Of a stretch of DNA of 64,000 nucleotides, positions 1 through 64,000 are shown in pieces; positions within the stretch are counted from its first letter, which is position 1, and every line of letters starts with the position of its first letter. Location of the stretch: assembly GCA_965250185.1 (NCBI GenBank), contig OZ252293.1:4601904-4665903 (forward strand). The letters are read 5' to 3'. A program made the position numbers and the translations under genes. This stretch comes from Vicinamibacterales bacterium. GTDB taxonomy: Bacteria; Acidobacteriota; Vicinamibacteria; Vicinamibacterales; G965250185. The notes under the pieces were generated by a model. The model did not search any database and was not told the origin of the DNA. It was given only the letters and a program-made list of their open reading frames with translations.

Positions 1-2
1 AA

Positions 3-338
3 CGCGTTCGAAGGGCTCGTCGAGCGCGAGTGGTCCGTAACGTCGAATACCCGCTGGTATTCGGGCTGGGGGGGACAGTGAACCTGTTCAGTGGACAAGG
101 CTTCGAACCCTTCGTCAGGGTCGGAGCGCGGGCGATCGTGGTGGCCTTCAAGCAGGACAAGGCGCTGCCCTGGGATATTGGTTTGGACGCCGGTCTCGAC
201 GTCCGGTACCTACACGTCACACCGGCGAAGTTCGGGATGCCACCTGGTTCCTTCCAGGGAGGGCACGAGGTCGTGCCAGGGTTTTTCGTCGCCGTGTTCA
301 AGACACGAGCGGCGAGCCCGCCCGCCGCCGCCCAGTAA
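3..338 (+). CDS. 3' end of a gene entering from upstream of the window; function unknown
   Basis: The frame is open from the window edge to TAA at 336-338 (ORF track 30..338). The alternating hydrophobic pattern is not assignable to a family. Confidence 0.3.
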   Translation, partial: RVRRARRARVVRNVEYPLVFGLGGTVNLFSGQGFEPFVRVGARAIVVAFKQDKALPWDIGLDAGLDVRYLHVTPAKFGMPPGSFQGGHEVVPGFFVAVFKTRAASPPAAAQ

Positions 339-500
339 CGTCAACGACCGTGCCGATCGGTTCGTGACATAATCCTAGCAACCTCATCGATTCGCGCCAG
401 AGGCGTTCGGCTGCTTTTGGCGCGGGTCGACATCGACGTCATTCATTCAATCATTCAATCAGGCGGAGCGCGCTCTTCAGCGAAGGACAGAAGGAAGTCG

Positions 501-1301
501 ATGATCGACAAAGTCAAACAGCTCATAGCGGTTGCATCAGGTAAGGGTGGCGTGGGCAAGTCGACCGTGGCGTCGAATCTGGCTGTGGTCCTGGCCGAAT
601 CGGGCGCGAAGGTCGGTCTGCTGGACGGCGACATCTACGGTCCGTCCGTGCCGACCATGTTTGCTGCCAAGGACGCCAAGCCTGAAATGGGATCCACCCA
701 GCAGTCGTTCCGGCCGATCGAGGCGTTGGGGCTCAAGCTGATGTCGATGGGATTCATGGTCCCTCAGGACGAAGCGGCCATCCTGCGAGGGCCGATGGTG
801 CACAGCTACCTGAAGGCCATGCTGGACCAGTGCGATTGGGGCGAGCTGGACTACCTGGTGATCGATCTGCCGCCCGGCACGGGTGACGCCCAGTTGACGC
901 TGTGTCAGCAGACGCCCCTGAGCGGTGGCGTCGTGGTCACCACGCCGCAGGACGTCAGCCTGATCGACGCCCGCAAGGGCCTGAAGATGTTTCAACAGCT
1001 GAACGTCCCGGTGCTCGGCCTGATCGAGAACATGAGCTTCTTCGAGTGCCCCAACTGCCAGCATCGGACGGAAGTGTTCCGTCACGGTGGCGGCAAGAGC
1101 ACTGCCGAGCAGCTGAACGTACCGTTCCTGGGCCACGTCCCGCTGGACCCGGCGGTCGTGCTGGGTGGCGACGAGGGCCTGCCGGTGGTCAAGCGGGACC
1201 CGGACTCGCCGGCTGCGAAAGCCCTGGTGGAGGTGGCGCACAAGGTCCGCGAGCAGGCCGCCGGTCAGGAAGCATCGAAGATCCCGGGGCTGACGCTTTG
1301 A
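501..1301 (+). CDS. apbC: Mrp/ApbC (NBP35) family ATP-binding Fe-S cluster carrier
   Basis: It has the P-loop ASGKGGVGKST and the CPNC motif of the Mrp family. I prefer the ATG at 501, preceded by AGGAAG, over the upstream TTG at 417. Confidence 0.9.
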   Translation: MIDKVKQLIAVASGKGGVGKSTVASNLAVVLAESGAKVGLLDGDIYGPSVPTMFAAKDAKPEMGSTQQSFRPIEALGLKLMSMGFMVPQDEAAILRGPMVHSYLKAMLDQCDWGELDYLVIDLPPGTGDAQLTLCQQTPLSGGVVVTTPQDVSLIDARKGLKMFQQLNVPVLGLIENMSFFECPNCQHRTEVFRHGGGKSTAEQLNVPFLGHVPLDPAVVLGGDEGLPVVKRDPDSPAAKALVEVAHKVREQAAGQEASKIPGLTL

Positions 1302-1654
1302 CGGATGCGCTGGTGCCGCTCAAGTTGGAAAAGTGGGAGAACCAGGGCGTCAAGATCTACTGGAACGACGGCCACATCGGCCAATACCGATCCGGTTGGC
1401 TCCGCCTCCACTGCCCGTGCGCCGGCTGTCGAGAGGCGGAGACGCAGGTCACCGCGCCACCGACCGGCTTGAAGATGTTGCCGACGTTCAATCCTGCGAG
1501 TGAACAGCTGGCCAGCCTGACGCCCGTGGGCCAGTACGCCTACAACATCAGCTTCAAGGACGGCCACGACACCGGCATCTACGCCTTCGGCGACCTGCGA
1601 TCGATCTGCGAGTGCAGCGAGTGCCGCCCCAAGGACGGAAATCAGACCGGCTAA
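1298..1654 (+). CDS. DUF971 (gamma-butyrobetaine hydroxylase-like N-terminal domain) protein
   Basis: It has duplicated DGH...Y and Cys-rich HCPCAGC / CECSEC motifs. The TTG at 1298 overlaps the apbC stop (TTGA). Confidence 0.7.
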   Translation: MTDALVPLKLEKWENQGVKIYWNDGHIGQYRSGWLRLHCPCAGCREAETQVTAPPTGLKMLPTFNPASEQLASLTPVGQYAYNISFKDGHDTGIYAFGDLRSICECSECRPKDGNQTG

Positions 1655-1670
1655 AGCCGTCTCCCGACCA

Positions 1671-1724
1671 GCCCCACTCGCCCCGCCTGCCCCACTCGCC
1701 CCACCGGCCCTACCGGACCGGACG
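1671..1724. repeat. tandem 9-mer array, GCCCCACTC-like, about 6 units
   Basis: Read directly: gccccactc gccccgcct gccccactc gccccaccg gccctaccg gaccggacg. It fills the spacer after the DUF971 stop. Confidence 0.8.
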
Positions 1725-1879
1725 CGAGCTCGGGCGTCTTGGGCCCGCCTGGCGTCGCCCGGCCCCGCTGAACGCCGGACGCGCACCGTGATGGCGCGCG
1801 CCTGATGCGGCCCCGCGGCCTTGGCGGCTTGGCTGATGACGGCCCGTCGGCCTCGCGGTCGCCGGCCGCGCGGAGTGCG

Positions 1880-3010
1880 TCACCTCGAAGCCTTCGACCA
1901 CGACCTGCTCGAGCGGCGACGGCAGCAGTCGTTGAATACCGTGCAGCGGGCTCCGATCGTCGACACGAGGGAGACCGCGCGTCCGGTGAGGCCGGCCCTG
2001 CCGGTCCGTCCGACGCGGTGGATATAGTCCTCGGCCACGAGCAGCAGATCGTAGTTGACGACGAGGGGCAGCTGGGCGATGTCGAGCCCGCGCGCGGCCA
2101 GGTCAGTGGCCACGAGCACCGGCACGCGGCCGGCCTTGAAATCACCGAGCGCCCGGGTGCGTGCACCCTGGCTCTTGTTTCCGTGAATGACCGCGGTTCG
2201 CACGCCGGCCCGTTCGAGTGCCTCACCCACGCGGTTGGATCCGCGTTTGGTCTTGCAGAAGACGAGCGCCTGGCCCACGGGTGGCTGCCTCAGCACGTGC
2301 GCCAGCAACTCACCCTTACGCCCGTGCGCCACGGGGTGTACGGAATGAGTGACGGTGGGCGCCACGACTTGCTCTTCAGAAACGTCCACACGCACCGGCG
2401 AGCGCGTGAATTCGCCGGCGAGACCCACGATCTCCTTCGAGAGCGTGGCCGAGAGCAGGAGCGTCTGCCGGTTGCGCGGAAGCGTCCGAAGGATCTGACG
2501 CAGCGGCGGCAGGAAGCCCATGTCGAGCATGCGATCGGCTTCATCGAGGACGAGGATCTCCACGGCCGACAGATCGGCGGTGCGTCGCTGCATGTGGTCG
2601 ATCAGCCGACCCGGTGTCGCGACGATGAGGTCGGTGCCGCGCTGCAGGGCTTTCAGTTGCGCGCCCATCGGCACGCCGCCGAAGATGGCGGTGGCTCTCA
2701 GCCTCACAGGCGCGCCGTAGGTCATGAGCGACTTGTGCACCTGGAGTGCGAGCTCGCGCGTCGGCACGAGGATGAGGGCCCGCGGCTTCCGTGACCCGAC
2801 CGGGCGATGGCCCCGCACGAGGAGGCGGTCGATCATCGGGAGGCCGAACGCGGCGGTCTTCCCGGTGCCCGTTTGCGCCCTGGCCAACAGGTCGCGGCCC
2901 TCGAGGACGATGGGAATGGATTCAGTTTGCACCGGCGTGGGCGGCGTATAGCCCAGCTGCGCGAGCGGAGTACAGAGAGAGGGCGAGAGCCCGAGGCTCG
3001 AGAACGGCAT
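1880..3010 (-). CDS. rhlE: DEAD-box ATP-dependent RNA helicase (RhlE-like); the C-terminal tail continues in another frame down to 1710
   Basis: It has AQTGTGKT, VLDEAD, SAT and HRVGRTGRAG motifs. ORF 1710..1901 encodes the expected VVEGFE plus a basic tail in a shifted frame. Confidence 0.9.
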   Translation of the reverse strand: MPFSSLGLSPSLCTPLAQLGYTPPTPVQTESIPIVLEGRDLLARAQTGTGKTAAFGLPMIDRLLVRGHRPVGSRKPRALILVPTRELALQVHKSLMTYGAPVRLRATAIFGGVPMGAQLKALQRGTDLIVATPGRLIDHMQRRTADLSAVEILVLDEADRMLDMGFLPPLRQILRTLPRNRQTLLLSATLSKEIVGLAGEFTRSPVRVDVSEEQVVAPTVTHSVHPVAHGRKGELLAHVLRQPPVGQALVFCKTKRGSNRVGEALERAGVRTAVIHGNKSQGARTRALGDFKAGRVPVLVATDLAARGLDIAQLPLVVNYDLLLVAEDYIHRVGRTGRAGLTGRAVSLVSTIGARCTVFNDCCRRRSSRSWSKASR

Positions 3011-3212
3011 AGAGAACGCTCCTGTGTTGCCTGGAGCGTTTCCCTAACCGCCCAGCAGGCCGACGATAGACGAGGGTTGTTCGCACCCGAATGGGCGCGT
3101 GAATTTGGGCGATGGGAATTAGCGGTGGGAACTCGACCCGACGATTCGAGCTAGTCGATCGTCACTCGAGGCTTCCAGCGGGAAATCCAAGACGCAGCGC
3201 GCAAACACGGAC

Positions 3213-3218
3213 ATTATA
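3213..3218 (-). promoter_or_regulatory. candidate -10 box (TATAAT) about 200 nt upstream of the helicase start
   Basis: There is a perfect TATAAT on the minus strand in a GC-rich background, correctly oriented. No good -35 element is present. Confidence 0.25.
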
Positions 3219-3313
3219 GCCCAGAATGGCCCGACATGGGAAACGGGTCGTGCGCTGGTCAGGTGCGGCCTCCCAGCGAGACGCCAGTCGCAGATGTCGG
3301 TGCCCCGGTGTCG

Positions 3314-4711
3314 TCAGTCGCGGCCGCCGCCTCCAGGGGCAGGTGCGATGCGAAATGTCGTGTTATCTGGCGGAATGACGGCGCGCTCGGACGGCATCGG
3401 CAACTGCGGCACCCAGTCATACGGCACACGGTGAGCCCGGAAAATCCGGTTGGTCTCAGTTGGGTCGACGGCGAAGAACGGGCTGACGTACTCCCAGACG
3501 ATCTCTCTCTCCGTCGTGATCTCGAAGATTCGTCCGACCGCACCTTCCGTGATCATCGTGTTCCCGTTCGGCAATCGTTGGGCCGAGCTGACGTACTGAC
3601 TGAAGAACCTGATCTGCTCGGTCCCTCCGATGGAGTACTCCCAGATTTTCTCGAAGGTCACCGGGTCGACCTCCAAGACCCTCGACGATACCCGCCGAAC
3701 GGCGCCCCGCCCGGTCGGCGCCGCGGGATTCGGTGCGCCATACCCGGCCGAGCCACCGTTGTCGAACACCAGCAGGTTACCAGCGCCTGGCAGCCCCTCG
3801 GGAATGATGTGTGGGTGATGCTGGCCAACGATCTGACCAAGCTCGGCCAGTGCGGGTGAATCCCGATAGTCGGGGCCCATCTTCCAGACGATCGCACCCT
3901 CTCTATCGATGATGGCGATGATGTTCGCCTGCCGGCTGCTCCACATGACGTTGTCCGGGTGAAATCGCTCGTCACCGTCGTCGTACCAATGGTTCGGCCC
4001 CACATACGATGCAGCGTTGATGTGCAGCCAGTCGGCACTGCCCCGCGCGTCGCTCCACCCGGGAAAGCGGTAGATCGCATTCCGCGCCTCGCCGCCAAAG
4101 CCGAACTCCTCGATATGATCGCTCGCCAGCCAATCCCAGACGATCTCACCGTCCCACGTGATCTCGAGGAGATAGTCGTCCTCGAGGAGCTTGTCGCTGA
4201 TCTCCGGCTTCGTCACGTTTCGGTGCGCGAGGATGAGCGTCCGCCCGCCATCGACCGAGGGCAAAGCGCCCGGCGCGTAGTAGCCCACGGCGCTCCCTTC
4301 CCGCTGCCAGTCATGATGCTGCCGTGCCATCCAGGTCGGAGGCAGCCCCTCCTCCTCCACGAGCTCGGTCCGATCGAATGTCCAGACGATGTCGCCGTCC
4401 CAGTTGACCTGAACGAGCGTCGGCGTCTCCTGGTGTGGCCGTCGGCGCACCGTGCCGCCGACCAGATATCCACCGGGAAGAATCCGGAACGGACCCGGCA
4501 CGCCCGTGATCTCCGTCCATTGCCTCACGTTGGTGCCGTTCATATCGATCATGACCGCGCCCTGCTCCGCCGGCGTATCGAATACCGTGTACCCGTTCCA
4601 AGCCTTGTCCGGGTGATAGATGGTCGTTCCCGTTGGATACACCGACGGAAACGTGAGGAGTGTCGCGGAGCCCAACACCAACACGAGGAATAGCAGCGCA
4701 GACGTCTTCAT
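3314..4711 (-). CDS. secreted arylsulfotransferase (ASST)-like beta-propeller protein
   Basis: It has a signal peptide and motifs NGYTVF, HHDW, HINAASY, VFDNGG and AQRLPNGNTMI, typical of the ASST-type family. Confidence 0.6.
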   Translation of the reverse strand: MKTSALLFLVLVLGSATLLTFPSVYPTGTTIYHPDKAWNGYTVFDTPAEQGAVMIDMNGTNVRQWTEITGVPGPFRILPGGYLVGGTVRRRPHQETPTLVQVNWDGDIVWTFDRTELVEEEGLPPTWMARQHHDWQREGSAVGYYAPGALPSVDGGRTLILAHRNVTKPEISDKLLEDDYLLEITWDGEIVWDWLASDHIEEFGFGGEARNAIYRFPGWSDARGSADWLHINAASYVGPNHWYDDGDERFHPDNVMWSSRQANIIAIIDREGAIVWKMGPDYRDSPALAELGQIVGQHHPHIIPEGLPGAGNLLVFDNGGSAGYGAPNPAAPTGRGAVRRVSSRVLEVDPVTFEKIWEYSIGGTEQIRFFSQYVSSAQRLPNGNTMITEGAVGRIFEITTEREIVWEYVSPFFAVDPTETNRIFRAHRVPYDWVPQLPMPSERAVIPPDNTTFRIAPAPGGGGRD

Positions 4712-4840
4712 GGTCTCGTTTCCTTCGGGCGGCCTCTCGTCTGATCTCTTACGGGACGGGCCACGCTATCACGGACGTGGCCTGGGGAACCCGGGAATTA
4801 TGAGTCGGCGTGACGGACCAGACTAATGTCCTGCGTACGA

Positions 4841-7297
4841 TTAGTCGCAGACCAGGCTCGAGGCCGGGTCCACTCGCATGGCGCGGCTGGCTGGAACAAC
4901 GCAGGCCAGTAGCGCGATGGCACCGAGCACGACCATCACGGTGAGCAGCACGGTCGGATCCATCGTCTCGACGTCGTAGAGCTGGCTCGCCACGGCGTTC
5001 CGCAACGAGAACGCCCCGACGAGGCCGACCCCGAGTCCGAGGCCCAGCACCGTCATCCCCTCCGACAGGACCAGCCCGAACACTTGGCGGGCCGTGCTCC
5101 CGAGCGCCAACCGGATGCCGAACTCCTTGGTCCGCTGCGTCACACGATAGGCGAGCACGCCGTAGATACCGATGGCCGAGAGAAACAGCGCCAGCCCGGC
5201 GAACCCGAGCGCGAGCAGCATCGGCGTACGTCGCGGAGTGAGCTGTTCCGCGATCCGCTCCTCCAGGGTCTGTACGAAATACAGCGGCAACTCGGGATCG
5301 ATGGCCGCGATCTCCCCTCGCACGGCGTTCACGACACTGTGCGGTTCACCCGCGGTCCGGATGGCGAACGTGAAGGACCGGAACGAGTTCTGGCTGTACG
5401 GGAAGAAGTACGCACCGATCTGGTCCGGCACGTCGATGACGCCGAACAGCGTGTGCTCGCGGACGACGCCAACCACCGTGTAGAACGTGGTGTCCTCTTC
5501 GAGCTCGACGTCGGTATACATCCGCTGGCCCAGCGCACTGCGGTCGGGCCAGAACTTTCGTGCGAGCCGTTCGTCGACGATGACCACCGGCATCGATTCG
5601 GCCGTGTCGCGTGCATCGAACAGTCGCCCATCGGCGAGCGGTACGCCGAGCGTCTGGAGATACTCGTCGCCCACGACGATCTGGATCGGCGCCAGGAGCG
5701 ACTCCCCCGGCTGCGGGACGTAGGCCTCGGCCTGGACAACGTTGGTGTTGAACCTGTCGCCGAACGGGATGCTGCTGGTGATACCCACATCGGCGACTCC
5801 GGGAACGGTTCGGATGCGGTCCGCCGCGCGCTGCGCGAACGCACGCAGGTCGGACCTCTCCGGATATCGGGCGTTCGGCAGGCTCACCGAGGCGGTCAGG
5901 AGGCGCGTCGTGTCGAACCCGGTGTCGATGGCCAGGATGCGCTGGAAGCTGACGAGCAGTAGCACGGCGCCGATCAACAAGACGAAGGCGATCGACACCT
6001 GCACGACCGCCAGCGCGTTGCGGAACAGCTGGGTCCGTCGGCTGCTCGTGCCGCTCCTTCCCTCCTGTCTCAACGTGGCGTTGAGGTCGGTCGACGCGAG
6101 CGTCAGGAGCGGCACGAGGCCGAGGACACACCCGATGAGCGCCACGACGCCCAGGCTGAGAGCGATGACGACGCCGTCCATGGCAATCTCGCCGCCGCGT
6201 GGCAGCTCGGCCGCACCGAGCCGCCCGAGGAGGCCGAGACTCCACCATCCGATCGCGAACCCCAGCACGCCGGCGGCCGTCGTGACCAGAACGCCCTCGG
6301 TCAGCAACTGCCGCGCGAGCCGCCCCTGTCCGGCACCGAGCGCTTGCCGCAAGCCGATCTCCTTGAGCCGAACGGTCGACCGAATCAACGTCAAGTTGGC
6401 CACGTTCACGCAGCCGATCAGCAGGACGAAGCCGACTCCACCCCAGAGCAGGTAGAGCACGCCACGAATGTCCTCCACCAGATCGTCCTGCAGCACGACG
6501 ACATCGGTGCGAAAGCCGGCGTCGAGAAGAATCTGCTTGAACTGCGGAAAGCGCTCGAGGTTACTGGCGTTCAGGGCGTCGATCTGGGCCTGCGCCTGGG
6601 CGAGCGTCGCGCCGGGCTCGAGGCGGCCCAGCATCGACCACGAGTTGCTGTGGCGCGCATCGTCCGATTTCTGCTCGTCCGTGAACGCGACCGGCACCCA
6701 GAGTTGTACGTCCGAGAAGATGAACGTGAAGCTCGGCGGCATGACGCCGACGATCTCGTGAGGGCGGCTGTTGATGCGAAGGTCTCGGCCGATGACCGCC
6801 GGGTCGGCTCCGTAGAGCCGCTCCCACAGCCCGTGACTGAGCACGACTTTCTGCTCGTTGCCGATCTCACCTTCAGTGTCGACGAACGTCCGTCCGAGCG
6901 CTGGAAGCACGCGCACGAGCCGGAAGAACGATGGCGTGACGCCCCATCCGGACAGCTGCTCGGGAGTGCCGCCTTCTCCGATGGCGAAGCCGTTCCGCCG
7001 GTACAACGCCTGTTCCTCGAAGACGTCGACGGCGCGCAGGCGATCGTAGTAGTCCGGTACGCCGTTCGCGCCGCGGCTATCGCTTCCCGTCGCCCCCGGG
7101 TAGGCGTTGTACATCCTGAGGATGCGGTCGGCCTCCGGCACGGGCAGCGGCTTCAACAGCACGGAGTAGACGACGCTGAAGATCGCCACATTGCCAGCGA
7201 TGCACAGGGCGAGCGTCAGCAGCACCGTGGCCGTGAAGCCCTTATCCTTCCAGAGCAGCCTGGCGCCGAACGTGACGTCACGGAGCAGTGATTCCAT
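4841..7297 (-). CDS. ADOP-family duplicated MacB/FtsX-type ABC transporter permease
   Basis: The 818-aa protein has the characteristic N-terminus (LLWKDKGFTATVLLTLALCIAGNVAIFSVV) and two FtsX-like halves. Confidence 0.85.
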   Translation of the reverse strand: MESLLRDVTFGARLLWKDKGFTATVLLTLALCIAGNVAIFSVVYSVLLKPLPVPEADRILRMYNAYPGATGSDSRGANGVPDYYDRLRAVDVFEEQALYRRNGFAIGEGGTPEQLSGWGVTPSFFRLVRVLPALGRTFVDTEGEIGNEQKVVLSHGLWERLYGADPAVIGRDLRINSRPHEIVGVMPPSFTFIFSDVQLWVPVAFTDEQKSDDARHSNSWSMLGRLEPGATLAQAQAQIDALNASNLERFPQFKQILLDAGFRTDVVVLQDDLVEDIRGVLYLLWGGVGFVLLIGCVNVANLTLIRSTVRLKEIGLRQALGAGQGRLARQLLTEGVLVTTAAGVLGFAIGWWSLGLLGRLGAAELPRGGEIAMDGVVIALSLGVVALIGCVLGLVPLLTLASTDLNATLRQEGRSGTSSRRTQLFRNALAVVQVSIAFVLLIGAVLLLVSFQRILAIDTGFDTTRLLTASVSLPNARYPERSDLRAFAQRAADRIRTVPGVADVGITSSIPFGDRFNTNVVQAEAYVPQPGESLLAPIQIVVGDEYLQTLGVPLADGRLFDARDTAESMPVVIVDERLARKFWPDRSALGQRMYTDVELEEDTTFYTVVGVVREHTLFGVIDVPDQIGAYFFPYSQNSFRSFTFAIRTAGEPHSVVNAVRGEIAAIDPELPLYFVQTLEERIAEQLTPRRTPMLLALGFAGLALFLSAIGIYGVLAYRVTQRTKEFGIRLALGSTARQVFGLVLSEGMTVLGLGLGVGLVGAFSLRNAVASQLYDVETMDPTVLLTVMVVLGAIALLACVVPASRAMRVDPASSLVCD

Positions 7298-7411
7298 TAA
7301 CGGCTTGGACGATGAAACTGAGCCGGGCGTTCGATGAATGTTGTTTATTGAATCGTGAACGTCGAAGGCTGAATGTGGAATGATACGGGCGAATCTTGAA
7401 AGGGGCGCGAC

Positions 7412-8611
7412 ATGCTAGCAGGTGGAGTGCGACTCGGAGCGGTGGCGGCGATGGTTGCGGGCTGCGCGGTGATACTCGGCGGGCTCGGATTCCCACTTCA
7501 CGGACAGGAGCAACGAGAGCCGACGCCGGTCCGAAAGAACCCCAACATCGACCGCCCGATCACGAACGAGGGCTCCGGAAGTGCGCTCGTCCCGCTGCTC
7601 CAGCAGCTCGTGGCCGTGTACGGTCCGATTGCCAATGGCAACGACCGGCCCAATCCCTACACGCGGATCGAACCGTTCGGAGACCCGCCACCCGGGAACA
7701 ATGGCGAGTGGGCCGCCGTGACCGGAGTGGAGGGCGGGCTGGACGGCTCGCTCTATGTGTTTCACCGCTGTCAGGCAAACTCCTGCGTCGACCGGCCCGA
7801 GCCACCTCTGGTCAAGCTGGATCCGAGCACCGGCGAGCGGCTCGCCACCTGGGGCGAGGGCCTGATGGCGTTCCCGCACGGGTTCCACGTGGACCACGAG
7901 GGGCATGTCTGGACCACCGACTCCGGAGCAGCCGATGCGCCGGGTGGGCACGTCGTACGGAAATTCAGTCCGGACGGGGAACTGCTGATGACCATCGGAC
8001 GGTCCGGTGTGGCGGGAGACGAGCCGGGGCTGTTGCGCGAGCCGACGGACGTCGTCGTGTCAACCGACGGCGTCATCTTCGTGACGGAGGGTCACCTGAA
8101 GAACGGCCCGCATGCCCGCCTCACGAAGTTCTCGCCTGACGGCGCGTTCATCGAGCGGCTCGGCAGCACCGGCCAGGGTCACCTGCAACTGAGCGCGCCC
8201 CACTCCATCGCGATGGATACCCAGGGACGGCTCTTCATCGGCGACAGGGACAACAACCGGATCATGATCTGGGACCAGGACGGCAACTACATCGACCAGT
8301 GGACCCAGTTCGGTCGTCCCAGCGGCATCTACATCGACCACACCGACACGATCTATGTCGCCGACTCGGAATCGTGGGGACCCGACAATCCGGGATGGAG
8401 GAAGGGGATCAGGATCGGCAGCGCAACGACCGGCCAGGTCCACTACTTCCTGGAAGACATCGAATCGCGAGACTTCGCCCACAGCGGGGCGGAGGGCGTC
8501 GGCGTCGATACGCAGGGCAACGTGTACGGTGGGGTGGTTCGCCGGCGGATGCTGGAGAAGCATGTGGCGCCCACCGTGCAGCCAACGCGCGGAGCGACGT
8601 GGCCGGAGTGA
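7412..8611 (+). CDS. secreted NHL-repeat beta-propeller protein
   Basis: It has a signal peptide and repeated NHL-type blades (for example GRLFIGDRDNNRIMIWDQDGNYI and DTIYVADSES). Confidence 0.75.
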   Translation: MLAGGVRLGAVAAMVAGCAVILGGLGFPLHGQEQREPTPVRKNPNIDRPITNEGSGSALVPLLQQLVAVYGPIANGNDRPNPYTRIEPFGDPPPGNNGEWAAVTGVEGGLDGSLYVFHRCQANSCVDRPEPPLVKLDPSTGERLATWGEGLMAFPHGFHVDHEGHVWTTDSGAADAPGGHVVRKFSPDGELLMTIGRSGVAGDEPGLLREPTDVVVSTDGVIFVTEGHLKNGPHARLTKFSPDGAFIERLGSTGQGHLQLSAPHSIAMDTQGRLFIGDRDNNRIMIWDQDGNYIDQWTQFGRPSGIYIDHTDTIYVADSESWGPDNPGWRKGIRIGSATTGQVHYFLEDIESRDFAHSGAEGVGVDTQGNVYGGVVRRRMLEKHVAPTVQPTRGATWPE

Positions 8612-8644
8612 CGTCCGGCCACGCATCTCGGAGAGGGACCGTCG

Positions 8645-9193
8645 TCACTCCTCTTCCGCCTCAACGACGACCGACGAGTGGAGCGCCACCATGCGCCACT
8701 GACCATCCTGCTTGACGTACGTACGCGTCCGACGGATGGAACTGATGGTGTCATCGTCGGCGTTCGCCGCGGAGAACAGGTTCGTGGCCACGGCCGCGTC
8801 TCCGTACACGTGCACTTCCTGCTCACTGATCGTGGCGGTGTCCTCGATCTCGCCTCTCTCGGTGATGGCCGCCATCGTTTCGGCCTTGTTCGACGCAATG
8901 GCACCGGCATCGCTCGTCCAGACGCAGTCGTCCGCGATGTACTGGCCCCAGGCCTCGCCGTCACCCGCTACGAAGGCCGCACCCCGTGCCTGTTCGACTG
9001 CCAGGATTTCAGCCTCAGCTGCGGCAGGGTCCGGCGCCTCCATCGGTTCGGACGCGCCGGTCATCCCAGGCACCTCCACGCCGACACGCTCGCCAAGAGC
9101 GGCAATGCCCTGCTTTACCGTCATATCGGTGTACAACCCAGCCCCGAGGACCGCACCAATTGCTACCACTGCTGTTGTCATCAACGACTTCAT
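8645..9193 (-). CDS. SnoaL-like/DUF4440 (NTF2-fold) protein with signal peptide
   Basis: Size and the C-terminal pattern RRTRTYVKQDGQWRMVALHSS fit this family. Confidence 0.65.
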   Translation of the reverse strand: MKSLMTTAVVAIGAVLGAGLYTDMTVKQGIAALGERVGVEVPGMTGASEPMEAPDPAAAEAEILAVEQARGAAFVAGDGEAWGQYIADDCVWTSDAGAIASNKAETMAAITERGEIEDTATISEQEVHVYGDAAVATNLFSAANADDDTISSIRRTRTYVKQDGQWRMVALHSSVVVEAEEE

Positions 9194-9335
9194 GGTTCAC
9201 CTTCCAGTTTGACGCGTTGAGCGAATCTCGCAGAGCCGTTTCGACGCACACAAACCGACGAACTAAGACAAGAGCGTCCAGGCTACCTCCGGCCACAACT
9301 CACGTCAACCTGACATGGTCGGGCTCCTTGTTCTA

Positions 9336-9405
9336 CATTCAACACTCTTCATTCCCCATTCACCATACCGCATTCACCATTCCGCATTCTCCATTCTCCA
9401 TTCTT
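9336..9405. repeat. tandem 7-mer array, CATTCNC, about 10 units
   Basis: Read directly: cattcaa cactctt cattccc cattcac cataccg cattcac cattccg cattctc cattctc cattctt. It lies in a divergent intergenic region. Confidence 0.8.
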
Positions 9406-9540
9406 GTCCCGTATTCGCCTTGCCCTACCCAGTGCCCCAATCGGCCCCGGTCCGGCATTGGCCGGCCGGGGGTTCATGTGCGACGATTCGGCACCAGCAA
9501 GCATCCACATCATGCGGAGAACCGCAGCAGGAGCACCACC

Positions 9541-10038
9541 ATGCGCAGACGCGATTTCGTGACGGGAGGGGCAGGAGCTCTGAGCCTGACATTAATCGGC
9601 CGGAACGCCCGGGGTGGGCAGGCGAGCCCCGGCGCGGGAAGCGCCATCAGGATCACTCTCAGCAGCGTCTTCGTCGGCGACCAAGCCGAGGCCTTGGCGT
9701 TCTATACCGAGGTCCTGGGCTTCGAGAAGAAAGAGGACGAGCCGGTAGGGCAGTTCCGGTGGCTGACCGTCGTCTCGCCCGAAGACCCGGACGGCACCGA
9801 GCTGCTCCTCGAGCCGAACGAGAACCCGGCGGCCAGCACGTTCCAGCAAGCCATCTTCGATCAGGGGATACCGGCCACCGCATTTGCCGTCGACGACATT
9901 CAGTCCGTCTACGAACGCTTGAAGGAGCGGGGCGTCGTGTTTCGGCGGGAGCCGACGCTGATGGGAACGACGACGATCGCTGTATTCGACGACACGTGCG
10001 GCAACCTCATTCAGCTGTACCAGGTTGAACAGATGTGA
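9541..10038 (+). CDS. VOC (glyoxalase/bleomycin-resistance fold) protein with Tat-type signal
   Basis: It has MRRRDFVTGG and the VOC pattern FYTEVLGFEK...GNLIQLYQ. The ATG at 9541 lies within the longer ORF 8986..10038. Confidence 0.75.
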   Translation: MRRRDFVTGGAGALSLTLIGRNARGGQASPGAGSAIRITLSSVFVGDQAEALAFYTEVLGFEKKEDEPVGQFRWLTVVSPEDPDGTELLLEPNENPAASTFQQAIFDQGIPATAFAVDDIQSVYERLKERGVVFRREPTLMGTTTIAVFDDTCGNLIQLYQVEQM

Positions 10039-10135
10039 GGCTGGCGGGACTCGAAGGACACTGCGGATCGAGTATTATCGTCCGAGGCTGGCGACGGTGC
10101 CGCCGGCCACCGGTGTGCCGAGAGAGGGAACCCCA

Positions 10136-11293
10136 ATGAAGAACGAATTGACCCGACGAGATGTGATCCGCGGCGGCGCGGCAGGACTGGGCTTGATGGC
10201 CCTGCCCGGATGGGCCTTGCCCGTGCTGGCACAAAACCAGGAAGTCGTGCCGTTCACGGACTATCCTGACGACTGGAAAACCGACCGCGGACCAGAGAGT
10301 CGTTTCCTCGATCTCCGGACAATCGACGGACCGAACACGCCGGCCGACCAGTTCTTCACCACCCAGCACTACGGCCACCCGACGGTCGACGGTACGAGCT
10401 TCCGACTCAAGGTCACGGGCCTCGTCGATCGCGAGGCCGAGCTGTCGCTCGACGACCTCCGCGTGCTGGGCCAGACCGACCTCGACGCGGGCTTCGAGTG
10501 CTCGGGCAATAGTGCTCGCGCCATGCAGGGCCTGGCGTCGAACGCCCGCTGGACGGGAGTTCGGGTGCGCGACGTCCTGAACCACGTCGGCGTCAAGGAC
10601 AACGGGCACGAGGTCGTGTTCTTCGGCGCCGACAAGCGAATGGAGAAGGTCGAGTTCCGCGGCCGAACCTACGAGGTCGAGCAGCACTACGGCCGTAGCA
10701 TCTCGGTGACCAAGGCAATGGCCCCGGAGCCGTTTCTCGCCACGGCGATGAACGGCACGGCCCTCACGGTCCATCAGGGCTTCCCGCTCCGACTCGTCAT
10801 GCCGGGCTGGTATGGTGCGCCCAACGTGAAATGGGTCGCGAACCTTCACGTCCAGGAAGACCCGTATCTCGGGAAGTTCCAGGCGCGCTGGTACCGCACC
10901 CTGCGGGGCGAGATGGTCGGCGGCGAGATGATGTGGAAGGAGACCGCCATCACGCGCATGCGGGTGAAGTCGGTGATCGCTCGGGTGACGCGCGAAGGTG
11001 ACACGTTCACGGCCCACGGCTTCGTGCTCCACGACGGCACGCCGATTCGGTCGGTCGAGGTCCGCGTCGACGATGGAGCATGGGAGGCCGCGACCCTCGA
11101 GCCCGCACAGGGGCAGTACGCCTGGAAGCTGTTTTCGTTCAGCTGGAGGGGATCGGCCCCGGGTGAGCACACCGTGATCTCGCGGGCGACCTACGTCACG
11201 GGCGAGGTCCAACCGACCCCCGAGGATCTCGACACGAAGAAGACGTTCCTCGAAGACAACTCGCAGCACGAGCGTCGAATCATGGTGTCCTAG
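10136..11293 (+). CDS. sulfite-oxidase-family molybdopterin oxidoreductase, Tat signal (copy 1)
   Basis: It has TRRDVIRGGAAGLG, the Mo-ligand motif FECSGNS, GFPLRLVMPGWYGAPNVKWV, and a C-terminal Ig-like domain. Confidence 0.85.
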   Translation: MKNELTRRDVIRGGAAGLGLMALPGWALPVLAQNQEVVPFTDYPDDWKTDRGPESRFLDLRTIDGPNTPADQFFTTQHYGHPTVDGTSFRLKVTGLVDREAELSLDDLRVLGQTDLDAGFECSGNSARAMQGLASNARWTGVRVRDVLNHVGVKDNGHEVVFFGADKRMEKVEFRGRTYEVEQHYGRSISVTKAMAPEPFLATAMNGTALTVHQGFPLRLVMPGWYGAPNVKWVANLHVQEDPYLGKFQARWYRTLRGEMVGGEMMWKETAITRMRVKSVIARVTREGDTFTAHGFVLHDGTPIRSVEVRVDDGAWEAATLEPAQGQYAWKLFSFSWRGSAPGEHTVISRATYVTGEVQPTPEDLDTKKTFLEDNSQHERRIMVS

Positions 11294-11316
11294 CCATCGC
11301 AACAAGGATCCCCCAT

Positions 11317-12474
11317 ATGAAGAACGAACTGACCCGACGAGATGTGATCCGCGGCGGCGCGGCAGGATTGGGCCTGATGGCCCTGCCCGGATGGGCCATG
11401 CCCGCGCTGGCTCAGGGTGAGGCGATTGTCCCGTTCACCGACTATCCCGACGACTGGACGGCCGAACGGGGGCCGGAGCGTCGCCGGCTGGACATTCGCA
11501 CGATTGACGACAAGGCCACGCCCGCTGATCGATTCTTCACGACGCAGCACCTCGGGCATCCGAAGATCGATGGCGCGGCCTTCCGCCTCACGGTGAGCGG
11601 GCTGGTCGACCGCGAAGCCGAGCTGTCGCTCGACGACGTCCGAGCCCTGGGCCAGACGGATCTCGACGCCGCGTTCGAGTGCTCGGGGAACAGCCGCCGC
11701 TCCATGCAAGGCTCCGCCTCGGTCGGTCGCTGGTCCGGAGTGCGTGTGCGCGACGTACTGAACCACGTTGGCGTGAAGGAGAACGGGCACGAGGTCGTGT
11801 TCTTCGGCGCCGACAAGGGGATGGAGAAGGTCGAGTTCCGCGGTCGGACCTACGAGGTCGAGCAGCACTATGGCCGCAGCATCTCGATATCGAAGGCGAT
11901 GACGCCGGAGCCGTTTCTGGCCACCGCGCTGAATGGCGAGCCGCTCACCGTCCACCAGGGTTTCCCGATGCGGCTCCTCATGCCCGGATGGTACGGGGCG
12001 CCCAACGTGAAATGGGTCGCGAACATCCACGTCCAGGAGGCTCCGTTCCTCGGAAAATATCAGGCTCGCTGGTACCGCACGTTGCGCAGCGAAATGGTCG
12101 GCGGCGAGATGCAGTGGAAAGAGACGGCCATCACGCGGATGCGGGTCAAGTCGGTGATCGCTCGCGTGACGCGCGAGGGCGACACGTTCACCGCACTCGG
12201 CTTCGTGCTACACGACGGCACGCCGCTCCGCTCGGTCGAGGTTCGCGTCGACGACGGCGCCTGGGAGACGGCCACGGTCGACCCGTCGCAGAGCCAGTAC
12301 GCCTGGAAGCTCTTCACGCATAGCTGGAAGGGATCGAGCCCTGGCGAGCACGGCGTGATCTCGCGAGCGACCGACGTCAACGGCGAGGTACAGCCAACCG
12401 TCGAGGAACTCGAGGTCAAGAAGACGTTCCTCGAGGACAACTCGCAGCACGAACGTCGCTTCATGGTCTCGTAG
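11317..12474 (+). CDS. sulfite-oxidase-family molybdopterin oxidoreductase, Tat signal (copy 2, tandem paralogue)
   Basis: It is the same length (385 aa) and colinear with copy 1, with most residues identical by eye. Confidence 0.85.
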   Translation: MKNELTRRDVIRGGAAGLGLMALPGWAMPALAQGEAIVPFTDYPDDWTAERGPERRRLDIRTIDDKATPADRFFTTQHLGHPKIDGAAFRLTVSGLVDREAELSLDDVRALGQTDLDAAFECSGNSRRSMQGSASVGRWSGVRVRDVLNHVGVKENGHEVVFFGADKGMEKVEFRGRTYEVEQHYGRSISISKAMTPEPFLATALNGEPLTVHQGFPMRLLMPGWYGAPNVKWVANIHVQEAPFLGKYQARWYRTLRSEMVGGEMQWKETAITRMRVKSVIARVTREGDTFTALGFVLHDGTPLRSVEVRVDDGAWETATVDPSQSQYAWKLFTHSWKGSSPGEHGVISRATDVNGEVQPTVEELEVKKTFLEDNSQHERRFMVS

Positions 12475-12562
12475 CGACGAGGGACGGGCGGAGACCGGCG
12501 CACGCGAGAAGCTCATGGAGGCACCCGCGTCCGGGCGTTGGCGCCGGTCTCTGCCAGTTCGG

Positions 12563-13564
12563 TCAGGCCAACAGGCGGGTGACCAGGGCAACGTACCCTT
12601 CGACGCCCCGCTCGAGTTCCTCGACGCTCACGTGCTCCTCATCGGTGTGAGCAACCTCGATCCCCCCGGGGCCGAACAATAGCGGCGTACCCCAGGCCGA
12701 CAACAGCGGGACGTCGGTCGTGTACGCGAACGCCGCCGTCTCGAAACCCGGCACGGTGGCCATGGTTGCGGCCGGCACCTCGGTGACCGTCTCGACCTGG
12801 ACGTGCGGCAAATCGGCCAGGCACGCATGCAGGGCGGACGTGTCGCCGACGGTCCGGAAACACACCTGAGCCTCGGCCTCGGCCGGGATCACGTTGTGCG
12901 CCACACCGCCGCTGATCATCGTGACCGCGCTCGTCGTACGACCGAGCACGGGATCCGTCGGCATCTCGATGGTCCGCACTGTCGTCAGCGCCTCGACGAG
13001 CCGGTCGATCGCCGACACACCCAGTTCAGGACGGGAAGAATGCGCCGCCCGCCCGGCCGCACGGATCCTGACGTGCAGGCTACCCCGGGTGGCCGTAGCG
13101 AGTCGGTTGCCGGTTGGCTCACCATTTATGAGGTAACGCGTGGCCGTGGGGAGACGATTCGCGGCCAGGGCTCCCGCACTGCCCGCCTCCTCACCAACCA
13201 CGATGAGCAAGGCGACTCGGGTCTCCCCGGCCGCCCGCAGCCGCTCGGCCGCCACGATCTGTGCAGCCAGAATGCCCTTGGCGTCGCAGGCACCACGTCC
13301 ATGGATCGTGACGCCATCGAAGCGGCTCGGCATGAAGGGCGGCACGCAGTCACAGTGTGTCGAGAGGGCCACGGCCGGACTGGCGGGACCGTCGAGCTCG
13401 GCGAGTACGTTGAAGCGCTCGCCCTCTACTGGCTGGCGCGTGATCCGGTAGCCGAGATCCGTCAGATACCCCGCCAGCCAGTCCGCGACGGCCGTCTCGT
13501 CGCCCGTCGTCGAGTCGATGTCGATGAGCGTCCGCGCAAGCGGCACCAGCCCTAGCGGATCCAC
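12563..13564 (-). CDS. M20 family metallohydrolase (DapE/ArgE type), last gene of the dap operon
   Basis: It has HCDCVP, GRGACDAKG and VGEE motifs. Its start overlaps the dapD end. Confidence 0.75.
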   Translation of the reverse strand: MDPLGLVPLARTLIDIDSTTGDETAVADWLAGYLTDLGYRITRQPVEGERFNVLAELDGPASPAVALSTHCDCVPPFMPSRFDGVTIHGRGACDAKGILAAQIVAAERLRAAGETRVALLIVVGEEAGSAGALAANRLPTATRYLINGEPTGNRLATATRGSLHVRIRAAGRAAHSSRPELGVSAIDRLVEALTTVRTIEMPTDPVLGRTTSAVTMISGGVAHNVIPAEAEAQVCFRTVGDTSALHACLADLPHVQVETVTEVPAATMATVPGFETAAFAYTTDVPLLSAWGTPLLFGPGGIEVAHTDEEHVSVEELERGVEGYVALVTRLLA

Positions 13565-14445
13565 TGCTCCAGCTCCGTCCGCGCGTCCGTCCGGTCATCG
13601 CGATACTTGACGATGACCGGGGTGGCCAGCGACAGCTGCCAGTCGCGCCCTGCACCAGACGTCACGGCGCGCGCACCGGGCACGACGACTGCGTTCTCTG
13701 GCACGATCAACGGTTCGCCGGCGGCAGGCCGGATGATCTGGGAGCGCGGGAGGTCGTAGATGGGCGTCGACCCGGTGAGAATCGTGCCCGCCCCGATCAC
13801 CGCGCGCGTCCGTACGATGACACCCTCGAACAGGCCGGTGTTGCCTCCAACGATGACATCGTCCTCGATGATGACGGGAAATGCACCGACCGGCTCGATG
13901 ACGCCGCCGAGCTGGGCGCCAGCGCTCAGGTGCACCCGCCGACCCACCTGGGCACAGGAGCCGACGAGTGCATGGGAGTCGATGAGCGATCCGTCGCCCA
14001 CGTACGCGCCGATGTTGATGTACATCGGCGGCATGCAGATCACCCCAGGGGCCACGTAGGCTCCGTCTCTGATGGCGGACCCCCCGGGCACGACGCGGAC
14101 GCCCGAGGCAACGTCCAGCCTCCGGAGGGGCAGCGTGTCCTTGTCGAAGAACCTGAAGCCTGCGGCGTCACCGCCCAGCTCCATCATCGTTCCCGCACGA
14201 AAGCCGAGCAGGATGCCCTCCTTCACCCACGCATTGACCCGCCAGCCGGTGGCCGACATCGGGTCGGGCTCCGCGGCACGCGCGACTCCGGAGGACAGCG
14301 CAGCTCGAAGCCTCGAGAAGACGCCCAAGGCGTCAGTGGCGTCCGGGGCATCCTGATCGGACAGGCGGCGGACGGCCTTCTCGAGACCAACGCTCTCCGC
14401 CTCGGGTCCAGCTGGCGCGTCGCGAGGGCCGCTCATGGCACTCAT
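13552..14445 (-). CDS. dapD: 2,3,4,5-tetrahydropyridine-2,6-dicarboxylate N-succinyltransferase
   Basis: It has hexapeptide-repeat left-handed beta-helix sequence and a DapD-like N-terminus. The ATG at 14445 overlaps the dapA stop (ATGA). The longer ORF up to 14835 would overlap dapA. Confidence 0.85.
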   Translation of the reverse strand: MSAMSGPRDAPAGPEAESVGLEKAVRRLSDQDAPDATDALGVFSRLRAALSSGVARAAEPDPMSATGWRVNAWVKEGILLGFRAGTMMELGGDAAGFRFFDKDTLPLRRLDVASGVRVVPGGSAIRDGAYVAPGVICMPPMYINIGAYVGDGSLIDSHALVGSCAQVGRRVHLSAGAQLGGVIEPVGAFPVIIEDDVIVGGNTGLFEGVIVRTRAVIGAGTILTGSTPIYDLPRSQIIRPAAGEPLIVPENAVVVPGARAVTSGAGRDWQLSLATPVIVKYRDDRTDARTELEQWIR

Positions 14446-15365
14446 GAGGCGGCCGCGCGCGTTGGACGGCAGTGGATGCCTGCGCTCGCCAGAGCCTCGA
14501 GGATGAACGATTCCGATCGTGCGTCGGGCGCGACCAGCGGCAGCCGGTAGACCGGCCGGATCAGGCCCATCGCCGCCATGGCCGCCTTCACGGGGATCGG
14601 GTTGGACTCGACGAAATTGGCCAGCATCAGCCGGAGCAGCCCTCGATGGATCACACGAGCCCCGGCGAAATCGCCCGCCTCGGCTCGCTCGACCATGCGA
14701 GCCATCTCGGCCGGCACTTCGTTCGACGCGACCGAAATTACCCCGTGGCCCCCGATGCTCATCAACGGTAGCGTGAGGGCATCGTCGCCGGAGAGCACGA
14801 TGAAGTCGTCCGGCGTCGCCACTAGCACCTCGCACATCTCGGCGACATTGCCAGTCGCCTGCTTGACGCCAACGATGTTCGGGATCTCTGCGAGCCGAAC
14901 CAGGGTCTCGATGGCGATCCGGCAGCCTGTTCGGCCGGGGACGTCATAGACGACGATGGGCAGCGGCGTCGACTCGGCGATCGCGGAAAAATGACGGTAA
15001 AGACCTTCTTGGGAGGGCTTGTTGTAGTAGGGCGTCACCGACAGGAGACCGTCTGCTCCGGCCCGCGCCATCTCGCGGGCAACGCGGCAAACCTGCGCCG
15101 TGTCGTACCCTCCCGCACCGGCCAGCACCGGCACCCGGCCACCGGCCACCTCGACGACCGTCGTCACGAGTTGCCGCCGCTCGGCGTCGGTCAGCGTGGG
15201 GGCCTCGCCCGTCGTGCCGCATGGTACGAGGAAGTGAACGCCGGACTCGATCTGGCGGGTCGCCAATCGTCGCACGGCGTCGGAATCGACGGCGCCGGCG
15301 TCCGTGAAGGGCGTGACGAGCGCGGTGCCGCAGCCGGTCCATCTCCGTCTCTCGTTTGTCGTCAT
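14442..15365 (-). CDS. dapA: 4-hydroxy-tetrahydrodipicolinate synthase
   Basis: It has TALVTPF, CGTTGE, YYNKP and VYDVPGRTG motifs. Confidence 0.9.
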   Translation of the reverse strand: MTTNERRRWTGCGTALVTPFTDAGAVDSDAVRRLATRQIESGVHFLVPCGTTGEAPTLTDAERRQLVTTVVEVAGGRVPVLAGAGGYDTAQVCRVAREMARAGADGLLSVTPYYNKPSQEGLYRHFSAIAESTPLPIVVYDVPGRTGCRIAIETLVRLAEIPNIVGVKQATGNVAEMCEVLVATPDDFIVLSGDDALTLPLMSIGGHGVISVASNEVPAEMARMVERAEAGDFAGARVIHRGLLRLMLANFVESNPIPVKAAMAAMGLIRPVYRLPLVAPDARSESFILEALASAGIHCRPTRAAAS

Positions 15366-16102
15366 GTCAGTGTCTCCGCATCAAGTCCGAGTACATGCCG
15401 CATGGTGAACCATCCTCGCCTGCCGTGAACCCAGCGGGCCGCTTCGAGTGCGCCTTGGACGAACACGCGTCGATCGCGCGTCGTGTGCGTCAAGGTGACC
15501 GTCTCGAACGGGCCGTCGAAACCAACCGTGTGGGTGCCTGGTATCGCCCCCACACGCGTGGACGCGATATCGAGTTCCGGGTCGCACCCGCTCTCCGCCA
15601 GGGCCTGACGCAGCGCGATGGCCGTGCCGGACGGAGCATCCCGCTTCCTCGCATGGTGCAGCTCATGGACCCACGGCTCGAAGCCGGGTCTGGAACCGAG
15701 GAGTGCAGCCGCCCGTTCGACGATCGCGATGAAGGCGTTCACGCCCAGAGCGAAATTCGGTGCGGCGACGACTCCGATCTCGGAATTCGCCACCAGCACG
15801 CGGAGCTCGGCCTCGGCGGTCTGCCAGCCGGTCGTCCCGATGACCGTGTCGACGCCGAGACGCGCCAGTTGCGTGAGGTTGCCCGCCACTGCTGACCCGA
15901 CCGAGAAATCCACGGCGACGTCGACGTCCGACCACCGTCCATCGAGACCCACACCGCCCGCGTTGCTGGCCCCGTCGAGCCAGCCCGCCACTTCGAAGCC
16001 GTACTCCTGGCTCATAGCTTCGACAGCCCGACCCATGCGGCCGTAGCCGATGAGGAGCACGCGCAAGGAATCGTGGCGAGACGTCGTTGACATCGGAGGC
16101 AT
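15362..16102 (-). CDS. dapB: 4-hydroxy-tetrahydrodipicolinate reductase
   Basis: It has the Rossmann motif VLLIGYGRMGR and the ELHHARKRDAPSGTA motif. The start is at 16102 or 16093. The longer ORF up to 16216 would run through a terminator hairpin. Confidence 0.85.
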   Translation of the reverse strand: MPPMSTTSRHDSLRVLLIGYGRMGRAVEAMSQEYGFEVAGWLDGASNAGGVGLDGRWSDVDVAVDFSVGSAVAGNLTQLARLGVDTVIGTTGWQTAEAELRVLVANSEIGVVAAPNFALGVNAFIAIVERAAALLGSRPGFEPWVHELHHARKRDAPSGTAIALRQALAESGCDPELDIASTRVGAIPGTHTVGFDGPFETVTLTHTTRDRRVFVQGALEAARWVHGRRGWFTMRHVLGLDAETLT

Positions 16103-16109
16103 CGTAGGC

Positions 16110-16145
16110 AAAAAAAACCGCCGACCGGCTGAGCCGGGTCGGCGG
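16110..16145 (-). terminator. intrinsic terminator hairpin plus U8, 8 nt upstream of the dapB start
   Basis: The minus strand reads CCGCCGACC(C)GGC-TCA-GCCGGTCGGCGG followed by TTTTTTTT. Confidence 0.7.
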
Positions 16146-16172
16146 TGGGTCGCACCTAGTATGCGTAACTTC

Positions 16173-16274
16173 TCAGGTCGTGCCTCGACACCCACCACCG
16201 ACACCATGGCTTCCATGGCTACGCTTGGCCCGCTTGGCCCGGTTTCGGTCGGAAGTGGTGTGCCCGAACTGCAT
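16173..16274 (-). CDS. candidate 33-codon leader peptide MQFGHTTSDRNRAKRAKRSHGSHGVGGGCRGTT
   Basis: The ATG lies 3-4 nt after the predicted transcription start. The ORF spans helix segments 1 and 2 and contains two AAG Lys codons. This call is hypothetical. Confidence 0.3.
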   Translation of the reverse strand: MQFGHTTSDRNRAKRAKRSHGSHGVGGGCRGTT

Positions 16275-16284
16275 TTAACAGAGA

Positions 16285-16312
16285 AGTATAGGGCGCTCTA
16301 TCGGATTGTCAA
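16285..16312 (-). promoter_or_regulatory. sigma70-like promoter: TTGACA, 16-nt spacer, TATACT
   Basis: The minus strand reads CTTGACAATCCGATAGAGCGCCCTATACT, immediately after the stop of the upstream VOC gene. Confidence 0.5.
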
Positions 16313-16338
16313 GCGTCTCTCGATTTTCTCGGAACGAT

Positions 16339-17190
16339 CTAGTACGCGTTCAACCCCTCGGTCAGCTCGATGTACGTGCCGAAGGGATCGGTGAAAAACG
16401 CGATGGCAATGCCGAGAGACTCGATCGTCTGGTACGGACGATCGAACGTGATGCCTTGCGCCGTCAGATTCTCGCAGAAGGCCTCGAGCCCGCGGACTTC
16501 GAATCCGATGTGGTCGAGACTTCGACCTTTCGTCCCGGTCAGCGGGTTGGCTGACGGTGAATACGTCAGGTTGACGCCGGGTAGATCGGCTGCCTCGAAC
16601 GAGCCCCGCATCCCTGGCGTCGCGCCGAACGTCTCCACGTACCAGGCCTTCATCTCGTCCACCTGCTCGGTCGCGAAGTGGACGTGATGGAGCGTGATCG
16701 GGATGGTCTGCGCCCGGTTCTCCACGAACTCGACCTTCACATCGTCAGGACCCATGGTGTAGGCGATGTAGGTGTTCTGGTCGGGGATGTGCGCGAGATC
16801 GTCCTGCACATCGACTGTCGGCGGCACCTCCGCTTTGGTGATGATCGGGTAGCCTGCCGCCTTCACCGTGTCCACGATCGCGCGCAGGTTGGGCACCGCG
16901 AACCCGATGTGGTTCACCGTCGTCCCCTTCGTGCCTCCAGTCGGCTCCGCCTCACGTGCCATGATCAGGACGTTGGAGAACTTGAATAGCTCGCCGCTGC
17001 CGAACGGTACGGTCGTGCCGCCGAGCGTGTCTACCCAGAATCGCCTGTGTGCGTCCACGCTGGTCACGCTCAAGTGATGGTGTCCGTACACGACGGGACC
17101 TTCCGCGGCCGCGGTGAGCTGCGCGGACGCGGCGGCGGCGAGGATCGGCACGAGCAGAAGTGACAGGGACAGAATGGCGGTCGTCTTCAT
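16339..17190 (-). CDS. secreted two-domain VOC family protein
   Basis: It has the signal peptide MKTTAILSLSLLLVPILAAAASA and two glyoxalase-like modules (VNHIGFAV and LDHIGFEV). Confidence 0.7.
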   Translation of the reverse strand: MKTTAILSLSLLLVPILAAAASAQLTAAAEGPVVYGHHHLSVTSVDAHRRFWVDTLGGTTVPFGSGELFKFSNVLIMAREAEPTGGTKGTTVNHIGFAVPNLRAIVDTVKAAGYPIITKAEVPPTVDVQDDLAHIPDQNTYIAYTMGPDDVKVEFVENRAQTIPITLHHVHFATEQVDEMKAWYVETFGATPGMRGSFEAADLPGVNLTYSPSANPLTGTKGRSLDHIGFEVRGLEAFCENLTAQGITFDRPYQTIESLGIAIAFFTDPFGTYIELTEGLNAY

Positions 17191-17273
17191 GATAGCTCTC
17201 CACACATCGATTGGCCTCGGTGACGCTTCGGGTCCATGGGCAGGTCCTTTTCAGGCGCGGAGCGTGCCCCTAC

Positions 17274-18593
17274 CTACTTGATGAGCAGCACGCGGTCGTT
17301 GACCGGGTAGAGCCATTCCACGCCCCGGTGCGTGACGATCGCATCGTCCTCGAGGGGAATCCGCACCTTGCCCCCGCCCCACTCGGGCACCGAGGTGTAG
17401 GCGAACAGTTCGAGCGACAGCAGGTTCGTCTGGCGAATCTCGAACGACGCGCGGCGCGGGTGGAACCACGCGATCGATGGACCGGTGCCGTGTCCGACGT
17501 TGCCGACCGAGTGGCAGCCGATGATGACGTCGATCTGGTCCGGGTCTTGGGTCGGCTGGTTCGGCAAGTCCATGACCGAGAAGCCCGCCTCCCGGAGCTT
17601 CTGATTCAGCAGCGCCTCCGTCTCGTCCGCTCGCCGTCCCGCCTTGATGTTCGCCTTCAGGATGTCGCGCACCGCGCGGGCGTTGTCGAACGCGTTCTGG
17701 AGTCCGGGCGGGATCGCCGTCTCGCCGGCCTGCAGCACGTAGGCGAGGCGCTTCACGTCGGTAAAGAAATTCAGGTAGCCGACGCCCCAGTCGATGGCGA
17801 CGACGTCACCCCGCTGGATGATCCGGGCCGAGGACACCGATGCGGCGACACCGGGATTCTGCAGGTACACGGAGGGCATGCCGAACGACGACTCGAGGCC
17901 CTGCTCATGTAACTGCTCCTTCATCCACCAGGCGACATCTTCCAGGGTCGTGACACCGGGCGTCACGACCTCGTTGGAGAGTGCCCGTTCGGCGATGGTG
18001 CGTGAGATCTCGCCTGCCTGGGCAAACCCGGCAATCTCGGACGCCACACGGCGCGATCGAAAGTCGGACGTGAGCTTCTCGGCCGACACGAATCTGGACA
18101 CGTAGGGTTCTCCGAGAATCTTGGCCAGCTGCTCGTAGTTATTGCGCGTGAGGCCGTCGGCGCCGGCGATGTACTCGGAGTAGTTCAAGGCAATCGTCTG
18201 AGGATCTCGTTCGGTCACGAATTCCTTCAGGTCGTAATCGCTGGTCACGATGTCGTAGGCGCCGTTCTGGGTGAGCAAGTAGTCGCTGATCCCGAGCGCC
18301 GCGCGTTCGATGCGGTCATCGTCCCGGTCGGTGAAGACGTAGTAGCCGAGGTCACCCATGTAGGCATCGCCGAAGTCAGTGGCCAGCGGCTCCGCGAATC
18401 CCTCCCGACCGACGGTGATCCACATGTCGACCTGATTCTCTCGCATGACCTCGGGCAGCACGAGGTCGAACTTCTCACGTCGAATCTGGTTCGCGAACTC
18501 CCACCGCCGTTTGGCCTCTTGCGCATCCACCGCGCCAGACACGGACCCGACGAGCGCGAGACAGAGGAGCGTGCGCCAATACGTGAACGTCAT
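17274..18593 (-). CDS. secreted M24 family metallopeptidase (Xaa-Pro aminopeptidase-like)
   Basis: It has a signal peptide and pita-bread fold motifs (VVAIDWGVGY, HSVGNVGHG, LELFAY, EDDAIVT). Confidence 0.8.
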   Translation of the reverse strand: MTFTYWRTLLCLALVGSVSGAVDAQEAKRRWEFANQIRREKFDLVLPEVMRENQVDMWITVGREGFAEPLATDFGDAYMGDLGYYVFTDRDDDRIERAALGISDYLLTQNGAYDIVTSDYDLKEFVTERDPQTIALNYSEYIAGADGLTRNNYEQLAKILGEPYVSRFVSAEKLTSDFRSRRVASEIAGFAQAGEISRTIAERALSNEVVTPGVTTLEDVAWWMKEQLHEQGLESSFGMPSVYLQNPGVAASVSSARIIQRGDVVAIDWGVGYLNFFTDVKRLAYVLQAGETAIPPGLQNAFDNARAVRDILKANIKAGRRADETEALLNQKLREAGFSVMDLPNQPTQDPDQIDVIIGCHSVGNVGHGTGPSIAWFHPRRASFEIRQTNLLSLELFAYTSVPEWGGGKVRIPLEDDAIVTHRGVEWLYPVNDRVLLIK

Positions 18594-18651
18594 GTTGAAA
18601 ACCTCGGAGATGGCGTCTGGCCAGGACGGTGTCTCGCGGCCGACTCGTCCA

Positions 18652-21270
18652 CTACCGCCTACTCACGGTGCGCGCCGCACGGTACAGCGGGTCGGCGGCC
18701 TGAAGCAGCTTACCGCGCAAGCGTGGCGGCAGGTCGGGACGCTCGGCCAGAAACGTATCGACCATCGAGGCCGCGCCTGGCGTCGAATGGCCTCCAAGCG
18801 TTGCATTCAACCAACCGAGTGGAAAGAAAATATCCCCGGTGCGCTGAATCTCCTCGAGCATTTCGAGGCTGGGGCGAATGTGCCGCTCGGACTCGTGCGC
18901 CCGTAGCGGGTGATGCAGGTAGCGGAGACCGGCCAGTACCCAGGGCTCGTGCTCGCGGTTGGCCGGGTCCTTGAGGTTCTGGAAGAACGCCTCGCGCGTG
19001 GCGGCATCAGCCGACAGCGACGGTCGCACGAACTCGAATCGTGCCCGCCGATCGGGGTTGTCGATCCGATCGAGTTGCGCATCGAGGATCGCCTCGGCGT
19101 CGGACACCCCCCTCAGCGCCAGCGCCTCGGCGATGCTCGTCATATCGTTCTCGGAGAGCGTCAGCCCCTCCACCTCGCGTGCACCGCTCCAGATATCGCG
19201 CAACCGGTCGATCGCGTCGGGTGTCCGGGCCACGCTGCGGTATGCGTTGAAGAAGGCGGCCTTCTGACGGGCCTGCGGCGCCGTGCCCATGCGGTCCCAG
19301 AGCAACCGCTCGGCAACGCCCGCTGCGGGTTCTGACACATCGGGCCACAGCCCGGTGACCAGGTGACGATCGGGCGCCAGGTAACCCCACCACGTGCTCC
19401 CGAAGGTATTCAGAAACCGCTGGACGTTGAGCTCGTCCTCATCGGCGATCGCCGCCTGCAGCGCGACCCAGGCAAGCGAGACGGGATCGACGTCACCTTC
19501 CAGCATGCCGTCGAACAGCGACAGCATCGCCACCGCGCGGAGTCGGGCCTCCGGCAGACTGGAGAGCTGCTGGAGTAGAAACGCGCGGCTGCGTTCGTCG
19601 AGCACGAAGTTGCCGTACCCGATGCCGCCGCCGTTGGCGAGCACGTAGTCTGGCCACGGCAGCCCGGTCGCGCCCTCGACGATCACGTCGGCATCTCGCA
19701 CGTGTACGGGCAACCGCCGCACGGTGTCATCGCCGTAGCCGAGGGCAACCTCCATCCGCTGGTTCCAGACACGACCCTGATCGGCGGGATCGGCTTGCGC
19801 CACCGCCAGTTGGCCGATCGCACCGGAGTCGTCGACTGTCAGTCGCGCCGTCACGCTCGGCCGCCCGGACTCGTTCACCCAGATCTGACTCCACTCGGCG
19901 AGATCATCGTCGGTGCGAGCGTCCATCACCGCCACCAGGTCCGGCCAGGTGGCATTGCCGTATCGGTGCGCTCCCAGGTACTCGCGCAACCCGTCGCGGA
20001 ATGCCTCCTCCCCCATCAGCAACTCGAGATGCTTCATGACGACCGGCGCCTTCTGATAGATGATCGCGCCGTACAGCGACCCGGCTTCATTGAGGTTCTC
20101 GAGCGCCTGGCGGATCGGGTTGGCTCCAGCGGTACGATCGATCCCGTACGCCGACGCGTAGTGCGCGTGCAGGAAGCGCAGGTCGTGGTCGACCTCCGGG
20201 AAGGAGGGATTCACGATCTTTGCCGCCATGAAGTTGGCAAACACCTCCTTCATCCACACATCGTTGAACCACTCCATCGTCACGAGGTTGCCGAACCACA
20301 TGTGGGACGTCTCGTGGGCGATCAGACTGGCACGGCCCAGCTGCTGCGCCTGCGTCGCGCTCTCGTCGAGGAACAGGCTGCGCGCCCGGTAGAAGATCGC
20401 GCCGGGGTGCTCCATTCCGCCGTACTGAAACGCTGGCATGGCGACGAAACTGAACTTCTTGAACGGGTACTCGATGCCGGTGTAGTCCTCGAGCCAGCCA
20501 AGCGCCGCCGCGTGCAGATCGAAGATGGCATCGAGGTTGCGGGTCACCTGATCGACGTCCGTCTCCCGGTGGAGCATGCGGAACGTTCGCCCGCCGCGTT
20601 CCGCGTCGACTACCTCGAATCGCCCGGCAGCGAAGGCCAGCAGGTAGGTCGGGATCGGGTCGGATTCGCCGAAGGTGAACGTGGCGCGCTCGCCCGCGAC
20701 CGTGTGGTCCCGCAACTCGCCGTTGGCGATGGCCTGCCAGGCAGCGGGCACCTCGAGCGCGAGCGTCACGCGTGCCTTGAGGTCCGGCTGGTCGAAGAGC
20801 GGCAGCGCCACGCGCGCCCGATCTGGCACGAATAGCGTATACAGGTAGTCATCATTGCGATTCAGCGAGCCGTCGCCGGCGACGAAGTCGACCGTGATCA
20901 CTTGCGCTCCCGCCTCCAGGACACCCGAGGGCACGATCACGTGCTCGTCGCGCACCTCGTAGGCGATCGGGTCGTCGCCGCGCTGGAGGGACAGCACGTG
21001 ATCGGCCGGCTGGACGAAGTCGAAGACGAGTGGCGCGTCAGTCGACGCGAGGTCGAAGCGAGCGGTCGCCGTTCCCGTGATCGACTCGTCCCGCTGGGCG
21101 GGGATCGTCAGCGAGAACTCGTAGCGGAGATTGCTGATCGTCGCCGCGCGATGCTGCGCGAGGGCGAGCGGCACGCCTGGCTGGATCTGCACGTCGGGTC
21201 GGGCGGAATCAGAGCCGCATGCCACCGTCATCACGATCAACGCCAGACGGGCCGAGCGCAGCATCTGCAT
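18652..21270 (-). CDS. M1 family aminopeptidase (lipoprotein)
   Basis: It has HETSHMWFGNLVTMEWFNDVWMKEVFA (HExxH-x18-E) and a GAMEN-like GGMEHPG. The signal MQMLRSARLALIVMTVACG supports the start at 21270. Confidence 0.9.
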   Translation of the reverse strand: MQMLRSARLALIVMTVACGSDSARPDVQIQPGVPLALAQHRAATISNLRYEFSLTIPAQRDESITGTATARFDLASTDAPLVFDFVQPADHVLSLQRGDDPIAYEVRDEHVIVPSGVLEAGAQVITVDFVAGDGSLNRNDDYLYTLFVPDRARVALPLFDQPDLKARVTLALEVPAAWQAIANGELRDHTVAGERATFTFGESDPIPTYLLAFAAGRFEVVDAERGGRTFRMLHRETDVDQVTRNLDAIFDLHAAALGWLEDYTGIEYPFKKFSFVAMPAFQYGGMEHPGAIFYRARSLFLDESATQAQQLGRASLIAHETSHMWFGNLVTMEWFNDVWMKEVFANFMAAKIVNPSFPEVDHDLRFLHAHYASAYGIDRTAGANPIRQALENLNEAGSLYGAIIYQKAPVVMKHLELLMGEEAFRDGLREYLGAHRYGNATWPDLVAVMDARTDDDLAEWSQIWVNESGRPSVTARLTVDDSGAIGQLAVAQADPADQGRVWNQRMEVALGYGDDTVRRLPVHVRDADVIVEGATGLPWPDYVLANGGGIGYGNFVLDERSRAFLLQQLSSLPEARLRAVAMLSLFDGMLEGDVDPVSLAWVALQAAIADEDELNVQRFLNTFGSTWWGYLAPDRHLVTGLWPDVSEPAAGVAERLLWDRMGTAPQARQKAAFFNAYRSVARTPDAIDRLRDIWSGAREVEGLTLSENDMTSIAEALALRGVSDAEAILDAQLDRIDNPDRRARFEFVRPSLSADAATREAFFQNLKDPANREHEPWVLAGLRYLHHPLRAHESERHIRPSLEMLEEIQRTGDIFFPLGWLNATLGGHSTPGAASMVDTFLAERPDLPPRLRGKLLQAADPLYRAARTVSRR

Positions 21271-21308
21271 GGTCACCACTCGGTGCGCCTGCCACTCGCC
21301 CAGTTTGA

Positions 21309-21776
21309 TCATCCGGTACCGCGGCCCAGATGGACGACGATGTCGTATTCGCGTTTCGTCACGGGCTGCACGGAGAGCCGGCTTCCCTTCCGCGTCACCA
21401 CCATGTCGTCGAGGCCCTTCGTGGACTTCAGCGTGGCGAGCGGCACCGTCGCGGGGAACCGCTCGACGAACCCGATATCCACCATGTACCAGATCGGCGA
21501 AGACTTGGTGCTGCCCTCGTGGAAGTACTTGTGCCCTTTCTTCCAGGCGAAGTGGTCCGGGTAGGCCGCGCGGCTGATCTTCGCAAGCCCCGCAACGCCG
21601 GACGGGTCAGCATTCGAGGCGTAGAAGAGCACGCCGTCGCCTTCCTGCATCTGGTCCCGCATGAAGTTGCGCGCCTGGTAGTTCCGCACGCCTTCCCAGC
21701 ACGTCTGCCCGTCGCGCTCGAGATCGCCGATCGCATACGCGCCGGGTTCGCACTTCATCAACCAGAAACGTTTCAC
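21309..21776 (-). CDS. EVE (PUA-like) domain protein
   Basis: It begins KRFWLMKCEP and continues GVRNYQARNFMR and VLFYASN. The GTG start is at 21776 or 21782. The longer ORF would translate the 9-mer repeat array. Confidence 0.8.
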   Translation of the reverse strand: MKRFWLMKCEPGAYAIGDLERDGQTCWEGVRNYQARNFMRDQMQEGDGVLFYASNADPSGVAGLAKISRAAYPDHFAWKKGHKYFHEGSTKSSPIWYMVDIGFVERFPATVPLATLKSTKGLDDMVVTRKGSRLSVQPVTKREYDIVVHLGRGTG

Positions 21777-21786
21777 AGCCACATTC

Positions 21787-21840
21787 CCCCCACTTGCCCC
21801 ACTCGCCCCACTTGCCCTACTCGCCCTACTCGCCCTACTC
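21787..21840. repeat. tandem 9-mer array, GCCCCACTY/GCCCTACTC, 6 units
   Basis: Read directly. It constitutes the entire spacer between the cupin stop (21835) and the EVE start. The unit is the same as at 1671-1724. Confidence 0.85.
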
Positions 21841-22965
21841 CGTCCCGAACTCGGCCGGCAGCGCCACTTCAAGCAACTCGCAGTCGTCCGAGCAGCCCTC
21901 GTACGCCACCTTCAGGTCCGGCGGAATGACAAAGGCGTCGCCGGCGACGAGGGAATGGGACTCATCGCTGTCGGCACGAAGCGACAGGGAACCCTCCTTG
22001 ACGAAGGTGAAGAGGATGTCGGTGTCGTGGCTGGTCATCGGCGCCTGGGTGGCCTTGGAAGGCACCTGGCCCCGAATGGGGCGAGCCACCTGCACGCCGG
22101 CGATTCCGCGCGTCGCCGCTCCGATGCCGGTATCGCGCGACTCGAAGCCGAGGATGCGCCACGGCCTCCACACGGCGTCGGCCACCGTGTGGTGACAGAA
22201 CCGAGTACCCGCGAAGTCCCTCTCGGGCCGGTGGGTCCGGGTCGGCAGCTCCAGCTCGTGGTCGATGGTGGTCACGTGGTCGGCAGGCACGCCGATTTCG
22301 ATGACCTCCAGGCCGTCCGAGGCCTCGAGCACGCGGTGGCGGATCTCCGGCGGCTGGATCACGCAGTCCCCGGCGCCGAGCGTCAAGGGCGGTCCCTGGT
22401 CTTCGTACACCACGCGCACCCAGCCCCGATAGCAGAAGATCAGCTGGAAGCCGACCGTGTGGTAGTGCACCATGTCCGGCACCGGGCCGGCGTCTGGAAT
22501 GCGGATGTGCGAGGCGATGATGCTGCCGCCGAGCCGATCGGGAATCAGATCGCGATAGCGCATGCCGGCGCGCCCGATCACCCACGAGTCGCTGTCCTTG
22601 AGTCGCCTCACGGCGAAGCGGTGCTTCGTCTCCGGTTGCGGTAGCGGAGGATGAGCGTCGACGATCTGGACCACGGTGCCGTTCGGGGCCGTGAGTTCGG
22701 TCCGTCCATCGGCCAATGCGGCCGGCTCGTGGCACAGCAGCCGCAGCGTGCCCGGCGCCTCCTTGGCGCCACGCTCGAGCCGGATTCGGACCCCGTACCC
22801 GGAGACGACCGCAACGGCTGGGTCGTCGGCGGGAAAGATCGTGTCGAGCCGGAAGCCCAGCTTCTCGAGGAAGAAGGGTAGATCCTCGTCGAGATCCGCC
22901 GTCGGCAGCCGGATCTCGGCGCCAACGATCGTGGCCGTTCGGGTCTGAGTCTCGGCCTCAGGCAT
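21835..22965 (-). CDS. cupin-domain (bicupin-like) protein
   Basis: Cupin-like segments include HYHTVGFQLIFCYRGWVRVVYED and GDAFVIPP. The ATG at 22965 is preceded by GGAGAG. Confidence 0.65.
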   Translation of the reverse strand: MPEAETQTRTATIVGAEIRLPTADLDEDLPFFLEKLGFRLDTIFPADDPAVAVVSGYGVRIRLERGAKEAPGTLRLLCHEPAALADGRTELTAPNGTVVQIVDAHPPLPQPETKHRFAVRRLKDSDSWVIGRAGMRYRDLIPDRLGGSIIASHIRIPDAGPVPDMVHYHTVGFQLIFCYRGWVRVVYEDQGPPLTLGAGDCVIQPPEIRHRVLEASDGLEVIEIGVPADHVTTIDHELELPTRTHRPERDFAGTRFCHHTVADAVWRPWRILGFESRDTGIGAATRGIAGVQVARPIRGQVPSKATQAPMTSHDTDILFTFVKEGSLSLRADSDESHSLVAGDAFVIPPDLKVAYEGCSDDCELLEVALPAEFGTE

Positions 22966-23036
22966 GAGGTCTCTCCGCGCTCGCCAGTGCGTAGTCGGTC
23001 CGTAGTCGGTCCGGGCCCGTGCCGTGGTCGCCGACC

Positions 23037-24413
23037 TCAAGCCGTGGGGCGCATCGCGGCCACAATCTTCTGGATCAACACCGTGCTGAACGGCTGTCCA
23101 TCGACCAGCCGACGGTTGTCGTTGCCCTGACGAATGACGACCAGGTCCAGACTGGGGATGACGTAGCTGTGGTTCTGGTTGTGGCCGCGTGACATGAAGG
23201 TGTCGGTCGGGACACCGTCCGTGTCATCGCTGATCCAGAATGTGTAGCCGTAGGGATTCGGAGCACTCCCGTCGTCTCGCACGAATCGACGTGTCGCCAC
23301 GCTCAGCCACGCCTCGGGCACGAGCTGCCGGCCCCCCCAGCGCCCCTGGCTCAGCCAGAGGTAGCCCAACCGGGCGAAGTCTCGGGCTGTGCATCGAAAC
23401 GTGCTGCCGACGATCGAGTTGTAGCCGACGGGGCTCGCACTCTTGTCGGCGCCGTACGCATCGCATCCCTCGCTGCCGCCGCGGCCCCAGCCTGCCTCGT
23501 CGGAGAAGTTCAGCTCCCGATCGTCGGCGTATGGCATGTCCCGGTACTGGTTATCGCGGATGCCGCGTGGCATGCCGATCGGCCCGAGGACGCGGTCGTA
23601 GATGTAGGGCCCGACCTCCTCGCCGGAGACGTTCCGCATCGCCAGGGCCGTCTGCTCCAGCCCGTAGTTGCTGTAGTTGAAGTCGGATCCCGGCTCGAAC
23701 ATCAGGGTGTGATGGTCGGGAATGCCGTCGAAATGCCACCACCCGAAGCAATATTCGTACATCTGGTACGGCCCGGCGTACTCCGGATACCGGTGACGAC
23801 GGCGGGTCGGCACCCATGGCTCGCGCGACTCATGGCCGGAGGTCATGGAGATGGCATGCTTGACCTTGATCCGGGTCTTCCTTGTATCGGTGAGGGGCTG
23901 ATCCCATATCTGTGGAATGAGCGAGTCCTCGCGTGACGTGCCCACCAAGTACGAGTCGAGGGAGACGCGGTCCGTGTACTCGTCGAGAAACACCCCGACG
24001 GCGGTACCGAACACCGACTTGGTCGACGATTTCATGTCGTTGCATGACTGCGCCGTCCAACGTTCGGGCCCGCCCTCGGTCCCGGTCACGTAGCTCTCGT
24101 GGATCAGGTGGCCCTTGTAGATGATGACCAGCGCACCGCCATGGCTCGTCGTGACGGGACTGGTGTCGTGGTAGCCGACAGCGTCACGAAGCCGATCCGC
24201 ATTGACCCCGAGCTGGTCGGGGTCTCCGACACGCCAGCCGCCCTCCGACTCGGGCGGCGGGACGTATCCGTCGCCGGGTGCGGCGGCCTGGTCGGCGACA
24301 ACCTCAGTCGAGAGTGGTACGAGACCCCAGCGTGCCGCACCGAGACCGGCCGCACACACACTCGCCGATTTCAGCCAGCGTCTCCGGCTGATGAGTTCTC
24401 TCTCAATAGCCAT
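23037..24413 (-). CDS. beta-lactamase-related serine hydrolase with Tat signal
   Basis: It has SRRRWLKSASVCAAGLGA and an SxxK motif (SSTKSV). Confidence 0.8.
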   Translation of the reverse strand: MAIERELISRRRWLKSASVCAAGLGAARWGLVPLSTEVVADQAAAPGDGYVPPPESEGGWRVGDPDQLGVNADRLRDAVGYHDTSPVTTSHGGALVIIYKGHLIHESYVTGTEGGPERWTAQSCNDMKSSTKSVFGTAVGVFLDEYTDRVSLDSYLVGTSREDSLIPQIWDQPLTDTRKTRIKVKHAISMTSGHESREPWVPTRRRHRYPEYAGPYQMYEYCFGWWHFDGIPDHHTLMFEPGSDFNYSNYGLEQTALAMRNVSGEEVGPYIYDRVLGPIGMPRGIRDNQYRDMPYADDRELNFSDEAGWGRGGSEGCDAYGADKSASPVGYNSIVGSTFRCTARDFARLGYLWLSQGRWGGRQLVPEAWLSVATRRFVRDDGSAPNPYGYTFWISDDTDGVPTDTFMSRGHNQNHSYVIPSLDLVVIRQGNDNRRLVDGQPFSTVLIQKIVAAMRPTA

Positions 24414-24449
24414 GATGCACTCCCACGAGTCGGAGCGGCAGCTAGTCCA

Positions 24450-24806
24450 CTAGCCGACCACAGACTCGAGAATGCGACTCGTCCAACCGGGCAGCACGCG
24501 GAGCAGCAGAGCTGCCATCACGATCATCGCCGCCAACCCGAGGACAACGCCCGTCGCGCGCCGACCGACGAATCGGCAGCCCACAGTATCGCACCGCCGC
24601 CGTTCGCGTCCGTAGAGCACGAAGGCCACGGCGAGCCCGGCCACCCCGAACGGAAGCGTGAGCCACTCGTACCGCATCATCGACACCATGAGGCCGGAAC
24701 TCGCCAACCCAAGGGCGATCAGGGCGATGGGAATGACGCAGCAGCTGGCGGCGATGGTCGCCGCCACGGCACCGGTCAGGCCGAGGAGACGTGGGCCCAC
24801 GATCAC
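24450..24806 (-). CDS. merT: MerT-like thiophilic-metal transporter
   Basis: The 118-aa protein has about 3 TM segments, a CC pair in TM1 (AASCCVIPIALIALG) and a loop Cys pair (RRRCDTVGC). The GTG start overlaps the upstream stop (GTGA). Confidence 0.75.
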   Translation of the reverse strand: MIVGPRLLGLTGAVAATIAASCCVIPIALIALGLASSGLMVSMMRYEWLTLPFGVAGLAVAFVLYGRERRRCDTVGCRFVGRRATGVVLGLAAMIVMAALLLRVLPGWTSRILESVVG

Positions 24807-25159
24807 TCGATTGGACGCGCGGAGAATCCGGCGTCCTCAACGGCCGCCATGAGGTCGCTCGGGGACGCGAGGTCGGCGTCGTAGCGAACCTGCGCCTGGG
24901 GCGGCTCGTAGGTAACCCGAGCCGAGGCGACACCGTCCACATCCAGCAAGGCTTGGCGCACCGCCAAGGGGCAGGTGCCTCACGTCATCCCCTCGACCTG
25001 AAGCGTCACGCTTGACGCTCGACTCTTGTCGACCACGCCATCCGCATCATCGAGATGATCGAGCGTCCCCGAATGGTCAGGATGCGCGCCACAGGCACCC
25101 ATGGCCAGCGTCCCTATCAGAATCAACGCCGCTCGACCAACGACTGGCGCGCCTGGCAT
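24803..25159 (-). CDS. MerP-like HMA-domain periplasmic protein with in-frame UGA (candidate selenocysteine) at 24980-24982
   Basis: Read-through gives ...SSVTLQVEGMT-U-GTCPLAVRQALLDVDGVASARVTYEPPQAQVRYDADLASPSDLMAAVEDAGFSARPIE. The ATG at 25159 is preceded by AGGAGGA. The signal peptide has a lipobox-like LAMGAC. Confidence 0.6.
24952..24968 (-). promoter_or_regulatory. SECIS-like stem-loop CUUGGCG-GUG-CGCCAAG
   Basis: This 17-nt hairpin starts 11 nt after the UGA and has GU in the apical loop. Confidence 0.45.
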
Positions 25160-25215
25160 GACTGTCCTCCTGTTTCGGTCGGAAACCCGCTCGTGGAGCA
25201 TGAAGACTCGGGAGG

Positions 25216-25221
25216 ATTATA
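25216..25221 (-). promoter_or_regulatory. candidate -10 box (TATAAT) for the HMA-merT operon
   Basis: There is a perfect TATAAT on the minus strand about 57 nt upstream of the ATG at 25159. The -35 element is weak. Confidence 0.3.
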
Positions 25222-25372
25222 GCTCGGCGGGCTGTCGCCACCATGGAACTCTTCGACCACCTGACAGCATGTGGAAGGTAAAATGGTTGACTGGGCGGGC
25301 CCGGTGCGACATCGGAGGCCGATCCGACGTCTTAGAGGCTGGGCGGTTCGTCGCCATGTGAGAGCAGAACAT

Positions 25373-27142
25373 ATGAAGATTCGCGCAACTCGGCTCGTGG
25401 CGCTGGCGCTCGTGGTCGTTGGATCGCAGGGGTTGTCGGGGCAGCTGGGACGGATTGGCATCCAGTTGACGCCAATAACCGAGTCGGACGTGGTCCATGC
25501 TGGTACGACAGCGAGCATCGCGGTCCACGCGTCGCTCGATGCGGGCTTCCACACCAACTCGAACACTCCGCTCGATGAGTTGCTCATTCCGACGACCCTG
25601 ACGCTCGACCTGCCTGACGGCATCTCGGTACAGGCCATTGGGTGGCCCGAGCCGTTCCTGCTCGAGCAAGAGGGCGCCGCGCAACCGCTCGAGGTCTTCG
25701 GCGAAGAATTCACGATCGGGGTCGTCCTGGCGCTGGCACCCGACCTGCCGCCCGGGATGTATGCGGTCCCCGCCACCCTGCGCTACCAGGCGTGCGACGA
25801 GACGATGTGCTACTTCCCGTCCGCGGCGGAGTTTGCGTTCGAGCTCGCCGTCGTACCGGCCGATCAGGCCGTCGCGATCCTGGAACCATCGCTCTTCGAG
25901 GGTCTGACGTTCGAGGAGTTCGAGGCAAGCGCCGCGACGCCGGAGCCGGCCGGTCCGGCCATCGGGTCGGGCGATGCGGACGTGGCCGCCGATGCGCTCG
26001 CGCGCCTGGATCAGTTCACCGTTCTGCGAACGACGGGTGGGTATCTCGGCGCTGACGATTTCCTCCAGTTCATCGACGATGCGGAATCTGGACGCCCGGA
26101 GCGAGGATTGCTCGAGGGCCGCGGACCGCTCGCGATCCTGCTCATCGTGCTTCTGGGCGGGCTCGCCCTCAATCTCACCCCCTGCGTACTCCCGATGATC
26201 CCGATCAATCTCGCGATCATCGGCGCCGGAGCCCGCGCGGGCTCGCGGGCCCGTGGATTCGCTCTCGGAACCGCGTACGGCACGGCCATGGCGCTCGTAT
26301 ACGGCGTGCTGGGTCTGGTCGTCATTCTCACCGCCGGAACATTCGGGACGATCAACGCGTCACCGTGGTTCAACCTCGGAATCGCGGTGCTCTTCGTGGT
26401 GCTCGGCCTGGCCATGTTCGACGTGCTCTTCATCGATTTTTCCAAGCTGCAGTCACAGATCACCATCGGCGGATCGGGAAGCGGATCGTTTCTGGTGGCG
26501 TTCGGGATGGGCGCGGTTGCCGCCCTCCTGGCCGGGGCGTGCGTCGCCCCGGTCGTGATCCAGGTCATCGTCTTCTCGAGCAACCTGTACGCGACGGGGA
26601 CGACGATCGCGCTGCTGCTCCCCTTCTTTCTCGGCCTCGGCATGGCACTGCCCTGGCCGATCGCGGGCGGCGGCCTGACCCTGCTGCCGAAGCCAGGCCC
26701 CTGGATGGTCTGGGTGAAGCACGCGTTCGGCGTGTTCATCCTCGGCACGGCCCTCTATTACGGCTACATCGCGTACGGTCTCTTCAGTCAGCGCTGGGTC
26801 GATGCCGACGAGGTGGCGGGCAGCGTGCAGGAGATGCTCGATGAGGGCTGGTATGCGTCGCTCGAGCAGGGGCTCGCCACCGCCGAGGCAGAGGACAAGC
26901 TGGTACTCGTCGACATCTGGGCGACCTGGTGCAAGAACTGCCTGACGATGGACACCACGACGCTGAAGGATCCCCAGGTCCAGGACGCGCTCGACGACTA
27001 CGTGAAGATCAAGTTCCAGGCAGAGGATCTCAACGTCTCGCCCGCCGAAGAGGTCATGAAGCGGTTCGAGGCAATCGGCCTACCCGCGTACGCGATTCTC
27101 CGAAAGGGCACCTCACCCCTGACCGCCAGCGCGACCCGCTAA
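25373..27142 (+). CDS. dsbD: thiol:disulfide interchange protein DsbD
   Basis: It has an N-terminal DsbD-alpha domain (YQACDETMCYFP), a TM core with CVLPMIP and ACVAPV, and a C-terminal thioredoxin domain (WATWCKNC). Confidence 0.9.
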   Translation: MKIRATRLVALALVVVGSQGLSGQLGRIGIQLTPITESDVVHAGTTASIAVHASLDAGFHTNSNTPLDELLIPTTLTLDLPDGISVQAIGWPEPFLLEQEGAAQPLEVFGEEFTIGVVLALAPDLPPGMYAVPATLRYQACDETMCYFPSAAEFAFELAVVPADQAVAILEPSLFEGLTFEEFEASAATPEPAGPAIGSGDADVAADALARLDQFTVLRTTGGYLGADDFLQFIDDAESGRPERGLLEGRGPLAILLIVLLGGLALNLTPCVLPMIPINLAIIGAGARAGSRARGFALGTAYGTAMALVYGVLGLVVILTAGTFGTINASPWFNLGIAVLFVVLGLAMFDVLFIDFSKLQSQITIGGSGSGSFLVAFGMGAVAALLAGACVAPVVIQVIVFSSNLYATGTTIALLLPFFLGLGMALPWPIAGGGLTLLPKPGPWMVWVKHAFGVFILGTALYYGYIAYGLFSQRWVDADEVAGSVQEMLDEGWYASLEQGLATAEAEDKLVLVDIWATWCKNCLTMDTTTLKDPQVQDALDDYVKIKFQAEDLNVSPAEEVMKRFEAIGLPAYAILRKGTSPLTASATR

Positions 27143-27150
27143 CCGAGCGC

Positions 27151-27216
27151 GTCCGTTCCGTGTCCGTTCCGCGTCCGTTCCGTGTTCGTTCCGTGTCCGT
27201 TCCGTGTCCGTTCCGG
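27151..27216. repeat. tandem 11-mer array, GTCCGTTCCGY, 6 units
   Basis: Read directly. It starts 9 nt after the dsbD stop and contains the heptamer TTCCGTG at an 11-bp period. Confidence 0.85.
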
Positions 27217-27231
27217 GCCATCCCCGTATCC

Positions 27232-27969
27232 CTATGGCCCGGCCACCCCGGCCATCACGAGCTCGGCCTCGGCCGGCCAGTAGCCCTGGGCCGTGTTCAC
27301 CACGAGGTCGCGCCACATCTCCTCGGCGATCTCCTGCTCGCTCCTGAAGTGGTGATCCATCGCGATCGCAAACTTGATGAGGTTGTCCGCCTCCGGGAGC
27401 AGCTCCTCCCGCGTGCGCGTGCCTTTGAAGAATCGTACGGAGTCGTAGTAGGTGAAGTTCTCGATGAGCTGGAGATCTTCGGGGACGGCGTCCACGACCG
27501 CCTGAGCCGCTGCGTCTTGACCGAGCTTTCGGTATCCCAGATACCGCCAGTAGGCCGTGGATACCAGCCGATCCGCCGACTGCCCCATCGGCTCGTTCAG
27601 CGCCCGTTCCATGGCGGTGACGACGGTCTCGTAGTCACCCACCGCCATGCTGGTCTGCCCCAGGTAGTAGTGAATATTAGAGGTGTAGGTGGTGATGGGC
27701 TGCTCGATCGAATTCAGAATACCGTCCGGTTCGAACGTGTCCGGCTGCCCGGCGATCAGGTCGGCCGCACGCCTGTAGTCGGCGATGGCGTTTTCGAAAT
27801 CGCGGCTCCGCGCGAGATGGCGACCCCGGTACCTGAACAACTTGTAGCTGTCGGGGAACTTCTCCAGACCGCGCGTGAACACCTCGACGGCTTCGGGAAA
27901 CCGCGCAAGGTAGCCGAGCCGCCGGCCCAACCAGATATAGGAGTCCTCGCGATCCGGCGCGACCTCCAT
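27232..27969 (-). CDS. TPR-like protein (probably the 3' part of a lipoprotein gene)
   Basis: It contains IWLGRRLGYLARFPEAVEVFTRGLEKFPDSYKLFRYRGRH helical repeats. Confidence 0.7.
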   Translation of the reverse strand: MEVAPDREDSYIWLGRRLGYLARFPEAVEVFTRGLEKFPDSYKLFRYRGRHLARSRDFENAIADYRRAADLIAGQPDTFEPDGILNSIEQPITTYTSNIHYYLGQTSMAVGDYETVVTAMERALNEPMGQSADRLVSTAYWRYLGYRKLGQDAAAQAVVDAVPEDLQLIENFTYYDSVRFFKGTRTREELLPEADNLIKFAIAMDHHFRSEQEIAEEMWRDLVVNTAQGYWPAEAELVMAGVAGP

Positions 27970-28241
27970 CACCGCCCGAGCAATCGTAGGTCCTCCTCGA
28001 GTCGCGCACGAACCTCGGGAGTCCAGGCCGGCTCCGTGAGCGGTGTGCCGATCAGTGTCAGCCGCGGTGGCGGCTCGGCTTGCGCCGGGGGTCCGTCCGA
28101 CGCCGACTCGTCGCCGGCGATCGGCTCGCCAGGCGAGCATGCGAGCACCGAGACGCACATCGTCCCGATGAGCGCGGCCGCGACCGCTCGACTGGTGTGC
28201 GAGCGGCCGACCGTTCGAGTGAGAATGCGTCGAGTCATCAT
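27969..28241 (-). CDS. lipoprotein signal plus N-terminal segment, probably the 5' part of the TPR gene
   Basis: It has the lipobox VSVLACS. It ends at a TGA that overlaps the next ATG (TGATG). The shifted frame reads on as ...LEEDL/TIARAVMEVAPD. Confidence 0.45.
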   Translation of the reverse strand: MMTRRILTRTVGRSHTSRAVAAALIGTMCVSVLACSPGEPIAGDESASDGPPAQAEPPPRLTLIGTPLTEPAWTPEVRARLEEDLRLLGR

Positions 28242-28335
28242 GATGTCCTGGATTCTACGCCAGGTCTGTCGCGCTTGGGCCAGGCGCTTCGCCGGGAACG
28301 CTCCGTCATCCTCGGATGGTAGACTCGAGCCACCG

Positions 28336-29133
28336 ATGACCGAAGATGCCCACTCTCGCCCGTCCGGAGATGCACCGCAGCCGCTCTACGATGTCAACGT
28401 TCCAACGCCCACCCACGCGGAGCGTGCGCGAACGCTCGTGTCGCGGATCACGACGGGGACGCTCTGCACTCTGGCGCAGGAACCGGAGGGCTACCCGTAC
28501 GGCTCGTTCGTGACCGTCGCCTTCGAGGCGGGCGACCCGGTCTTCCTCGTGAGCCGACTTGCGGAGCACACCAAGAATCTGCTCCGCGATCCGCGCGCAT
28601 CGTTACTCGTGGCCGAGGGCGGCTCGGACGATCCGCTCGCCAACGGGCGTGTCACCCTGCTCGGCCCGTGCCGGGCGGTGGAGGACGATGCAGGCGCCGC
28701 CCGGGCGGCGTTCCTCGCCGCCCACCCGAATTCCTCGTACTACGCCGACTTTCGCGACTTCGGGTTCTGGAAGCTGCAGGTGGAATCGATCCGTTACATT
28801 GGAGGATACGGACGGATGTCTTGGATCGAACAGGCTGACTGGCGGGTGGCTCAACCCGATCCGGTCGCCCCGGCCGCGGACGCCATCATCACCCACATGA
28901 ACGCCGACCACGCGGACGCGATGGTCGCGTACTGCAAGGCGTTCTCGATGGCCACCGACATCTCGGCGGCGAGCATGACCGGCGTCGATCGATACGGCTT
29001 CGAGATGGCGGCGATCACCCCCGAAGGCCCGCGGCCGGTCCGGCTCGCGTTCTCGCAGTCGGTCGGTACGTCCGATGAAGTCCGCAAGGCACTGATCGAC
29101 ATGCTGCACGAGGCGCGGGCGAAACTGGGCTGA
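28336..29133 (+). CDS. HugZ-like / pyridoxamine-5'-phosphate-oxidase-fold protein with DUF2470
   Basis: It has GTLCTLAQEPEGYPYGSFV, RVTLLG, FGFWKL, and a C-terminal HMNADHADAM. Confidence 0.7.
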   Translation: MTEDAHSRPSGDAPQPLYDVNVPTPTHAERARTLVSRITTGTLCTLAQEPEGYPYGSFVTVAFEAGDPVFLVSRLAEHTKNLLRDPRASLLVAEGGSDDPLANGRVTLLGPCRAVEDDAGAARAAFLAAHPNSSYYADFRDFGFWKLQVESIRYIGGYGRMSWIEQADWRVAQPDPVAPAADAIITHMNADHADAMVAYCKAFSMATDISAASMTGVDRYGFEMAAITPEGPRPVRLAFSQSVGTSDEVRKALIDMLHEARAKLG

Positions 29134-29164
29134 CCACCCTGCGTCGAATTCGAAGAGGGATCAC

Positions 29165-29566
29165 ATGAAACGATTGGCAGTGGCGTGTGTCGTCGCGGGG
29201 CTTTCGGCGACGGTTCACGCTGGAGCGCAAGCAGTGGCGCACGACCAGGGAGAAACGGCACGACGCGCCGTCACGGGCAACGAGGGCGTCTCAACCATGG
29301 TCGTGATGGATCGGCCGACCTTCCGCGTCCTACGAGACTTTTTCGAGCCCGGGGCCGTGCGTCGCATGCACTCGCACGAGGCGATGTACCACGTGGTCAC
29401 GGTCATCACCGGGGCCGTTCGGATCGCGTTTGAAGACTCGCCGCCGATCGATGTCACGCAGGGCGAGGTTCTGCACCTGGACGGCGGCGTTCAGCACAGC
29501 ATCGAGAACATCGGCAGCCTCATCGCTACGATGGTCGAGGTGTTCGGCAAGGTCGACGGCGGCTAA
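29165..29566 (+). CDS. secreted cupin-domain protein
   Basis: It has a signal peptide and MHSHEAMYHVVTVITG...GEVLHLDGGVQHSIEN. Confidence 0.7.
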   Translation: MKRLAVACVVAGLSATVHAGAQAVAHDQGETARRAVTGNEGVSTMVVMDRPTFRVLRDFFEPGAVRRMHSHEAMYHVVTVITGAVRIAFEDSPPIDVTQGEVLHLDGGVQHSIENIGSLIATMVEVFGKVDGG

Positions 29567-30081
29567 GGCGCTCCCTGATTGGCGGCGAGGAAGTCCGCGA
29601 TGAATTCGGCCACGATTTCCTTGACGAGCTCACGCAGCGTGACCAGCTCGCTGGACGCGATCGTGCCGACCATCGGGGCCGACGCCCAGGTGGTGGCCTC
29701 ATAGAGGATCGTGTCCGAGGTGATGAACGACAGGACATCCTGCTTCAAATCGACGTTGATGGTGTAGGCGTGGAGCCCGGCCGTCGGCGCCTCGACGGTC
29801 TTCACGTTCAGATGCAGGTACGGGCCCGCCGGTACGTCCAGATACTCCTGCATCGAGAGCACCCGGATCCCGGCGTTGCTGAGCGCGACCTCCGTGTCCA
29901 CGCGCAACGCCGTACGGTTCAGGGCGAAGCGACCGGCATCTCCGCCTAGCTTCTCGACGATGATGCCGACACCGGCCAGGCCGCGCAGCGAGGTTCGGTC
30001 CTTCGTCTGCGCCGGAACGCCCTCGACGCCGACAAGGGCGAAGCTGAGGGTCAGCGCCCAGGTTGACCATCGATTCGACAT
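29563..30081 (-). CDS. secreted hypothetical protein
   Basis: The ATG at 30081 is preceded by AAAGGAGGAG and followed by a signal peptide. No family is recognised. Confidence 0.55.
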   Translation of the reverse strand: MSNRWSTWALTLSFALVGVEGVPAQTKDRTSLRGLAGVGIIVEKLGGDAGRFALNRTALRVDTEVALSNAGIRVLSMQEYLDVPAGPYLHLNVKTVEAPTAGLHAYTINVDLKQDVLSFITSDTILYEATTWASAPMVGTIASSELVTLRELVKEIVAEFIADFLAANQGAP

Positions 30082-30171
30082 GCTCCTCCTTTGCGAGCGA
30101 CGCGCCAGCCGCCTCGGACGCGAAGTCGTGGTGAACAACGGAGCCGGACGCGCGTCCGGCCCCGCGCGTTG

Positions 30172-31059
30172 TCAGCGCAAGTGCTCGTTGAAGAACGCGA
30201 TCGTCCGATCCCACGCCAGCGTCGCCGCGGCCTCGTCGTAGCGCGGCGTCGTATCATTGTGGAAGCCGTGATTGGTGCCATCGTACATGTGCATCGTGTA
30301 CGTGACACCGTTCGCCTTCAGCGCCGTCTCGTAATCCGGCCAGCCCGCGTTGACACGCTCGTCGAGGCCCGCATACTGAATCAGCAGTGGCGCCTTGATC
30401 TTCGGAACGTTCTCGGACGGTGGCTGGCCGCCGTAGAACGGAACGGCCGCCCCGAGGTCGGGAATCTCGACCGCCAGCGCGTTGGACATGCCGCCGCCGA
30501 AGCAGAAGCCGACAACGCCGACGCTGCCGCTGCAATGCGCGTGCGATTTCAGAAAGCCGGCGGCCGCGACGAAGTCCTCGAGCATCTCGTCCCGCGATCG
30601 CTTCCGCTGCAGCTCGCGCCCCTCATCATCGGTGCCCGGATAGCCGCCGAGCGGCGCGAGCGCGTCCGGCGCGAACGCCAAGAAGCCGGCCAGCGCGGCG
30701 CGGCGGGCGACGTCCTTGATGTGGGGATTGAGTCCCCGATTCTCGTGAATGACCAGGACACCAGGTAGCGTGCCACTCGCGTCAGCCGGGCGGACGAGGT
30801 AGCCCCTCATCGTGCCGGCACCCTGAGGCGAGGCGTACTCGACGGTCTCGGCCGTCACACGTGCGTCGCCCTCGGCGATCTGCTGAGCCTCCGCGTAGTT
30901 GGGGCTGAGGCTCTCCACCAGCGCGGCCGCTGTCACTCCGCCGACAGCGAACTTCGCCGCGCCGTCGAAAAACTCGCGGCGACTGACCCCGCCGTGCACG
31001 TACCGATCGAAGAGGTCGAGCAGCTCCGGGTCGAAATCGGTGGCCTTCTTGCGCTCCAT
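30172..31059 (-). CDS. dienelactone hydrolase family protein
   Basis: It has the Tat-like SRREFF, plus [23 protein letters not shown] and HGFHND. Confidence 0.85.
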
Positions 31060-31090
31060 CGTGCTGACTCCTTGACGACGTCGGGATCGT

Positions 31091-31260
31091 GAGGGTCCGG
31101 GGTTCGGGGGTCCGGAGGGTCGCGGTGGCTCGCCTTCGCCAACCGCCGCCAGGGCTATGGCGCCGGTCCTCGCGACATCTTTCCGTCAGGTTCCGTGACG
31201 TTCCGTGCTCATTCCGTGCCCGATCCGTGTAAATTCCATGCCGTTCCGCGTCCGTCCCGT
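31091..31260 (+). repeat. composite repeat element, left copy (GTCCGG-type 8-mers, 52-nt core, TTCCGTG repeats)
   Basis: The core at 31111-31162 matches the reverse complement of 32658-32709 at 48 of 52 positions. The second block, 31179-31220, matches the reverse complement of 32581-32622 at 34 of 42. Confidence 0.75.
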
Positions 31261-31327
31261 CTCGTGGATTATATCGCGGACCCGCGTAGAATCTGACGGA
31301 CGACGTCGAAACAGGAGGAGGATTGTC

Positions 31328-31783
31328 ATGGTTGCCATGGTTGTCACGGGCGGAACTCCCGACACGACGCCCACCATCATTCCCACCATGCGGTACCAGG
31401 ACGCGACAGCCGCCATCGATTGGCTTTGTGAGGCATTTGGCTTCGAGCGGCATCTCGTGGTGCCGGGGGATCAGGACACGATCGCCCACGCACAGCTGAC
31501 GTTCGGCCGCGGCATGATCATGCTCGGGTCGGCCCGCGACGACGAATACGGCGTCTACATCAAGACGCCGCGCGATCTGAACGGCGTCACTTCTCAAGCC
31601 CCCTACGTCGTCGTCGGTGACGCCGACGCGCACTACGCACACGCCGTGGCCGCCGGTGCGGAGATCGTCCGAGACATCAAGGACGAGGCGCATGGAGGCC
31701 GCGCCTACTCGTGCCGGGACCCCGAAGGCCACCTCTGGAACTTCGGCACGTACGATCCCTGGCGGGAAGTTAGCGCCCCATGA
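31328..31783 (+). CDS. VOC family (PhnB-like) protein
   Basis: It has MRYQDATAAIDWLCEAFGF...GHLWNFGTYDPW. The RBS is ACAGGAGGAGG. Confidence 0.75.
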   Translation: MVAMVVTGGTPDTTPTIIPTMRYQDATAAIDWLCEAFGFERHLVVPGDQDTIAHAQLTFGRGMIMLGSARDDEYGVYIKTPRDLNGVTSQAPYVVVGDADAHYAHAVAAGAEIVRDIKDEAHGGRAYSCRDPEGHLWNFGTYDPWREVSAP

Positions 31784-32571
31784 TTGCCCCGATCATCATC
31801 GGCGCCGTGGCGTTCGGCGTGTCGCTGCTTACGCTGTTCTCGGGATTCGGTCTCGGAACGCTGCTCATGCCAGCCTTCGCGCTGTTCTTCCCGGCCGACG
31901 TCGCGGTCGCCTCGACGGCGGTCGTGCATGCGGCCAACAACGTGTTCAAGGTGGGCCTTCTCGGGGGCCAGGCACGTCGCGACGTGGTCGTACGCTTCGG
32001 CATTCCTGCGGTGCTCGCGGCATTCGTCGGCGCGTTTCTCCTGACCGTGCTTTCGGACCAGACAGCACTCGGCTCCTGGTCGTTCTTCGGCCGGCTGGCC
32101 AGCATCACGCCGCTCAGGCTCGTCATGGGCATCCTGATCCTCGGCTTCGCACTGGTCGAGCTCCTGCCGTCACTGCGTATGATTCAAGCTCCGGTTCGTT
32201 GGCTCCCTGTCGGCGGCGCGGTGTCCGGCTTCTTCGGAGGACTCTCCGGCCACCAGGGCGCGCTCCGCGCCGCGTTCCTGTCTCCGCTCGGGCTGTCACC
32301 CGCCGAGTTCGCCTCGACACAGGCCGTGATCGGATTGCTGGTCGACGGCGCACGCCTCGTCGTGTACGGCTGGGCCTTCACGGTGCTACGCGAATCGACG
32401 GGGGCCGGCGCGATCGACTGGCGGATCGTTGGGATCGCTACGATCAGCGCATTCGCCGGGGCGTTCCTCGGCAAGCAACTCCTGCCTCGCGTCACGTTCG
32501 GCGCGCTGCGCCTGGTCGTCGGTGGACTGCTCGTGATCGTGGGAATCGCGCTCGCAGCCGGGATCGCGTGA
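31780..32571 (+). CDS. TauE/SafE family anion (sulfite) exporter
   Basis: This polytopic membrane protein has the GFGLGTLLMP and GGLSG motifs. Its start overlaps the previous stop (ATGA). Confidence 0.85.
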   Translation: MIAPIIIGAVAFGVSLLTLFSGFGLGTLLMPAFALFFPADVAVASTAVVHAANNVFKVGLLGGQARRDVVVRFGIPAVLAAFVGAFLLTVLSDQTALGSWSFFGRLASITPLRLVMGILILGFALVELLPSLRMIQAPVRWLPVGGAVSGFFGGLSGHQGALRAAFLSPLGLSPAEFASTQAVIGLLVDGARLVVYGWAFTVLRESTGAGAIDWRIVGIATISAFAGAFLGKQLLPRVTFGALRLVVGGLLVIVGIALAAGIA

Positions 32572-32760
32572 CGGACGGCGCGGACGGAACGAACACGGAA
32601 CGTCACGGAATTTCGCGGAAAGAATGCCGCGATGCTTCCGCGCCGTAACCCCTCAACCGCCATAGCCCTGGCGTCGGTTGGCGAAGGCGGGCCACCACGA
32701 CCCTCCAGACTTCAGGACTTCCGGACTTCAGGGCTTCCGGACTTCCGGACCTCCGAACCA
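32572..32760 (-). repeat. composite repeat element, right copy (inverted)
   Basis: See the left copy. It includes the 8-mer array GGACTTCM x6 at 32704-32759. Confidence 0.75.
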
Positions 32761-32998
32761 CACTCCCCTATCTCGAGACGCTAATCCGGTGCCTGTTCGA
32801 CAACGGCCTGGAGACGCAGAGCACTGATCGAGTGGGCATCGCGACGCATCGACTCGCCGACGCACGCACCGACTTGACGGCCTGAGCCAGGATTCGTTAG
32901 AACCGTTGTACCGTCGCGGTTTAGTTCGGATTGGCGCGAGCGTCGGACGCCGCGCCGCCCACCGGAATGCTCGACCGATTTCGATCGGGAGGCCCGCA

Positions 32999-33934
32999 AT
33001 GTCTCAGCTGAACGATGCGTTGTCCCAGTTCGACGAGAACGACTACACGGTGAAGCTGTGTCGAACGATGTTCGGCGCGCTGCCGACGGCTCCACCCTTC
33101 GTCTTCTATGGCGATCTGGCCGGCGGAGTCGCACGGGTCGCCGAGTCGGCGCGACCGGATCTCGTTCCGCGCGCCGAGGCGATCGCCCATCGTCGGGAAG
33201 CCGAGCGGGCCCTGTGGCTGGCCAAGGCGCTCGACAAGGCGGACAGGGGCCTGGCCGTGGCCTCCGGGGTCTCGAATCTCGTGTCGTTCATCCGGGGGTC
33301 GTCGTCGACGGGGCGCTCGACGTTCGAGAGTGACCGTCAGCAGGCCATCGATGCAGGCATCAAGCTGCTCGGGCTCGCCTACATCACGTCACGGCTCTTT
33401 GCCGGTGGCCCGACCGAAAAGGTCCACCAACTGTTGCAGCTGCCGGCCGGCCGAGAGGCGGCCCTCTACCTGGCCACGGTGGAGATTGCGCTGCCGTTCA
33501 TGGACAACTTCATCGAGGGAGGCGGGAGCGTCATCTCGAGCCTGATGGACAGCTCGGCTGTCGACGCGGCGTCGCGCTTCGGCGCGGTCGCCGGGCGTGC
33601 GACGACCCAGGAGGCCACGTCGGTCCTCTCGCACCTGGTTCAGCCACTCGAGCACCTGCTGGAGGGCGTCAAGGGAAATGTCGGTCCCTTGTTGGACACC
33701 GTGCGCTCGCACGTACCGGCTGCGCTGGGAATCGCCGACTCCGCCACCGGCATGCTCGCCACACGCTCGACGCCATGCCCGTGTGGCAGTTCCTCGGCGC
33801 GCGCCTGGTCGCCGAGGCGTCTGCCCAGCAGGCCCTCGACGAGCAGCCGGATCCTGCGAGTGCGCTCGAGATCCGCGGCGTGCCTGACGCGGAGTTCACG
33901 AGCCACAGCCGGGACCTCGTGCACACGCCCGTGA
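32999..33934 (+). CDS. hypothetical protein; the 3' tail is probably out of frame
   Basis: The ATG at 32999 is preceded by GGGAGG. The last ~55 codons are Arg/Ser-rich and look like junk, and they overlap ORF 33775..34488. Confidence 0.5.
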   Translation: MSQLNDALSQFDENDYTVKLCRTMFGALPTAPPFVFYGDLAGGVARVAESARPDLVPRAEAIAHRREAERALWLAKALDKADRGLAVASGVSNLVSFIRGSSSTGRSTFESDRQQAIDAGIKLLGLAYITSRLFAGGPTEKVHQLLQLPAGREAALYLATVEIALPFMDNFIEGGGSVISSLMDSSAVDAASRFGAVAGRATTQEATSVLSHLVQPLEHLLEGVKGNVGPLLDTVRSHVPAALGIADSATGMLATRSTPCPCGSSSARAWSPRRLPSRPSTSSRILRVRSRSAACLTRSSRATAGTSCTRP

Positions 33935-34488
33935 CAGTCGGCGAATCCGGCGCCGGCCCTGATGGCGGAGTCAGTGTCGCGGCCGTCGGCGCGGCGGTCG
34001 GAACGGTCGTCGGGGTCAGCTCGTTGTTCGCCGCGCCGCCGACGCCTCCCGTCGCCGCCGGCACCGCCGTTGACGCCGACCCCGGTGCCCCGGTGCTCGA
34101 GCGGCCCATGACGCCGACGTACCTCCGGTTTTTCATGTTGCTCGCCGGAGCCGTCGGAGGCGCCCTGCTCGTCCGCGCGTATCCAGACCTGGTCTGGAAT
34201 CAGCTGGACTGGGTGCGGGCACAGCCGCAGTGGATGTTCGCGCTTTTCACCGGCCTGCTCGGGCTCGTGATGTTCCGCCTCGGGATCGATCTGTCTCGCG
34301 ATTGGCCCGTCGCCTTCGGCTCTGCGCTGGCCGCCGGTTCGCTGGCCGCGGGCATGGCCCTCGTGGGCAGCAGCCGGTTCATCATCGCGGGCTATCCAGA
34401 CAGCCCGTACGTCATTCCGGTCGGGCTGCTCCTCGTGATGCTCGCCATCGGGGCCGTCAGGCTCCGGCCGGAATCCGGGCGCGGGTAG
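33775..34488 (+). CDS. hypothetical membrane protein, probably the continuation of 32999..
   Basis: The sequence looks like genuine coding sequence and has about 4 C-terminal TM helices. Its frame is displaced by one base from the upstream ORF. Confidence 0.5.
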   Translation: MPVWQFLGARLVAEASAQQALDEQPDPASALEIRGVPDAEFTSHSRDLVHTPVTVGESGAGPDGGVSVAAVGAAVGTVVGVSSLFAAPPTPPVAAGTAVDADPGAPVLERPMTPTYLRFFMLLAGAVGGALLVRAYPDLVWNQLDWVRAQPQWMFALFTGLLGLVMFRLGIDLSRDWPVAFGSALAAGSLAAGMALVGSSRFIIAGYPDSPYVIPVGLLLVMLAIGAVRLRPESGRG

Positions 34489-34518
34489 TCGTCGCGCCGA
34501 CACGGGCCCGAGATCGTC

Positions 34519-35010
34519 ATGACCGAACCAGACATTCGCCGCCTGACGCCAGCCGATCGCAACGCCGCCCTGGACGTGATCAATTCGGCCGCCCGCTGGT
34601 ATCGAGCGTTTCTCTCTGCCGAACAGCTGCACGATCCCGAGATGACACCGGCGCAGTGGGCGACCGAGTCGGAGCGCATGACGTGGCACGGCGCATTCGT
34701 CGATGGTCGGTTGGTCGGTGTCGTCGGAATCGAGTACACCCAGGACGTCGCGCTGATGCGCCACGCGTATGTGCTGTCCGAGTACCAGCACCAGGGCCTC
34801 GGGTCGGCTCTGCTCGACGCGGTCGAGGCGGACATGCAATGCGTCCGCCGGGTCATCGCCGGCACGTATCGGGAGAACCACAAGGCCCGGCGCCTGCTGG
34901 AGAAACGAGGCTTCCGGCTGTCGGTCGATTCGGAATCGGTGCTGCGTACCTACTACGCCATTCCCGAGGACCGGCTGCTGTCGTCGGTCACCTACGAGAA
35001 GGCCGTCTGA
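34519..35010 (+). CDS. GNAT family N-acetyltransferase
   Basis: It has the acetyl-CoA motif YQHQGLGSALL and KARRLLEKRGF. Confidence 0.8.
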   Translation: MTEPDIRRLTPADRNAALDVINSAARWYRAFLSAEQLHDPEMTPAQWATESERMTWHGAFVDGRLVGVVGIEYTQDVALMRHAYVLSEYQHQGLGSALLDAVEADMQCVRRVIAGTYRENHKARRLLEKRGFRLSVDSESVLRTYYAIPEDRLLSSVTYEKAV

Positions 35011-35042
35011 TCGCGCCCACTGACGTGCTAGGGTGCCGACCT

Positions 35043-35564
35043 ATGACCAATGACCACGGCGACGACATCGCGACGCTGCTGGTTCGGGAACTGCGGGGGT
35101 TCGAGCGGGAGCTGGAACTCTTCCCGGATGACCAGAGCATCTGGCGCTCGGCGCCCGGGGTGACCAATTCGGCCGGCAACCTCGCGGTGCACGTGGCCGG
35201 CAACCTCCAGCACTACGTCGGGACCGTCCTGGGGAAGACAGGATACGTGCGAAACCGGCCGGAGGAGTTCGCTCGTCGCGCAGGATCTCGGCAGGAGGTC
35301 ATCGCCGAGCTCGACGCCGCGATCCGGGTCGTCCGGGATGTGCTCTCCCGCCTACCACTCGAGCGGTACCGAGACACCTATCCCGAGACCGTGATCGAGG
35401 GAGTCGAGATCAGTACCGGGCGGTTTCTGCTCCACCTTGGCGCCCACGCGGCCTTCCACCTGGGTCAGGTTGGCTACCTGCGACGGGTCCTCACTGGCGA
35501 TACCCGCTCGGCCGGACCGGTGTCGCTTCGTGCACTGGGGATGGGAGTGGGTAATACGGACTAG
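35043..35564 (+). CDS. DinB family protein
   Basis: It is a four-helix-bundle type with conserved His residues (NLAVHVAGNLQHY and LLHLGAHAAFHLGQ). Confidence 0.75.
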   Translation: MTNDHGDDIATLLVRELRGFERELELFPDDQSIWRSAPGVTNSAGNLAVHVAGNLQHYVGTVLGKTGYVRNRPEEFARRAGSRQEVIAELDAAIRVVRDVLSRLPLERYRDTYPETVIEGVEISTGRFLLHLGAHAAFHLGQVGYLRRVLTGDTRSAGPVSLRALGMGVGNTD

Positions 35565-35641
35565 GGCTCAGGGCTCAGGGCTCAGGGACAGCACGTCTGG
35601 CGTCCCCTGATCCCTGATCCCCGGTCCCTGATCCCTGATCG
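35565..35641. repeat. opposed 7-mer arrays, (GGGCTCA)x3 and (CCCTGAT)x4, forming an imperfect long hairpin
   Basis: Read directly. It fills the whole spacer between convergent genes and could act as a bidirectional terminator. Confidence 0.6.
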
Positions 35642-35645
35642 CGTG

Positions 35646-36221
35646 CTACCGGCTGGCTGGCGGAACGATGTCGTTCAGCCGGAGGTAGACCGTCATGGCG
35701 CCGTACTCATCCCAGACGTGGGCCATGGCCCTGTAGACGATCCTGGCTCGGGTGGAGTCGCCCAGGAAGCCCGGACCAGCGACGACCTCACTGGCCCATG
35801 CGCCGTCCTTGCCCGTCAGAACCTGGGAACCGAAATCGAACGCCGTGCTCATCGCCTCCAGAATTTCGGCCTTCTCGGTCGGCTCACCGAGGTCGGGAGC
35901 GGTCGCGCTCTCGTCGAGCATGGCGATCAAGCCACCGTTCGCACCAGAAATGTGCATCAGCTGTTCGCCGAAGGTCCGCAACTCGTCCGTCGGCTTGTAA
36001 CCGAAGTTCTCGGCGGGCATGGCGTCACCCAGCTGCATCATCATGTCTTTCAAGGATTCCCAATCCTTGAGCAGGTCGCCGGCGAGGGCGCCGTCGTCGG
36101 CTGCCATCGCCTCCTCAGCGGGCGCCTCGACGGGAGCCTCCTGGGCAGGAGCGCAGCCCGCGAGCGCGAGCGTCAGGACCAATGCGGCCGGAACAAAGGC
36201 GAAACGTAGTGTGGAATGCAT
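35646..36221 (-). CDS. DinB family lipoprotein
   Basis: The ATG at 36221 is preceded by GGAG. It has the lipobox LALAGC and a DinB-like sequence (FGEQLMHISGANG...HVWDEYG). Confidence 0.7.
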   Translation of the reverse strand: MHSTLRFAFVPAALVLTLALAGCAPAQEAPVEAPAEEAMAADDGALAGDLLKDWESLKDMMMQLGDAMPAENFGYKPTDELRTFGEQLMHISGANGGLIAMLDESATAPDLGEPTEKAEILEAMSTAFDFGSQVLTGKDGAWASEVVAGPGFLGDSTRARIVYRAMAHVWDEYGAMTVYLRLNDIVPPASR

Positions 36222-36374
36222 CAATTCTCCTAGTCGAGGCAAATGAGCCTCAAAATCGTGGACGACTCGCCGACGGGGAGCGCGGGACTCCCCGGAACCG
36301 AACAAGTGTAGCAGCGATTCCCGCCCGGTACGCGTCAGTGTAGCATGACCGGGCGCTGGATTGCAGAGCCGTCC

Positions 36375-36406
36375 CCTCGCATGGCGCCCTCGCATGGCGC
36401 CCTCGG
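36375..36406. repeat. 13-mer tandem duplication, CCTCGCATGGCGC, about 2.5 units
   Basis: Read directly. It lies just upstream of the RBS of the following gene. Confidence 0.7.
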
Positions 36407-36416
36407 AGGAGATTTT

Positions 36417-37430
36417 ATGACACACCGCCACATGTCGCGCCGGGAGTTCGTGAAACGGTCCGCTGTGGCCACGGCGAGCCTCACCGCGGCGGCACGCCGG
36501 GCCCAGGCCACCGGCCCTCAGCCGACGCCGAACCCGCTGTTCCGGATCTCGCTCGCCGAGTGGTCGCTGCATCGTGCGGTCTTCGGGGATTGGCTTGCCG
36601 AGGTCGGCTTCGGCGAGCTGACCCGGCGGATCCGGACAGCGCCCCGCTCGGTGCTCCAGGGAACACTCGATCATCTAGATTTTGCCAAGACGGCCCGACG
36701 CGAATTCGGCGTCGATGCTGTCGAGTACGTGAACACGTTCTTCTTCGACCGGGCGACGGATTCGGACTATCTCCTCGAGATGAAGACGCGCGCCGACGAT
36801 GAGGGTGTGCGAAGCCTGCTGATCATGTGCGACGCGGAGGGCCGGCTCGGCGATCCCGATCCGTCCGAACGTAGCGCGGTGATCGAAAACCACCGGAAGT
36901 GGCTCGACGCCGCCGCGTTCCTCGGGTGCCACTCGATCCGCGTCAACGCCGCCAGCGCCGGGACTCGCGACGAGCAGGCCCGACTGGCGGCCGACGGACT
37001 GGCCCGACTGGCGGCACTCAGCGATGAGGTGGACCTCGATGTCATCGTCGAGAACCACGGCGGTCTGTCGAGCGACGGGACCTGGCTGGGCGCGGTGATC
37101 GAGCAGGCCGGACATCCACGCGTCGGCACACTGCCGGACTTCGGCAACTTCGATCTCGGCGACGGCCAGCGGTACGACGAGTACCGCGGCGTGGCCGAAC
37201 TGATGCCCTATGCCAAGGCGGTCAGTGCGAAATCGTTCGATTTCGATCCGGACGGCGAGGAACGGACGCTCGACTTCGAGCGACTGATACGGAGCGTGCT
37301 GGACGCCGGCTACCGAGGCTACGTCGGCATCGAGTACGAGGGCGATCGACTGAGTGAACCCGAGGGCATCAGGGCCACCAAGGCCTTACTCGAGCGGGTG
37401 CGCGATCAATTGGCCCCCGAGTATCGGTAG
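36417..37430 (+). CDS. sugar phosphate isomerase/epimerase (xylose-isomerase-like TIM barrel) with Tat signal
   Basis: It has SRREFVKRSAVATASL, VENHGG and YVGIEYEG. Confidence 0.8.
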   Translation: MTHRHMSRREFVKRSAVATASLTAAARRAQATGPQPTPNPLFRISLAEWSLHRAVFGDWLAEVGFGELTRRIRTAPRSVLQGTLDHLDFAKTARREFGVDAVEYVNTFFFDRATDSDYLLEMKTRADDEGVRSLLIMCDAEGRLGDPDPSERSAVIENHRKWLDAAAFLGCHSIRVNAASAGTRDEQARLAADGLARLAALSDEVDLDVIVENHGGLSSDGTWLGAVIEQAGHPRVGTLPDFGNFDLGDGQRYDEYRGVAELMPYAKAVSAKSFDFDPDGEERTLDFERLIRSVLDAGYRGYVGIEYEGDRLSEPEGIRATKALLERVRDQLAPEYR

Positions 37431-37474
37431 AGTGCCTGGGCTTTGGCCTTGGGCAACGTTCGCAGGGCAGGACG

Positions 37475-37516
37475 GACCAGTGACCAGTGACCAGTGACCA
37501 AAGACCGATGACCGGT
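37475..37516. repeat. tandem 7-mer array, GACCAGT-like, 6 units
   Basis: Read directly: gaccagt x3, then gaccaaa, gaccgat, gaccggt. Confidence 0.75.
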
Positions 37517-37540
37517 GGCTGGTTCGACGTATCGCGTCAA

Positions 37541-38647
37541 TCAGCGAGCGACCAGTCGCTCCCAGCCGACGGTCGCCACCAGTTCACCGTCCGTCGTGAT
37601 CATCAATCCTTCGGCGCCGTCGATCGATTCGAGCAGCGCCACCCCGGCTGACGGACCGAGGATGAAGACCGTCGTGGCAAGCGCATCGGCGTCCATCGCA
37701 CTGTCGGCGACGACCGTCACGCCACTGAGCTCGGTGGCAGACCGACCCGTTCTGGGATCGATCAGGTGGTGGGCCCGACGGTCCTCGACGAAGTAGTGCT
37801 CGTAGTCGCCCGACGTCGCCGTCGCGCTGTCGGCCGCCCGGATCGTGACGAGGAAGTCAGTAGGCGGCCGCCTCGGATGCCTGATGCCCACCACCCAGAA
37901 CGGACGCGCGGCAGGCCGTCCGAGGGCCCGAATGTCCCCGCCGATGTCGACCAGGGCATCCTCGACGCCGGCAGCGACCAGCGCCTGAGCGGCACGATCG
38001 ATGATGAAGCCCTTCGCGATGCCGTCGACGCTGATCCGCATGCCAGGCCGGCCGAGCGTGACGTCCTCGCCGTCAAGGTGCACCTGCTCGAAGCCGACCA
38101 GTGCGCGGGCCCGCTCGAGCTCGTCGTCGGACGGTGGCCGATCCGCCCCGATGAAGGTCTCCTGGTACAGGTCGAGCAGCGGGAGCATCGTGATGTCGAA
38201 CGCGCCGCCGCTCAGCTCCGAGTAATATCTGGCCCGTTCGAGGACGGTCAGCACCTCCGGGTCAGCGTCGTCGAGCCGCCCGTCGCGATTGAGCCGGGCG
38301 AGCGGCGTCGCGGGGTCGTAGGTACTGAGCACGGCCTCCAGCCGAGCGATCTCGGCGAAGGCGGCGTCGACGGCGCGCTCAGTCCGGTCTTCGTTCGGAC
38401 CGACTGCCGTGATCGTGGCCGTCGTGCCGAGAGCGGGTCGGGTGCGAGATGTGGTGTAATGGCCGTCTGGCGGATGTGCACATCCGCCGAGGCCGAGCGC
38501 CAGACACGCGCCGGCCAGTGCCCGAACAGCGCCCGCGTACAGTCTCCGGAGGGTTATGCGTCTGAGACACGGCCTCGTCCGAAGCGTCCTGGCGGTGGTG
38601 ATCGGTCCGACCGCGGCGACGGTCCTCCTGGTCGTCATCCTACCCAT
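37541..38647 (-). CDS. apbE: FAD:protein FMN transferase ApbE (lipoprotein); start uncertain
   Basis: It has ISVDGIAKGF, VDIGGDI, ATSGDYEHYF, HHLIDPRTG and DADALATT. The lipobox is LGLGGC. The 5' end overlaps the divergent ORF. Confidence 0.85.
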   Translation of the reverse strand: MGRMTTRRTVAAVGPITTARTLRTRPCLRRITLRRLYAGAVRALAGACLALGLGGCAHPPDGHYTTSRTRPALGTTATITAVGPNEDRTERAVDAAFAEIARLEAVLSTYDPATPLARLNRDGRLDDADPEVLTVLERARYYSELSGGAFDITMLPLLDLYQETFIGADRPPSDDELERARALVGFEQVHLDGEDVTLGRPGMRISVDGIAKGFIIDRAAQALVAAGVEDALVDIGGDIRALGRPAARPFWVVGIRHPRRPPTDFLVTIRAADSATATSGDYEHYFVEDRRAHHLIDPRTGRSATELSGVTVVADSAMDADALATTVFILGPSAGVALLESIDGAEGLMITTDGELVATVGWERLVAR

Positions 38648-39152
38648 CGTGCCTCAGACGTACACCGGGGAGCAATCGAACGACGGACGGGCCCGACGCT
38701 ACGAGAGCGACCTGCTAGAGGTTCTTCCCCTGGCCGATGCGTTCTCGAGTGAGGAAGGCGTGTACCGCCACTTCCGGGGCTACACGGGTGGGCCGGCGCC
38801 GGCCCACCGGCGCTTGGTCGGCTACGCCTTCTTCACGACCGAACTGGGCGGCCGGTCCCGAGGCTACACCGGGATCATGCACCTGCTCGTCGGGCTCGAC
38901 CTGACCGGCTCTCTGACTGGCGTCAAGGCCGTTGAGCACCACGAGCCGTACGGGTACTTTTCGATCGACGTTGCTCGGTTTCGCGACCAGTTCAGCGGCA
39001 AGAGCGTCCTGGAGCCATTCAAGGTGGGCGAGGACATCGACGCCATCTCGGGCGCCACGATCACGGTCACGGGCGCGACCGGAGCCATCCGGGTGGCGGC
39101 GCGTCGCATGGCGCGAGAGTTCATCGCCAAGCGAGCCGAGGACCGTCCGTGA
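38556..39152 (+). CDS. membrane-anchored FMN-binding domain protein (NosR N-terminal-like)
   Basis: It has an N-terminal TM helix and the flavinylation motif DAISGATITVTG. Confidence 0.7.
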   Translation: MRLRHGLVRSVLAVVIGPTAATVLLVVILPIVPQTYTGEQSNDGRARRYESDLLEVLPLADAFSSEEGVYRHFRGYTGGPAPAHRRLVGYAFFTTELGGRSRGYTGIMHLLVGLDLTGSLTGVKAVEHHEPYGYFSIDVARFRDQFSGKSVLEPFKVGEDIDAISGATITVTGATGAIRVAARRMAREFIAKRAEDRP

Positions 39153-40240
39153 GCCGTCTCGGCGCACCTGGAAGCCTGACGCCCATCCTTATCTCTTTCA
39201 ACGCCGCCCTCCTCGTCGGATGCCTCGCGTCGCCGGCCATCGGTCAGCCGGCCGAGCCTCCGGCCGACCCCGGGGTGCTGTCGCTCGAGGCGCTGGACCA
39301 GTTGCTCGACGAGGACGCCGATAACGCCGATGACGCGGGAGACTCACAACAGGGCGCCTCGGGGCCCGTCTCGCTCGACGATCTGGACGCCCTGTTCGAC
39401 GACGACGGCGAGGAAGCCTCCGCGCCACTCGAGTGGTCGGAGATCGCCGACATTGGGGGACTGGTCGCCATCCTGAGCATCGCGCTGTTCAGCTTCTTCA
39501 CGAAGAGCCAACGACTCAAGTACGTCACGCTGGTGCTTTCGGTCGCCTATCTCGGCTTCTACAAGGCTAACCTCGTTTCGATCGTCAACATCTTCACCCT
39601 CGTGGGCGGCAGCCTCCCCGACTTCAGGATCAGCATGCCCTGGTACCTGATGATGGTCTTCACGGTGGTCTCGACCGTGCTCTGGGGACGGCTGTACTGC
39701 GGGCGAATCTGCGCCTTCGGCGCGCTCACGCAACTGATGGACGCGACCATCCCATCGCGCTTCCGCGTCGAGTTGCCACCCAGCGTCGACCGGTGGGCCA
39801 TTTACACGAAGTACGTGCTACTGGGCGGCGTCCTGCTCTACTTCCTGGCGAGCGGGAACTTCCTCGTCTACCGCTACCTCGAGCCGTTCTGGATGTTCAC
39901 GCTGAGCGGAACGACCGTCATGTGGGTGATGCTCGGCGTGCTCCTGGTGGCCACCGTCTTCGTCCGCAACCTGTACTGCCGGTACCTGTGCTCAGTCGGC
40001 GCGGCTTTGGGCTTGATCTCCAATCTGACCGTGTTCCGCATCAAACGCTGGAGCGAGTGCAAGACGTGCAAGATCTGCGAGAAGGCGTGCGAATGGGGCG
40101 CGATCGACGGCCCCAAGATCATCGCGAGCGAGTGCGTTCGGTGTGACGACTGCGAGCGTCTCTATCACGATGAGAAGCGGTGCGTGCACTGGATCGTATT
40201 GCGGCGATCCGCCCCACGCCAGACCGGGGCGAGCGCCTAG
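39149..40240 (+). CDS. NosR/NapH-like polytopic membrane protein with C-terminal 2x[4Fe-4S] ferredoxin domain
   Basis: It has CGRICAFG and CRYLCSVGA (CX3C) motifs and CKTCKICEKAC...CVRCDDCERLY. The GTG start overlaps the previous stop (GTGA). Confidence 0.75.
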   Translation: MSRLGAPGSLTPILISFNAALLVGCLASPAIGQPAEPPADPGVLSLEALDQLLDEDADNADDAGDSQQGASGPVSLDDLDALFDDDGEEASAPLEWSEIADIGGLVAILSIALFSFFTKSQRLKYVTLVLSVAYLGFYKANLVSIVNIFTLVGGSLPDFRISMPWYLMMVFTVVSTVLWGRLYCGRICAFGALTQLMDATIPSRFRVELPPSVDRWAIYTKYVLLGGVLLYFLASGNFLVYRYLEPFWMFTLSGTTVMWVMLGVLLVATVFVRNLYCRYLCSVGAALGLISNLTVFRIKRWSECKTCKICEKACEWGAIDGPKIIASECVRCDDCERLYHDEKRCVHWIVLRRSAPRQTGASA

Positions 40241-40256
40241 TGGCCCGTCGACCGGG

Positions 40257-40284
40257 GCCCAGCGCCCAGAGCCCAGAGCCGACA
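40257..40284. repeat. short 7-mer array, GCCCAGM, 3-4 units
   Basis: Read directly, just after the stop of the NosR-like gene. Confidence 0.5.
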
Positions 40285-40397
40285 CTTTCGTAATCACGCA
40301 CCCTGTACTCGTCGCACTCCGGAACACCTCAGCTCGATTTCCCCCCGCCGCGGCGCCTATTCCTACTGGCCTCTGATTTGCACAACTGGCAGGCGAC

Positions 40398-41726
40398 ATG
40401 ATGCGCCTCCTCGATCACAACGACACGCCACTGGTGACGGGTCTCATCGTCGCCTCGATCGTCATCTTTCATCAGCCGCTGCGGTCGGTGCTCGACTTCA
40501 CGCACGAGATCGAGAGCTACTACCATCTGGACCTGGTGCCAGCACTGGTCGTCCTGTGCTTCGCGGTAGCCCTTCATCAGTCGCGCCGCCGCCACCTGGC
40601 GAGCCAGGAGGCACTCGCCGCGGCCGAGGCGGCGCGGCATCATGCCGAGCGCGCGCAGGATCTCGAATTACTGGTTTCCTTCGGTCGGGCCGTCGCCAAG
40701 GCGCAGGATTTCGCGGCACTCGAGAGGGTTATCTGGCGGGACTTGCCGACGCTGGCCGGTGAGCGGGCCCATTGGGTCGCGATCGGAAGCCGCACGGCGC
40801 GACGCGTGCTCGCCCGATCGGAGAGCGTTCCGGAGTCGGCCGAGGCCACCATCGATGCCGCAGCAGAGCGAGTCGCGGCTTCGACCGACGGCCGGGTCGA
40901 CACGCAGGGCGTCACCGTTGACGGATTCGTGTGCTTTCCGCTGGTGGCAGGCGACGAGGCGGTCGGCTCGCTTGGCGTGGAGGATCGCGACCTGGACGAC
41001 CGCACGCGCCGGAGCCTCGTGGCCGGCGCCGCGGTCCTGGCCATAGCCGTGCGCAACGTCGCGATGATGCACGAGACGATGCAGAAGAGCTTCCGCGACT
41101 CGCTGACCGGCTGTTACAACCGCGCGTACGCGCGGGAGTCTCTCGAGCGAGAACTACTGCGGGCGAAGCGGCACGGCCGACCGCCGGCGGTGCTCATGCT
41201 CGATGTCGACGGGTTCAAGGCCATCAACGACCGGCACGGTCACCTGTCCGGCGACCGGGTGCTCCGAGCGATCGCGGACACGCTGCGTGAGCTGTTCCGG
41301 AGCAGTGACCCCACGTGCCGTTACGCCGGCGACGAATTCCTCGTCATCCTGCCGGAGACGCCGCTCGGAACGGCCGAGCAGCTCGCCGAGCAGCTCCGGG
41401 AGCAGATCGCCCTGATCCAGATTCCGCATCAGGATCAACTGGTCCGACCCACCGTCAGCGTCGGGGTCACGGCGGCGCTTCAGGGCGAGCTGGATGTCGA
41501 AGCCGTGGTCGAGCGGGCCGATCGCGCGATGTATCACGCCAAGCAGGCCGGGCGCAACGAGTGCAGTACACTCGCCCCAACGCCTTCCACGACACTGGTG
41601 CATCGCTTCCTCGACACGTTCCCGCCGTGCGAGACGGGATCGGCTGGCGATCGACCTGACGAGCCAGAGAACGGGGCGTCGGACGGCGGCGAGGCACCCG
41701 AGCGAGTCGCGGCGCCTGGCGCCTAG
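40398..41726 (+). CDS. membrane-associated GGDEF-domain protein (AGDEF variant, RxxD I-site present)
   Basis: It has LTGCYNR, LDVDGFKAINDRHGHLSGD and RSSDPTCRYAGDEFLV. Confidence 0.85.
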   Translation: MMRLLDHNDTPLVTGLIVASIVIFHQPLRSVLDFTHEIESYYHLDLVPALVVLCFAVALHQSRRRHLASQEALAAAEAARHHAERAQDLELLVSFGRAVAKAQDFAALERVIWRDLPTLAGERAHWVAIGSRTARRVLARSESVPESAEATIDAAAERVAASTDGRVDTQGVTVDGFVCFPLVAGDEAVGSLGVEDRDLDDRTRRSLVAGAAVLAIAVRNVAMMHETMQKSFRDSLTGCYNRAYARESLERELLRAKRHGRPPAVLMLDVDGFKAINDRHGHLSGDRVLRAIADTLRELFRSSDPTCRYAGDEFLVILPETPLGTAEQLAEQLREQIALIQIPHQDQLVRPTVSVGVTAALQGELDVEAVVERADRAMYHAKQAGRNECSTLAPTPSTTLVHRFLDTFPPCETGSAGDRPDEPENGASDGGEAPERVAAPGA

Positions 41727-41886
41727 AAAGTAACAGTTGAACGTTGAGCGCGGATCCGGCGCGTCGGATCCGCGAATCGCCATTTCACCCGGCGCGGCCG
41801 GGCACACCTCCCAGCTCATCTCAGCGCATACAATGGGCCGACGGCGGCCAATGGTGGCCACCGCTCGATCCGTTCCGCGTGCACCG

Positions 41887-43110
41887 ATGCTGGACCTCAC
41901 CATCCTGGCGTTCACCACATTCTTCGCGACGATCGGGCCCATCGACGTGGCCGCGATGTTCGCGGCGCTGACCACGAACGCGACGTCGGCCCAGCGTCGT
42001 TCGATGGCCCTGCGCGGAACCTTGCTGGGCGCCGCCATCCTGCTGGTGTTCGCGCTGATCGGCGAGGTACTCCTGTCCAGACTCGGCATCTCGCTGGCTG
42101 CGATGCGAACGGCGGGCGGCATTCTACTGCTGCTGATCGGCATCGACATGGTGTTCGCCCGCTCCTCGGGCGGGGTCTCGACCACCGATGATGAGACGCG
42201 TGAGGCCTTCGGTAAGGAGGACATCACCGTCTTTCCGCTGGCGACGCCGTTGATTGCCGGGCCCGGAGCCATGGGCGCAGCCATCTTGCTGATGGCAAAC
42301 ACGGAGGGTGACCTCACCTCGAAAGTCATCGTCCTGCTCGCGCTGGGATGCGTTCTCGTGATCACGCTGGTGGCGCTGCTGGGCGCCAGTCAGATTCAGC
42401 GGATCTTCGGCGTCACCGGGCTACACGTGATCAGCCGCGTCTTCGGGGTCCTGCTCTGTGCCCTGGCGGTCCAGTTCGTGTTCGACGGCATCGGCGAGAG
42501 CGGCCTGCTCCGTGACACGGGCGCCGAGCGCGTCGAGACGTCCGCGTCGGCCGGCACGCCTGAGCCGAACTCCCCGGCGCCAGACGGCACAGCGATGGTG
42601 AGTGGTCGCGCACCAGAAGCGACGAGGGGATATCCCTCGGTCGTGGCCCTCGTCCCCAGGCCCCCGAGCGAGTTCCCGACCCCCACTGAACCCGCAGAGC
42701 TGGATCAGGCGGGCATGGCGTTCTACCCGCCGGTGCTCCTCGTGCAACCGGGACAGGCGGTTCACTTCATCAACAGCGAAGACATCATGCACAACGTGCG
42801 TGTCTTCCACAGCGCTACCCGGGAGCCGGAGTTCAACGTGGCCACGCCGCTGGGCGGCGCCTACGAGCACATCTTCCACCGAGAGGGCGCCTACGCGGTC
42901 TCATGCGACATCCATCCGGCCATGACGGCCACCATCTTGGCCCTGTCCACACCCTACGCAGTGATCGCCGAACGCGACGGGACCTTCTCCCTGCCCAACG
43001 TGCCGACCGGCTCCTATGCCTTGAGGATCCGGAACGGCGGGGTATGGATGGAACGCGACGTCGAGATTCGCGGTCCAGACACCGAGCTCGTAGTTGAGCA
43101 AATGCCCTAA
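41887..43110 (+). CDS. MarC-family membrane protein fused to a cupredoxin domain and a carboxypeptidase-regulatory-like domain
   Basis: The first ~200 aa carry the MarC/UPF0056 pattern. The C-terminus has type-1 Cu ligands (MHNV and SCDIHPAM) followed by DGTFSLPNVPTGSYALRI. Confidence 0.7.
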   Translation: MLDLTILAFTTFFATIGPIDVAAMFAALTTNATSAQRRSMALRGTLLGAAILLVFALIGEVLLSRLGISLAAMRTAGGILLLLIGIDMVFARSSGGVSTTDDETREAFGKEDITVFPLATPLIAGPGAMGAAILLMANTEGDLTSKVIVLLALGCVLVITLVALLGASQIQRIFGVTGLHVISRVFGVLLCALAVQFVFDGIGESGLLRDTGAERVETSASAGTPEPNSPAPDGTAMVSGRAPEATRGYPSVVALVPRPPSEFPTPTEPAELDQAGMAFYPPVLLVQPGQAVHFINSEDIMHNVRVFHSATREPEFNVATPLGGAYEHIFHREGAYAVSCDIHPAMTATILALSTPYAVIAERDGTFSLPNVPTGSYALRIRNGGVWMERDVEIRGPDTELVVEQMP

Positions 43111-43389
43111 CAGGCAAGCCATCAACCTACTGGTCAACGGGCTGGCTGGTACCCCACAACTCCCAACAACCAAAGGGCTTCTTCCATCGGCGAGGCCTCG
43201 GCGCCTGGATGATGGCCAGCGACCCGCCCGAACGGCCCTGACGGCTGTATAGAGTCTGGCAGATATGCCGGCCCGAGACGGGCACTTCATACCCGTGCTG
43301 GCGCGACGATTGCAGCGTTCGACGCAAACGAGGTAGTTGGAACCCAACACGGTTCGCCGCGTGGGTCGCGGCTGGGCAGGGGTGGATAG

Positions 43390-45056
43390 ATGACAGTTCC
43401 GGACACGGCGACATTCGAGGCATTGGTCGACCGGGCGCAGGTCGGACTCTGCGTGGTGCGGGACGAGCGCATCGTCTACGCGAATCCGCGCCTTGCGGCT
43501 CTCTTCGGTTATTCGGTCGGAGAGCTCCGCGGCCTGGCCGCCCTCAGCGACCTGGTGCAGCCTTCGGACCGGGCGGCGGTTGGCGAGCTGATGTCCCAGG
43601 GCTCGGAAGCTGGCGTGGGATCCTGGGTACCGGCGCGAGGGCTCACCAAGCCGGGCACGCTCATCGACGTCGAGATCCACGCCACCTCCATCCTGGCCAC
43701 CGGGAGCCGTGCACATGCCGTCACGATCCGTGATGCGTCGGATCGGGAGCAGATCGATGCAGTACGACGGGCGCTGACGGACGAACTCGACGCAGCCCGA
43801 CGCAAACTCACCGAGATCATTCACATCGACCAATTGACCGGGCTTCCGAACCGGGCCGGGCTGGAGCGGCTGCTCAGGTCGGAACGGAAACGAGCGGTAC
43901 GAAACGGGTCCCGGCTCTCGGCCATCATGGTCGACTGCGATGGACTCCGTCGCATCAACGAGGCGTTCGGACCGGCGTTGGCGACCTCGCACTCGTCGAA
44001 GTTGGTCAGCGCCTGGCGCCGGCCGTACGCGGCTGCGATCAGGTTGCGCGAATGGGTGGCGACGAGTTCATGGCATTGCTGCCGGACACCGGTATCTGGC
44101 AGGCGGAGGAGGTGGCCCAGCGGATCGGTCTCAAGGTCTGCGCGAGTCCGATCCTGCGCGCGCCACAGTCCGTCAGCCTCACGGTGAGTACCGCGGCCCT
44201 GCAGCTGTCTGTCGACACGACAACGGTCGAGGAAGAGTGGTCACGGGCAGCGCTGGCGCTCAGGCATCGCAAGATGGTCGACAAGCGAAGCGGGTCCACA
44301 GGCGAGGACCCAGCGGATGCGAACACGCGATCCAACCTCCAGGCGCTCGATCAGCTGTCACGCCAGCAGTGCTACCGCACCCTGCGCCAGCCGATCTGCG
44401 ATCTCGACGACGAGAGCGTCTGGGCATACGAACTGCTCACGCGCACGACCGTCCGTAACTTCGAGTCGCCTGGCGACTTTCTCCGCCTCGCGCAGGAGAA
44501 CAACATCCTGATCCTGGTGGATCTCCTTTGCTTGCGTGCCGGTGTGCGAGCGGCAGCGGCTTCAGAGCCAGCGGAGCGGTACCACGTGAACCTCTTTCCG
44601 TCGACGATTCTGAATACTCCGACGGCGGACATCGTCGACATCCTGAGCGGGCTACCGGACAACAAGCCGCACTGCATCGAGCTGAACGAACAGCAGTTCT
44701 TCGGCGACAACCGGCAGCTCAAGGGTCGGCTCACGGAACTTCAGGAGTCGGGGTTCGAGATCGGGCTCGACGACGTGGGGTTCGGACGCACGTCGCTCGA
44801 GTTGCTCATCCTGCTCGAGCCGGATCTCGTCAAGATCGACCGTCAGTTCGTGGCCGGGATCGGGAGCGACCAATACAAGCGCGCGGCATTTCGCCGCCTG
44901 CTCGACATCGTCGACGCGACCGGCGCACGGGCGGTCGTCGAAGGCCTGGAGCACCAAGACGACCTAAAAACCGCCCAGGATCTGGGCGCCCGACTCGGCC
45001 AGGGCTATTTCCTTGGGCGGCCAGCCCCCACCCCGTCTCCACACATTGCCTCTTGA
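43390..45056 (+). CDS. PAS-GGDEF-EAL protein interrupted by an apparent 1-nt frameshift near 43969-43974
   Basis: ORF 43390..44187 carries the PAS domain and the start of GGDEF (DCDGLRRINEAFG). ORF 44052..45056 carries MGGDEF and the EAL motifs (YELLTR, ELNEQ, DDVGFG, KIDRQF, QGYFLGRP). Confidence 0.8.
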
Positions 45057-45146
45057 TCAGTCCGGGCCCCGTGAGGGGATAATACAGAAGGCCGCGCCTA
45101 CCCAGGCCGAGCCTCTTCCTCAACGGCCTGTCTGGAGTCCATTTCG

Positions 45147-45650
45147 ATGACACCACTCGTTACACGGTTCTCGTCGAGGACGGCACGTTCAGCCACCGGC
45201 ATAAGCCACGTCATCTGCGTAGCCATAGCGAGCACGGCTCTCGGCTGCGTGCTCTGGGCTGCCCAACCGGATGCTGACGACCACGAGGAGGTGCTTCGAC
45301 TCGAGCGCGCCCAGGCCGAGGCGGTGGTGAACTCGGACCTGGACGCGCTGAATCGCATCTACGCCGACGACTTTCGCTTCACGCACGGCACCGGCGAGGT
45401 TCAGAACAAGGCCGAGTGGCTCGACGATCTGCGCCAGGGTCGCCGGCACTACGCATCCCGTGACCACGAGGAGCTCGAGGTCGAGATCCACGCCGAGATC
45501 GCCGTGACCTACGGACGCCTCAAGATCCGCCGCCGCATGGATGGCGTGGACAGCTTCTTCGGTGCGCGGTACGTCCGCGTGTACGGGCGACGAGACGACC
45601 GCTGGCAGCTCGTCTCACACCGAACCGTCGAGCAATGGGAAGTGCAGTAG
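45147..45650 (+). CDS. DUF4440/SnoaL-like (NTF2-fold) protein
   Basis: Size and the pattern LDALNRIYADDFRFTH...RDDRWQLVSHRT fit this family. Confidence 0.65.
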   Translation: MTPLVTRFSSRTARSATGISHVICVAIASTALGCVLWAAQPDADDHEEVLRLERAQAEAVVNSDLDALNRIYADDFRFTHGTGEVQNKAEWLDDLRQGRRHYASRDHEELEVEIHAEIAVTYGRLKIRRRMDGVDSFFGARYVRVYGRRDDRWQLVSHRTVEQWEVQ

Positions 45651-45677
45651 CCGCACTTGTTCAGCGATTACGGGCCA

Positions 45678-47486
45678 CTAGTCGAGATGCGCACGCTCGG
45701 AATCACCCATTTCGACGGGGGTGGACGGAAAATATTCCTTCCAGCGGCGCGTGACGCGCTCGGCGACGTCCGGCCGGCACGATAGCTCCTCGGGGTACCA
45801 CGGCTTCATGCGGGCGTCGATCACGATGGGTGGGGTGCGCGCCACGTGGTTCCGGACGACCCGGGTCGACGCCGCGTGGATGTCGGCCGCCGGCTCGAAC
45901 CGGGTAAATGTGGTCCAGAGGAAGTTGATCGGGCTGGCCACCGCCCGCCGAGGTTCGTCGGACAGGACCACGAGCGGCCACGCCGCAAACGCCGGATGTG
46001 CTGCCACCCGCGTCGCGGCATCCGCCTCTTCTCGAAACGGCGGGGCGTCGGTGACGAGAACACCGGGACAGAACACCCGCACGTCGTTCACACCAGCCGG
46101 CAGGTCGGTCGCCCGGAACTCCCGCGGGAGCTGGCGGATCGGTGGCCCCACACCCAACCAGACCCCCTTCGACCCCTCATTGACCTCCGGACCCGTGTAG
46201 TCCAGCGTGTCCATCGCCAGGTTCGAGAAGATGAACAGGTCCGTCTCGGGCTTCGTGCGCTCGAGGATGTGGACGAGTGTTCCGACGAAGTCCTTCAAGT
46301 CGGTCGCCTGGTCGGTGACGAGCAGGAATTTCGTCAGGGACAGTTGCCCCTCACCCAGGATCCGGAACGCCGAGGCCATCGCTTCGCGACGGTAGCGCTG
46401 ACGAACGACCGCGCCGGCGAGCGAGTGGTAACCGGTCTCGCCGTACGACCACAGATCGACGACGCCTGGCATGACGAGCGGAAACAGTGGCGAGAGCAGC
46501 TCTTGAAGGAGATCGCCGATGAAGAAGTCTTCCTGGCGAGGCTTGCCCACGACCGTTGCCGGGTAAATGGCATCGCGGCGATGCGCGATGCGATCGACCT
46601 GGAAGACGGGGTAGTCGTGCTGCAACGAGTAGTAGCCGTAATGGTCGCCGAACGGCCCCTCGGGGCGGCGCGTGTGGGGTGGCACCGAGCCCAGGAGCGC
46701 GAACTCGGCATCGGCGACGAGGGGGTGGGGGCCGGTGCCGGTCACCAGCTTCAGGCGCTGGCCAGCAATGAGCGACGCGAGCATGAGTTCTGGCAGATTC
46801 TCCGGCAGCGGCGCGATGGCGGCGAGCATGAGCGCGGGGGGGCCTCCCAGGAAGACCGTCACGGGGAGGGCCGCGTCTCGAGCCTCGGCGACGGCGTAGT
46901 GGAAGCCTCCGCCCTTCCCGATCTGCCAGTGCATGCCGGCCGTCCTGGCGTCGTGCACCTGAAGGCGATACATCCCGAGGTTGTGCCCCCGACCGTCGGG
47001 GTGCTCGGTGTAGACGAGCGGGAGGGTGACGAACGGGCCGCCGTCCTCCGGCCAGCAAGTGAGCGCCGGCAGTCGGTCGAGATGCACGTCGGTCGACAGC
47101 ACCTCGGCGACCGGGCCGGCGGCGCGCCTGGACGTGCCAACGCGCAGCGCCTCGCGTCCGAGATCGCGGGCGCCCCACAGCTTGCCGGCCGTCGGTGGCA
47201 TCAGCGTCTCGGCGAGCTCGACGAGACGCGTGATCAGCCGACGTGGCCTGGTCCCGAACGCCAACTCGGCGCGGCGCGCGGTGCCGAACAAATTGGTGAC
47301 CAGCGGAAACGCCGAGCCACGCACGTTGCGAAACAGCAGCGCCGCACCACCGGCCGCGATCACGCGGCGGTGGATCTCGGCCGCCTCCAGATCCGCGTCG
47401 ACTTCGGCGTCGATCTCGACGAGGTCATCGTCTCGCCGCAGGCGGTCGAGAAAGCTCCGGAGATCGGGAAAGGTGGGCTCAGTCAT
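45678..47486 (-). CDS. UbiD-family (prenylated-FMN dependent) decarboxylase
   Basis: It has DLRSFLDRL..DLVEIDAEVD, LLFRNVRGS and further UbiD-family blocks across its 602 aa. Confidence 0.9.
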   Translation of the reverse strand: MTEPTFPDLRSFLDRLRRDDDLVEIDAEVDADLEAAEIHRRVIAAGGAALLFRNVRGSAFPLVTNLFGTARRAELAFGTRPRRLITRLVELAETLMPPTAGKLWGARDLGREALRVGTSRRAAGPVAEVLSTDVHLDRLPALTCWPEDGGPFVTLPLVYTEHPDGRGHNLGMYRLQVHDARTAGMHWQIGKGGGFHYAVAEARDAALPVTVFLGGPPALMLAAIAPLPENLPELMLASLIAGQRLKLVTGTGPHPLVADAEFALLGSVPPHTRRPEGPFGDHYGYYSLQHDYPVFQVDRIAHRRDAIYPATVVGKPRQEDFFIGDLLQELLSPLFPLVMPGVVDLWSYGETGYHSLAGAVVRQRYRREAMASAFRILGEGQLSLTKFLLVTDQATDLKDFVGTLVHILERTKPETDLFIFSNLAMDTLDYTGPEVNEGSKGVWLGVGPPIRQLPREFRATDLPAGVNDVRVFCPGVLVTDAPPFREEADAATRVAAHPAFAAWPLVVLSDEPRRAVASPINFLWTTFTRFEPAADIHAASTRVVRNHVARTPPIVIDARMKPWYPEELSCRPDVAERVTRRWKEYFPSTPVEMGDSERAHLD

Positions 47487-47509
47487 TGAAACTGGCGGAG
47501 CGCGGCAGC

Positions 47510-47980
47510 CTACGACCCCTTGACGGCAATCCCTTGGATCTCGAAGTTCGCCCCGTTCAGCAACGGCCCGGATCCAAGGAACGCGCGCGCCGGCAGCTCG
47601 CCCTCGAAGTACGTCACGTACACGTCATTGAACTGATCGTACAACGAGACATCGGGGCAGTACACCTGCACGGAGACAAGGTCGTCCATCGTCATGCCTG
47701 CATCGGCGAGCGTCCGCTGCATGCCGTCCAGGATGTTACGCACCTCGCGCGCGAGACTCTCGGGCACCTGTCGGGTCCGGCGATCCGCGCCCGTGCGACC
47801 TGAAAGATAGAGCGTATCGCCGACGTGAACGGCGCTGCTGTACGGCGCGCCCTCACGCAGGTCGGCTGACTTGATGTGACGCTTCGGCGACGAGTCCTGA
47901 AGCGCGCTCGGCGTATCCGCCATCAACCCGAACACCAGACCAACCACGAACGAAACCGAAACCACGTGCACTCGCGCCAT
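47510..47980 (-). CDS. RidA/YjgF family protein with N-terminal hydrophobic segment
   Basis: It has GDTLYLSGRTG and a C-terminal ARAFLGSGPLLNGANFEIQGIAV. GAGGAG lies 6 nt before the ATG at 47980. Confidence 0.8.
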   Translation of the reverse strand: MARVHVVSVSFVVGLVFGLMADTPSALQDSSPKRHIKSADLREGAPYSSAVHVGDTLYLSGRTGADRRTRQVPESLAREVRNILDGMQRTLADAGMTMDDLVSVQVYCPDVSLYDQFNDVYVTYFEGELPARAFLGSGPLLNGANFEIQGIAVKGS

Positions 47981-48255
47981 CGTCATCTCCTCGATCCGGC
48001 CTTGAACCAACCGTGATCCGGCCCTGATCCGGCTTTGATCCAGGCCACGCTCACGAAGCACCGCCAGGCCGGCGACGACGCTCGAGGGAGCCATCTTACT
48101 CGGCGTGGCGTCGCCCGTGCCGCGTTCGCTGTCGAGTTGCACGCCTCCAGCTCGATGGGCTAACGTAAGTAGTTGTAACCTCGAGCCTTGGGCCATCCTC
48201 CACAGTGCATGGACCGGGGCCCGTGACCACCCGCTGCTTCAGCCCGGAGGAACGC

Positions 48256-49095
48256 ATGGCGACGCTTCGCTCAACCTTGATCTTCGCAGCCTTGATCTTC
48301 GCCGCCGTCTCGTTGCAGGCGCTCGGCCAGACCGCGGGCTCGATCCAGGACGGCGTGTTCTCCGAGAAGCAGGCCAGCGACGGCGAGAGGATGTACGCAG
48401 ACGTGTGCTCGTCGTGCCACCTGGAGGACGCGTTCTCGGCAGGCTCCTACCTGGACGGCTGGCACGGCGAGAGCGTCGACGACCTGGTGACATTCATTCA
48501 GGACACCATGCCCGAGGACAACCCGGGCGGCCTCAGGCGTAGCGAGTACGTGGAAATCGTGGCCTACATCTTCAAGCTGAACGGCATCGCCGCGGGTGAC
48601 GCGGACATGCTGACCTCACCTGACGATCTCCGGAACCTGCGGATCGAAGGCCCGACCGCCCCCGAGCCGTTGCCGGCGGTCGGCCAGACCGCCCCCGAGC
48701 CGTTGCCGGCGGTGGGCCAGACCGCCCCCGAGCCATTGCCGGCGGTGGGCCAGACCGAAGGCTCGATCCAGGACGGCGTGTTCTCCGAGAAGCAGGCCAG
48801 CGATGGCGAGAAGGCGTACGCGGACGTGTGCTCGGCGTGCCACATGGAGGACGCGTTCACGGCAGGCTCCTACCTGGACGGCTGGGACGGGCAGACCGTC
48901 GACGACATGGTGACGTTCATTCAGGACACCATGCCCGAGGACAACCCGGGCGGCCTCAAGCGTAGCGAGTACGTGGAAATCGTGGCCTACATCTTCAAGC
49001 TGAACGGCATCGCCACGGGTGACGCGGACATGCTGACCTCGCCTGACGATCTCCAGCACCTGCGGATCGAAGGCCCGTTCGTCCCCGGCTCGTAA
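48256..49095 (+). CDS. secreted dihaem c-type cytochrome formed by internal duplication
   Basis: It has two CxxCH sites (CSSCH and CSACH) and two near-identical ~110-aa modules. The RBS is GGAGG. Confidence 0.8.
   Translation: MATLRSTLIFAALIFAAVSLQALGQTAGSIQDGVFSEKQASDGERMYADVCSSCHLEDAFSAGSYLDGWHGESVDDLVTFIQDTMPEDNPGGLRRSEYVEIVAYIFKLNGIAAGDADMLTSPDDLRNLRIEGPTAPEPLPAVGQTAPEPLPAVGQTAPEPLPAVGQTEGSIQDGVFSEKQASDGEKAYADVCSACHMEDAFTAGSYLDGWDGQTVDDMVTFIQDTMPEDNPGGLKRSEYVEIVAYIFKLNGIATGDADMLTSPDDLQHLRIEGPFVPGS
48655..48753 (+). repeat. 33-bp tandem repeat x3 encoding TAPEPLPAVGQ within the cytochrome linker
   Basis: Read directly. The three units differ at 1-2 positions. Confidence 0.9.
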
Positions 49096-49155
49096 CGCCT
49101 CTCCGACCTGCCGGCGCCCAGGCGCGGCTGATTCGGGAGCGATCGGGCTCGGCCC

Positions 49156-49764
49156 ATGCGATACGACTTTCTCGTCGAGACATACCGAACCGAGATCCAG
49201 AAGGTCCTGGGCGTCTGGGCCATGTTCGCCGACGACGACCTCACCGTGCGACCGCATGCGGTCGACCGACGGGGCCGCAGCGTGTTGGAGCAGATGGTGC
49301 ACCAGAGCGTGAGCGAGGATCTGTGGTTCTCTCGCATGCTCGGCATCACGGTGACGGACAACCCGTTACCCGCACGGGAAAGCCGGCTAGCCTTCATCGA
49401 GGCCTACACCGAAAACGCGCGGCGCCGACTCGCGGCGCTGGCGGCCACGGACGAGAAATGGTGGGAGGCGGAGGTGCCGTTCTTCGAGGTGACACGATCG
49501 AGAGCCTGGATCGTGACCCGCAGGATCTCGCACACCGCGCATCATCGCGGCCAGCAAACAGCGCTGCTGCGACAGATCGACCACTCGTTGCACAGCACCT
49601 ACGGCCCGACGGCCGACACGGGTGGCCTGATGCAGCACCAAGCACCTGTGATCTACCCCTACACGACCATCGACGAATTGATCGCGGAGGAAGCCGGCCA
49701 ACGGCGGAAGGCGCCGCTACCGGGCCCGGGAGACCGCTCGCCCACCGAACGGCCGTCAGACTGA
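49156..49764 (+). CDS. DinB family protein
   Basis: It has the DinB-type His triad context (EQMVHQSVSE and ISHTAHHRGQ). Confidence 0.7.
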   Translation: MRYDFLVETYRTEIQKVLGVWAMFADDDLTVRPHAVDRRGRSVLEQMVHQSVSEDLWFSRMLGITVTDNPLPARESRLAFIEAYTENARRRLAALAATDEKWWEAEVPFFEVTRSRAWIVTRRISHTAHHRGQQTALLRQIDHSLHSTYGPTADTGGLMQHQAPVIYPYTTIDELIAEEAGQRRKAPLPGPGDRSPTERPSD

Positions 49765-51354
49765 TCAGGAGATTGACCGGAGCGCGCGCTCCAGCCGGCG
49801 GTGGGCCTTGAATCCAAGAGCAGCGCGTCGCTCGGATCGCCCACCCTTCGCCCGAAGGATCCGGGCCAGCGCCTGAACGTCACCGCGGCTCCATGTCTCG
49901 AGGTCAGGAATCAGATCCAGCAGGGGTGCCAGGGCCCTCACAGCCGGCGGATCGGAAGGCATGTCGAGGATGTGTGCCATCCGATCGGCAGCGGCGCGCT
50001 GCGCCCGCGCCCGGTCGCCGTCGAAATCCACGGCGATCCGACGACTCGAGGCGACGCCCACGCGACCGAAATCGAACGGCCGACATCGACCGACCGACAG
50101 GTCCAGCACTGCCTCGGTATGAGATAGACGCCGGAGCATCCGACGATCCGACCGGTAGCCCTTCCGTGCACGCATTCGAGCCTCCTCCGCCTGCGCCAAC
50201 CGCTCCACGGCTTCGTTCGTAGGCCGGAACCCGAGCTTGCGATAGAACCAGAAGGCCCCGGTCGCGATCGCCGCCGGGTTGTGCTCGCCCATCCCGTACC
50301 GAGTCACGTAGAAGTAGTCCACGCCCAGCAGATGGTGCAGCGTGCGCATGCACTGCGAATAGACCTGCCAGATCTCCCCGCCTCGAAACTCGGGAAACAG
50401 GTTGATCCCCATCTCGCAGCATCCGAGGAACACCCCGGCCGGGCCATACGCGATCGGCACGTCGTTCTTCATGATCAGAAACACGTGAAGCGACTCGAGT
50501 GGGCTTCGATGCTCGGGGAGCACTCCGATCAGCACGATCCGCAGGCCTCGCCCGCACTCTGTCACGGCCACGTCGTCTGAATTGGCGTGCGTGAGCGGAT
50601 AGATCTCCAGGCTCCGGACGGCCAGCGCCCGGAGCGCCACGTCGACGAGCTCGGGATCGCCGCGGCGCGCGGGCCGCATCGCCCGAAGAATCACGGGGCC
50701 GATCGGCGCTCGCTCCCGGCTGATGTCACGCCGCTGATACGCGACGCGGCGGACCGGGTGGGCGATCTGGCTGCGTCGACTACCCTCGAAACGAATCGGA
50801 AGATTGCACTGCTCGTACAGGTGGCCGCGCACGCGAGACGAGAACGGCGAGCGCTCGAGCAGGCTCAGGAGGAAGCCGAGGTCTCCGAGGCCGGGGGATC
50901 GGCAGCGCGCGAACCAGTCCGTCAGCGAGAGGCCGGTGTCCTCGAGACCGAGCTCCTCGCCAGGCGTCACGAGCAGCGACAGCGTGTCGATCAGGGCGCC
51001 CTGGTCCTCGAGGTCGTCCCACTGGATCTCGAGCTGGCCGGGTAATCGCTCCAGCAGCCGGCGCGCCACATCGTACGAGTACGGGTAGACCACAGGTGAC
51101 GAGTCCGGCAGCGTCCCGATCAGGCGACGCACCTGGCTCAAGACCTGCGGTGTGTCGGGATAGGCGCGCATGAAGCCGAGCAGATCATCGAGGCGATCGA
51201 GCCAGGCGACCCGCCCGACGCTCGGCGGCCGCGAACGTTCGAGCGCGTCGAGCAGACGATGCTTGGTACGCGCCGAGCGCGGCCCGAACGCCCGAGACTC
51301 GGTCCACAACGCCTCCACCGGATCGCTCGGCGTCACCTCGACTCGTCGACTCAC
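49765..51354 (-). CDS. hypothetical protein with a GNAT-like C-terminal region
   Basis: AFWFYRKLGFRP resembles a GNAT beta-strand/helix motif. I chose the GTG at 51354 because it is preceded by GGAGAGGAGA. The longer ORF reaches 51561. Confidence 0.55.
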   Translation of the reverse strand: MSRRVEVTPSDPVEALWTESRAFGPRSARTKHRLLDALERSRPPSVGRVAWLDRLDDLLGFMRAYPDTPQVLSQVRRLIGTLPDSSPVVYPYSYDVARRLLERLPGQLEIQWDDLEDQGALIDTLSLLVTPGEELGLEDTGLSLTDWFARCRSPGLGDLGFLLSLLERSPFSSRVRGHLYEQCNLPIRFEGSRRSQIAHPVRRVAYQRRDISRERAPIGPVILRAMRPARRGDPELVDVALRALAVRSLEIYPLTHANSDDVAVTECGRGLRIVLIGVLPEHRSPLESLHVFLIMKNDVPIAYGPAGVFLGCCEMGINLFPEFRGGEIWQVYSQCMRTLHHLLGVDYFYVTRYGMGEHNPAAIATGAFWFYRKLGFRPTNEAVERLAQAEEARMRARKGYRSDRRMLRRLSHTEAVLDLSVGRCRPFDFGRVGVASSRRIAVDFDGDRARAQRAAADRMAHILDMPSDPPAVRALAPLLDLIPDLETWSRGDVQALARILRAKGGRSERRAALGFKAHRRLERALRSIS

Positions 51355-51500
51355 CTGTCTCCTCTCCGCACGCTGCCGCTCCACGACACGGCCGCGACCA
51401 CTCGACACCCGGGGCCACGTGCCGACCCCCGCCGATTGTCCCACGGCAGGCGTGGGCCCGCTTGCCGAACCGCACAGGTTCGTGCGAACCTTGCGTTTCC

Positions 51501-52769
51501 GTGAAGCCGTTGTCGTCGGAACAGACGATCGCCGATCTCTCGCGCCTGCTGGAGGTGTCACGACACCTCGGTGCCACGGTCGAGCTCAAGCCACTGCTCG
51601 AAGGCATCGAGCAAGCGGCGCTCGAAGTCCTGGGATGCGAGCGGGCGAGCGTGTTTCTGTACGACCGGCCGGCAAACGAGCTCTACAGCAAGCTCGCCAC
51701 CGGCGTCCAGGAGATCCGGTTGCCCGCGGATCGCGGCATCGCCGGGGAAGCCGCCCAGCAGTGCGCCATCGTCAACGTCCCGGATGCCTACGCCGATTCC
51801 AGGTTCAATCCCGAGGTCGATCGGGCCACGGGCTACCGGACCCGCTCCATCCTGACGCTCCCGATGACCGGCCACGACGGTGAGCTCATGGGCGTGCTCC
51901 AGCTGCTCAACAAGACGACGGGCGTCTTCACGAAGAACGACGAGGATCTCGCCACGACGCTCGGGGCGCTGGCCGGTGTGGCTCTGCAGCGACAGCTCCT
52001 GCTGGAAGCGTTCGCCGAGAAGCAGAAGCTCGTGCACGACCTCAACCTGGCTCGCGAGATCCAGCAGGGCGCGCTCCCCGACAGGGCCCCACCACTCGAG
52101 GGCTTCGACGTGGCCGGCTGGAATCTGCCCGCCGACCAGACCGGCGGAGACGCGTACGACTTCGTCGAAGACGACGCGGGCCGCGTCGGCATCATGCTCG
52201 GGGATGCGACAGGGCACGGCATCGGCCCGGCGCTCGTGGTCGTGGAATGTCGAGCGTTGATCCGGGCCCTGGTATCGAGCACCGGCGACCTCAGCCAGAT
52301 CCTCGCCACAGCCAACACCCTGCTCAAGGCCGATCTCCAGGACAACCGATTCGTCACCCTGTGCTTCGCGTTCGTCGATCCAGCCAGCTCGACACTGACG
52401 TACGCCAGTGCCGGACACGGCCCGTCGCTGCACTACCGCGCGGCGGACGACGAGTTCGACGAACTGCCCGTCAGCGGTCCCCCACTCGGCGTTCTGGACG
52501 ACATGGCGTACGTACCGGGCCCACCCGTCTCGATGGGTCCTGGCGATCTGCTCGTCCTGATGACCGACGGCATCTTCGAGTACGCGCGGGCTGACGACGA
52601 GCAATTCGGCATCGAGCGGGTGCACGACGTCCTGCGCGCGTGCCACCACGATCCGTGCGCCGTTATGATCCAGCGGCTCTACGATGCGGTCATGACGTTC
52701 AGCGAAGGCGCGCCTCAGCTCGACGACTTGACGGTCATCATCGTCAAGAAGCAAGCACTCGACGCCTGA
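51501..52769 (+). CDS. GAF domain / PP2C (SpoIIE, RsbU-type) serine phosphatase
   Basis: It has a GAF domain (GIAGEAAQQCAIVNVPDAY) and PP2C motifs (GGDAYDF, GDATGHG, TDGIFE). The start is ambiguous (TTG at 51462 or GTG at 51501). Confidence 0.85.
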   Translation: MKPLSSEQTIADLSRLLEVSRHLGATVELKPLLEGIEQAALEVLGCERASVFLYDRPANELYSKLATGVQEIRLPADRGIAGEAAQQCAIVNVPDAYADSRFNPEVDRATGYRTRSILTLPMTGHDGELMGVLQLLNKTTGVFTKNDEDLATTLGALAGVALQRQLLLEAFAEKQKLVHDLNLAREIQQGALPDRAPPLEGFDVAGWNLPADQTGGDAYDFVEDDAGRVGIMLGDATGHGIGPALVVVECRALIRALVSSTGDLSQILATANTLLKADLQDNRFVTLCFAFVDPASSTLTYASAGHGPSLHYRAADDEFDELPVSGPPLGVLDDMAYVPGPPVSMGPGDLLVLMTDGIFEYARADDEQFGIERVHDVLRACHHDPCAVMIQRLYDAVMTFSEGAPQLDDLTVIIVKKQALDA

Positions 52770-52819
52770 GGCGGGGACGGGTCACAGCTCGATTCGAGAC
52801 CGCCGAAAGCGCGCACGGT

Positions 52820-52851
52820 GTCGTCTGTCCTGTCCTGTCCTGTCCTGTCTT
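52820..52851. repeat. tandem 5-mer array, CTGTC x5
   Basis: Read directly at 52825-52849, between convergent genes. Confidence 0.75.
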
Positions 52852-52855
52852 GGCC

Positions 52856-53578
52856 CTAGAGCAGCTGTCTCAGCAGGAGGACGACACCGACTACACCCGA
52901 CACGACCAGGATGGCGATCCGCGTGAGACCACGGTCCAGCACGCGACTCGTCACCGCCGAGACGGCGAAGCCGACCACGATGCCGGGCATCAGCGCTGCC
53001 GCCAGGACGAACTCGAGCGCGCCCAGCCGGTCGACCAACCGAAGGGAGACCAGCGAGAGCGAGATGCCCACTGCGAAGAACGCCGACAGGGTGCCTCGCA
53101 CTCTGGGACCGTCCGCACGCTGGTACAGCAGCGCAATCGGCGGTCCACCGATCGCCGTCACCGTGCCCATGAAGCCTGACAGCACACCCGCCGCGACGAG
53201 CGTGCCGGGCCGTGGCTCGAGGTGGAGGCCGGACGCGCTCAGCACGACCGACGCGAGCACCATGAGCCCGAAGGCCAGCGCGATATCGCCTTGCGTCAGC
53301 GCGGCGAGGGTCGAGGCACCCGCCGTCACGCCGACCAGGCGACCACCGAGTGCCCATGTGAGGCCAGTCGCATCGATCGCCGCGCGCTCGCGATGCGACA
53401 GCAGTAATGTCAGGGCGAGCGACGCGACAAGGAGAGGCCCAGGCACCATCCGCGCATCGATCAACATGAGCGTCGGCGCCGCCAGGAGCCCGAGTCCGAA
53501 ACCCACCGACCCCTGCACCATCGCCCCGACCGCCACGACGGCGCTGGCGATCGCTAGCTCGGGCCACGTCAATACCAT
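52856..53578 (-). CDS. TauE/SafE family anion (sulfite) exporter, second copy
   Basis: It is a polytopic membrane protein with GSVGFGLGLLAAP and GGPPIALLY. Confidence 0.85.
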   Translation of the reverse strand: MVLTWPELAIASAVVAVGAMVQGSVGFGLGLLAAPTLMLIDARMVPGPLLVASLALTLLLSHRERAAIDATGLTWALGGRLVGVTAGASTLAALTQGDIALAFGLMVLASVVLSASGLHLEPRPGTLVAAGVLSGFMGTVTAIGGPPIALLYQRADGPRVRGTLSAFFAVGISLSLVSLRLVDRLGALEFVLAAALMPGIVVGFAVSAVTSRVLDRGLTRIAILVVSGVVGVVLLLRQLL

Positions 53579-53693
53579 CGTTCAATCACGGTGTCGGCTC
53601 TCACCGCCGAGACGACCGCCGGCATTCTCGCACTTCGAGAGGGAATACAGTAGGCTCAGGGACCCAGCCGCTCGAGACGGAGGAGACGCACAC

Positions 53694-53999
53694 ATGTCGG
53701 CGCACCTGGCGGCGGCCCTGGGCTACGCGGTCTGGTGGGTCACGGCCATCGGCCAGCAAGCGATTCAGGATGCCATCGGACCGCTGCTGGGGATCCCGCC
53801 AGAGCTCTCGCCGGTCGACATCATGTGCTTCGGCCCACCACCGAAGCCGTCATACGAGCGCTGGAAGCAGCGACTCGACGAGATCGTCAACCGGGGCCAG
53901 TCCGATTCCTCGCACCTGATGTCCGACAAGGACATCGAGAGCTGGATCAAGACCCAGCGGCCCAAGGTGATGAATGGCGACGAGTCGAAGACCGATTGA
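53694..53999 (+). CDS. small ORF resembling the C-terminal part of a nitroreductase-fold protein
   Basis: AALGYAVWWVTAIG...GIPPELSPVDIMCFGPPPKP resembles a nitroreductase C-terminus. The RBS is GGAGGAG. No N-terminal half is present. Confidence 0.4.
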   Translation: MSAHLAAALGYAVWWVTAIGQQAIQDAIGPLLGIPPELSPVDIMCFGPPPKPSYERWKQRLDEIVNRGQSDSSHLMSDKDIESWIKTQRPKVMNGDESKTD

Positions 54000-54008
54000 C
54001 AGGACCGC

Positions 54009-54365
54009 ATGGAATTCTTCTATCACGACGTCGACCGGAACATCCTGATCGTGTCGGCCGACGGCGGCCTCAACCTCGACACGGCCGAGCAGTTCATCGA
54101 CAGTCTGGAAACGATCATCGACGCGGGTGTTCGCCGTGTGGTCGTCGACTGCGCCAATCTCCGGTACATCTCGAGCGCCGGCCTGGGTCTGCTGCTTCGC
54201 CTCCACCATCGCCTCGCCAGCCACGGGGGCAACGTGATGCTCGCGAACGTCCGGGGCGGCATCGCGAGCATCGTCGCCAACACGCGCTTGAGCGACGTGT
54301 TTCGGATTTACGGCGATGTCGACGAGGCGTGTCGGGCACTGACCGACACCAGCGATGAAGTCTGA
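54009..54365 (+). CDS. STAS-domain anti-sigma-factor antagonist (SpoIIAA/RsbV-like)
   Basis: It has VVVDCANLRYISSAGLGLLL, including the phosphorylatable Ser context. Confidence 0.85.
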   Translation: MEFFYHDVDRNILIVSADGGLNLDTAEQFIDSLETIIDAGVRRVVVDCANLRYISSAGLGLLLRLHHRLASHGGNVMLANVRGGIASIVANTRLSDVFRIYGDVDEACRALTDTSDEV

Positions 54366-54383
54366 GGGTGCGTCGGGCCAGAC

Positions 54384-55391
54384 CTACGATGGAATCTTGA
54401 AGAGCCGTCGGGAGTTGCCTTCGAAGATCTGTCGCTTTGCCTCGTCGCCGATCGGCATGGCCTCGACGGCCGGAATCGTCTCCCGATAGACCCGCGCACC
54501 CAGCTCGTCGTCGTACGGACTGTCGGTGGCGAAGACCATGTGGTCAGCCCCGAAGAACTCGTATGCGCACATGAGGGCGGACGTGTTGCCCTGAATGGCC
54601 GTGTCGCAATAGAAGGCGCGGTAGGCGTCGAGCGGCGTCCGGTGCGGGCCCTTGGGCGCGTGCTGGTAACCCATGCGCTTGACGTTGAAGTCCCAGGACA
54701 ACTGGATGCGCTTGTGGAAGAACGGGATGAGTCCGCCGGCGTGGTGTGTCACGATCTTCAGCGTCGGATGACGGTCGAGTACGCCTCCGAAGGCCAGCCG
54801 CGCCATGGCCTTCGAGGTCTCGAGGGGCCATCCGAAATTCGTATAGATCAGGAATTTCGACGTCTCTTCGTCCACGTAGTCCGGCGTCGTGTTGGTCCTC
54901 CGCGGATGCAGCAGAACTGGCCGGTCACGGGAAGCCATCTTCGCAAACAACGGTTGAAACTCAGGCGAATCGAGCGGTCGACCGTTGATGTCCGTGAACA
55001 CCTCGATCGCGAGTGCCCCGAGCCCGTCGAGCGATCGATCCGCCTCGCGGAGTGCCGCGTCCACGTCGTTCATCGGCAGGCACGCGCCAAAGCCGATGAA
55101 GCGGTCCGGATTCCGCGCAACCAGCTCCGCCATCTCGTCGTTGGCGATCCGAGCGCACTCGGCGGTATCGGGCGGGCGCGTGATGCTCTCGATGTTCGGG
55201 CCGGCGATTGTCAGAATCTGGCGCACGTCGGGGAACTGATCCAGGATTCGGAAACGGACATCCAGATCGGTGAGGCCCGGATTGGCCGCCGGATAGCGAG
55301 CGTACTGGGTCGCGAAGCCGGGGCCGGCTGTCCGATTCCTCGCCTCGAGGTATCGCGGCGGAAGCAGGTGGCTGAACACATCGATCATCAT
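54384..55391 (-). CDS. amidohydrolase-2 (ACMSD-like) family metal-dependent hydrolase/decarboxylase
   Basis: It begins MMIDVFSHLLP and contains VLLHP, IVTHHAGG and VFATDSPY. Confidence 0.8.
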   Translation of the reverse strand: MMIDVFSHLLPPRYLEARNRTAGPGFATQYARYPAANPGLTDLDVRFRILDQFPDVRQILTIAGPNIESITRPPDTAECARIANDEMAELVARNPDRFIGFGACLPMNDVDAALREADRSLDGLGALAIEVFTDINGRPLDSPEFQPLFAKMASRDRPVLLHPRRTNTTPDYVDEETSKFLIYTNFGWPLETSKAMARLAFGGVLDRHPTLKIVTHHAGGLIPFFHKRIQLSWDFNVKRMGYQHAPKGPHRTPLDAYRAFYCDTAIQGNTSALMCAYEFFGADHMVFATDSPYDDELGARVYRETIPAVEAMPIGDEAKRQIFEGNSRRLFKIPS

Positions 55392-55409
55392 GTCGTCACC
55401 TCCGATGAC

Positions 55410-57407
55410 TCATCGCGTGCCCGGCCGGGTGCTGGACCCGCCGGGGCTCCGTCCGGCTTCGCTGTGCTCTCCGCCACGCTGCGCGAAGACGACTCCCGCC
55501 ACGAGACACCCTCCGACGACCAGGACTCCCGGCCCCTGGACGCTGAACGCGATGCCTGCCGCCAGGAGCAGGGCGCGGCTCGGCCATGAGAGCGGACCGC
55601 GCACGTAGCCGATGAAGCTGGCGGTGATGCACGTCAAGGTGGCCAGGGCCAGAAGCGTCTGCCAGAGAATCGCCACGGGCGTGCCCATCATGAGTAGCTC
55701 GGAGTGGTACGTGAACAGGAATGGCACCAGGAACAGCGCGATCCCGAGCCTCAGGGTGTGTGAGCCCTGCCGCCAGATGTCGACCCCGGAGAGCGACGAG
55801 GCGACGTACAGGGTGCCTCCCACGGGTGGCGTGATCACGTGGGACACGCCCCAGTAGAGCACGAACAGATGGGCTCCGAGCGGCGGCACACCCAACTCGG
55901 TGAGCGCCGGCGCAACGGTGACGGCAAGCAGCGTATACGAGGCAATGGCCGGCACCCCGGTGCCGAGCACGAGCGAGGCGAGTCCGGCCAGGACCAGCAA
56001 GACGAACAGATTCCCGTTCGAGGCTGCGACGAGCAGCACGGCCGCACGGAGCGCCGCGCCGGTGATCACGACGCTGGCGATCAACATCCCGACCGATCCG
56101 CAGATGATCGCGACGACGAGCGAATTTCGCGCCGCGATCTCGAAGCCCAGGCGGATTCTCGGCCAGTCGAACCGTGACTCGCGGGCGAAGGCGGTCACGA
56201 CGAACAGGCACAGCAGGCCGTACAGCGCGCTGAGGCCAGGGGGATAACGCCGCACCGCCAGGTAGTAGACCAGGACGAGCAGCGGAAGCACGAAGAACCA
56301 GCCACGCCGGAGCGTGTCACCAAACGACGGGAGCCCCTCGCGTGCCAACCCCTCGAGGCCGGTCCGACGCGCCTCGAAGTCCACCAGCAGGTAGAGGCTC
56401 GCGTAGAACAGCATAGCCGGGATCGCCGCGGCCACGCACACCTCCAGGTACGGGACGTCGAGAAACTCGGCGATCATGAACGCCACCATGCCCATGACCG
56501 GAGGCATCAGGACTCCACCCGTCGACGCCACGGCCTCGACCGCGCCCGCGAACGCCGGCCGGTAACCGACGCCCTTCATCATCGGGATCGTGATCACCCC
56601 GGTCGTGGCGACATCGGCCGCCGCGCTCCCGCTGATCGTACCGAACAATCCGCTCGCCACGATGGCCACCTTGGCAGGGCCCCCGCGCAGGTGGCCGGTC
56701 AGGGCGAGGGCAAGGTCGATGAAGAAACGCCCAGCGCCGGAGGCCTGGAGGAACCCACCGAATAGGATGAAGACCACCAGGATCGAGGTCCACAGCCCCA
56801 TCACGCTCCCAAAAACGCCATCCAGCGACAGGTAGACCTCGCCAATCACCCGCCTGAACGAGTGGGCACGGCCGTAGAGCACACCAGGAAATCGATCGGC
56901 AAGCATCGCGTAGAAGACGAACCCGACGAGCAGGCCGGGCAGCACCAGGCCTGACACGCGCCGCGTGCCCTCGAGCAGCACCAGGATCGTGACGATCCCG
57001 AGGGCCAGCTGGAACGGCTCGACGACCGGCGACGCCATCTGGAGCTCGACGACCGTGGACGTCGGGGCGATGTAGAAGCAGCCGGTTGCTCCCGCCAGCA
57101 TGAGGACGTAGTCGTACCAGGGAACCGGTCCCGAATCTCCCGGACGGGCTCGCTTCAGCAAGAACGTGAGGATGATCAGGAGGCCGAGGCTGATGGCGCG
57201 ATGGCTCTCCCCGAGCACGAAGAAGTACTGGGTCGAGAATGCCCCGAGGACGTACAGCAACTCGTAGACGAAGAAGGCGACGACGAACGCGGTCGTCGAT
57301 GCCGGCCAGGCCGCGGCCGTCACGCCGTGCGCGGTTAGGCCGATGTCATCGCCCGCGATCGGGGTCGTCGCCCGCTCGCAGCCCTCACCTGACTGCACGG
57401 GGTGCAT
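55410..57407 (-). CDS. TRAP transporter fused (DctQM-type, TAXI-associated) permease
   Basis: It is a 665-aa polytopic protein with GPAKVAIVASGLFGTISGSAAADVATTGVITIPMMK. Confidence 0.85.
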   Translation of the reverse strand: MHPVQSGEGCERATTPIAGDDIGLTAHGVTAAAWPASTTAFVVAFFVYELLYVLGAFSTQYFFVLGESHRAISLGLLIILTFLLKRARPGDSGPVPWYDYVLMLAGATGCFYIAPTSTVVELQMASPVVEPFQLALGIVTILVLLEGTRRVSGLVLPGLLVGFVFYAMLADRFPGVLYGRAHSFRRVIGEVYLSLDGVFGSVMGLWTSILVVFILFGGFLQASGAGRFFIDLALALTGHLRGGPAKVAIVASGLFGTISGSAAADVATTGVITIPMMKGVGYRPAFAGAVEAVASTGGVLMPPVMGMVAFMIAEFLDVPYLEVCVAAAIPAMLFYASLYLLVDFEARRTGLEGLAREGLPSFGDTLRRGWFFVLPLLVLVYYLAVRRYPPGLSALYGLLCLFVVTAFARESRFDWPRIRLGFEIAARNSLVVAIICGSVGMLIASVVITGAALRAAVLLVAASNGNLFVLLVLAGLASLVLGTGVPAIASYTLLAVTVAPALTELGVPPLGAHLFVLYWGVSHVITPPVGGTLYVASSLSGVDIWRQGSHTLRLGIALFLVPFLFTYHSELLMMGTPVAILWQTLLALATLTCITASFIGYVRGPLSWPSRALLLAAGIAFSVQGPGVLVVGGCLVAGVVFAQRGGEHSEAGRSPGGSSTRPGTR

Positions 57408-58149
57408 CCTGTCCAGATCGACGGGTCAGCTCCTCGTACATCTTCGCAAGCTGGCGCCCCACCTCGTGCTCCTCATCGACGATGACGTCAGCGCCAGCCG
57501 CCTCCAGCTCGACCAGCGAACGGTGAAAGCGGGCGCGCACCAAGATCTGCGCGTGTCGGGCATGCAGACGGACGTAGCGGACGACCTGCACAGCAGTCTC
57601 TGTTCCCGGAACGGTAACCGCGACGAAGGCGGCGTGTGGCAGCCTCGCCTGCTCCAGAACCTCCGGGTACCGTGCGTCGGTGACGGCGCCGTGAACGAGG
57701 GAGTGGAAGGTGACGTAGAGGGCTGCCACGAGCGCCAGGCCGATGCCTCCGGCGCGCAGGACGCCCACCGCGACCTCTCGCGCTGTCCCCCCGTCGGCGA
57801 GCACGCTGACCACCAGGACGAACGGCACGACGGCCACCCCAACGCCGATCGCGATGGTGGCCGCCACCTGGAGCACGCCACTGTTCAGCGCGACTCGCCC
57901 CATGCCGCGCAGCCGTGCCCACGAGAACTCGAGTCCGATGGCAAAGAGCAGGAGTGCAACGCCGATCTCCGAGACCGCCAGCACCTCATCGTGATTCTGG
58001 ATGACATGCGTGACGTTCGGTCCCAGCAGCGCTCCCGCGAGCAGATAGCCGACGAGGGCGCTCTGGCCGGCACGCTCGAACAGCCCCCCGAGGAGCGCGC
58101 CGGCCCCGAGCAAGATGACGACGTCGAGCAGGATCTGCCAGATATCCAC
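57385..58149 (-). CDS. Kef-type cation/proton antiporter remnant (N-terminal TMs joined to the end of a KTN/RCK domain)
   Basis: It begins like KefB/C (MDIWQILLDVVILLGAGALLG...LLAGALLGPN) and ends like a TrkA-N domain (ILVRARFHRSLVELEAAGADVIVDEE). At 254 aa it is far shorter than typical Kef proteins. Confidence 0.6.
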   Translation of the reverse strand: MDIWQILLDVVILLGAGALLGGLFERAGQSALVGYLLAGALLGPNVTHVIQNHDEVLAVSEIGVALLLFAIGLEFSWARLRGMGRVALNSGVLQVAATIAIGVGVAVVPFVLVVSVLADGGTAREVAVGVLRAGGIGLALVAALYVTFHSLVHGAVTDARYPEVLEQARLPHAAFVAVTVPGTETAVQVVRYVRLHARHAQILVRARFHRSLVELEAAGADVIVDEEHEVGRQLAKMYEELTRRSGQDAPRAVR

Positions 58150-58181
58150 GATGGCCTCGAGCCCAGGAGCCGGACTCCGGA

Positions 58182-60173
58182 TCAGCGCTCGCTCCGGGTC
58201 ACCCAGTCGTAATGGGCCACTGCTCGCTCGAGCACGCCCGGTAGGTCTTCGGGGAGCAACAGCCGTTGCTCGATCAGGAGCAGCGCCGCACCCGCGATCT
58301 TGCCGCGGTAGTCGTCACGATCGCGATAGCGCGACTCCACGGCTGCCCGCGAATCGCCCGTGTCGGCGCGCTCGGCTTCAGTCAACGGCAACGCCAGGTA
58401 AGACCCGATCTCGCCTGCGAGATGATCCGGTGCTCCGATGCTCGAGTGGCGGTAGTTCCAGCCCGTGTGCGTCGCGAGTGGCACCTCGATCTCCGGCAGC
58501 CGGATCCCAGCGCGGTCGTTCCCGCTGGCGTCCACGGCAGGGACCCGCACGACGAACGGTTTCCCGATCCCGGGTGGCTCGCGATCGACGATGCCTTCCG
58601 ACCAGCGCGGTCCGAAATCCAGACGGTACGCCGCCAGCGGGTCGTGCGGAAGCGGCATGTTGGGAATCGTGGGCCACCCGGCATCTCCCGGTGCCACGAG
58701 CGTGGCGTCCGAGAGGCGCGGATACTGGCTCGCGGGGGGCTCGACGTCGTCTGCCACCCACGCGTCCATCGCGCGAAACAGCGCCCTGATCAGAGGCGCA
58801 CGCACGAGCGGGTTGCGTGGCGCCTGCCCCAGCAGGAGTCCCGGACCGTCCACCGGTGGAAAGCGCCCGACGACGTGCGGTACGGACGACATGAGGTAGA
58901 TGCGGGTCGTCTCCGGTAGCTCGACGTCACGGGTCCCGGTGGGATCGGTGTGAACCAACGATCCGGAGCGATTGTAGTACTCGGAGCTCGTGAGCAAGTG
59001 GAACAGCTTCGGGACCGTGCCGGTCCGCTCCGCCTGTGCCAGCACGCCATCAGTCACGCCCGTCTCAGGATCGGTCTCGAGTCCGTCGGTGAACGGGAAC
59101 ATGTCGACCGGGAACAAGATGTTGTAGTGGTGCAGCGCGTCGCGCGACGCCTGGCCGAACCGGTGGTTGAACGACCCACGGCCCGCTCCGCCCGCTTGAT
59201 CGATCACACCGTCAAACACGCGGCGCCCCTGCTCGTCCTCGTTGAAACCCTGATACAGGAAATGCCGGAGGAAACGCCCGCTCTGCGAGTTACCCCAGGC
59301 GATCGCGTGCTCGATCCCGGGCGTTGGATGATCGGCGCCGATGCCGTCCTTGAGATAACTGATCAGATCGCGCGTTCCGGCCAGGCCGCACCCGACGATG
59401 CGCGGATCCCGAGCTGTGTAGACCACGTCATAGATTCGGCCCGGCTCGAAGCCTCCGTCGAGCGCCACGAGCCCAGGGCCGACGAAACGCCACCGCGATC
59501 GCTCCACGACCGTCGCAGGATCGAGCCGGCGATTCCGCACCGTCATCACATGCTCGTCGCTGTCGGGATCGACGACCGGGTACGCCCGATGGCCCCGATC
59601 GGCAACCGATGCCGTGTCCGCCCGCCCGTCGAGGATGAAGTTCCCGCGCACCAGACCGGTGAGGGGGGCGTCGTCGATCGCCGCAATCGGGATCTCCATC
59701 CGCATGCGTCCCTCCGGCACGTCCCACTGCCAGCCCATCCAGACGAGCGTGAAACCCTGGCGCATGAGGTCGCCCGTGCCAAAGTCGTCGGCGGCCGTCG
59801 GGTCAGCGGATCTCGCGCCGTTCTGAAATACGGAGAGGATCCGCTTGCCGCCTCGATTCCCGACCTCGTAGAACACGCGGCCGTTGCCCCGCGACGGGTC
59901 GAGGGGCCTCAGGATGTAGATGTCGGCGCTGAATTCGACGTCCCCCTCGGCGTTCTTGGGGCCCAGCGACAGGTCGACAATGCGCTGATTCCGAGGCTCG
60001 TCTGGATCGAGGGCGAACTCGGCTCGCCCGACGAGCTTCTCGTACGGGCCGGCGACTCCGAACGCTCGCCCGTCCAGCACGGGCTCGCGCCGGTCGACCA
60101 CGAGACGGACGACGCGGGCCTCAACAGAGGCGACCGTCAGGCAGGTCAGGCAGACAACGAGTAAAGCTCTCAT
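58182..60173 (-). CDS. secreted alpha/beta-hydrolase-domain-like protein of unknown function
   Basis: It has a signal peptide. The family assignment rests on general resemblance only. Confidence 0.6.
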   Translation of the reverse strand: MRALLVVCLTCLTVASVEARVVRLVVDRREPVLDGRAFGVAGPYEKLVGRAEFALDPDEPRNQRIVDLSLGPKNAEGDVEFSADIYILRPLDPSRGNGRVFYEVGNRGGKRILSVFQNGARSADPTAADDFGTGDLMRQGFTLVWMGWQWDVPEGRMRMEIPIAAIDDAPLTGLVRGNFILDGRADTASVADRGHRAYPVVDPDSDEHVMTVRNRRLDPATVVERSRWRFVGPGLVALDGGFEPGRIYDVVYTARDPRIVGCGLAGTRDLISYLKDGIGADHPTPGIEHAIAWGNSQSGRFLRHFLYQGFNEDEQGRRVFDGVIDQAGGAGRGSFNHRFGQASRDALHHYNILFPVDMFPFTDGLETDPETGVTDGVLAQAERTGTVPKLFHLLTSSEYYNRSGSLVHTDPTGTRDVELPETTRIYLMSSVPHVVGRFPPVDGPGLLLGQAPRNPLVRAPLIRALFRAMDAWVADDVEPPASQYPRLSDATLVAPGDAGWPTIPNMPLPHDPLAAYRLDFGPRWSEGIVDREPPGIGKPFVVRVPAVDASGNDRAGIRLPEIEVPLATHTGWNYRHSSIGAPDHLAGEIGSYLALPLTEAERADTGDSRAAVESRYRDRDDYRGKIAGAALLLIEQRLLLPEDLPGVLERAVAHYDWVTRSER

Positions 60174-60270
60174 CGGAAACTCCCCCGTCCCGGGTTCGAC
60201 GAACGGGCGTCAATCGGGACAGCGACACAATGCTACACTGCGAGTCTGGTCACCCGCACAACCTCGCACC

Positions 60271-61659
60271 ATGCCCGAGACGCCAACCCTGAGCCTCGCC
60301 GAGGAGTACGCGACCGCGCGGCCGCGGTCTCGAGCGCTGCACGCGCGTGCCCTGAAGAGCCTGCCGGGCGGCATTTCGCACGACGGCCGAGCCCTCACGC
60401 CATTTCCGCTCTACGTCGAACGGGCCGATGGCGCTCGCAAGTGGGACGTCGACGGTCACGAGTACATTGACGCCTGGAGCGGGCACGGCTCGCTCATCCT
60501 CGGCCACAACCATCCGGCCGTCGTGGCGGCTATCACGGAACAGGCGCGCCGGGGCCTCCACTACAGTGCCTGTCACGAACTCGAACTACGGTGGGCCGAG
60601 CTCATCCTGGAGTGTGTGCCGGGCGCCGAACGCGTTCGCTTCACGGTAACCGGCACCGAGACGAACGCGCTGGCCTTGAAGGTGGCTCGCGCGTGTACCG
60701 GCCGCACCCGCGTCATCAAGTTCGAGGGACACTTCCACGGCCTGCACGACTATCTGGTTGGCGGCGTCAAGTATCCGTTCCACACGCCCGCCAGCGCAGG
60801 GGTCCCCCGGGCGGCCACCGACACGGTGCGGCTCGTCCGCCACGGCGACCTCGAGACGACTCGAGCGCTGCTGGAGGAGGGCGACGTGGCCGCCGTGATC
60901 CTCGAGCCGGGCGCGGCGCACAGTGCGATCGCACCGACCGCTCCGGAGTTCCTTCGCGAATTGCGGGAGCTGACGCAGCGGCACGGCACGGTTCTGATCT
61001 TCGACGAGGTGGTGACGGGCTTCCGGATGGCGCCCGGCGGCGCGCAGGAGTATTTCGGCGTGACGGCCGACCTCGTCAGCTTCGCCAAAGCGGTCGCGGG
61101 CGGCCTGCCGGGCGGGGCGCTGGTAGGGCGCGCCGACCTGCTCGAGTCGATCGCCTTTACGCATGACGCCGAGCACGACCGGATGCGACGAGTCGCCGAC
61201 CAGGGCACGCACAGCGCCGTGCCGCTGGTGGCGGCGGCTGGAATCGCCGCGCTCGAGATCCTTAGGACCGGCGAGCCGCAACGCCGCATGAACCAGCTCG
61301 GCGACCGCCTACGCGATGGTTGCAACGACGTGCTTGCGCATCGTGGCGTGCCCGGCGTCGTCTACGGCCACACGTCGATCTTCCGGATGTTTCTGGGGAA
61401 AAGCCGAGAGCAGCTTGGCTTGCACGACGGAAGCTACGACCATGAGACGTTGGACCGAGGCATGGGTCCGATCGGCGCCTCGCTACACCTCGCCATGTTG
61501 ATCAACGGCGTGGACTACACGCGCGGTCTCGGGATCGGGTGGCTCAATGACGCGATGACCGTAGCGGACATCGACCAGATGGTCAGCGCTTTCGACCGAT
61601 CGATCGGGCGAATCGCGGCCGCAGGCATTCATCGATCGGGCCCTGAGCCTGAGTCCTGA
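60271..61659 (+). CDS. class III (GSA aminomutase-like) PLP-dependent aminotransferase
   Basis: It has YIDAWSGHGSLILGHNHP, IFDEVVTGFR and the PLP-Lys context SFAKAVAGG. Confidence 0.85.
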   Translation: MPETPTLSLAEEYATARPRSRALHARALKSLPGGISHDGRALTPFPLYVERADGARKWDVDGHEYIDAWSGHGSLILGHNHPAVVAAITEQARRGLHYSACHELELRWAELILECVPGAERVRFTVTGTETNALALKVARACTGRTRVIKFEGHFHGLHDYLVGGVKYPFHTPASAGVPRAATDTVRLVRHGDLETTRALLEEGDVAAVILEPGAAHSAIAPTAPEFLRELRELTQRHGTVLIFDEVVTGFRMAPGGAQEYFGVTADLVSFAKAVAGGLPGGALVGRADLLESIAFTHDAEHDRMRRVADQGTHSAVPLVAAAGIAALEILRTGEPQRRMNQLGDRLRDGCNDVLAHRGVPGVVYGHTSIFRMFLGKSREQLGLHDGSYDHETLDRGMGPIGASLHLAMLINGVDYTRGLGIGWLNDAMTVADIDQMVSAFDRSIGRIAAAGIHRSGPEPES

Positions 61660-61702
61660 GCCCGACCTGACCTCCATTCGGCATGAAGACGCGAGGAAGC
61701 TC

Positions 61703-62161
61703 GTGAGGGTCCCGCTGGTCGCGGCGACGCTGGGGCTCCTGCTGCTCACGTGGTTCGGGCTCACACAATGGTTCCGGACGGGCGCGCCACTGCCTCGTTC
61801 GGCGCCGGAACTCGCAACGACCGATCCTGCGGCAGCGCACACGGCAGCCGAGGCCACCGACGCGACGCTGCCCTACTACCCGCCCAACCGGGGTGCCGGA
61901 TGGACGAGCCTCGGGGTCACCGCGGCCCACGCCGCGATGGTGATGCGCCTGACCGTGGATGACGGCTACGACCCGATGGCCATCGCGCGGGACATCGTCG
62001 AGCCGCTGATGCCGAGTTATGTCGAGATCCTGCTCTACGTGCACGACGCCGAGCGGGAGGCCGCGATGCCGCGCCTGCGCATCCAGTGGACGCCGGGGCG
62101 GGGCTACGTCGCCACCGACTACCTCGAGATGGACGCGACCGTGACTCGCGAGGAAGGCTGA
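61703..62161 (+). CDS. membrane-anchored hypothetical protein
   Basis: The GTG start is preceded by GAGGAAG and followed by an N-terminal TM helix. No family is recognised. Confidence 0.5.
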   Translation: MRVPLVAATLGLLLLTWFGLTQWFRTGAPLPRSAPELATTDPAAAHTAAEATDATLPYYPPNRGAGWTSLGVTAAHAAMVMRLTVDDGYDPMAIARDIVEPLMPSYVEILLYVHDAEREAAMPRLRIQWTPGRGYVATDYLEMDATVTREEG

Positions 62162-62169
62162 TCGGCTCG

Positions 62170-62603
62170 TCACCGCGGCGACGGTGAATCAGCGGCGAAT
62201 GTCGAGTTCGCATCCTGCGCGCTCAGACGCTGCCAGCCGGCGAGCGTGAGGGGCCACACCGGTAGGTGCTTGCCGAGGTAGATACCGAAACCTTCGGAGC
62301 CCGCCGCGCGGAACCAGCGGTTACCGCTCGACCGCAGGGTCTCGAAAAAGTGTGGCCACTGGCCGACGCTGAACAGCAGCGCCTCGCCGTCGGTTCCGAT
62401 CGTGTTATCCGTCAGCGTCCAGTGCGTCGACCGGATCTGCTGCTCCCGATCGGTTCGCGAATCGGTGACCGTTCGAACGACGTGGTGATCGTCCTGCCAG
62501 GGAATCACGATCTGGTGCTCGACGTTGCCGGTGATGACGTTGCGCTCCAACGTCACGTGGGACGCGCTCGTGCTCAGGATACCGAGCTCTCCGTTGTCCC
62601 TAA
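62170..62603 (-). pseudogene. 3' portion of a beta-helix-repeat-like gene split by the IS
   Basis: The frame is continuous with 63887..64000 once the IS and one TSD copy are removed (...MMIRDSTIRDNGELGILSTSASHVTLERNVITGN...). Confidence 0.6.
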
Positions 62604-63886
62604 GGCTTCGTCAATAAACAAGATTTACATTATGACCCGGTCGGCGTAGACTGCCTGCTGTGTCCGACCTGCGTGCGCTGAAGCAGAAGGTGGCGCGGCT
62701 GTGGCCGCATCTGGACGAACGCTCGCGTCGGTTGTTTGCGGCCAGTGAAGCCCGGTAACTCGGCCATGGCGGCGTGGCCCTCATGAGTCGCGCCTGTGGG
62801 TTGTCGCGTGTCACGATCACGAAAGGGTTGCAGGAACTGGACGCACCTCCACTGCCGACGGGGCGGGTGCGGCGGCCGGGGGGCGGCCGGCCGGCCCTCG
62901 TGGTGCGCGATCCCGATTTGCCCGCGCGGTTGGAGGCGCTGGTCGAGCCGCTGACCCGGGGCGACCCGGAGTCGCCGTTGCGGTGGACGAGCAAGAGCAC
63001 GCGGACCTTGGCGGCCACACTCACCGCCCAGCATCATCCGGTGAGTCACGAAAAGGTGGCCCAGCTGCTGCGGGCGCTCGACTACAGCCTGCAGGGCACG
63101 CGCAAGATGGAGGAAGGGGCGGACCATCCCGACCGCGATGCGCAGTTTGCGTACATCAATGACCACGTGCGCCGGGCGCTCCGGGCGCAACGCCCCGTCA
63201 TCTCGGTCGACACTAAGAAGAAGGAACTCCTGGGCAACTACCACAACGCCGGGCGGCAATGGCGACCCGCGAAGGCTCCGCCGAGGGTACAGGTGCACGA
63301 CTTTCCGGCGCCTTCCGTACCGCGGGCGTATCCGTACGGCATCTACGACGTGGGGCGCAACACCGGCTTCGTCAATGTGGGGACGGATCATGACACCGGG
63401 GCCTTCGCCGTCGCCTCCATTCGTGGTTGGTGGCGGGCCCAGGGGCGGCGGCTCTACCCGAACGCCCGCCGACTCCTGATCACCGCGGACGGTGGCGGCA
63501 GTAACGGCTACCGGCTGCGCCAGTGGAAGGTGGAGTTGCAACGCTTAGCGGACGGCGCGGGGCTCGCCCTCGTGGTCTGCCACTTTCCCCCTGGCACCAG
63601 CAAGTGGAACAAGGTCGAGCATCGGTTGTTCTCGTTCATTTCCTCGAACTGGCGCGGGGAACCCCTGCGCGATTACGAGACCATCGTTCGGCTCATTGCG
63701 AAAACGACGACCGCCAAAGGCCTCACCGTCACCTGTCGACTCGACCGGCGGCGCTATCCCGTCGGCCGCAAGGTCTCTGACCAGGAGATGACCACGCTCA
63801 ACCTCACGCCGCAACCCTTCCACGGTGAATGGAACTACGTGATTAGGCCGCGCGCCAATGTGTGAAGTTTGTTTATTGACAGCGCC
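62604..63886 (+). mobile_element. ISAzo13-family insertion sequence (about 1.28 kb)
   Basis: The 26-bp imperfect terminal IRs are GGCTTCGTCAATAAACAAGATTTACA and GGCGCTGTCAATAAACAAACTTCACA (20 of 26 match). The flanking direct repeat is TAA (or CTAA). Confidence 0.8.
62774..63865 (+). CDS. ISAzo13-family DDE transposase (N-terminal 32 codons separated by an in-frame TAA at 62756-62758)
   Basis: It has family-typical blocks (VDTKKKELLGNY, AYPYGIYD, GTDHDT, ITADGGGSNG, PPGTSKWNKVEHRLFS). Upstream and in frame is VSDLRALKQKVARLWPHLDERSRRLFAASEAR*. Confidence 0.8.
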   Translation: MALMSRACGLSRVTITKGLQELDAPPLPTGRVRRPGGGRPALVVRDPDLPARLEALVEPLTRGDPESPLRWTSKSTRTLAATLTAQHHPVSHEKVAQLLRALDYSLQGTRKMEEGADHPDRDAQFAYINDHVRRALRAQRPVISVDTKKKELLGNYHNAGRQWRPAKAPPRVQVHDFPAPSVPRAYPYGIYDVGRNTGFVNVGTDHDTGAFAVASIRGWWRAQGRRLYPNARRLLITADGGGSNGYRLRQWKVELQRLADGAGLALVVCHFPPGTSKWNKVEHRLFSFISSNWRGEPLRDYETIVRLIAKTTTAKGLTVTCRLDRRRYPVGRKVSDQEMTTLNLTPQPFHGEWNYVIRPRANV

Positions 63887-64000
63887 TAATCGTGCTATCG
63901 CGGATCATCATCGGCCCCTGGATGGCCTCGATGAACATGCCGCGTGTCCGGTTCTCGGCCAGCAGCGCATCCTCGATCACGACGTTCGTCGCATCCGTGT
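63887..64000 (-). pseudogene. 5'-proximal portion of the IS-disrupted beta-helix-like gene, continuing beyond the window
   Basis: The minus-strand frame reads TDATNVVIEDALLAENRTRGMFIEAIQGPMMIRDST. Confidence 0.5.

What the first reader, a model, noticed from the sequence alone, without database searches (positions are those of the whole stretch)
16103..16312. Candidate leader-peptide attenuator in front of the dapB-dapA-dapD-M20 operon
Between the upstream VOC gene's stop and dapB the minus strand carries several elements in order:
- A near-consensus promoter, TTGACA, 16-nt spacer, TATACT (16312-16285).
- An ATG only about 3-4 nt after the expected transcription start. It opens a 33-codon ORF (16274-16173) containing RAKRAKR, with two AAG Lys codons inside a duplicated 9-mer.
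- Four segments that can pair alternatively.
- A U8 tract ending 8 nt before the dapB ATG.

The alternative pairings are:
- Segment 1 (CACACCACUUCCGAC) with segment 2 (GUCGGUGGUGGGUGUG).
- Segment 2 with segment 3 (ACCCACCGCCGAC), giving 13 bp with one G-U pair.
- Segment 3 with segment 4 (GGUCGGCGG), which forms the 12-bp GC terminator stem.

The leader stop codon lies just after segment 2. A ribosome finishing the peptide would cover segment 2 and allow the terminator to form. A ribosome stalled at the Lys codons would leave segment 2 free to form the antiterminator. This is the trp-type logic applied to a lysine/DAP pathway operon. As far as I know, lysine control is usually by an L-box riboswitch, and I could not recognise one here. 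Two Lys codons is weak evidence. A stand-alone ~170-nt sRNA is an alternative reading.
Basis: partly seen in the sequence, partly recalled or inferred. Interest (0 to 1): 0.65.

Follow-up and report, generated by a model that had tools for sequence, protein, structure and literature searches.

The report
Lysine leader-peptide attenuator before dapB
A short translated leader with mutually exclusive RNA hairpins and a terminator sits directly in front of the lysine/diaminopimelate genes of this Vicinamibacteria (Acidobacteriota) genome. It most likely shuts them off when lysyl-tRNA is plentiful: a textbook mechanism, but I found no earlier description of it for these genes or in this phylum.

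Summary
On the minus strand there is a promoter (16312-16285), a 33-codon ORF (16274-16173), four segments that can pair alternatively, and a 12-bp terminator with U8 that ends 7 nt before the dapB ATG.

The decisive evidence is comparative. I found 32 non-identical homologous leaders in Vicinamibacteria genomes and metagenomes.
- All lie upstream of asd, aspartokinase or dapB.
- All keep a -10 box 7-13 nt before an ATG or GTG.
- All keep an open frame whose stop falls 19-24 nt after the invariant GGUGGUG (27 checked), and all keep the terminator.
- The frame survives a compensated -2/-1 frameshift pair, a 45-nt insertion and a 9-nt duplication. The untranslated spacer varies in length without regard to triplets.
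- Every leader keeps 1-4 Lys codons, about 7% of codons against 1.4% in neighbouring genes. The window lost the conserved Lys codon but regained one through the duplication.
- In all 32, the best upstream partner of the terminator's 5' arm is segment 2.

No Rfam family matches. The best reading is a ribosome-mediated, probably lysine-sensing transcription attenuator with a near-leaderless leader ORF: a new member of a known kind. No transcript or translation data exist. The antiterminator cannot be tested by covariation. The identity of the sensed amino acid is inferred.

The parts
16307..16312 (-). -35 hexamer TTGACA
   Evidence: TTGAC is conserved at the same distance in most relatives. Relatives that lack it carry an extended -10 (TGnTAAACT or TGnTATAAT) instead.
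16285..16290 (-). -10 hexamer TATACT, 10 nt upstream of the leader ATG
   Evidence: 11 of 12 match, 16-nt spacer. A -10 box lies 7-13 nt before the start codon in all 32 leaders. This implies a 5' UTR of roughly 0-6 nt with no room for a Shine-Dalgarno site.
16173..16274 (-). Leader ORF, 33 codons plus TGA (MQFGHTTSDRNRAKRAKRSHGSHGVGGGCRGTT)
   Evidence: The frame, start and stop position are conserved in relatives. The peptide is absent from a collection of about 15 billion predicted proteins, so it is unannotated.
16248..16262 (-). Segment 1, CACACCACUUCCGAC (codons His-Thr-Thr-Ser-Asp), the 5' arm of the anti-antiterminator P1
   Evidence: It pairs with seg2 in the MFE fold. The duplex energy is -26.8 kcal/mol. 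On a model-fitted alignment of 26 relatives that does not include the window, the P1 helices are 86-89% paired and show changes on both sides of pairs.
16239..16247 (-). CGA AAC CGG, the homologue of the family-invariant CGA AAG CGG (Arg-Lys-Arg). Here the Lys codon has changed to Asn.
   Evidence: Alignments A2 and the codon alignment. CGA is invariant in all 32 leaders.
16221..16238 (-). Tandem 9-nt duplication GCCAAGCGG GCCAAGCGT carrying the two AAG Lys codons (16235-16233 and 16226-16224). These are the proposed sensor codons.
   Evidence: The duplication is shared with L122, the only other leader that has lost the first Lys.
16204..16218 (-). Small internal hairpin CCAUGG-AAG-CCAUGG inside the P1 loop
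   Evidence: MFE folds. Relatives have a hairpin of a different sequence at the equivalent place (GGUUCCG...CGGAACC), with compensatory changes.
16187..16202 (-). Segment 2, GUCGGUGGUGGGUGUC. It pairs either with seg1 or with seg3.
   Evidence: The GGUGGUG core is near-invariant across the family, including at wobble positions and in two leaders that read it in another frame. GGT makes up only 18% of Gly codons in neighbouring genes.
16173..16175 (-). Leader stop codon TGA, 11 nt after seg2 and 24 nt after the start of GGUGGUG
   Evidence: In the ATG frame the first stop falls 19-24 nt after GGUGGUG in all 27 leaders tested. In the other two frames it is absent or scattered.
16151..16165 (-). 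Small spacer hairpin CGCAU-ACUAG-GUGCG between the stop codon and seg3
   Evidence: MFE folds. The spacer varies in length among relatives (51-61 nt, all residues mod 3).
16138..16150 (-). Segment 3, ACCCACCGCCGAC. It forms the antiterminator with seg2 (13 bp, one G-U) or serves as the 5' arm of the terminator.
   Evidence: -28.6 kcal/mol. Seg2 is the best upstream partner of this segment in 32 of 32 leaders.
16110..16145 (-). Intrinsic terminator: CCGCCGACCCGGC-UCA-GCCGGUCGGCGG (12 bp, one bulged C) followed by U8 (16117-16110)
   Evidence: It is the only site with an uninterrupted U8 run in the 60 kb scanned. On the alignment of 26 relatives the terminator helix is 98% paired, and 9 of its 11 pairs show changes on both sides.
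15362..16102 (-). dapB (4-hydroxy-tetrahydrodipicolinate reductase), the first regulated gene. Its ATG lies 7 nt after the U-tract, with no Shine-Dalgarno site.
   Evidence: Pfam DapB_N and DapB_C. The closest homologues are listed.
12563..15365 (-). Rest of the operon: dapA (15365-14442), dapD (14445-13552) and an M20 peptidase, a dapE-like candidate (13564-12563). Start and stop codons overlap.
   Evidence: Pfam DHDPS, THDPS_N_2/Hexapep and Peptidase_M20. Overlaps.

Best explanation
This is a ribosome-mediated (leader-peptide) transcription attenuator of the dapB-dapA-dapD-M20 operon, most likely tuned to lysyl-tRNA.

Proposed mechanism.
1. RNA polymerase starts a few nucleotides before the leader ATG. 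The 5' UTR is about 0-6 nt with no Shine-Dalgarno site, so initiation is leaderless-type.
2. If translation of the 33-codon leader proceeds unhindered, the ribosome runs to the stop codon 11 nt past segment 2. There it sterically prevents seg2 from reaching seg3, or seg2 re-pairs with seg1 behind it. Seg3 is left to form the 12-bp terminator with seg4, and transcription ends in the U8 tract 7 nt before dapB.
3. If lysyl-tRNA is scarce, the ribosome stalls at the AAG codons between seg1 and seg2. Seg1:seg2 cannot close, and the free seg2 captures seg3 in a 13-bp antiterminator as soon as seg3 is made. Polymerase then reads into dapB.
4. With no ribosome at all, seg1:seg2 plus the terminator is the most stable fold.

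Shown here: the sequence elements, their conservation, the coding-type constraint on the leader ORF, the Lys-codon enrichment, the pairing potentials and the gene association.

Inferred: the transcription start, translation of the ORF, stalling, the kinetic choice between helices, and lysine as the signal.
For: (1) Anatomy in the window.

(2) A family of 32 non-identical leaders in five subfamilies. They were found by nhmmer in DapB-anchored genome loci, by a DNA-pattern scan of metagenomes and upstream of the closest DapB homologues. The named source records are mostly Vicinamibacterales, Vicinamibacteria or Acidobacteriota; one (L019) is labelled Bifidobacteriaceae.

(3) Gene context is always the aspartate/lysine pathway: asd-dapB-dapA-dapD, asd-aspartokinase, aspartokinase-dapB, or dapB-dapA-dapD. 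Upstream neighbours differ and are sometimes divergent. In the window, L090, L030 and L122-L127 the terminator ends a few to about 15 nt before the likely dapB start, which leaves no room for a separate promoter.

(4) Coding-type constraint.
- No stop occurs in the ATG frame in 27 of 27 leaders, against 9 and 7 leaders with stops in the other two frames.
- The ATG-frame stop always falls 19-24 nt after GGUGGUG.
- Of the 13 distinct ATG-to-seg2 distances, 11 are multiples of 3. The other two belong to the subfamily whose stop is shifted to match.
- The 9 distinct lengths of the untranslated seg2-to-seg3 spacer are spread 3/4/2 over the classes mod 3.
- L021 carries a -2 and a -1 deletion that together restore the frame.
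- The 45-nt insertion and the 9-nt duplication are in frame.

(5) Peptide conservation. Between subfamilies the peptide is not conserved apart from Arg-Lys-Arg and the stretch encoded by seg2. Codon-position periodicity is weak. This is what is expected of a leader peptide rather than a functional protein.

(6) Lys codons.
- There are 1-4 in every leader: 73 of 1021 codons (7%), against 1.4% in seven neighbouring proteins.
- One representative per subfamily gives 10 Lys in 142 codons, P = 4.5e-5.
- The window and L122 lost the conserved Lys codon but carry a duplication that restores a count of two.

(7) RNA pairings.
- All three pairings exist in every one of the 27 leaders folded, with mean duplex energies of -28, -21 and -18 kcal/mol.
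- Seg2 is the best upstream partner of the terminator arm in 32 of 32 leaders, by a mean of 6.9 kcal/mol.
- The off-state structure is 92% paired against 34-44% for slid controls, and 22 pairs show changes on both sides against 5-7 in the controls (that alignment is fitted to the model).

(8) Constrained folds.
- In the window, no ribosome or a ribosome at the stop codon gives seg1:seg2 plus the terminator (unconstrained MFE -75.1 kcal/mol).
- In one fold of the window leader, a ribosome at Lys17 gave the antiterminator as the full-length MFE. A second run needed the 5' tail masked as well to give it.
- In nascent transcripts, a Lys-stalled ribosome gives seg2:seg3 for 72 of 73 Lys codons.

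(9) No Rfam family matches the window or eight other family members.
Against: - There is never a run of Lys codons, only 1-4 scattered ones. For the window alone the enrichment is not significant (P = 0.08).
- Arg (14%) and, in the asd-linked subfamily, Thr (about 20%) are also enriched. Part of this follows from seg1 having to complement GGUGGUG (ACC = Thr).
- Seg2 and seg3 are nearly invariant, so the antiterminator has no covariation support. Cognate partners pair no better than non-cognate ones for seg2:seg3.
- For seg1:seg2, 25% of non-cognate partners pair as well as the cognate one.
- In the window the Lys codons lie 12-21 nt 3' of seg1. A stalled ribosome would cover at most 3 nt of seg1, so blocking rests on steric hindrance.
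- Equilibrium folding is ambiguous. Before seg4 is made, seg2:seg3 already beats seg1:seg2 without a ribosome in 16 of 32 leaders, including the window. With a Lys-stalled ribosome the full-length MFE still holds the terminator in half of the leaders. The choice must therefore be kinetic.
- Three leaders start with GTG.
- The transcription start is inferred from the -10 spacing only.
- There are no expression, Term-seq or ribosome-profiling data.
Confidence: 0.7

Rival explanations
1. A leader-peptide attenuator as above, but the signal is not specifically lysine. It could report general translation capacity, or another or an additional amino acid: Thr in the asd-linked subfamily, or Arg through the invariant rare CGA codon.
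For: - Thr makes up 18.5% of ATG-frame codons overall. Typical asd-type leaders read MFERTTKTTTRKRV....
- Arg is about 14% of leader codons against 7.5% background, and CGA is invariant.
- Lys codons are few.
- A Thr/Lys-rich sORF upstream of an aspartate-pathway gene was proposed as a leader peptide in S. meliloti (PMC10117765).
Against: - The only residue conserved in all five subfamilies besides Arg is Lys.
- Its count is restored by a duplication where it was lost.
- Thr enrichment is absent from the asd-aspartokinase subfamily (L080, L109) and from the dapB-type leaders.
- Downstream genes belong to the lysine/DAP pathway or the common aspartate trunk, never to arginine synthesis.
- ACC codons are partly forced by complementarity to GGUGGUG.
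Confidence: 0.12
2. A stand-alone small gene (a basic 23-46-residue peptide, or an sRNA) with its own promoter and terminator. dapB is expressed by constitutive leak-through, and the alternative pairings are incidental.
For: - It is a complete promoter-to-terminator unit of about 165 nt.
- Within subfamilies, parts of the peptide are conserved with some synonymous changes, for example Cys-Arg-Gly in subfamily B encoded as TGT CGA/CGT/CGG GGC/GGT.
- Attenuator RNAs and leader peptides can have functions in trans (rnTrpL and peTrpL in S. meliloti; abstracts listed).
Against: - It is always immediately upstream of, and on the same strand as, asd, lysC or dapB, whatever the upstream neighbour.
- In several lineages the terminator ends about 6-15 nt before the likely downstream start, so an essential gene depends on read-through.
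- Between subfamilies the peptide is unconserved apart from RKR.
- Seg2 is conserved at the RNA level across reading frames.
- Seg2 is the best partner of the terminator arm in 32 of 32 leaders.
Confidence: 0.08
3. A ligand-, tRNA- or protein-binding RNA switch (a new lysine/DAP riboswitch, or a T-box-like tRNA-Lys sensor) that controls the same terminator. The ORF would be a by-product.
For: - There is an invariant 10-nt motif, CGAAAGCGGG, including its wobble positions.
- The invariant GGUGGU contains UGGU, the complement of a tRNA 3' end ACCA, and there is an invariant AAG. This gives a superficial T-box flavour.
- In the asd subfamily, GCGGGUU can pair with AACCCGC of seg3 and is the second-best partner of seg3.
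Against: - No match to the L-box, the T-box or any of the 4227 Rfam families, even at E up to 10 (window) or up to 1 (eight relatives).
- The conserved nucleotides are almost entirely the pairing segments.
- The region 5' of seg2 is only about 45-115 nt, varies in sequence and length, and tolerates a 45-nt insertion.
- A non-coding switch would not conserve a start codon at the transcript's 5' end, a triplet-constrained length, compensating frameshifts and a fixed stop position.
Confidence: 0.07

Closest known systems
Classical ribosome-mediated attenuators of amino-acid operons (E. coli/Salmonella trpL, thrL, hisL, leuL, pheL; Rfam leader families)
   Same: A short leader ORF carrying codons of the pathway's amino acid. 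Four segments with mutually exclusive 1:2, 2:3 and 3:4 pairings. An intrinsic terminator just upstream of the first biosynthetic gene. A stop codon placed so that a terminating ribosome neutralises segment 2.
   Different: No sequence or model similarity (no Rfam hit). The amino acid is lysine. Only 1-4 sensor codons are present, not a run. In the window they lie between seg1 and seg2 rather than inside seg1. The start codon sits at or within a few nucleotides of the transcript's 5' end, with no Shine-Dalgarno site. The phylum is Acidobacteriota.
Leader-peptide attenuation of the lysine biosynthetic cluster of Thermus thermophilus (Tsubouchi et al., J Biol Chem 2005). Cited from memory; the paper is not in the searchable library.
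   Same: A lysine-responsive leader peptide with Lys codons and a terminator/antiterminator in front of lysine biosynthesis genes. This shows that lysine control by a leader peptide is not without precedent.
   Different: That system controls the alpha-aminoadipate pathway in Deinococcus-Thermus. Here the genes belong to the DAP pathway (asd, lysC, dapB, dapA, dapD) in Vicinamibacteria. Homology could not be tested because no sequence was available, and it is unlikely.
Leaderless leader ORFs: S. meliloti trpL/rnTrpL (PMC10117765) and mycobacterial polycysteine leaderless sORF attenuators (bioRxiv 10.1101/834739; PMC4633059)
   Same: The regulatory sORF begins at or next to the 5' end of the transcript and controls downstream operon genes according to the supply of one amino acid.
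   Different: Different amino acids and taxa. Whether the mycobacterial Cys elements act through an intrinsic terminator I did not check. Here the leaderless start is inferred from the -10 spacing (7-13 nt), not from a mapped start.
S. meliloti SEP5 sORF (six Thr and three Lys codons) in the 5' UTR of an aspartate dehydrogenase gene, proposed as a leader peptide (PMC10117765)
   Same: A Thr- and Lys-rich sORF upstream of an aspartate-family gene. This parallels the asd-linked subfamily found here (for example MFERTTKTTTRKRVPATGTSRVGGVCALGA).
   Different: An unrelated organism and gene. No attenuator structure is described in the passage I read. The window's own leader is not Thr-rich.
Lysine riboswitch (L-box, RF00168)
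   Same: The same regulatory job: lysine-dependent premature termination upstream of lysC, asd and dap genes.
   Different: It works by direct ligand binding to a five-helix RNA of about 180 nt with no translation. No match here at any threshold.

Membership tests
Ribosome-mediated (leader-peptide) transcription attenuators | A short ORF in the 5' leader that is translated | tested here: inconclusive
   The ORF and its coding-type constraints are conserved: frame, start, stop position, triplet-constrained lengths and compensating frameshifts. Translation itself cannot be shown with these tools. The start is inferred to be leaderless-type from the -10 spacing.
Ribosome-mediated (leader-peptide) transcription attenuators | The leader peptide is enriched in codons of the amino acid made by the downstream pathway | tested here: met
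   Lys makes up about 7% of leader codons against 1.4% in neighbouring proteins. Every one of the 32 leaders has at least one. One representative per subfamily gives P = 4.5e-5. The enrichment is modest (1-4 codons, no run), and for the window alone P = 0.08.
Ribosome-mediated (leader-peptide) transcription attenuators | An intrinsic terminator between the leader ORF and the first structural gene | tested here: met
   A 12-bp G+C-rich stem plus U8, ending 7 nt before dapB. It is conserved in relatives, with changes on both sides of pairs in the upper stem.
Ribosome-mediated (leader-peptide) transcription attenuators | An antiterminator (2:3) that is mutually exclusive with the terminator (3:4) | tested here: inconclusive
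   Complementarity is present in all leaders (13 bp and -28.6 kcal/mol in the window; mean -21). Seg2 is the best partner of seg3 in 32 of 32. Both strands are nearly invariant, so there is no covariation test.
Ribosome-mediated (leader-peptide) transcription attenuators | An anti-antiterminator (1:2) whose 5' strand lies in the translated region at or near the sensor codons | tested here: met
   Seg1 is codons 5-9 of the ORF. The P1 helices are 86-89% paired and show changes on both sides of pairs (that alignment is fitted to the model). In the asd subfamily one Lys codon lies inside seg1. In the window the Lys codons lie 12-21 nt downstream of it.
Ribosome-mediated (leader-peptide) transcription attenuators | A stop codon positioned so that a terminating ribosome neutralises segment 2 | tested here: met
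   The stop falls 19-24 nt after the start of GGUGGUG in all 27 leaders tested, whichever frame GGUGGUG is read in.
Ribosome-mediated (leader-peptide) transcription attenuators | Read-through rises when the cognate aminoacyl-tRNA is limiting | not testable with these tools
   This needs lysine starvation or LysRS inhibition with a reporter, Term-seq or RNA-seq.
Lysine riboswitch (L-box, RF00168) | A match to the covariance model (five-helix junction, conserved core) | tested here: not met
   No hit at the gathering score in 64 kb. No hit at E up to 10 in 16000-16450. No hit at E up to 1 in eight other family members.
T-box leader (RF00230) | Stem I with a specifier loop, and the T-box sequence in an antiterminator bulge | tested here: not met
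   No Rfam hit. The region 5' of seg2 is too short and too variable for Stem I. UGGU is paired, not bulged, in the seg2:seg3 duplex.
Rfam amino-acid leader families (Thr, His, Trp, Leu and other leaders) | Sequence/structure similarity to a curated model | tested here: not met
   The only sub-threshold hits are terminator look-alikes (ctRNA_pGA1 at E = 0.14, NsiR1 at E = 3.8).
Leaderless regulatory sORFs (mycobacterial Cys sORFs, S. meliloti trpL) | The transcript starts at, or within a few nucleotides of, the sORF start codon | not testable with these tools
   Only the -10-to-start distance of 7-13 nt in 32 of 32 leaders is available. The 5' end needs mapping.

The most novel reading that the evidence does not exclude
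This family is how Vicinamibacteria regulate the DAP/lysine pathway in place of the L-box riboswitch. It would be a lysine-sensing, near-leaderless leader-peptide attenuator in which the sensor is not a codon run. Instead it is one invariant slow codon pair (rare CGA read through inosine, followed by AAG) plus one or two further Lys codons, often the rare AAA. Its asd-linked variant (TTKTTTRKR) would sense Thr and Lys jointly.
Probability: 0.3. Interest if true: 0.6.

Novelty: new member of a known kind. Interest (0 to 1): 0.5.

Why it matters
How Acidobacteriota, abundant soil bacteria with few cultured members, regulate amino-acid synthesis is largely unknown. A 2010 survey noted that almost none of the attenuators predicted in Acidobacteria had an assigned function (PMC2965389).

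This finding gives a concrete, conserved cis-regulator for the lysine/DAP pathway in one class of the phylum.
- It adds a lysine case to a mechanism best known for Trp, His, Thr, Leu and Phe.
- It shows that a leader peptide with only one to four sensor codons can be maintained over long evolutionary distances.
- The 32 sequences, with their natural frameshift, insertion and duplication variants, amount to a ready-made mutational series.
- The covariance models built here could be used to annotate the element.

It does not overturn any concept.

Tried and rejected
- **Rfam.** Gathering thresholds on the whole window, relaxed E-values on the locus, and eight relatives gave nothing but terminator look-alikes.
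- **Single-sequence nhmmer.** It found only one relative. A two-sequence profile was needed.
- **Covariation test without an alignment.** I compared cognate and non-cognate segment partners. The result was weak for seg1:seg2 and null for seg2:seg3 and seg3:seg4, because those segments are invariant.
- **Codon-position periodicity.** It is weak (B: 9/19/23; A: 31/26/37), so it cannot be used as proof of coding.
- **Equilibrium folding with a ribosome mask on full-length leaders.** Only half switch to the antiterminator, so this is not decisive.
- **Other Vicinamibacterales.** The model found no copy within about 4 kb either side of dapB in the roughly 25 other loci held, which carry different upstream regions. 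The element is not universal in the order.
- **The 45-nt insertion as a mobile repeat.** It was not found elsewhere in the held loci.
- **The second promoter-like site (30350-30377).** It lies inside a gene on the other strand and is a chance match.
- **Exact look-up of seven leader peptides.** None is present among about 15 billion predicted proteins.
- **Look-up of the window's own DapB contig.** It failed.
- **Literature.** Searches for the Thermus lysine leader paper found nothing in the library. Searches for any acidobacterial lysine leader also found nothing.
- **T-box-like reading.** Rejected; see the rival explanations.
Full report
**1. What is in the window**

On the minus strand, the VOC/glyoxalase gene ends at 16342 and dapB starts at 16102. 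Between them the sequence reads, in order (coordinates):
- TTGACA, 16 nt, TATACT (16312-16285).
- Ten nucleotides, then an ATG (16274) opening a 33-codon ORF that ends at TGA 16175-16173.
- Segment 1, CACACCACUUCCGAC (16262-16248).
- A tandem 9-mer, GCCAAGCGG/GCCAAGCGT (16238-16221), with two AAG codons.
- Segment 2, GUCGGUGGUGGGUGUC (16202-16187).
- Segment 3, ACCCACCGCCGAC (16150-16138).
- A 12-bp terminator stem with one bulged C (16145-16118) and U8 (16117-16110).
- Seven nucleotides, then the dapB ATG.

The promoter match (11 of 12) is the best in the 60 kb scanned, and this is the only terminator-like site with an unbroken U8. The leader folds to -77.6 kcal/mol, z = -3.0 against shuffles.

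Downstream lie DapB, DapA (DHDPS), DapD (THDPS) and an M20 peptidase with overlapping start and stop codons. A two-domain glyoxalase/VOC protein lies upstream.

**2. Not a known RNA**

Rfam 15 gives no hit at gathering scores in the whole window. At E up to 10 across 16000-16450 it gives only terminator look-alikes. At E up to 1 it gives nothing relevant in eight other members of the family. There is no L-box, T-box or curated amino-acid leader.

**3. Relatives**

DapB-anchored loci from one genome per species place the window in Vicinamibacteria (Acidobacteriota), with the best DapB identities at 55-63%. I found homologous leaders by three routes:
- A two-sequence nhmmer profile found them in ten of those loci.
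- One metagenome scan with the pattern GGTGGTGKG...CCGCCGA...CGGCGGNTTT gave 52 loci. Of these, 26 carry the whole element and the rest are chance matches.
- The contigs encoding the five closest DapB homologues (70-80% identity) all carry it directly before dapB.

Together this makes 32 non-identical leaders in five subfamilies:
- A: about 18 leaders.
- B: the window plus L090, L122-L125 and L127.
- C: L030.
- D: L031, L039, L103 and L118.
- E: L080 and L109.

About 25 other Vicinamibacterales loci have no copy within about 4 kb either side of dapB and show different upstream regions. The element is lineage-restricted.

**4. Gene association**

- Subfamily A precedes asd-dapB-dapA-dapD.
- Subfamily E precedes asd, followed in L080 by aspartokinase.
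- Subfamily D precedes aspartokinase-dapB-dapA.
- Subfamilies B and C precede dapB-dapA-dapD (and M20, where the contig reaches that far).

Upstream neighbours differ: VOC, YgaP-like, transposases, and divergent genes as in L003. The unit therefore travels with the lysine/aspartate-pathway genes and not with whatever lies upstream. In the window, L090, L030 and L122-L127 the U-tract ends a few to about 15 nt before the likely dapB start. Transcription of this operon therefore has to pass through the terminator.

**5. The ORF is under coding-type constraint, but the peptide mostly is not**

Every leader has a -10 box 7-13 nt before an ATG (GTG in three). These boxes are TATACT, TAAACT, TATAAT and similar. 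They come with either TTGAC at -35 or an extended TGn. This implies a 5' UTR of about 0-6 nt without a Shine-Dalgarno site.

The evidence for a reading-frame constraint is as follows.
- In the start-codon frame there is no stop in 27 of 27 leaders. The first stop then falls 19-24 nt after the start of GGUGGUG.
- In the other two frames, 9 and 7 leaders have internal stops, and the downstream stop is absent or scattered.
- The distance from ATG to seg2 takes 13 distinct values, and 11 are multiples of three. The two exceptions are subfamily E, which reads GGUGGUG as Val-Val and has its stop shifted to match.
- The untranslated seg2-to-seg3 spacer takes 9 distinct lengths spread 3/4/2 over the classes mod 3.
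- L021 has a -2 and a -1 deletion 30 nt apart. Together they restore the frame while the intervening RNA sequence is kept.
- The 45-nt insertion in six leaders and the 9-nt duplication in the window and L122 are in frame.

Between subfamilies the peptide shares only Arg-Lys-Arg and the residues encoded by seg2. Codon-position periodicity is weak. That combination of a protected frame and a free sequence is the signature of a leader peptide. None of seven such peptides tested is present among about 15 billion predicted proteins.

**6. Sensor codons**

Lys is rare here: 1.4% of 2781 residues in seven neighbouring genes. In the leaders it is 73 of 1021 codons. One representative per subfamily gives 10 Lys in 142 codons, P = 4.5e-5.

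The AAG of CGA-AAG-CGG is present in 30 of 32 leaders. The two exceptions are the window (AAC) and L122 (ACG). These are exactly the two that carry the GCCAAGCGG duplication, which brings their Lys count back to two. Subfamily A has a second conserved Lys, usually the rare AAA, inside seg1.

Arg and, in subfamily A, Thr are also enriched. Part of the Thr excess is forced, because ACC complements GGU. Thr enrichment does not track asd: subfamily E lacks it.

**7. RNA**

- All three pairings are present in each of the 27 leaders folded. Mean duplex energies are -28 (seg1:seg2), -21 (seg2:seg3) and -18 (seg3:seg4) kcal/mol.
- In 32 of 32 leaders the best partner of the terminator's 5' arm anywhere upstream is seg2, by a mean of 6.9 kcal/mol.
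- GGUGGUG is kept at wobble positions, although GGT is only 18% of local Gly codons. It is also kept in leaders that read it in another frame. The constraint on it is therefore at the RNA level.
- I aligned 26 leaders (not including the window) to a model of the off-state, meaning P1, the inner hairpin and the terminator. In that alignment 92% of cells pair, against 34-44% when partners are slid. Twenty-two pairs change on both sides, against 5-7 in the slid controls. That alignment is fitted to the model, so these numbers lean in its favour.
- The antiterminator itself cannot be tested by covariation, because both strands are nearly invariant. A cognate versus non-cognate test is null for it.
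- Within subfamily B a register shift (GUCGG to GGCGG) is accompanied by a 5' extension of seg3 that keeps 13-14 bp. This is anecdotal support.

**8. Mechanism and geometry**

In the window:
- The unconstrained MFE is seg1:seg2 plus the terminator (-75.1 kcal/mol).
- Masking a ribosome footprint at the stop codon keeps the terminator.
- In one fold, masking a footprint at Lys17 made seg2:seg3 the MFE of the full-length leader. A second run needed the 5' tail masked as well before it gave the antiterminator.

In nascent transcripts cut before seg4, a Lys-stalled ribosome gives seg2:seg3 for 72 of 73 Lys codons.

Equilibrium results are otherwise mixed. Without a ribosome, seg2:seg3 already wins before seg4 is made in 16 of 32 leaders. 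With a stalled ribosome, the full-length MFE keeps the terminator in half of the leaders. As in the classical attenuators, the decision must be kinetic.

A ribosome at the stop codon has its trailing edge a few nucleotides 3' of GUCGGUGG. It therefore stands between seg2 and seg3. A ribosome at the Lys codons has its leading edge just 5' of seg2.

**9. Rivals**

I considered four alternatives:
- The same attenuator sensing something other than lysine.
- A stand-alone small gene or sRNA.
- A ligand- or tRNA-binding switch.
- A plain terminator of the upstream gene.

The last is excluded by section 4. The others are weighed in their own entries and are not excluded, but none explains the triplet constraint, the fixed stop position, the maintenance of Lys codons and the gene association together.

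**10. Comparison with what is known, and novelty**

The logic is that of the trp, thr and his attenuators. Related precedents:
- A lysine leader peptide exists, from memory, for the Thermus thermophilus lysine cluster. I could not retrieve the paper.
- Leaderless leader ORFs are documented for S. meliloti trpL and for mycobacterial Cys sORFs.
- A Thr/Lys-rich sORF upstream of an aspartate-pathway gene has been proposed as a leader in S. meliloti.
- A 2010 survey knew of leader peptides only in Proteobacteria and Actinobacteria, plus its own cases in Firmicutes. It found acidobacterial attenuators unassigned (PMC2965389).
- I found no paper describing this element.

It is a new family of a known kind of regulator. 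It is interesting mainly for its phylum, its amino acid and its natural set of variants.

**11. Limits**

There are no transcript ends, and no data on translation or the response to lysine. The metagenome pattern required the conserved terminator and GGUGGUG, so the family as sampled is biased towards those features. Several members are close relatives and are not independent observations.

Noticed in passing
L006:2640-2684, L034, L075/L084, L104/L108, L112/L120, L115 (same place in each leader): A 45-nt in-frame insertion, CGCCCCTCGACGTTGCTCGGGGCGACCCTGAGCCTGTCGAAGGGT (RPSTLLGATLSLSKG), lies between seg1 and CGAAAGCGGG in six leaders. These belong to different sub-lineages of the asd-linked subfamily. 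The insertion forms two small hairpins, adds one AAG codon, and ends in TCGAAGGG, which resembles the adjacent TCGAAAGCGGG. Either it was gained or lost repeatedly, or it spread by recombination. It was not found elsewhere in the held loci.
   Followed up: partly
L001, L002, L004, L005, L007, L009, L010, L014, L023: about 110 nt upstream of dapB: Other Vicinamibacterales have a different conserved unit before dapB. It has a GAGTATAAT promoter and a G+C-rich 5' UTR of about 90 nt with a conserved hairpin (CTCGCTCGCGGCCGGCGTGCCGGTCGAGCGGG). It has no small ORF and no U-tract. L015, L016, L022, L028 and L029 share yet another short leader (GATACGGTATGAT plus about 45 nt). These may be independent regulatory solutions for the same gene.
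   Followed up: no
window 16245-16247 and the equivalent codon in all 32 leaders: The Arg codon before the conserved Lys codon is always CGA, never another CGN. In the asd subfamily the first Lys codon is usually the rare AAA (27% of leader Lys codons against 10% in window genes). From general knowledge, CGA is read through an inosine-adenosine wobble and is decoded slowly. It might sensitise the adjacent Lys codon. This is untested.
   Followed up: partly
subfamily A leaders, e.g. L003:2672-2678 with 2758-2764: The invariant motif GCGGGUU is complementary to AACCCGC at the 5' edge of seg3. It is the second-best upstream partner of the terminator arm, about 38 nt before GGUGGUG. This is a possible second, overlapping antiterminator pairing. 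It is absent from the window's subfamily.
   Followed up: partly
window 16102 versus 16093: The public protein identical to the window's DapB (P0001, 243 aa) starts at the second in-frame ATG (16093), not at the first (16102), which lies 7 nt after the U-tract. Neither has a Shine-Dalgarno sequence. In L125-L127 the called DapB start is a much later ATG, although an ATG lies 6 nt after the U-tract.
   Followed up: no
L003:2789-2850, L013, L006, L019 and others, just after the leader's U-tract: G+C-rich palindromes resembling REP elements sit between the terminator and asd in many asd-linked loci. Examples are GCCCGCCTTCGCGCCTTCGGCGCTACGGCGGGC and CGCCGGGTCTGCAGAGCAAGACCCGGCCTACGT.
   Followed up: no
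window 10025-12474 (+): Two tandem paralogous genes for Tat-signal proteins (422 and 385 aa, with near-identical N-termini, MKNELTRRDVIRGGAAGLGLMALPGWA...) lie next to the end of the dap operon in convergent orientation. I did not run them against Pfam.
   Followed up: no
window 30350-30377 (+): The second-best promoter-like match in the window (TTGACA, 16 nt, CATACT; 10 of 12) lies inside a 295-aa gene on the opposite strand. No plausible ORF follows it, so it is a chance match.
   Followed up: yes
L019 (contig CAYHHH010000111.1): This contig carries a typical Vicinamibacterales asd-dapB locus and leader, but it is labelled 'uncultured Bifidobacteriaceae'. L028 carries a dapB locus of the short-leader type seen in other Vicinamibacterales loci (no copy of this element) and is labelled 'Dehalococcoidia'. 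Both are probably mis-binned.
   Followed up: no

What the first reader, a model, noticed from the sequence alone, without database searches (positions are those of the whole stretch)
24450..25221. MerP-like HMA gene with UGA replacing the first Cys of GMTCxxC: candidate selenoprotein coupled to MerT and facing DsbD
ORF 24980..25201 stops at a TGA exactly where the HMA/MerP metal-binding loop needs its first cysteine (VTLQVEGMT-TGA-GTCP). Reading through gives 58 more codons of clean HMA-fold sequence. That reading ends in a stop that overlaps the GTG start of a MerT-like gene by 4 nt (GTGA). The whole gene therefore looks intact apart from the TGA.

Eleven nt after the UGA lies a 17-nt hairpin, CUUGGCG-GUG-CGCCAAG, at 24952-24968. 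As I recall it, the minimal E. coli fdhF SECIS is a 17-nt upper stem-loop 11 nt from the UGA with G/U in the loop. UxxC variants of CxxC redox or metal motifs are a known selenoprotein theme.

The MerT-like partner keeps the TM1 CC pair and the loop Cys pair. No merA, merR or merB is present. A complete dsbD is divergently transcribed 213 bp away and could keep a periplasmic Sec/Cys pair reduced (inference). I cannot tell from memory whether Sec-containing MerP-like proteins are already catalogued.
Basis: partly seen in the sequence, partly recalled or inferred. Interest (0 to 1): 0.85.

Follow-up and report, generated by a model that had tools for sequence, protein, structure and literature searches.

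The report
Selenocysteine-coded MerP-like metal-binding lipoprotein gene
A small exported metal-binding protein gene has a UGA codon where its first metal-binding cysteine should be, and 77 related sequences keep both that UGA and a hairpin just after it, so it is very probably a real selenoprotein of a kind already catalogued, though this lineage is missed by current annotation.

Summary
On the minus strand an HMA/MerP-like ORF is interrupted by TGA (24982-24980) at the first Cys of GMT-C-xx-C. Reading through gives a complete HMA domain. Its stop overlaps the start of a MerT-like gene. The TGA is not an error: a sister population (94.5% identical, six independent assemblies) keeps it. So do 77 fetched loci, mostly Vicinamibacterales/Acidobacteriota; only one has Cys. 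Eleven nt after the UGA every copy has a 6-bp stem with a G-U-containing loop. In 44 distinct sequences 99.2% of pair cells pair, with compensatory changes. All four published bacterial SECIS criteria are met. Orthologous pairs sit next to genuine MerA (L011, L023) and MerR (L023), which points to mercury or soft-metal handling. Corrections: the true start is ATG 25159, not 25201. DsbD is a neighbour only in the window's close relatives. Sec-containing HMA proteins are already catalogued (NCBIfam NF041115 UxxU; UxxC P-type ATPase), but this clade scores below every curated cut-off and source pipelines truncate or skip it. Sec-insertion genes could not be checked. Verdict: genuine candidate selenoprotein, a new member of a known kind.

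The parts
24803..25159 (-). HMA/MerP-like selenoprotein gene: 118 codons, ATG 25159, Sec codon 60, Cys codon 63, stop TGA 24805-24803
   Evidence: Translation. Pfam HMA 50.5 bits. PDB MerP 1afi E 4.9e-11 and 1osd E 1.3e-11, aligned across the TGA. Start fixed by a stop codon upstream of this ATG in sister loci L030-L035. The 50 codons after the TGA have median dN/dS 0.38 and no in-frame stops in 25 sequences.
25166..25170 (-). Shine-Dalgarno GGAGG, 6 nt before ATG 25159
   Evidence: Read directly from the sequence.
25091..25159 (-). Signal peptide ending in a lipobox-like ...LAMGAC; Cys23 codon at 25093-25091. Predicts an exported, lipid-anchored protein.
   Evidence: Matches the PROSITE-type lipobox pattern (pattern recalled from memory). 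The window and 15 of 24 other family members (23 Sec forms and the Cys form L029) match it; the rest have an N-terminal hydrophobic anchor. Inference only, as no signal-peptide predictor was available.
24980..24982 (-). In-frame UGA, proposed Sec60, at the position of the first Cys of GMT-C-xx-C
   Evidence: TGA at the homologous codon in 77 fetched loci, TGT in one (L029).
24971..24973 (-). TGC, second metal ligand Cys63 of the U-G-T-C motif
   Evidence: TG[CT] is invariant in 44 distinct sequences (alignment columns 25-27).
24952..24968 (-). Bacterial SECIS-type hairpin CUUGGC(G)-GUG-(C)GCCAAG, 11 nt after the UGA. The family consensus is a 6-bp stem with a 5-nt loop N-G-U-G-C.
   Evidence: RNAalifold predicts this stem on its own. 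99.2% of 264 pair cells are paired, with 12 double changes; covariation score 0.234 against 0.116 shuffled (0/500) and at most 0.043 when slid. MFE -10.2 kcal/mol. Meets the published bSECIS criteria.
24450..24806 (-). MerT-like three-helix membrane protein (118 aa from GTG 24806, or 116 aa from GTG 24800). CC pair at 24743-24738; loop Cys72 at 24593-24591 and Cys77 at 24578-24576.
   Evidence: ORF. CC, C72 and C77 are invariant or nearly so in 16 homologues. hhalign against Tn501/Tn21 MerT (sequence recalled from memory): 87.6%, E 3.5e-6, with the CC pairs aligned. Weak NCBIfam/Pfam MerT hits below cut-off. Immediately follows the HMA gene in all loci examined.
25373..27142 (+). DsbD (context only). 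It is divergent and is not a conserved partner of the pair.
   Evidence: Pfam DsbD_N, DsbD_TM and Thioredoxin_7. tblastn finds it next to the pair only in the window and L030-L035.

Best explanation
Window 25159-24803 (minus strand) encodes an exported, probably lipid-anchored, MerP-like heavy-metal-binding protein whose first metal ligand is selenocysteine (motif GMT-U-G-T-C).

Proposed sequence of events:
1. Translation starts at ATG 25159.
2. At UGA 24982-24980 the hairpin 11 nt downstream (24968-24952) acts as a bacterial SECIS. It recruits SelB with Sec-tRNA(Sec), so Sec is inserted instead of terminating.
3. The ribosome then reaches the true stop, UGA 24805-24803, which has no such hairpin. 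This stop overlaps or abuts the start of the MerT-like gene, so the two are translationally coupled.
4. Outside the cytoplasm the Sec60/Cys63 pair captures a thiophilic metal ion, most likely Hg(II).
5. It passes the metal to the Cys-Cys pair in the first helix of the MerT-like protein.
6. MerT-like moves it to its cytoplasmic Cys72/Cys77 pair and on to a cytosolic acceptor. That acceptor is MerA in some relatives and is unidentified in this window.

Shown here: ORF anatomy, HMA fold homology, conservation of the UGA, conservation and covariation of the hairpin, gene coupling, and mer-operon context in orthologues.

Inferred: actual Sec insertion, export and lipidation, metal identity and direction of transfer.
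For: - Anatomy.
- Not an error: the TGA is kept in six independent assemblies (four long-read, two short-read) of a population 94.5% identical to the window.
- TGA conserved: 23 of 26 GTDB-species loci carry it; the other three have no HMA gene in the upstream sequence (L016 lies at a contig edge with 353 nt; L020 and L022 have an ArsR-type regulator there). About 48 further metagenome loci also carry it. In total 77 loci have TGA and 1 has Cys.
- Downstream part is translated: zero in-frame stops against 42 and 26 in the other two frames, and median dN/dS 0.38.
- Hairpin: predicted independently by RNAalifold. In 44 distinct sequences 99.2% of cells are paired. Pair 31/45 is CG:34, GC:6, UA:3, GU:1 and pair 34/42 is GC:41, AU:2, GU:1. 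Covariation exceeds all 500 shuffles and all slid registers.
- Nature of the changes: they include synonymous pairs (Leu UUG/Gln CAA in the window against CUG/CAG elsewhere) and coupled amino-acid changes (Leu->Val with Gln->His).
- Loop: G37 and U38 are invariant.
- bSECIS criteria: all four from PMC13188914 are met, namely loop 3-9 nt, stem 4-16 bp, G in the first two loop positions, 16-37 nt from UGA to loop, and MFE <= -7.5 kcal/mol.
- The one Cys form (L029, TGT) keeps the stem but has the loop changed to CGUUC.
- UGA also serves as the gene's own stop and as the stop of many window genes, so the recoding is context-dependent.
- Mercury link: a genuine MerA lies directly after the pair in L011 (TIGR02053 548.9 against cut-off 454.45). 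A MerA homologue (44.7% identical to the L011 enzyme over 555 aa) plus a genuine MerR lie beside it in L023 (TIGR02051 163.6 against 150.85). MerR-family genes are present in at least 21 loci.
- Sec use in the lineage: a MerB-like gene 3 kb from the pair in L006 has two conserved in-frame TGAs, each followed by a GGUC-loop hairpin. Acidobacteriota are documented Sec users.
Against: - No selA, selB, selD or tRNA-Sec is present in the 64-kb window or in 853 kb of fetched relatives. The rest of the genome could not be read, so Sec-decoding capacity in this organism is unproven.
- The window has no merA, merR or merB, so its metal and its cytosolic acceptor are unknown.
- The hairpin is short (6-7 bp) and in a single sequence is not more stable than shuffled controls.
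- The partner is only remotely MerT-like and falls below the Pfam and NCBIfam cut-offs.
- No experimental data exist.
Confidence: 0.8

Rival explanations
1. The UGA is recoded, but not to selenocysteine. A suppressor or tRNA(Sec)-like tRNA, such as the selC*-type tRNA(Cys) or the acidobacterial allo-tRNAs, inserts Cys or another residue, with or without the hairpin.
For: Acidobacteria carry unusual allo-tRNAs proposed to act as nonsense or missense suppressors, and some bacteria have tRNA(Sec)-like tRNA(Cys) (PMC5389517). The Sec machinery was not observed here.
Against: The hairpin has the position, size and G-U loop of SelB-dependent SECIS elements. UGA is the normal stop of this very gene and of many neighbours, which argues against general suppression. 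No tRNA of any kind lies near the loci. If Cys were the product, a TGC/TGT codon would do the job, yet TGA is kept in 77 of 78 loci.
Confidence: 0.07
2. It is a genuine Sec-HMA protein, but it handles copper(I) or another soft metal (CopZ/CusF-like periplasmic chaperone) or selenium itself. In this organism it is not part of a mercury system.
For: The window lacks merA, merR and merB. HMA domains score almost equally against the CopZ, MerP and ATPase models. Most associated regulators are only MerR-family members and are not proven to sense Hg. The related MerB-like Sec genes sit in copper-resistance islands.
Against: The invariant partner is MerT-like, with the CC pair and the cytoplasmic Cys pair typical of Hg(II) importers. 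Where an enzyme is adjacent it is MerA or a close MerA homologue (L011, L023), and L023 has a MerR that passes the equivalog cut-off.
Confidence: 0.25
3. The TGA is a real stop. It reflects either a sequencing or assembly error or a pseudogene, or two separate products: a 59-aa lipopeptide and an internally initiated C-terminal fragment.
For: Source pipelines call only a 50-aa N-terminal fragment or no gene at all. A TTG-initiated 54-aa ORF exists downstream.
Against: The TGA is identical in six independent assemblies of a sister population and in 77 loci spanning more than 40% protein divergence. The downstream frame is under purifying selection and never interrupted. The split would cut an HMA fold between strand 1 and its metal loop. 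The downstream start codons are not conserved.
Confidence: 0.03

Closest known systems
[quoted passage not shown]
   Same: It is the best-scoring curated family for the window protein and for all seven orthologues scanned (73.8-89.1 bits). It is a single HMA-type domain with Sec in the metal-binding loop.
   Different: Every score is below the family cut-off of 95. The motif here is UxxC with one Sec; the second position is invariantly TG[CT]. These proteins carry a signal peptide or lipobox and are always followed by a MerT-like gene.
MerP, periplasmic Hg(II)-binding protein of mer operons (TIGR02052; PDB 1afi, 1osd)
   Same: Exported single HMA domain with a GMTCxxC-type loop, encoded next to a MerT-type transporter. 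In L011 and L023 it is also next to a MerA-type reductase, and in L023 next to MerR. PDB MerP E-values are about 1e-11.
   Different: The first Cys is replaced by Sec. The score of 55.5 bits is below the 92.55 cut-off. It is a lipoprotein-type rather than a soluble periplasmic protein. Gene order is P then T rather than T then P. The window has no merA or merR.
Cation-transporting P-type ATPase selenoprotein (UxxC in the N-terminal HMA domain; Carboxydothermus hydrogenoformans ABB15669.1)
   Same: Same substitution: the first Cys of the HMA CxxC loop becomes Sec.
   Different: There the HMA domain is cytoplasmic and fused to an efflux pump. Here it is a free-standing exported protein paired with an importer-like MerT homologue.
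NF045683 MerT/CopZ fusion-like heavy-metal transport selenoprotein, and MerT-family selenoproteins with a CU motif (Haft preprint 10.1101/2022.07.06.499078)
   Same: They combine a MerT-type membrane module with an HMA module and use Sec in mercury-type transport.
   Different: Here there are two separate genes in the opposite order, and Sec is in the HMA loop, not in MerT. The MerT-like CC pair is nearly invariant: first Cys in at least 90% of 16 sequences, second in all. Scores are far below cut-off (41 and 13 bits against 375).
E. coli fdhF minimal SECIS (recalled from memory: 17-nt upper stem-loop, 11 nt after the UGA, GGUC loop with essential G and U)
   Same: The spacing is 11 nt. The stem-loop is 17 nt. 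The loop has invariant G-U.
   Different: The stem sequence differs and no bulged U is present. Binding by SelB was not tested.

Membership tests
Bacterial selenoprotein gene (Sec-UGA plus bSECIS) | In-frame UGA aligned with a Cys in non-selenoprotein homologues (a Cys/Sec pair) | tested here: met
   P0001/L029 has TGT in an otherwise identical loop, GMTCGTCPLAVRQAL. All HMA, MerP and CopZ models and PDB chains have Cys at this position.
Bacterial selenoprotein gene (Sec-UGA plus bSECIS) | TGA-containing homologues in other organisms, with conserved coding sequence on both sides | tested here: met
   77 loci have TGA. The frame downstream is open in all, with dN/dS 0.38.
Bacterial selenoprotein gene (Sec-UGA plus bSECIS) | bSECIS model: 3-9 nt loop, 4-16 bp stem, G in the first two loop positions, 16-37 nt from UGA to loop, MFE <= -7.5 kcal/mol (PMC13188914) | tested here: met
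   The stem is 6-7 bp. The loop is (G)GUG(C). The distance from UGA to loop is 17-18 nt. MFE is -10.2 kcal/mol.
Bacterial selenoprotein gene (Sec-UGA plus bSECIS) | selA, selB, selC (tRNA-Sec) and selD present in the same genome | not testable with these tools
   None is in the window or in the fetched loci. Sec use is documented for the phylum only.
Bacterial selenoprotein gene (Sec-UGA plus bSECIS) | Selenium actually incorporated at the UGA | not testable with these tools
   Needs 75Se labelling or mass spectrometry.
HMA domain (Pfam PF00403) | Score at or above the gathering cut-off over the whole domain | tested here: met
   50.5 bits against 24.8, profile positions 1-61 of 62.
MerP equivalog (TIGR02052) | Score at or above the curated cut-off | tested here: not met
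   55.5 bits against 92.55. The seven orthologues scanned score 44-62 bits.
NF041115 UxxU metal-binding (seleno)protein | Score at or above the curated cut-off of 95 | tested here: not met
   The window scores 73.8 bits and the seven orthologues scanned score 78.0-89.1 bits.
NF041115 UxxU metal-binding (seleno)protein | Two Sec residues in a UxxU motif | tested here: not met
   The second ligand codon is TGC or TGT in all 44 distinct sequences.
MerT mercuric ion transporter (PF02411 / NF010314) | Score at or above the curated cut-off | tested here: not met
   Pfam 15 bits against 32.9. NCBIfam 22.8 against 150 and 25.8 against 130.
MerT mercuric ion transporter (PF02411 / NF010314) | Cys-Cys pair in the first transmembrane helix and a Cys pair in the loop after helix 2 | tested here: met
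   C23, C72 and C77 are invariant in 16 homologues and C22 is present in at least 90% of them. The CC pairs align in hhalign at 87.6% probability, against a MerT sequence recalled from memory.
mer (mercury resistance) operon | MerR regulator and MerA reductase encoded with the transport genes | tested here: not met
   Neither is present in the 64-kb window. The feature is met in orthologous loci: L011 has MerA passing its cut-off, and L023 has a MerR passing its cut-off plus a MerA homologue found by tblastn (44.7% identity over 555 aa).

The most novel reading that the evidence does not exclude
Vicinamibacterales-type Acidobacteriota, and some neighbouring phyla, may run a selenium-dependent, extracytoplasmic branch of mercury or organometal handling that is absent from current catalogues. 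It would have two components. The first is a MerP-like lipoprotein in which Sec is essentially fixed (77 Sec against 1 Cys). The second, in some islands, is a secreted MerB-like protein with two Sec residues in repeated U-A-V-D motifs, paired with a TlpA-like redoxin. That MerB-like family (about 85 database clusters) is almost always truncated at '...FDVW' in protein databases.
Probability: 0.35. Interest if true: 0.7.

Novelty: new member of a known kind. Interest (0 to 1): 0.5.

Why it matters
Sec in place of the first Hg(II)/Cu(I) ligand of an exported MerP-type protein should give a lower pKa, faster ligand exchange and a stronger Hg-Se bond than Cys. An aerobic soil and marine lineage that has almost completely fixed Sec at this site therefore suggests selection for scavenging very low metal concentrations outside the cell.

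Practically, this clade (77 TGA-carrying loci fetched here, 23 of them from different GTDB species genomes) is invisible in protein databases. Gene callers stop at the TGA or skip the gene, and every member scanned (the window protein and seven orthologues) falls below the curated NCBIfam cut-offs. Mer-gene surveys and selenoproteome counts in Acidobacteriota therefore miss it.

It also offers a compact natural SECIS (17 nt, with natural compensatory variants and one natural loop mutant in a Cys revertant) for testing SelB recognition rules outside Proteobacteria.

Tried and rejected
- Rfam: no match at gathering threshold over the whole window, and only noise at E<=10 around the site.
- ARAGORN: no tRNA in the window and no tRNA-Sec in 26 loci.
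- Single-sequence folding gave no significant stability. The longer-context MFE prefers an alternative stem (GCACC.GCC/GGCGGUGC). I rejected that stem because RNAalifold and covariation support the 11-nt-spaced one.
- A scan for other in-frame TGA junctions in the window found two, at 30172-30174 and 55410-55412. Translation shows these are ordinary boundaries between adjacent same-frame genes: dienelactone hydrolase followed by an unknown protein, and a large multi-pass membrane protein (not family-scanned) followed by an unscanned ORF.
- The look-up of encoding contigs failed for P0007, the 99%-identical MerT-like protein. Its cluster mate P0027 worked.
- tblastn with E. coli SelD and SelB recalled from memory, against all fetched DNA, found one GTPase. 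From its sequence it looks like a BipA/TypA-type translational GTPase rather than SelB; it was not family-scanned.
- The GOS 'MerP' selenoprotein reads are a dubious 33-aa fragment and are not comparable.
- The DsbD link was rejected as a conserved feature.
- No sigma-70-like promoter was found in the intergenic region.
- I did not run structure prediction, because sequence homology to solved HMA structures was already unambiguous.
Full report
**Observation.** On the minus strand of the window an ORF reads ...VTLQVEGMT-TGA-GTCPLAVRQALL... with the TGA at 24982-24980.
- Read through, the frame stays open for 58 more codons to TGA 24805-24803.
- The 132-aa product (118 aa from the corrected start) matches Pfam HMA from profile position 1 to 61 of 62, at 50.5 bits against a cut-off of 24.8.
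- It also matches solved MerP, CopZ and ATPase HMA domains across the TGA; MerP 1afi scores E 4.9e-11 and 1osd scores 1.3e-11.
- The stop overlaps GTG 24806-24804 of a 118-aa membrane-protein ORF.
- The perfect hairpin CUUGGCG-GUG-CGCCAAG occupies 24968-24952, 11 nt after the UGA.
- A complete DsbD (DsbD_N, DsbD_TM, Thioredoxin_7) is divergently transcribed.

**Two corrections to the observation.**
1. The start is ATG 25159, preceded by GGAGG (25170-25166).
2. Taken alone, the hairpin is not remarkable. Its folding energy equals that of shuffled sequence (z from -0.7 to +0.4). About 1% of all TGA trinucleotides in this 66%-GC window (16 of 1609) are followed by a similar hairpin.

**Is the TGA real?** The MerT-like neighbour served as an anchor because gene callers predict it correctly.
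- Its cluster mate P0027 led to six independent assemblies from six samples, four long-read and two short-read. These are 94.5% identical to the window over 954 nt and share its synteny. All have TGA at the site.
- A scan of one genome per GTDB species returned 26 loci, nearly all Vicinamibacterales or other Acidobacteriota MAGs, plus one Gemmatimonadetes MAG.
- In 23 of these an HMA gene directly upstream of the MerT-like gene has TGA at the same codon. The other three have no HMA gene in the upstream sequence: L016 lies at a contig edge with 353 nt upstream, and L020 and L022 have an ArsR-type regulator there.
- A metagenome scan added 67 loci. Every one with a recognisable upstream HMA gene (about 48) has TGA.
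- Across everything fetched, 77 loci carry TGA (56 distinct 75-mers) and one carries TGT. That one is L029, on a low-coverage, transposase-rich contig.
- The 50 codons after the TGA contain no in-frame stop in 25 sequences, against 42 and 26 stops in the other frames. Their median dN/dS is 0.38 at dS of about 1.
- Sequencing error, pseudogene and two-product readings are therefore excluded for practical purposes.

**Is the hairpin a SECIS?**
- RNAalifold, given only the aligned sequences, predicts a 6-bp stem starting 11 nt after the UGA with a 5-nt loop.
- In 44 distinct sequences 99.2% of 264 pair cells form standard pairs.
- Pair 31/45 occurs as C-G (34), G-C (6), U-A (3) and G-U (1). Pair 34/42 occurs as G-C (41), A-U (2) and G-U (1).
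- The covariation score is 0.234 against 0.116 +/- 0.011 in shuffles (0 of 500 reach it). It is at most 0.043 when the 3' arm is slid by 1-3 nt.
- Some changes are synonymous on both sides: Leu UUG with Gln CAA in the window, against CUG with CAG elsewhere.
- Some couple a nonsynonymous change with a synonymous one: Ala->Thr GCC->ACC with Arg CGC->CGU.
- One clade changes two amino acids together: Leu->Val CUG->GUG with Gln->His CAG->CAC.
- These patterns are what selection on RNA pairing predicts. Selection on the peptide alone does not predict them.
- Loop positions G37 and U38 are invariant.
- The element meets all four criteria of the published bacterial SECIS model: 3-9 nt loop, 4-16 bp stem, G in the first two loop positions, and 16-37 nt from UGA to loop (here 17-18 nt). 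MFE must be <= -7.5 kcal/mol and here is -10.2.
- The single Cys form keeps the stem but has the loop changed from CGUGC to CGUUC. This fits relaxed constraint after loss of the UGA.
- UGA also terminates this same gene and many others in the window. Decoding is therefore local and signal-dependent, not a reassigned code.

**What could not be tested.**
- No selA, selB, selD or tRNA-Sec lies in the 64-kb window or in 853 kb of fetched relatives. The one GTPase hit looks, from its sequence, like a BipA/TypA-type GTPase rather than SelB.
- Three pieces of indirect support exist:
  - The phylum is a documented Sec user.
  - In L006 (a Vicinamibacterales chromosome), 3 kb from the pair, a MerB-like ORF has two in-frame TGAs. 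It scores 31.2 bits against Pfam MerB (cut-off 27). One TGA aligns with MerB Cys96 and the other with Cys159/160. Each is followed 12-13 nt later by a hairpin with a GGUC loop.
  - Both of those TGAs and both hairpins are conserved in distant homologues.

**What it does.** The partner protein is a remote MerT relative.
- It has three hydrophobic helices, a Cys-Cys pair in helix 1 (second Cys invariant, first in at least 90% of 16 homologues) and an invariant CxxxxC in the following loop.
- hhalign gives 87.6% probability against Tn501/Tn21 MerT (sequence from memory) with the CC pairs aligned. Scores are below the Pfam and NCBIfam cut-offs.
- The HMA protein has an N-terminal signal peptide ending in a lipobox-like G-A-C. 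The window and 15 of 24 other family members (23 Sec forms and the Cys form L029) fit the lipobox pattern, and the rest have a hydrophobic anchor. It therefore works outside the cytoplasm, like MerP.

The HMA(U)-MerT-like pair is the conserved core. Its neighbours vary:
- A DUF2703-like thioredoxin-fold gene lies directly upstream in 28 loci.
- A MerR-family regulator is present in at least 21 loci.
- Transposases flank several copies.
- L011 has a MerA that passes the equivalog cut-off immediately downstream. It carries an NmerA domain, the CVNVGCVPSK motif and a C-terminal CC.
- L023 has a canonical MerR that passes its cut-off, plus a MerA homologue (44.7% identical to the L011 enzyme over 555 aa) immediately upstream.

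The most likely function is capture of Hg(II) or another very thiophilic ion by a selenolate/thiolate pair, followed by hand-off to the MerT-like importer. The window itself has only the bare pair among housekeeping genes. It has no merA, merR or merB and no DUF2703-like gene. Its metal and its cytosolic acceptor are therefore inferred, not shown.

**DsbD.** DsbD is adjacent only in the window and its 94.5%-identical relatives. The idea that it keeps the Sec/Cys pair reduced remains possible but has no comparative support. Thiol-redox partners do recur as a theme: Thioredoxin_3 and DUF2703-like genes in other loci, and a TlpA-like redoxin next to the MerB-like gene.

**Comparison with what is known.** Sec in metal-binding HMA loops is already catalogued.
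- NCBIfam NF041115 is a 'UxxU metal-binding (seleno)protein' with two Sec.
- A UxxC P-type ATPase is known from Carboxydothermus.
- MerT-family selenoproteins and the MerT/CopZ fusion-like selenoprotein NF045683 are also listed.
- The window protein and the seven orthologues scanned hit NF041115 best, but at 73.8-89.1 bits, always below its cut-off of 95.
- They differ from it in having one Sec (UxxC), an export signal and an obligatory MerT-like partner.
- They also fail the MerP equivalog cut-off.
- Source pipelines call either a 50-aa fragment or nothing. A search of 5.8 billion proteins returned only six homologues, all Cys forms.
- The family therefore exists in sequence data but is absent from protein catalogues. 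I rate it a new member of a known kind.

**Verdict.** The probability of a genuine Sec codon with a functional SECIS is about 0.8. The remaining doubt rests on the unobserved Sec machinery and the lack of experiments. Interest is moderate (0.5): the principle is known. What is new is a lineage in which Sec is almost fixed in an exported MerP-type protein, together with the secreted two-Sec MerB-like family noticed alongside it. Both are worth a specialist's follow-up.

Noticed in passing
L006 12761-13345 (TGAs at 13055 and 13223); L103 8001-8861; L104/L105 8001-8861: A secreted MerB-like protein family (Pfam MerB 31.2 bits) has two conserved in-frame TGAs in repeated U-A-V-D motifs. Each is followed 12-13 nt later by a hairpin with a GGUC loop. 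About 85 database clusters exist, and roughly 75 are truncated at '...FDVW'. Four entries show W at both sites (TGA called as Trp), and one has Cys at site 1. In L103-L105 the gene is preceded by a TlpA-like redoxin and sits in copper or metal resistance islands. It is not in the 2026 selenoprotein catalogue, which lists only SaoL (CU motif). It may be an uncatalogued selenoprotein family.
   Followed up: partly
L011 8759-11152; L023 6381-10350: In two genomes the Sec-HMA/MerT-like pair is part of a real mer operon. In L011 the order is HMA(U)-MerT-like-MerA. In L023 it is MerR, divergently oriented, then a MerA homologue, then HMA(U)-MerT-like. The L011 MerA and the L023 MerR pass the NCBIfam equivalog cut-offs; the L023 MerA homologue was found by tblastn only (44.7% identity over 555 aa).
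   Followed up: yes
e.g. L001 4333-4665 and 4022-4285; 28 loci in all: A roughly 100-aa thioredoxin-fold protein (F-D-G-C-P-S-W motif, weak DUF2703 hit) lies directly upstream of the Sec-HMA gene in 28 loci. In L026 it is fused to the MerR-like regulator. An 87-aa Thioredoxin_3 protein is present in 11 loci. Both are absent from the window.
   Followed up: partly
L029 8001-8678; L028 6504-7733 and 10459-11688: The only Cys (TGT) form sits on a 5x-coverage contig full of transposases, an integrase and a resolvase. It keeps the stem but has the loop changed to CGUUC. In L028 the pair lies between two identical IS transposase copies and looks like a composite transposon. The cassette appears to be mobile.
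   Followed up: partly
window 24803-25201; L030-L035 between DsbD and the MerT-like gene; L001 4671-4823: Public gene calls either omit the HMA gene entirely or record a 50-aa fragment ending at the TGA. The family is therefore missing from protein databases.
   Followed up: yes
window 30172-30174 and 55410-55412 (minus strand): At two other places a TGA separates two high-GC3 segments in the same frame. Translation shows ordinary gene boundaries (dienelactone hydrolase followed by an unknown protein; a large multi-pass membrane protein followed by an unscanned ORF). These are not recoding sites.
   Followed up: yes
L030, L032, L033 about 11843-12925 (L033 8749-9831), against window about 23037: Three of the sister-population assemblies have a DDE_3 transposase inserted between the beta-lactamase-family gene and the cupin gene. 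The window and L031 lack it. The window has its own ISAZ013-type transposase at 62774-63865.
   Followed up: no
L006 12050-12800: This long-read chromosome has apparent 1-nt indels in both the redoxin gene and the MerB-like gene when compared with close homologues (P0032, L103). They are probably assembly errors, so frameshifts in these MAGs should not be read as pseudogenes.
   Followed up: partly
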